Shown here one piece after another: positions 1 to 17,110 of a stretch of DNA of 17,110 nucleotides. This DNA comes from Dehalococcoidia bacterium. GTDB taxonomy: Bacteria > Chloroflexota > Dehalococcoidia > Lucifugimonadales > UBA3495. Below the pieces are notes generated by a model. It had not been told where the DNA came from. It saw only the letters and a program-made list of their open reading frames with translations, and searched no databases. Numbering within the stretch: position 1 is the stretch's first letter; the number at the start of each line of letters is the position of its first letter. Location of the stretch: contig JASLXV010000096.1 in the NCBI GenBank assembly GCA_030740155.1, positions 1-17,110 of the forward strand, written 5' to 3'. The position numbers and the translations under genes are program-made.

Positions 1-65
1 AGATCGTCGGAGCAGTGCCCAAGGGTAGACTCAAGAGCAAGGTAGATGCGGTGCTGGCTGGTTAG
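1..65 (+). CDS. trxA: Thioredoxin, C-terminal fragment (5' truncated by window edge)
   Basis: Frame from position 3 reads IVGAVPKGRLKSKVDAVLAG* (TAG 63-65), matching the typical thioredoxin C-terminus (VGAVPK.L). Only 20 aa are visible. Confidence 0.7.
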   Translation, partial: IVGAVPKGRLKSKVDAVLAG

Positions 66-85
66 GCGGCCGCCCCTCCGGACGG

Positions 86-182
86 GGGAGTGGATGGGGC
101 CCGGTGGCCCTTGCGGACTTCAAATCCGTTATGCCTCGTGAATAGCGGGGTAGGTGGGTTCGACTCCCTCGCACTCCCGCCA
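86..182 (+). tRNA. selC: tRNA-Sec (anticodon UCA)
   Basis: 97 nt. 6-bp D-stem GGGGCC/GGCCCT with 4-nt loop CGGT, anticodon loop CTTCAAA (TCA 120-122), long variable arm, T-loop TTCGACT, extended acceptor stem GGGAGTG/CACTCCC, G discriminator and encoded CCA. Confidence 0.97.
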
Positions 183-209
183 ACCTTTTTAGGCGTGAAT
201 TCATCAAGA

Positions 210-247
210 GGCGCTACTGTCACCGGTGGCGTTTCCGTTTGTTTGTT
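210..247 (+). terminator. Putative intrinsic terminator after selC
   Basis: Stem GGCGCTACTG-tcac-CGGTGGCGTT (with G-U pairs) followed by T-rich tccgtttgtttgtt. Confidence 0.45.
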
Positions 248-285
248 AACACTCGCCCCCTCACTGTTAACAAAAGTGTTAACAA
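243..285. repeat. Three TGTTAACA palindromes (244-251, 265-272, 277-284)
   Basis: Seen directly. TTGTTAACACT (243-253) and AGTGTTAACAA (275-285) also form a perfect 11-bp inverted pair. Copies 2 and 3 are 12 bp apart. Confidence 0.85.
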
Positions 286-292
286 CGCCCAT

Positions 293-412
293 CTACCGCT
301 GGTACAAATCCTTCCGCCAAGGCCGCTTCCCGTTGACCATGTAGGACAGGTAAGCCGGGGAGATTTCTAGCTCGGCAGCTATCTGCCGCAGTGATGGCGT
401 CTTAGTCTGCAT
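293..412 (-). CDS. Small XRE/Cro-like helix-turn-helix protein (39 aa, possibly truncated)
   Basis: MQTKTPSLRQIAAELEISPAYLSYMVNGKRPWRKDLYQR*, with the HTH pattern S-L-x-x-I-A-x-x-L-x-I-S-x-x-Y-L-S-x-x-x-N-G-K-R. RBS GGAGG lies 6 nt before the ATG. It is below the ORF-track size cutoff. Confidence 0.75.
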   Translation of the reverse strand: MQTKTPSLRQIAAELEISPAYLSYMVNGKRPWRKDLYQR

Positions 413-644
413 TGTTGGCCTCCGCTCGTTTTCCCGCCGCATTGACTACGTTGCCCACCTGTCAGTGGCTCCAGCAGACATTCTCGCCCCGGCCGTGCTG
501 CTTGATCGGCGTCTGGTGCTCCCGGCCAGTAGTGGGCCGGTCTGGTCTGGTTCAAGCGGAGTGCCGACCTTCTTGGCGGTGAGCTGCTTCCTGGGCGATT
601 TTCTGCCCGTCCCCCCCTGGCCGATGGAGAATCCTGCCCAATGC

Positions 645-653
645 TGCTATGCT
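645..653 (+). promoter_or_regulatory. Putative extended -10 promoter for the Nudix gene
   Basis: TG-C-TATGCT about 50 nt upstream of the GTG start. Confidence 0.35.
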
Positions 654-705
654 TTCGGTGGTCGTGCGCTTGGACGCGGAGACCCAACCGGAGGAGCCAA
701 CAAAC

Positions 706-1173
706 GTGGCAAGACTGATTTACGGCGACCGCGTCGGCAGACTTGGAAGGCTGCGTCCCGCGTGCAGCGCAACAATCTTCGACGCCACCGGGCAAAGAGT
801 GCTGCTCACCCGCCGGTCTGACAACGGCCAGTGGTGTTTGCCCGGTGGCGCCATGGACCCGGGCGAGAGTGCCGCCGAGGCATGTGCGAGGGAGGTGCTG
901 GAGGAGACCGGGCTGGTGGTCCAGGTTGGCAGATTGATTGGTGTGTACACAACCCCACACCACATCATCGAGTACGCCGATGGGAACCGGTACCAAGGGC
1001 TCACGCTGAGTCTTGAAGCAGTGCCTATCGGCGGGGAACTCTGCATCAGTGATGAGACGACCGAAATTGGATACTTCTCAACGGAAGAGATGAGGTCCAT
1101 GGACTTGATGCAACCCATCTACGAGCAGGTTGCAGATTCTTTCGCGGGCCAGGAGGCGGCATTCGTGCGTTAA
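706..1173 (+). CDS. Nudix hydrolase
   Basis: Nudix box GGAMDPGESAAEACAREVLEETG (GX5EX7REUXEEXG). RBS GGAGGAG at 690-696 favours GTG 706 over ATG 649. Confidence 0.93.
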   Translation: MARLIYGDRVGRLGRLRPACSATIFDATGQRVLLTRRSDNGQWCLPGGAMDPGESAAEACAREVLEETGLVVQVGRLIGVYTTPHHIIEYADGNRYQGLTLSLEAVPIGGELCISDETTEIGYFSTEEMRSMDLMQPIYEQVADSFAGQEAAFVR

Positions 1174-1321
1174 CGTGGGGCCGGGATAGGCGCTTCATCT
1201 TTCAGAGCGGGACACATTTCATCTCGACAAGCAATCGTTGGAAGATCCACGGTATTCTCACGCGGGGCCGTGGGCCGACGCCCTCCCCCTGGGAGGTTAT
1301 GGCAACGAAGGTTGCCTTCGT

Positions 1322-1783
1322 ATGAAAGACACTTGGCTGTTGTACGATTACTTGCGAGGTTGATGGCGGCTGCTATTGATGGGCTTTGTTTTGGGTGCCA
1401 CTCTCGGTCTCGGCTACTACTCCACCCAGGATCATCCTATGCGATACACCGTGACGGCCAATCTGCTTCTTGAAGAACCAGAATACACCGGCGAAGGCTC
1501 ACCCTCAACCGTCACATTTGCCATTGATCCGATTCGTCGATCGACCGGCGAGTCCGCAATTGAGGACTTCAGGTTGACGGTGGCTAAATTGGGCCAAACC
1601 ACCGGCTCCACCGTGCTCACCCAAGACTTTTCCATCGACATGGAACGTACCGACGAGCTGTGGTGGAAGGCCATGGTCTTCGGGAGCGCCGTCGGCACCT
1701 TGTTGGTCGTCGTCGGAGTCTATGTCTGGGAAGACGCCCGAGGGCACCGGAACCGCCGACAGACCGGAGGGGAGGATGCATGA
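1322..1783 (+). pseudogene. Wzz/chain-length-determinant-like two-TM membrane protein interrupted by an in-frame TGA (1361-1363)
   Basis: MKDTWLLYDYLRG*WRLLLMGFVLGATLGLGYYSTQDHPMRYTVTANLLL resembles the Wzz N-terminus (DYLR..WW.LL..TM..P.YTATA.LLV). C-terminal TM AMVFGSAVGTLLVVVGVYVWE. It lies near a glycosyltransferase. Confidence 0.55.
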
Positions 1784-2019
1784 CGCGGTTCGGCGAGACC
1801 GCCGTGAGATCATCTTATTGGGGTTGCTATTTGGAGTCCCGGCGGTGTGGTGATGGGTGCCCTCGGGTGCGGCTTTACTCCTTCGCCCGTGCATCCGGTA
1901 ATGCGGGTTCGCAGGTCATCCAGCCGCGGCAGGAGCCATGGGGAAAGCCCTGGGGTTAGGTGCCCGAGAGCCTTTTTAGGTTGTGCCCCGCAGCATTTCA
2001 ACCGCCCGGCGAGAGTAAC

Positions 2020-2043
2020 TGGTCTCACCGCGCCGTAACCGCC
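2020..2043 (+). repeat. 24-bp direct repeat, copy 1
   Basis: TGGTCTCACCGCGCCGTAACCGCC, 22/24 identical to 4170-4193. Confidence 0.6.
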
Positions 2044-2188
2044 GCCAGCAAGACCCGGCCAGCCGGACAGACCCAATCCGGTTGCCGGAAGGCCGGGGTC
2101 TATAATGGGTGCTGTCACACCGGCGATACACTACCCAAATTCCCCTTCAAACCTACCGATAAGAAGGGTGTAGAAGCGAGTTCCCTGA

Positions 2189-3433
2189 GTGAGTTCAACC
2201 AAACCCCGGTTCAAGGCGGCCATCATCGCCCCAACCTGCTTTTACTATCAAGCAGCTCTGTTTCGCGAATTGGCGGCCCACCCCAAGCTAGACCTAACCG
2301 TATATTTTTGCTCCGATGAGGGCCTTCTTGCGCGAGACGTCCTGGAAATGTACAAGGTCGATGAGGACTGGGGTGGAGGTGAGGAGTTTCTAAAAGGATA
2401 CCGATTCAAATTCTTGAGGAACTACTCCCTCCGGCCGTCTTATCTCAAATGGCCTTTCGGCTTGATCAACATCGGAATACTGAAAGAGATTATCCTCCGC
2501 CGGCCCGATGTCGTTGTCTTGATGTCCTGGATGAACCCGACATGGTGGATGGCTCTCGCGGCTTGTGCGCTCATGAAAATCCCCTTTTTCTACATGACCG
2601 ATGCAAACTATCAAATCGAGCGGTTTCGATCGCGACGAAAGAGACGGATCAAGCAGTTGGTTCTGGGCAAGCTGCTCTTTAGGTTGTGCTCAGGTTTCCT
2701 TTGTGCCGGAAGGGCAAACAGACAATTCTATAAACTGTACGGGGTCCCTGATCATAAATTATTTCCTTTCGTCTATTCATGGGGTTACGACCCATTGTTC
2801 AAGATCGCTGCAGAGCTAAAGCCCCAGCGCAGTCGATTCCGAAGCGAATTGGGCATCCCGGAAAACAGTCTCGTGATCTCGTACTGCGGCCGTTTGAGCA
2901 CGGAAAAGAACCTGTTCAATCTGGTGGAGGCCTACCATCGATTAGACGATGAGCGAAAATCTCTTATATTTGTTGGGGACGGTGATCTTAGACAACCTTT
3001 GCAGAATTATGTCAATGAGATCGGCGCCGGCTCAGTGCATTTTTTCGGCTTCCAGAATAGGGATCAGATTGGGAAGTACTTCGCCATCTCCGACGTACTC
3101 GTATTGCCGTCAGTTCGAGAAACTTGGGGCATCGTGGTTAACGAGGCGATGTGCTTCGGGCTACCGGTGATCGTTTCCCATCAGGTAGGCGCCGGAATGG
3201 ACCTGGTCATTGATGGCCAAAATGGTTACACAGTCGATCCAGATGAGGATTCCCTTTTCCGCAGCCTCAAGCAGATCTCCGAACTCTCAGAAGAAGAAGT
3301 ATCTCTGATGGGGCTGAGATCCCTGGATATTATGATGGAGTGGGCAAACCGAGACCTGGCCGACTCATTGGTGCGGACCATCGAATCCGTTCGAGATCAA
3401 AAATCCGGCAAGACAGCCGGGGATTCTGCTTGA
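2189..3433 (+). CDS. Glycosyltransferase family 4 (GT-B)
   Basis: YCGRLSTEKNL, FVGDG, DVLVLPS and ETWGIVVNEAMCFGLPVI (EX7E) motifs. Perfect TATAAT at 2101-2106 upstream. Visibly more AT-rich than the flanking genes. Confidence 0.95.
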   Translation: MSSTKPRFKAAIIAPTCFYYQAALFRELAAHPKLDLTVYFCSDEGLLARDVLEMYKVDEDWGGGEEFLKGYRFKFLRNYSLRPSYLKWPFGLINIGILKEIILRRPDVVVLMSWMNPTWWMALAACALMKIPFFYMTDANYQIERFRSRRKRRIKQLVLGKLLFRLCSGFLCAGRANRQFYKLYGVPDHKLFPFVYSWGYDPLFKIAAELKPQRSRFRSELGIPENSLVISYCGRLSTEKNLFNLVEAYHRLDDERKSLIFVGDGDLRQPLQNYVNEIGAGSVHFFGFQNRDQIGKYFAISDVLVLPSVRETWGIVVNEAMCFGLPVIVSHQVGAGMDLVIDGQNGYTVDPDEDSLFRSLKQISELSEEEVSLMGLRSLDIMMEWANRDLADSLVRTIESVRDQKSGKTAGDSA

Positions 3434-3678
3434 GGATAGGCCGCGTCGACGGAGTCCCTGAGCTAACCGACACCGCACCACCTCACCGGGGTCAAGACCC
3501 TCACCCATCTCCTTGACGGCCTTCTCTAGCTGCTTGGACTCGCTGATGAATCGTGAAAGGCCTTCAATTCCTACAACCGGGCGAGGGCAAAATCAGCTTG
3601 ACCATCCGTGCCATCGACGACGAGCATGGGGACGCGATTGAAGTTGAGACAAGAACCGAATAGTATCGGAGGAAGAAC

Positions 3679-4074
3679 ATGGCCCCACTGCAACCGATCG
3701 AATACCCCGATGCCCAGCCGTCCGTGCGGGAAGTCTACGACGACATCAAGCACACCCGCAACGTCGAGGACGTGAACAACTTCTGGAAGTTTCTGGCGCA
3801 TCATCCGGCCACACTGAAGCGTACCTGGGAAAGCCTCAAAGAAGTGATGGCGCCGGGCGCGTTGGACCCGCTGGTCAAGGAAATGATCTACGTCGCTGTC
3901 AGCGCGACCAACAACTGCCAATACTGCATCCGCTCCCATACGGCCGCGGCCCGGCAAAGGGGGATGACGGATGACATGCTCGGAGAGTTGATGGCAGTGG
4001 TGGGAATGGCTAACGAAACCAACGGGCTGGTCAACGGCTATCAAGTCCGGCTGGATGAGGCCCTGAAAGACTAA
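3679..4074 (+). CDS. Carboxymuconolactone decarboxylase/AhpD-like protein
   Basis: LDPLVKEMIYVAVSATNNCQYCIRSH (E..CxxC..H motif). RBS GGAGG upstream. Confidence 0.92.
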   Translation: MAPLQPIEYPDAQPSVREVYDDIKHTRNVEDVNNFWKFLAHHPATLKRTWESLKEVMAPGALDPLVKEMIYVAVSATNNCQYCIRSHTAAARQRGMTDDMLGELMAVVGMANETNGLVNGYQVRLDEALKD

Positions 4075-4169
4075 CCCAGGAATGGCTCCTCCGTTAACCC
4101 GCTATACTGTGGAGGCCGGGAGAGTAATGTCCCGCCGGGGTACCGTAGACTTACGGTCGAACTCGGACT

Positions 4170-4193
4170 TGGCCTCACCGCACCGTAACCGCC
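4170..4193 (+). repeat. 24-bp direct repeat, copy 2
   Basis: TGGCCTCACCGCACCGTAACCGCC, 22/24 identical to 2020-2043. Confidence 0.6.
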
Positions 4194-4675
4194 AGCCCGT
4201 CGCCGGGCGCCCCGTGGTAACCTGCCGAATACGGCCCCTATCCTGCCCGAGTGATGGGGCCCGCCTCAAGTAACTCTCGAATGCTGGTCGATGAAGGTCT
4301 GAGAGGCTTCACTCCGGTCTAATCTGGGGTTACGGCGTCCGCGTTCATCTTAGTAGTGGAACTAGTTTTGGCGCTCCGCTGCCAATGGCCGAGCGCCACA
4401 ATCACCCGCGTGGACCTTGGTCTTGAAGTGGAAGGGGCTTTCCGAATCGCTCTCGGTCTATCAGAGGTCGGCGCCCACGACCGCTCCGGCGCACCGAGGG
4501 AGCGCATAATGCTCTCCATATCGCCGACCGAATTATGGTCAGCGCGGCCGGGTCTTCGGTTTGTGCTGGCCGGGAGCATACGATTGTTGAACCAGCGAAC
4601 GGAGCTATGCCCGTCTCCTCTAAAACCGAAAGGGGCCGGGCATGCGGACTTCCCGGGGTAGAAAAGCGAAACTAT

Positions 4676-6040
4676 ATGCACGATAGATCAACGGCCGCCG
4701 GCGATTCCAGGCCAAGCCCCAAGGTTTTCTATGGCTGGTGGATCGTGGCGGCAGGGGGCATCCTCAATGCCCTGGCCGGTGGTACCTACTGGCACGGCTT
4801 CTCGGTGTACTTTCTTCCCGTGACCCGCGACTTTGGAGTGAGCCGGGCGGCCGCGTCATTGGCCTACGGTCTGGGCCGCCTGGAAGGGGCCTTTGAAGGG
4901 CCTGTAGCGGGGTATTTGGTGGACCGCCTGGGCCCCCCCGGGACGATGATAGCCATCGGTGGTGCGCTGGCCGGAACTGGGTTCATTCTGCTGTCCGTGA
5001 CCCACAGTTTCGGGATGTTCCTCGTCGTGTATGTCGGTGTCCTTGCCCTCGGCATCAACACGGGTTTCAACCACGGCGTCTTTGCGGCGGTCAATCAATG
5101 GTTCATTCGTCGCAAAGGCCTCGCGATGTCCCTTACTTCGATGGGTAACTCCATGGGCGGCTTTGTTATCGTCCCAGCGGTCGCCGCATTAGTGCTTAAT
5201 CTTGGCTGGAGGACCGGAGCCGCCACATCGGGGCTGGTCATACTAGCTGTCGCGGTCCCCCTGTCCCTGGTAATGCGCCGTTCACCGGAGAGCATGGGCC
5301 TGCTGCCTGATGGTGACCGGGCTCCGCTTATTGCCAGCCAGGCGCGCACCGGCAGGGCATCGTCGCGGCTCGAACGCCACAATGCGGCGGCAGATTTCCA
5401 CGCGAAGGAGGCGATGAGGACCCGGGCCTACTGGCTCCTGGCGTTGGCCATGGGCCTCCGATCCGCGGCCATCATTGGCGTGTTCGTGCACCTGGTGCCG
5501 CTGATGGTGTGGAAGGGGCAATCGGAGGCCTCCGGAGCCTTTGTCGTGGCCTTCCTTGCCTTCGCCACCATGCCGCTCCGGCTCCTTCTGGGCTGGGTTG
5601 GAGACATGTGGGCCAAACAGAAGATAATCGGCATCACGATGCTTCTGGGAGCGGCCAGCCTGGTGGTCCTCCTCCTGAGCGGAGGGGAGATGTGGCAACT
5701 GCTCATCTTCGCGGTGATGATCGCCGCCGCTGAAGCCAGCAACGGCTTGGGCTGGTCGCTGGTGGGGGACTTCTTTGGCCGGAGCAGATTTGGCGTCCTG
5801 AGGGGCTGGGTTTCCATGTTGCAGAGCTTTCTATCCATGGGAACGCCGGTGTTCGTGGGCTGGGTTTACGATAGTACGGGCAGCTATTATGGCTCCCTGA
5901 TCCCCATGGCCGGGGTGTACCTGGCGTCAACCCTCGTGTTCTGGAACCTCCCCAGGCCCAGGCTCCCGAGCCGGCTGGCGGGCTCACGACCGGACCCGCT
6001 TCCGCCGGCCGGTCCACGGCCCGCCAGAACACGGCACTAG
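4676..6040 (+). CDS. MFS transporter (OFA/monocarboxylate-like)
   Basis: FYGWWIV N-terminus, motif A (GYLVDRLG), WF.RRKGLA and about 12 hydrophobic segments. ATG 4676 preferred over 4535, start uncertain. Confidence 0.92.
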   Translation: MHDRSTAAGDSRPSPKVFYGWWIVAAGGILNALAGGTYWHGFSVYFLPVTRDFGVSRAAASLAYGLGRLEGAFEGPVAGYLVDRLGPPGTMIAIGGALAGTGFILLSVTHSFGMFLVVYVGVLALGINTGFNHGVFAAVNQWFIRRKGLAMSLTSMGNSMGGFVIVPAVAALVLNLGWRTGAATSGLVILAVAVPLSLVMRRSPESMGLLPDGDRAPLIASQARTGRASSRLERHNAAADFHAKEAMRTRAYWLLALAMGLRSAAIIGVFVHLVPLMVWKGQSEASGAFVVAFLAFATMPLRLLLGWVGDMWAKQKIIGITMLLGAASLVVLLLSGGEMWQLLIFAVMIAAAEASNGLGWSLVGDFFGRSRFGVLRGWVSMLQSFLSMGTPVFVGWVYDSTGSYYGSLIPMAGVYLASTLVFWNLPRPRLPSRLAGSRPDPLPPAGPRPARTRH

Positions 6041-6228
6041 CGACGATCCACCGGCACCCCAGGTGGCGGCCTGAGCTGACGATTACCTCACCGCCGCGCC
6101 GAAACTTGTGGTAGTGGCGCGCGCGGGGACGGTAGCGGCTGGCCACGCGGCCCGGCACTGGGGTGAGCAATGACCTACCCGTCCCGAGCCATGCCCGGTC
6201 ATACCGCCGCCCCTGCTAAGCCATAGGG

Positions 6229-6759
6229 TTACTGCCGTACCCGTGCCCGGTGGTCAGAAATGAGACGCTCCAAGCGCCGCCGACCTTCTTCCATTAGCCG
6301 TCGAATCGCCTGTAACTCTTCCCGCTCTCCGTCGCCAAGCCGCTGTTCAATCGATTGTGGTTTGTAGCCGTAATGCCCGGCGTAATCCCGGATGCGCCGG
6401 ACCCGGCCGGCAATGTCCCCGACGCCTCGGCTTACCGGGGAGAGGGGAGCGCCGCCGGTCATCCACTGCTCGAAAACGGTGGCCTGCTTGGAGTCGTCGC
6501 ACCGAGCGCAGGCCGGCACCATGTTACCGAGGACGGTGTCCCCGCCTCGCGCAACGGGCACGACATGGTCCCACCTGCGCACGTCTCGATCGCCACAATA
6601 AACACACTCAGGTTCCCGATCGCCGTAGAAGAACCGGACCACTTCGGCCATCTCCGGTGCTCTGAATTTGTTAAGCCCGATGCCCTCGCGAATAGCCCGT
6701 TCCACGAACGAGAAGGCGAATGCCGGGGTCTGACGTTGAGGCGCGCGAGGTAGGGCCAT
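6229..6759 (-). CDS. HNH endonuclease with helical C-terminal extension
   Basis: CVYCG...WDHVVPVARGG....GNMVPACARCDDSK. RBS GGAGG 5 nt before ATG 6759. Confidence 0.9.
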   Translation of the reverse strand: MALPRAPQRQTPAFAFSFVERAIREGIGLNKFRAPEMAEVVRFFYGDREPECVYCGDRDVRRWDHVVPVARGGDTVLGNMVPACARCDDSKQATVFEQWMTGGAPLSPVSRGVGDIAGRVRRIRDYAGHYGYKPQSIEQRLGDGEREELQAIRRLMEEGRRRLERLISDHRARVRQ

Positions 6760-6960
6760 CCTGTCCTCCGGAGCTTCAAGGGTCGGCAATTGAGGCTAGG
6801 GCCACGAGAGATCGGAGCCACGATCCCGTTTATCCGTTGACGATCAATCATTACCCGGTGGGTGGAATGCCGTCCGGGCCGGGAGCTTCGGAACCGCGGG
6901 CATGAAAAGAGACGATGCTGAGGAGCTGTTCGCAGGAATCTACTGATCCATCAGATCCAG

Positions 6961-7332
6961 CTATAATAGCCTGCCTAGATAGATGCCCAGCAGTGCTGCG
7001 GCCAGACCAACTACTATGCTGCCACTAATGTTGAGTGCCGCCCGCGTCAGGTCGCCGCTCTGTACGAGCGAGACAGTGGTTACCGTGAGTACCGAGAATG
7101 TCGTGTATGAGCCGAGGAATCCGATTGATGCAAAGACGCCGGCATTATTTGGCCAGGTTATGTGGTTCCCAGAGGCGGAAATGAATACGCCAAGCGAGAA
7201 CGAACCCGTGATGTTGATGAAGAATATCCCCAATAAGGTGGGGCCAAGCAGCCTTGTCACCGTGATGTCCAGATAGTACCTGGAAAGAGCCCCCAGCGCG
7301 CCACCGACTGCTACCAGCAAGAATGGAATCAA
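6961..7332 (-). CDS. crcB: Fluoride efflux channel FluC/CrcB
   Basis: GGALGALSRY, INITGSF and GFLGSYTTFS signatures. 123 aa with four TM segments. Confidence 0.95.
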   Translation of the reverse strand: MIPFLLVAVGGALGALSRYYLDITVTRLLGPTLLGIFFINITGSFSLGVFISASGNHITWPNNAGVFASIGFLGSYTTFSVLTVTTVSLVQSGDLTRAALNISGSIVVGLAAALLGIYLGRLL

Positions 7333-7763
7333 ACCTCGTTCATGCCCCTTTGGAGTTCACCTGGATCGCAGAGAACGCCTCTAGCGGTGTGGCGATCCAT
7401 CGGATTCTATACTTGATTTCGTAGGGCTGCACCCCTCTACCGGTGCCGGGTGAATCCGAAATCCCGCGGTCGATTGGTCTTGCCCCATTTCTTTTACCAC
7501 AGATGACGCGGGTTTTACAGGGAAGCCAGCCGACGAGGCCGCCAGGGCCAAAGGCTCGGTGGGTCAGGTTCCCGAGCGCCCCATGAGGCCGCTCCCCATT
7601 GTCGCTCTGCCACCGCACCGCGACCACCGGCCCGTCGTTGAGAACCGAGTGATCTTCGCGAGCCTGGTCTTGGCAGACCAACGGTGAAGTAGACCCGGTG
7701 GTGTGCCGGTGGTTTCTGGAAGAACCAGGCGGAGGAGAGCGGCGAGGCTTTGGCCGCTGAACG

Positions 7764-7834
7764 AAAAGATGCCTCAATACTTACAGCTCTCTGGCATCAA
7801 TCTAGTGCCTAACTGCTGTATTGAGGCGTCTTTT
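7764..7834. repeat. 17-bp inverted repeat forming a long hairpin
   Basis: AAAAGATGCCTCAATAC (7764-7780) and GTATTGAGGCGTCTTTT (7818-7834), with one G-U pair. Inner GGCA/TGCC stem. Confidence 0.8.
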
Positions 7835-8215
7835 ACACACTCATACTACTTCAAGGGAGAGCAATATGCATGGTGGGCAACCAGCAATTCGGTGAGGGAT
7901 TTCCCCCAATCCGCCGGCCGTCAGCCATCGTTCCTCGTCCACCGCCACGCCGCAGCCTGGGGCGAACTTGTCAAGACAAACTACGGCCGTCCGGAATACC
8001 AAGCGGTCAACGACACCCGTCTTGCAGCCGCCGGGGACGATTCTTGCCGGGTCGCCGCGTTGAAATGCGCAGGGCTTCCTCCCAGAGCCGGAAAGGCCTC
8101 TCCTCACGCTGGAGCACCAACACCGCGAAGCCGGCCCGGCTGGGTTTTACTGACATCAGGCCCTTGCCGGTCCGGGAACCCCGGCGGTACTATGGTGTCC
8201 CAATCCCCTTCACGC

Positions 8216-8254
8216 CGGGTCGCTGGTCCTTCGACAAGCGGCCCGTTCTTTTTT
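8216..8254 (+). terminator. Intrinsic terminator
   Basis: CGGGTCGCT...AGCGGCCCG stem followed by TTCTTTTTT. Confidence 0.75.
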
Positions 8255-8667
8255 GAGGTGAGTGCGGCTGCCGTGCTCGCAGGCTTCCGCGATGCCCAGC
8301 AACTCGTCACGCTGGAGCACCGTCACGGTGAGGCCCGCGCCAGGCGGTCAACGCCTCGCGGGCTTCCGGCGGGGGACCTCCCAGGCGCTCGATCCCCCAT
8401 CCATGGGCACAACCGGCGCGAGCGTTAGCCGAAAATGATTCCAGGTCAGGGCCGGCCGATCGCCGCTGGGCCTTCCGTTTCGCGTCCAAGCCTCGCGCTG
8501 CACCGGTGCCAACGCTATCCACAAGTGTGCAATTTCCTCGCATCGATACAGGTGGAAGCCCCGTGTCCTCGGATGGTAGGCCAAGTTCATAGTATGTGTA
8601 GGGGCGTGCGAGTACGGTGTGATCGGCATCTTCAATAATAGAATTGATGTGTAGAGGAGAGTGGACA

Positions 8668-8910
8668 ATGGCCAAGCGTAATAAGCTCGTTGCGGGACTG
8701 TTGGTCGGGGCCGCCATGGGGGCCGCCGCCGGGCTGCTCTTAGCGCCCAAGCCGGGGAAAGAGGCACGGCACGTCGTGGCGTCGCGGCTGGACAATCTCC
8801 GGCATCAGGCGGGCAACCGCGTGCGCACCCTGCGCCGGAATAGGCCAGAGGAAAGAGAATCCTCGGCCCACACGAACTCATCGGACCAGCGGGTTGGAAT
8901 CCCCGGCTAG
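8668..8910 (+). CDS. YtxH domain-containing protein
   Basis: GLLVGAAMGAAAGLLLAPKPGKEAR signature. RBS GAGGAG upstream of ATG 8668. Confidence 0.88.
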   Translation: MAKRNKLVAGLLVGAAMGAAAGLLLAPKPGKEARHVVASRLDNLRHQAGNRVRTLRRNRPEERESSAHTNSSDQRVGIPG

Positions 8911-9003
8911 CACCCTTCGATTCGCCGGTGCAAGCGTCTCCGGGAACCGGCAATCTTGCTGGCGAGACCGAGCCGGGAAGTGTTTTCAGAGAAGGCGTCC
9001 CGG

Positions 9004-9032
9004 AAAAACCCCCTTGTAAATGGGAGGGGGGT
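9004..9032 (-). terminator. Putative terminator of the URO-D-like gene
   Basis: C5/G6 stem followed by T5 on the minus strand, just after the stop codon. Confidence 0.45.
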
Positions 9033-9036
9033 GGGC

Positions 9037-10035
9037 CTACGCCCCCTCCGCCGCCTGGCGGACGGCTCTGATGTTGGCCTCGGGTGATTCCGGCGTATAG
9101 GTGCATCCGCTGCCCAGCATCCAGCCCTGAGTGCCCATGGCCTCTACCAACTCCCGCGTCGACGCGGCGAGACCTTCGGGAGTGCCCCCCACGAGTTCGC
9201 CCCGGTGTTGCAGTCCGCCGACGACCGTGCGGCCTCCGAGCAGCTTCTTCCCTTCGGCCAAGCTGGCGTTTCCCTGGCCTCGCGCATCCCAGTTGACCGC
9301 CTGGGCGGGATAGTCGGCCAGATCGGAGAGCATGTTGTGGTCCCGGCACACGTGTAGGACGTTGAATTCGGCGTCGGCGAGAGCGTCCAGCACCTTGACG
9401 TCGCTCGGCCGAGCCACCCGAAGGTACTCCTCGACCGGCATGCGGTCGGTCGTGGCCCAGGCGGTGGTGGCGTAGAAGAGGCCGCTGGCCCCCCGGTCAA
9501 GGGAGGCCCGTCCGAGGGCGATAGTCGACTCAGCGGCCACTTCCAGAGCGTACTGGACCTTGTCGAAGTGCTCCCGAACGTGCTCCTGGAAGATATCCTC
9601 CGAGGCGACCAGGCGAGAGAGGTTGGAGAAAGGGGTAAAGGCGGTTACCAGAAACGGGACCTGCCCACCCAGACCTTCGGCGATGAGTTCGAGGGCGTGG
9701 AGGTGCTCGGCCAGCGGACCCCGGTCGAGGGGCGGGACCTCCAATTTCAGCCAGTCGTCGGGCTCCTGAATCGGCACTTCCACCACCGTCGGAGGCTGGT
9801 CGCCGTCGTAGCGTATTTTGACACCCCAGGCCTCGGCGTGAATATACGCCCTGATGTTGACCTTCATGTAGTCCCAGTCGTAACGCTGCTGGAAGCCCAG
9901 CATGGCCGCGGCCAGCTCTTCAGCGGTCTTTTCCTCAGTGAAAAAGTGGCGCCACATGCTGATGGGAGGCCGGTCCACCTGCTGCCCGTTCAGGGCGGCC
10001 ATCGTGCGCTCCCGATGCGTCATCTGTCCTGCCAT
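9037..10035 (-). CDS. Uroporphyrinogen decarboxylase family protein (URO-D/MtaA-like TIM barrel), substrate unknown
   Basis: MTHRER..AALNGQQVDRPP, AF.PFS, VLHVC and WMLGSGC...E.NIRA motifs. RBS GGAGG. Lacks the HemE RQAGR motif. Confidence 0.88.
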   Translation of the reverse strand: MAGQMTHRERTMAALNGQQVDRPPISMWRHFFTEEKTAEELAAAMLGFQQRYDWDYMKVNIRAYIHAEAWGVKIRYDGDQPPTVVEVPIQEPDDWLKLEVPPLDRGPLAEHLHALELIAEGLGGQVPFLVTAFTPFSNLSRLVASEDIFQEHVREHFDKVQYALEVAAESTIALGRASLDRGASGLFYATTAWATTDRMPVEEYLRVARPSDVKVLDALADAEFNVLHVCRDHNMLSDLADYPAQAVNWDARGQGNASLAEGKKLLGGRTVVGGLQHRGELVGGTPEGLAASTRELVEAMGTQGWMLGSGCTYTPESPEANIRAVRQAAEGA

Positions 10036-10203
10036 GGGTTTACCTCCGCCTCTTGAAGAATGCCTGATCCGGACCGGTCCAATCGTTTCCCGGCTCCGGC
10101 CATCATACTAACACACGGGCTAACCCACGGGCCGCTGCCGTGGCCCCTAGCCGGCCAACTGGGAATCAGGGTGCATTGGAGGGCCACGGCGCGGGTTACG
10201 ATG

Positions 10204-11159
10204 TTACCGATCCGGCATCACGTGGGCGCCAAACCGCCGAATTTGTTCGGCTGATTCCGCCACCGGCCAGAGACAGACCTGTTTCGCCCCCGCCTCGATC
10301 CATCGCGCCAGCAGGGCTTTGCACTCCTCGTAATCCCCCACCAGGTAGTGTCCGCTTCCGGCGTCGAAGGGAGCGCGGGCCGCCGCCTCGATGATGGGCG
10401 CCGCCAGCCGTCTGGCCTTTTTCCCGTCCTCGTCAATGAACATGAACATTGTATCGACGGCGTTGGGGAAGGCTTCCGGGTCCTTTCCTCGCTTCTGTAG
10501 CGCGACATTCAGCGATTGCAAGGCGGCGTGGAACTCCTCCGGTGTGGAGTGCAGGGCTGAGGCCACCCATCCGTCACCCAGGCGGGCGACTCGCTGCATT
10601 CCTCCGGGGGAGCCCCAACTGGAAAGCCAGATGGGGGGGCACGGCTTCTGAACGCTGCCCGGAGATATGGTGACGTTTTCGAACGTGTAGTACGGGCCCC
10701 GGTGGGTTACCCCGGTTTCACTGAGAAGAGCCCGAAGGGCAACCACGCCGTCAACTAGCATCTTCCGGCGCTCCTCGAAAGGAATCCCCAGCGCGTCGAA
10801 GTCCGATTTGGTGGACCCCTCACCCACCCCGATAATCAAGTTACCGCCGCTCAGTATGTCGAGGGTGGCGAAGCTCTGGGCCAGGGCCACCGGGTGGCGA
10901 AGCGGCAGCCCCACAACGCCGGTACCGATGGTGAGGCCCAACTGCCCGGCCCGGCCGGCGACAGCCGCCAACAGCGCCATGCAGTCCATCCACGGGTCCC
11001 AGTAGACGATGTGGTCGGTGACCCAAATGCCGGAGAATCCGGCCGACTTGGCCGCCTCCACCGTCCCGGTCAGCAGGCCATGAGAAGCCGGCAGCGGATC
11101 CCCGCCGGAGAGAGTCCGGGAGGGAAGGTGGACCCCATAGCTTACGGTGGGGGGGCCAT
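10204..11159 (-). pseudogene. LLM class flavin/F420-dependent oxidoreductase, start codon out of frame at a C7 tract
   Basis: GFSGIWVTDH, LRHPVALAQSFATLDILSGG.LIIGVG and ARLGDGW motifs. The RBS GGAGGAG plus ATG 11159 reads ATG GCC CCC CCA CCG TAA. One extra C restores MAPPTVSYGVHLP. Confidence 0.8.
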
Positions 11160-11248
11160 GGCGCTCTCCTCCTGGCGAAGCGTTTCGACGGAGCGATGGC
11201 CGGCGCCCGGAATTGGGACATGGGGGCAACCTGGCTAGCCGGCCCTCC

Positions 11249-11269
11249 GGTTCGAACCCTCCCAGCCCA
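11249..11269 (+). other. tRNA 3'-end fragment (T-loop plus acceptor 3' strand), att-like
   Basis: GG-TTCGAAC-CCTCC-CAGCCCA has tRNA T-arm/acceptor spacing. No 5' half of a tRNA is present. Confidence 0.45.
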
Positions 11270-11804
11270 TTCTATGCAAGCAAAAGTGAAAGGAATACCG
11301 GCAGCAGCGTCATTCAGGGCTGCTAATCTCTGCTTGCTTATCCGTTCACGGTGACCATATAGTAACGGTAGCCGCCATAGCAAGGTGAGCGTTGCCATTT
11401 CTGCACAATATGCGAGGGACTATATGGCTGCAAGCGCTGAGAGTTCGCCCCAGACTTTCCTCGTTTCGATAGTGGATAAACACCTGCGCTTATCGGTGCG
11501 AAAGAGCTTTCTAGGGCGTCGCTATCTGTTGGAGGGAGACCTCCGATTTAGGGTCGGGCTACTTTCATTCATTGACGGCGGAGTAATTGGGTACCTGTTG
11601 CGGGGCTAACCGAATATCCTGCGAGTTCTTGCGACAGGCGACCCAAAAGGGCCTGGCACAATACCAGTTGAAACACTTTCGGACGTATTCCTTGAGGCGC
11701 TCTGCGGCCAAGCATCTGACGTCACTGTTCGACTGTCCCACCCGCCGTCCTTTTCTTCTCTCTACATAGTTCCTATGGTTGTTAGTGAAGTAGGGGATAT
11801 AGCG

Positions 11805-12209
11805 ATGGCTGCATCCGATCGGACAATCAAGCGCGGTGCAATGCAGCGAAGCGTAGAAGAATTTGATCTCTCATTGAGGCAGCGGTTGAACCGTGCCCGT
11901 GTGACCGATCTACAAGTAGCCACCGCCTTCGGTATCGCTGAATGCCTGCGCGGTGTTGCCGTAGGATACCATAAAGCGGACGTATTCGAGTCATGTTGGT
12001 CTGGCTCCTTTCTCACTGGGGATGCCACGCAACCTGACATCGCTGAATTCCCGGGAGGCTGGTCATTGTCCGTCCCGACAGATTGGAATGGACTCATCCT
12101 GTCCGAAAGAGGCCGTATTATTGCGGCAGATATTCTTGCCTGGGCACAGACGACTGACCCGCCGAAACTATCAGAAACCGATCTCGAGAAGATTCAAGTT
12201 CAGACCTAG
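11805..12209 (+). CDS. Hypothetical protein in a lower-GC segment
   Basis: 134-aa open frame with globular-looking composition and a purine-rich AGGGGA upstream. No recognisable motif. Alternative start at 11775. Confidence 0.45.
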   Translation: MAASDRTIKRGAMQRSVEEFDLSLRQRLNRARVTDLQVATAFGIAECLRGVAVGYHKADVFESCWSGSFLTGDATQPDIAEFPGGWSLSVPTDWNGLILSERGRIIAADILAWAQTTDPPKLSETDLEKIQVQT

Positions 12210-12440
12210 TGTGTAGCAACCCACCAACAGGACCCGAAGGAAACCCAGAGGCTGATTCCATGTTGGTTGGCGTTATGACAATGTTGCGCCCGGCCCGGCG
12301 CAAGACAGGCAGAGTGGGAATTCAAAACTTCTGAGCTATGTACACATTAGCCTACCAATCAGCCGACTGGCGCCGGACGGTGGCAACCGCCGGGGGAGCG
12401 GCGCCTGTCACACGGCGGCCTTCGGTCATTGCCTCGAATC

Positions 12441-12469
12441 TTGACAGGGAGCAGCCGATGGCATAGGTT
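12441..12469 (+). promoter_or_regulatory. Sigma70-type promoter for the CoA-transferase operon
   Basis: TTGACA-17 bp-TAGGTT. Confidence 0.6.
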
Positions 12470-12520
12470 ACTGAGTGCCGAAGCCAACCGCAGCCACGCC
12501 CGTTTATCGGAGGGAATCGA

Positions 12521-13783
12521 GTGGTCGAAGAGAAATCAGGCGTGGAACACCTTCTGAGCCCTTACCGGGTCCTGGACCTCACAGACGAACGGGGGCTCCT
12601 CTGCGGCAAGATGCTGGCCGACCTGGGCGCCGACGTGATCCAGGTGGAACCCCCCAGCGGCAACCCCGCGAGAAACCTGGGTCCCTTCTACCAGGACGAT
12701 GTCCACCCAGAGAAGAGCCTCTTCTGGTGGGCCTACGCCGCCAACAAACGGGGCATCACCCTGAACCTGCACACCGCCGGCGGCAGGGAACTGCTCCACC
12801 GGCTGGTAAAAGACGCCGACTTCCTCATCGAGTCCTTCCCGCCCGGATACCTGGAAGACCTTGGGCTGGGATACCCAGACCTGGAGGCCGTCAACCCGGG
12901 CCTGGTGATGGTGTCGATCACGGCCTTCGGGCAGGACGGCCCCTATGCCGCGTATCAGGCCCCGGATATCGTGGGCCTGGCCGCCAGCGGGATACTGTAT
13001 CTCACCGGCGACAGCGACCGGCCCCCGGTGCGGGTAGGCTTCCCCCAATTCTACCTCCACGGCGCCGCGGCCGGCGCCGGGGGCGCCCTGATGGCCCACA
13101 CCCATCGCGCCGTTACCGGCCAGGGCCAACACGTCGACGTGTCCTGCCAGCAGGCGGTGGCCAAGGCGCTGGCCAATGCCCCGCTAACCTGGGATATCGA
13201 CCGCGCAATCATCAAGCGGATGGGCGCTTTCCGCCAGGCTTCCAAGGACGCCACGGTGCGAATCACCTGGCGGTGCAAGGACGGCCACGTCAACTTCATG
13301 CTCCAGGGCGGGTCCACCGCGGTGAGCACCCGCTCCATGCTGGCCTGGATGGACGAGGAAGGCATGGGTGACGAAGACCTGAAACAGGTCAACTGGGAGG
13401 AGCTGGGCTTCGGCCAGGGCTCGGCGGAGGTGGCGGCGATGGCCGAGAAACCGCTGGACCGGTTCCTAATGAGTCATACCAAGGCAGAGCTAACGCGAGG
13501 AGGCTTCGAGCGCCGCATATTGCTCTCCCCGGTGGCTACCCACGGGGATGTCATGGACCACCCTCAGCTAGAGGCCCGAGGTTTCTTCAAGGAGCTGCAC
13601 CACCCGGAGCTGGAGGCCTCGGTGACCCATCCGGGAGCGTTCGTGACGAACGAGGGAGAACCGCGGGTCGGATTGCGCCGGCGGCCCCCGCTCATCGGGG
13701 AGCACAACCGGGAGATCTACCTGGATGAACTGGGCCTCTCGGTGGAAGAGCTGATCGGCCTCAGGAGAGGGGGTGTGATCTGA
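12521..13783 (+). CDS. Family III (CaiB/BaiF) CoA-transferase, BbsE-like subunit
   Basis: RVLDLT, LADLGADVIQVEPPSG, NKRGITLNL, SITAFGQDGPY, GQHVDVS and PPLIGEHN motifs. RBS GGAGG before the GTG. Confidence 0.95.
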   Translation: MVEEKSGVEHLLSPYRVLDLTDERGLLCGKMLADLGADVIQVEPPSGNPARNLGPFYQDDVHPEKSLFWWAYAANKRGITLNLHTAGGRELLHRLVKDADFLIESFPPGYLEDLGLGYPDLEAVNPGLVMVSITAFGQDGPYAAYQAPDIVGLAASGILYLTGDSDRPPVRVGFPQFYLHGAAAGAGGALMAHTHRAVTGQGQHVDVSCQQAVAKALANAPLTWDIDRAIIKRMGAFRQASKDATVRITWRCKDGHVNFMLQGGSTAVSTRSMLAWMDEEGMGDEDLKQVNWEELGFGQGSAEVAAMAEKPLDRFLMSHTKAELTRGGFERRILLSPVATHGDVMDHPQLEARGFFKELHHPELEASVTHPGAFVTNEGEPRVGLRRRPPLIGEHNREIYLDELGLSVEELIGLRRGGVI

Positions 13784-15003
13784 ACGCCGAGAAACCGTTG
13801 CAGGGGGTTAAGGTGCTGGACTTCTGCTGGGTGGTGGCAGGCCCCATGGCCACCAAGTCCCTGGCCGAGTTTGGCGCCACCGTGGTCCGGGTGGAATCCT
13901 CCAAGCGGCCCGAGACACTGCGGCGGGCCGCCCCCTTCAGGGGCAGAGAGGAAAGCATAGACCGCAGCGCCTACTTCGCCAACTACAACGCCAACAAACA
14001 CGGCATCACCATCGACATGGGCCATCCTCAGGCCAGAGACCTGATCCTGCGAATGGTGCTCTGGGCGGACGTGGTGACCGAAAACTTTACCCCCGGCACG
14101 ATGCCGAAATGGGGCCTGGGATACGCCGACCTCAAGAAGGTGAATCCAGGACTCGTCATGTTCAGCACCTCCATGCTGGGCCGGGGCGGCCCCATGGAGA
14201 GCCAGCCGGGTTACGGGCCGGTGCTAACCTCCCTCTCCGGCCTCACCCACATCACGGGCTGGCCCGACCGGGACCCCGTGAACCCTCACGGCCCCTACAC
14301 CGACTTCATCGGCCCCCGTTTCGCCGTTGCCGCCATTCTGGCGGGCCTGGACCATAGCAGAAGGACCGGCAAAGGGGTCCACTTGGACATGTCACAGCTT
14401 GAATCCGCCCTTCACTTCTCGGCGCCTCTCACGCTGGACCGTGCGGTGAACGGGCGGGATCAGGGCCGCAGGGGCAACCGGGACCCGGGAGCCGCGCCCC
14501 ATGGGGTCTATCCCTGCAAGGGAGAGGACCGTTGGATCGCCATCGCCTGTACCTCCGACGAGCAGTGGCAGGCCTTCCGCCTGGTCATCGCCCCGGACGG
14601 CCGGGGCTGGGCCCACCAGGAACGCTTCTCCAGCCTGCTCGGCCGCAAGTCCTCGGAGGATGAGCTGGAGCGCATGGTCGGCGAGTGGACCGCGCCCTGG
14701 GACGCACGGGAGCTGATGGATACCCTCCAGCGGGCGGGGGTGCCCGCCGGGGTGGTCAACGACTGCCGAGACCTCTTCGACGACCCGCAACTCAAGCACC
14801 GGGGGCACTACCAGTTCCTGGACCACCCGGAGCTGGGCGTCTACGCCACCGAGGGTACCGAGATGGTCCTATCCCGGACGCCGGGAAGCCTGGAAACGGC
14901 GTCGCCCCTGATGGGCCAGCACACCGAGCAGGTGTTCAGGGAGCTATTCGGCTTTTCGGCGGAGGAGTACAACTCCCTGAAAGAGGACGGGATGTTCGAG
15001 TAG
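13780..15003 (+). CDS. Family III (CaiB/BaiF) CoA-transferase, BbsF-like subunit
   Basis: PLQGVKVLDFCWVVAGP, NANKHGITIDM, ENFTPG, YTD (catalytic Asp position) and APHGVYPC motifs. Start is either CTG 13780 overlapping the upstream TGA, or TTG 13798. Confidence 0.93.
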   Translation: MNAEKPLQGVKVLDFCWVVAGPMATKSLAEFGATVVRVESSKRPETLRRAAPFRGREESIDRSAYFANYNANKHGITIDMGHPQARDLILRMVLWADVVTENFTPGTMPKWGLGYADLKKVNPGLVMFSTSMLGRGGPMESQPGYGPVLTSLSGLTHITGWPDRDPVNPHGPYTDFIGPRFAVAAILAGLDHSRRTGKGVHLDMSQLESALHFSAPLTLDRAVNGRDQGRRGNRDPGAAPHGVYPCKGEDRWIAIACTSDEQWQAFRLVIAPDGRGWAHQERFSSLLGRKSSEDELERMVGEWTAPWDARELMDTLQRAGVPAGVVNDCRDLFDDPQLKHRGHYQFLDHPELGVYATEGTEMVLSRTPGSLETASPLMGQHTEQVFRELFGFSAEEYNSLKEDGMFE

Positions 15004-15148
15004 TCTCCGGGCCGGGATCCAGTAAACACCTCTCCGGAATCCGGCCTTGGCCGGAAAGATGTCCGTGGGGCTAGGTTGTCGCACATTGTCGCCGAGGTAG
15101 AGCCGGCTACAAGATGGTTCACTCGTTCACGGGGCCGAAGAACCCGCG

Positions 15149-16756
15149 TCAGTTGATCCGTTTTTCGCGCCCTTGCCACTCCTTCTCCCGGAGCACGAAC
15201 TTCTGAATCTTGCCGGTGGCCGTCTTGGGCAACTCGCCGAACTCGACGTACTGCGGGCATTTGAAGTGGGCGATGCGCTCCCGGCAGAACTGGATGATCT
15301 CCTCCGAGGTCACCTCGGCGTCCTCCCGCTTGGCGATGAAAGCCTTGGGCGTCTCTCCCCAGCGCTCGTCAGGCACGCCGACGATGCATACCTCCAGGAC
15401 GGACGGGTGCTCCATGATGACCTTCTCCACCTCCTGGCTAGAGATGTTCTCCCCGCCGGAGATGATGATGTCTTTGGCCCGGTCCCGGAGTTCGATGTAG
15501 CCGTCAGGGTTCCAGACCGCCAGGTCGCCCGAATGGAACCAGCCGCCATTAAAGGCCCGGGCCGTGGCCTCCGGGTCGTTGTAGTAGCCCGTCATCACGT
15601 TATTGCCCCGCATCACCACCTCGCCCATGGTCGCGCCATCCCGGCGAACGTCCTCCATGTTCTCGTCCACCACCCGCACGCCGGGCTCGGTCAAGATGTA
15701 GGAAACCCCCTGACGAGACTTCAGGCGGGCCCGCTCCTCCACGGGCAACTCCTCCCAGCCGGGCTGCTCGGCGCAGACGGTATGCGGCCCGTAGGTCTCC
15801 GTCAGCCCATAGCCATGCTCGATGCTGGCGCCCATCCCCTCAATGGTCCGAATTACCTGGGGAGCCGGCGGCGCTCCGGCGGTAACGACGGTCACCCGCG
15901 ACAGGTCCTGGCCTTCGGCCGCCGGCGAGGAGTACATTGCGGTGAGAACAGTGGGAGCGCAGCACATGTGGGTCACGCCCTCCTCCCGGATCAACTGGTA
16001 TATCTGCTCCGGTTCGACCCGCCGCAGGCACACGTGGGTGCCCGCGACCGCCGTCACGCCCCAGGTGAAGCACCAGCCGTTGCAATGGAACATCGGCAGC
16101 GTCCAAAGGTAGACGCTGCGCCAGCTCATCCCCGCCTCCAACACCTCGCTGATGGCGGCAAGGTAAGCGCCCCGGGCGTTGTACTCCACGCCCTTGGGCT
16201 GGCCCGTGGTGCCGGAAGTGTAGTCGATGGCAATCGTCTCCAACTCCGAGTCCAGCTCCACCCGGTGGACCCCTTCCGGGGATGAGGCGAGGAACGACTC
16301 GTAGTCGGGGCCCGGAATGTCCTCGGCCTTGGGGGCCACGTCCACCACCTGCACAAAGGTCGTGACCCCGGGGACGTCGTCCTTCAGGTCCCGCACGATG
16401 GCCGCCAGCTCCGAGTCGAACACCAACACCTTGGCCCCGCTATGGTTGATGATGTAGGCGATCTCCCGGGATGAAAGGCGGTAGTTAATGGCCACCAGGA
16501 TAGCCCCGATGTAGAGGGGTCCGTAGTGGCCTTCGAGCATGGGCGGGCCGTTGGGCGTCAGGAACGCTACCCGGTCACCCTTCTCGACTCCCACGCTTTT
16601 GAGCGCCCCAGCCAGGCGTTTTACCCGGTCCGAAAACTGGAGATAGGTGTACCGCCGGCTGCCGTAGACCACCGCGGTCTTGCCGGGATAGACGAAGGCG
16701 CTGCGGTCTAGCAAAGTCAACGGGTTCAGATCCTGGAACGATACCTTCTGGTGCAT
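15149..16756 (-). CDS. Acyl-CoA synthetase / AMP-binding fatty acid-CoA ligase
   Basis: YTSGTTGQPKG, LPMFHCNGW, YGLTE, FHSGD, DRAKDIIISGGENISS and PKTATGKIQK motifs. RBS AAGGA before ATG 16756. Confidence 0.96.
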   Translation of the reverse strand: MHQKVSFQDLNPLTLLDRSAFVYPGKTAVVYGSRRYTYLQFSDRVKRLAGALKSVGVEKGDRVAFLTPNGPPMLEGHYGPLYIGAILVAINYRLSSREIAYIINHSGAKVLVFDSELAAIVRDLKDDVPGVTTFVQVVDVAPKAEDIPGPDYESFLASSPEGVHRVELDSELETIAIDYTSGTTGQPKGVEYNARGAYLAAISEVLEAGMSWRSVYLWTLPMFHCNGWCFTWGVTAVAGTHVCLRRVEPEQIYQLIREEGVTHMCCAPTVLTAMYSSPAAEGQDLSRVTVVTAGAPPAPQVIRTIEGMGASIEHGYGLTETYGPHTVCAEQPGWEELPVEERARLKSRQGVSYILTEPGVRVVDENMEDVRRDGATMGEVVMRGNNVMTGYYNDPEATARAFNGGWFHSGDLAVWNPDGYIELRDRAKDIIISGGENISSQEVEKVIMEHPSVLEVCIVGVPDERWGETPKAFIAKREDAEVTSEEIIQFCRERIAHFKCPQYVEFGELPKTATGKIQKFVLREKEWQGREKRIN

Positions 16757-16962
16757 CGCTATGTCCTTTCTCCGAGACCTTTGGCGTCTCCGAGATGTTG
16801 TAGTGCCCACACCTTTAATCGGTAGTTGTCTTATTTCACCCGCCAGCCCGATCGGGGTGTCAGGAAGTGTATTGAGCACCATCTTCTCTGTCAATGGTGG
16901 AAACCCAGCAGCGTGGTCGATTGGAAGGGATATGGGGATGATCAAATAACTAACTTGAAAGG

Positions 16963-17053
16963 TGGTTCAACAAGCTCACCACGAACGGGGCAGGCGCACC
17001 CGATCCGTTCGTTCTGAGCGCCTTATCCGTTCGCCCTGAGCCTGTCGAAGGGC
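16963..17053. repeat. REP-like palindromic repeat
   Basis: TTCAACAAGCTCACCACGAACGG ... CCGTTCGCCCTGAGCCTGTCGAA imperfect inverted pair, with an additional partial copy ATCCGTTCGTTCTGAGC. Confidence 0.65.
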
Positions 17054-17110
17054 CGCTGGAGCCGGCACTCAAGGCTTTGGGATAGCTACTAAAGGTAACC
17101 CCGGATGAAA

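Follow-up and report, generated by a model that had tools for sequence, protein, structure and literature searches.

A helix-turn-helix mini-gene convergent on tRNA-Sec in a Dehalococcoidia genome, probably the detached N-terminal half of a tyrosine integrase with its attachment site inside its own reading frame

Type I (SSV-type) integrases are described as 'so far restricted to archaea' in the passages of PMC7253208 that we draw on, and these passages, together with those of PMC8371274 on the same subject, give self-cutting integrases as restricted to, or found exclusively in, archaea. The passages of PMC8371274 also state that the archaeal families carry Phage_integr_3 (PF16795). In Bacteria, the integrase IntP of the myxophage Mx8 is reported, in the sections of PMC6070905 and PMC4383910 that concern it, to have attP within its own coding sequence and to have its gene altered by integration. 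As these sections describe it, the Mx8 site lies near the 3' end and only a C-terminal tail is swapped, whereas in the Dehalococcoidia family treated here the cut falls after about residue 90 and removes the whole N-terminal domain. The portions of the tycheposon preprint (10.1101/2020.12.28.424599) used here make no mention of an att site inside an integrase. In the literature searched, which did not take in subscription journals and preprint supplements, we found no description of this layout in Chloroflexota or, Mx8 apart, in other Bacteria, and the papers on 'suicidal' integrases listed from 2020 onward included none on bacteria by title. Heterobivalent integrases of the lambda type carry an N-terminal arm-binding domain ahead of their core-binding and catalytic domains.

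We analysed a contig of 17,110 bases (contig C96; "the window" denotes this whole stretch) from a Dehalococcoidia assembly of 108 contigs, 93.7% complete and with 7.65% contamination. At its start, a first-pass annotation had pointed to a 39-residue helix-turn-helix (HTH) mini-gene converging on tRNA-Sec. From sequence comparison we consider it very probable that this mini-gene represents int(N), the front half of a tyrosine integrase with attP inside its own ORF, severed from the rest of the enzyme and since disrupted; for the window copy itself, the assignment is made by homology only.

The layout resembles that of SSV1/SSV2, pTN3 and pT26-2, as described in the passages of PMC7253208 and PMC8371274 cited above, in that attP is located within the N-terminal part of the integrase ORF, the gene is divided when the element enters a tRNA gene, so that int(N) flanks one end of the element and int(C) the other, the att site is translated, close relatives occur at many different tRNAs, and many copies are pseudogenes. 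The grouping of int(N) by host and not by target also recalls the hybrid enzymes that these passages describe for pT26-2. Unlike the archaeal SSV-type enzymes, as far as they are characterized there, the present family has a bacterial host (Dehalococcoidia/SAR202), a core made of Phage_integrase and SAM-like domains with a Xer match and no PF16795 at E <= 0.01, an int(N) that is a predicted XRE-like HTH with TGTTAACA in coding DNA and usually an RHH gene upstream, and an int(C) that retains the whole core-binding and catalytic unit. The Xer-like core and the absence of PF16795 among the families listed point to an independent origin, and because of this core the family falls outside the SSV, pTN3 and pT26-2 sequence families in spite of the same layout.

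By analogy, the family may also be compared with lambda-type integrases, with which it would share an additional N-terminal domain and repeated short sites adjoining the core site. In contrast to lambda Int, the N-terminal domain is a predicted helix-turn-helix and the candidate arm sites are palindromes inside the integrase ORF. With XRE/Cro/CI regulators (HTH_3, HTH_31) it has in common the recognition-helix region, which matches profile positions 11-34, but its scores stay below the cut-offs, it has three helices and not five, and it is not free-standing in the free element.

The tRNA-Sec locus in the window

The features of the locus are listed below by window position. P0034 is a longer protein relative that includes an integrase, and L085 and L086 are metagenome contigs.

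86..182, plus strand: tRNA-Sec with anticodon TCA at 120-122, the putative integration target (ARAGORN; Rfam RF01852)
62..115, minus strand: host-derived 5' half of tRNA-Sec in which the frame is still open, outside the integrase (P0034 homology stops at 116)
114..182, no strand: att identity block, the tRNA-Sec 3' part to the anticodon loop, probably supplied by the element (L085/L086, P0034)
116..292, minus strand: int(N) frame behind the TAG, with the Val-Asn motif and the att-encoded linker (…GGSARESNPPTPLFTRHNGFEV) (tblastn with P0034)
183..243, no strand: spacer from the tRNA 3' end to the palindromes, on the minus strand part of the int(N) linker
244-251, 265-272 and 277-284, no strand: three TGTTAACA palindromes, each read as Val-Asn on the minus strand
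293..412, minus strand: HTH part of the putative int(N), 39 codons, closed by the nonsense TAG at 293-295
413..466, minus strand: leader, common to the tRNA-Ala(tgc) copy on contig C61 and holding the GGAGG at 419-423 (sequence comparison)

The tRNA-Sec reaches 69.4 bits with Rfam RF01852 (cut-off 47), and nothing besides it was found by Rfam over 1-2500 at E <= 1. On the opposite strand, the HTH ORF encodes MQTKTPSLRQIAAELEISPAYLSYMVNGKRPWRKDLYQR, with GGAGG 6 nt ahead of its ATG; an alternative ATG at 442 would give 49 residues. An ATG at 290-292, directly behind the TAG, opens an ORF of 76 residues (62-292, minus strand; MGVVNTFVNSEGASVNKQ...) that spans the three palindromes and then the antisense of the whole tRNA-Sec. 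Every coordinate given in the first-pass annotation was confirmed. The sequence TGTTAACA occurs exactly three times in the window, against 0.08 occurrences expected, and none of 200 shuffles reached three. Inside the spacer lies a terminator-like hairpin for tRNA-Sec (208-235, plus strand); the spacer has a homologue that is translated within P0034, and it is conserved among the tRNA-Sec-linked copies. A promoter scan of 1-700 gave no promoter-like site. The gene content of the window (NUDIX, GT4, CMD, MFS, HNH, CrcB, URO-D, luciferase-like, two CoA-transferases and AMP-binding) consists of ordinary metabolic genes, with no element functions apart from the one HNH ORF.

The Pfam family HTH_3 matches the window ORF with 18.6 bits (cut-off 23; E 0.002), over profile positions 11-34 of 55 only, which is the recognition-helix region. 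The HTH domains of relatives also score below the Pfam cut-offs (20.2 against 23 for P0034, and 23.2 against 27 with HTH_31, PF13560, for the intact relative P0044). An AlphaFold2 model of int(N) alone has helices at 8-14, 19-26 and 34-55, forming a helix-turn-helix plus one long helix. The matches listed by Foldseek for this model are mostly of the XRE/Cro/CI type, the top ones without exception, with the best at E 0.15 and none at or below 0.001; the nearest folds, at these weak E-values, are TP901-1 MOR/CI, a lambda-repressor-like protein, ClgR, HigA and SinR. For the proposed XRE/Cro-type HTH, a helix-turn-helix is thus seen in the models, and the HTH_3 score stays below the cut-off. No excisionase-type Pfam family matched the window ORF at E <= 1.

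The codon at the position of the TAG is TAC in the copies on contigs C61, C92 and C98 of the same genome, and TAC or TAT in twelve other tRNA-Sec-linked copies, in agreement with the earlier suggestion of a nonsense change in a Tyr codon; a reading of the TAG as a sense codon was set aside in view of these relatives. Two independent metagenome contigs, L085 and L086, match window positions 114-4393 with 99.7% identity and have the same TAG, which by these comparisons is real and private to this lineage. Both leave the window sequence at 114, where non-coding DNA and then a protein-kinase gene follow (by eye). In these strains, a further insertion in tRNA-Sec seems to have pushed the stub aside, and such an insertion would explain the assembly break inside the tRNA. 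The crossover is placed near 114-116, since L085 and L086 diverge at 114 and the P0034 match starts at 116.

The RHH gene found upstream of the HTH in most relatives is missing at the window copy, and its promoter region is gone too. No PF00589 match, and hence no int(C) for this element, was found on C96, and no displaced tRNA-Sec half was found in the assembly, where the sole other match is a 141-nt contig overlap with C52. Of the two halves that make up the self-splitting layout, the window thus contains int(N) only; the neighbouring integrase sought by the first-pass annotation is absent from the window, and it is not expected at the int(N) end. Several other tRNA-Sec-linked copies are also degraded: early stops are present in six of the eight metagenome copies aligned, and the copy of genome G001, from the same genus, has lost its 5' end and retains the 3' part only. 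The TAG in place of Tyr, the loss of the RHH partner, the lack of an int(C) and the lack of a second att together indicate the fossil of an old integration, and on this sequence evidence the window copy is an orphan pseudogene, an inert fossil.

Relatives in the same genome, other genomes and metagenomes

The genome contains five copies of the family, the one at tRNA-Sec (C96) and four on other contigs:

C61: copy at tRNA-Ala(tgc)
C92: copy at tRNA-Lys(ctt)
C98: copy at tRNA-Leu(taa)
C65: divergent copy at tRNA-Ala(ggc)

These four are all convergent on the tRNA 3' end and lie less than 700 bp from a contig end. The proteins on C61, C92 and C98 continue ...LYQRYMGVVNTFVNSE..SVNK into the antisense tRNA, to totals of 94, 91 and 118 residues, respectively; conservation between the copies ends just behind SVNK, and what lies beyond is the sequence of each tRNA locus. 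On contig C58, positions 29-76 of tRNA-Lys(ctt) are found displaced and are followed by an integrase N-terminus, which is apparently in one frame with the HTH tail of C92 (read by eye). The int(N) cores at four tRNAs of this genome share 87-95% DNA identity, versus 65-81% with same-tRNA copies elsewhere, with the exception of the same-genus tRNA-Lys(ctt) copy (92%). The front halves therefore group by host and not by target, as would be expected if copies exchange sequence or have been retargeted recently. On contig C28, a separate Xis-like HTH gene was recognized by eye, as part of a different, unsplit element of this genome.

Strong matches were found in five genomes among 40 relatives. In seven of the eight strong loci, the match and a tRNA gene are within about 35-110 nt of each other; L013, one of these seven, has its tRNA co-directional and not convergent, and at the eighth locus (L019) the 3' half only of tRNA-Leu(taa) was recognized by eye. 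A scan of one genome per species gave 44 loci, 36 of them with E <= 2e-9, and all 36 are titled Dehalococcoidia, Chloroflexota/Chloroflexi or SAR202. Among the 37 genome loci of the Dehalococcoidia type, the match is followed after 18-89 nt by a convergent tRNA in 29, whereas the tRNA is co-directional in two and absent in six. The targets include 12 tRNA species (Lys-ctt, Gly-ccc, Gly-gcc, Met, Arg-tct, Ala-tgc, Ala-ggc, Leu-taa, Leu-tag, Sec, Val-gac and Pro-tgg), so that the family in Dehalococcoidia/SAR202 uses 12 or more.

In metagenome contigs, 184 stretches encode a relative, and the best 80 of these comprise 40 with a convergent tRNA, five with a co-directional one, 24 with none and 11 that end too early. 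The idea that a module of HTH, palindromes and tRNA recurs was upheld by these counts (29/37 genome loci and 40/80 metagenome loci). The assignment of the gene to tRNA-targeting integrative elements was also supported. No early stop is present in 72 of the 80 metagenome copies, and an RHH-like motif precedes the HTH in 67 of 104 loci, usually in an overlapping two-gene unit. The seven co-directional loci (two in genomes and five in metagenomes) suggest a second class, with a flipped att carrying the tRNA 5' half. A scan of IMG/VR with the int(N) alignment recovered no family member, only seven weak loci with 23-54% identity, confined to the HTH region, and a viral origin was rejected on this result.

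Unsplit genes, the shared frame and the palindromes

When the search was limited to longer proteins, 51 matches were obtained, three of them with a Phage_integrase domain. In P0034 (323 residues) the order is HTH, VVNSFVNS, GGSARESNPPTPLVTRHNGFEV and integrase, and the stretch in the middle corresponds to the antisense tRNA-Sec 3' part that the window ORF 62-292 encodes as well. Residues 5-97 of P0034 match window positions 116-394 with 71% identity (tblastn, E 1.5e-37); the match ends at the anticodon loop, and P0034 has no counterpart to the window from 115 down to 62. Its catalytic domain is shorter than that of P0044 by about 44 residues. P0044 (locus L082) is intact, with 359 residues and an overlapping RHH gene ahead of it, and its DNA contains an antisense tRNA-Lys(ttt)-like half (by eye). 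A third unsplit case, L087, has 346 codons open from the start of the match and a degraded N-terminus. In all three, an antisense tRNA 3' half lies between the HTH and the integrase. Besides one N-terminally cut protein (P0050), only these three were found, and split copies number more than 100. The ends of the unsplit contigs (1.5-4.8 kb) do not overlap by 16 nt or more, and these contigs could be junctions of tandem elements. Among the best 150 matches from the 1.84 billion representatives searched, the best stretch began at query residue 60 or later in every case.

In the AlphaFold2 model of P0044 (67-row alignment, mean pLDDT 90.2), the N-terminal unit is predicted with confidence and has helices at 3-10, 14-21 and 29-48; residues 51-80, the att-encoded part, have pLDDT < 50, and behind them lies a confident integrase core. 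Residues 98-353 align to the XerC-like structure 4a8e_A (E 3.7e-20), with HAFRR and TRIY aligned, and Pfam identifies HTH, SAM-like and Phage_integrase regions in the protein. A Pfam scan at E <= 0.01 of P0034, P0044, P0050 and three int(C) ORFs gave PF00589, PF02899, PF13495 and HTH families only, and Phage_integr_3 (PF16795) was absent from all six at this threshold; the Phage_integrase (PF00589) scores of the full-length relatives and int(C) ORFs are 71-110 bits (cut-off 27.1). On its own, int(C) is predicted to be a complete Xer-like unit, a tyrosine recombinase.

A second copy of the tRNA 3' part was found in seven of the 29 genome loci, in four of which (L046, L047, L054 and L061, with elements of 3.2-9.3 kb) an integrase lies beside it. 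In all four elements, the integrase ORF runs through the left repeat and the HTH tail through the right repeat, in the same frame. The other three repeat loci (L055, L062 and L066) are short and without an integrase. In L047, a 100-nt direct repeat, composed of the tRNA-Lys 3' half, a spacer and the start of the next tRNA, flanks a 3.8-kb element. The repeats end at tRNA positions of about 25-31, which places the crossover in the anticodon stem-loop. For the element at tRNA-Gly(ccc) of genome G003, about 36 kb were scanned for a repeat of the tRNA half that would mark its limits, and none was present. Joints of excised circles or empty sites were not found for L046:2800-8950 in the contigs of four runs, a result that is uninformative either way, as the cover is thin and contigs only were available.

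The HTH frame, followed from the Val-Asn motif onward, is open past the anticodon in 28 of the 29 genome loci, against 7/29 and 2/29 for the other two frames, and the same test on distinct metagenome loci gave 30/31 for the HTH frame against 4/31 and 0/31. The exceptions, with earlier stops, are L049 and L088. In most loci the stop comes 13-26 nt past the anticodon, and in the paralogues it lies in the D-arm. With the crossover in the anticodon stem-loop, selection would explain the open frame only up to the anticodon loop. The frame through the whole tRNA, to which the first-pass annotation had drawn attention, is not a conserved feature, since 62-115 is host sequence and the paralogues stop in the D-arm; on these alignments the open frame over 62-115, in host tRNA sequence, is due to chance.

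The palindromes are conserved at the DNA level. Within the 45 residues behind GKRPW, Val-Asn pairs are encoded by GTTAAC in 219 of 239 cases (92 distinct loci), versus 2 of 37 for the Val-Asn pairs just ahead of GKRPW that served as control, and a purely protein-level repeat was ruled out by this control. The flanking bases are T in 202 and A in 198 of 214 sites, which gives TGTTAACA. This constraint on the DNA itself makes it probable that the palindromes serve as protein-binding sites within the coding region. In a subfamily of five loci, TGTAAACA occurs together with the recognition helix YLSLL instead of YLSYM. It is plausible that the HTH domain sits on its own sites, and we infer that it would bind the palindromes as arm-type sites.

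Proposed mechanism and alternatives

The observations comprise the layout of the gene, the frame common to both halves, the existence of unsplit forms, the range of tRNAs and the DNA-level conservation of the palindromes; the mechanism proposed for them is as follows. In the free element, a single ORF would encode an XRE-like HTH of three helices, a palindrome stretch, a disordered linker and a Xer-like unit. The palindrome stretch would contain two to four TGTTAACA sites translated as Val-Asn, the linker would be attP, read as the antisense translation of the tRNA 3' half and the downstream spacer, and the last part of the ORF would be the complete Xer-like core-binding and catalytic unit. 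The element would recombine with the matching tRNA gene at the anticodon stem-loop, and its insertion would cut the integrase gene. The int(N) part would remain next to the restored tRNA and converge on it, its frame entering the tRNA and ending at the first stop there; int(C) would come to lie at the opposite end, behind the displaced 3' half of the tRNA. As int(C) is a complete Xer-like unit, the enzyme may stay active after the split, and the HTH part might also have a function by itself.

The main alternative follows the first-pass annotation, which had proposed a separate regulator or recombination-directionality gene. An independent XRE-type regulator or directionality factor, with its binding sites in its own 3' end and only an incidental fusion to an integrase, would agree with the existence of a separate ORF with a good ribosome-binding site when the element is integrated, with the overlapping two-gene unit formed with the upstream RHH gene in 67/104 loci, and with the intactness of most integrated copies (72/80 metagenome copies without an early stop). 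The DNA conservation of the GTTAAC palindromes, the altered recognition helix of the TGTAAACA subfamily (YLSLL for YLSYM) and the completeness of int(C) as a Xer-like enzyme without the HTH part can be read in the same way. However, an independent gene leaves unexplained why both halves share a frame in 4/4 elements, and it does not account for a frame open past the anticodon in 58/60 loci over 12 tRNA sequences, when the other frames are open in 13/120. Moreover, excisionase-type families give no match, the HTH is fused to the integrase in the unsplit forms, and the Xis-like gene on C28 belongs to a different element. In our view this alternative is improbable, and the mini-gene would instead derive from the integrase's own N-terminal domain, cut off by integration.

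It is still less probable that the 39-residue product, or a TAG read-through product, continues to be made as a domesticated DNA-binding protein at the tRNA-Sec locus. The ribosome-binding site and the HTH helices are intact and two other metagenome assemblies retain the copy with 99.7% identity, but the TAG deletes the long third helix of the models, the RHH partner gene and the promoter region are lost, and no promoter-like site was found in 1-700. Decay of the tRNA-Sec-linked copies elsewhere, with early stops in 6/8 aligned metagenome copies and a different lesion, truncation at the 5' end, in G001, also argues against domestication. Finally, an ORF and repeats arising by chance in GC-rich DNA downstream of a tRNA could be imagined from the shortness of the ORF and a Pfam score under the cut-off; this is refuted by the conservation of the protein across genera and by the presence of three palindromes against 0.08 expected, and its probability is negligible.

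Returning to the split integrase, we infer that the splitting would control excision, and that the disordered att-encoded linker would let the family switch tRNA targets. A fuller version of this idea, which we put forward tentatively and regard as somewhat doubtful, is that integration acts as a built-in switch that turns one protein into two, an HTH protein, made together with its RHH partner and bound to TGTTAACA, and a silent Xer-like core, so that excision would need the gene to be rebuilt or complemented, and the element could retarget itself among a dozen or more tRNA genes. The free HTH protein would then stay on the tRNA-side junction, with the silent but complete core at the other end. 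With an att-encoded linker that is disordered, recombination between near-identical int(N) copies could exchange one tRNA half for any other, which suggests a route to a quick change of target.

The self-splitting layout appears to be common in marine Dehalococcoidia. A design given as archaeal-only would thus occur in abundant marine bacteria, on an ordinary Xer-like core and with a different N-terminal domain, which indicates independent invention and provides a second domain of life in which the 'paradox' of self-cutting enzymes can be examined. The layout would also account for the small 'hypothetical HTH proteins' convergent on tRNA genes in Dehalococcoidia/SAR202 and for assembly breaks at tRNA genes in these genomes, and would mark tRNA-linked hot spots of gene gain. 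At the far end of the elements, some int(C) ORFs have at their start one further GTTAACA, just beyond the crossover.

Unsplit integrases, extra palindromes and co-directional tRNA genes

P0034, an unsplit integrase of the tRNA-Sec type, has a gap of about 44 residues in its catalytic domain when aligned with its intact 359-aa unsplit relative P0044 (alignment columns about 257-300). The GKG.K region is among the missing residues, and this copy of the integrase is probably inactive. An extra GTTAACA occurs just downstream of the crossover, inside some of the coding regions for the catalytic part of the integrase, int(C), and the GTTAAC-cored palindromes can thus flank the core on both sides.

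Extra GTTAACA past the crossover
L082, unsplit integrase ORF (= P0044): about 30 nt past
L087, unsplit integrase ORF: about 15 nt past
G000 (the genome under study), contig C58: at about 88,560

At a minority of the loci, the tRNA gene is co-directional and follows the HTH ORF, which reads through it in the sense direction. The tRNAs concerned are Gly-ccc, Glu-ctc and Pro-ggg/agg, and in L013 a promoter-like pair for the tRNA, TTGACA...TATCAT, is located within the tail of the HTH ORF. This arrangement suggests a class with a flipped att that supplies the 5' half of the tRNA.

Loci with a co-directional tRNA gene
L013/L044 (contig C6 of the relative G017)
L064, L100, L105, L107, L108, L132, L135-L140

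Other elements at tRNA genes of G000

A different integrase, unsplit and with its own ATG, is found 5' of tRNA-Ala(tgc) (C61:1-450 and the whole of C28), accompanied by repeated AGCAGATAACTGGAC-like motifs. In C28, two ORFs come after these motifs, a small one that is Zn-ribbon-like and an HTH one that is excisionase-like. At C3:10391-10426, positions 2-37 of tRNA-Ala are fused to DNA carrying an inversely oriented AGCAGATAACTGGAC-like motif. A second type of element, replacing the 5' half of the tRNA, appears to be present here.

Directly past tRNA-Leu(taa) the assembly branches (C103 end, C84:1-900, C98:1-400). The C98 branch carries the module of the HTH-bearing front half of the integrase, int(N), whereas the C84 branch has the classic layout, with a complete converging integrase and TTGACAGCCA direct repeats; at this single tRNA gene two different elements compete within the population.

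Three copies of tRNA-Thr(cgt) are present within 3 kb (C77:53241-56276), and two of tRNA-Arg(gcg) within 1.8 kb (C1:22164-23931); these clusters may be scars of tandem integration that duplicated whole tRNAs. Many contig ends overlap by exactly 141 nt. The tRNA genes number 49, and about one third of them are less than 500 bp from a contig end; tRNA-linked elements thus appear to be among the main causes of the assembly breaks.

Surroundings of the stub in the window

The block adjoining the stub, the int(N) pseudogene at tRNA-Sec, is inverted in the same-genus genome G001, where it is found about 13 kb away from tRNA-Sec. The neighbourhood of tRNA-Sec is rearranged between these close relatives (window versus G001 contig C171). 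The window also carries a lone HNH endonuclease ORF amid metabolic genes.

Features of the region
Window 617-3440: NUDIX and glycosyltransferase block
G001 contig C171 (L074 1006-3072): same block, inverted
Window 6229-6789 (-): HNH endonuclease ORF (PF01844, E 4e-8)
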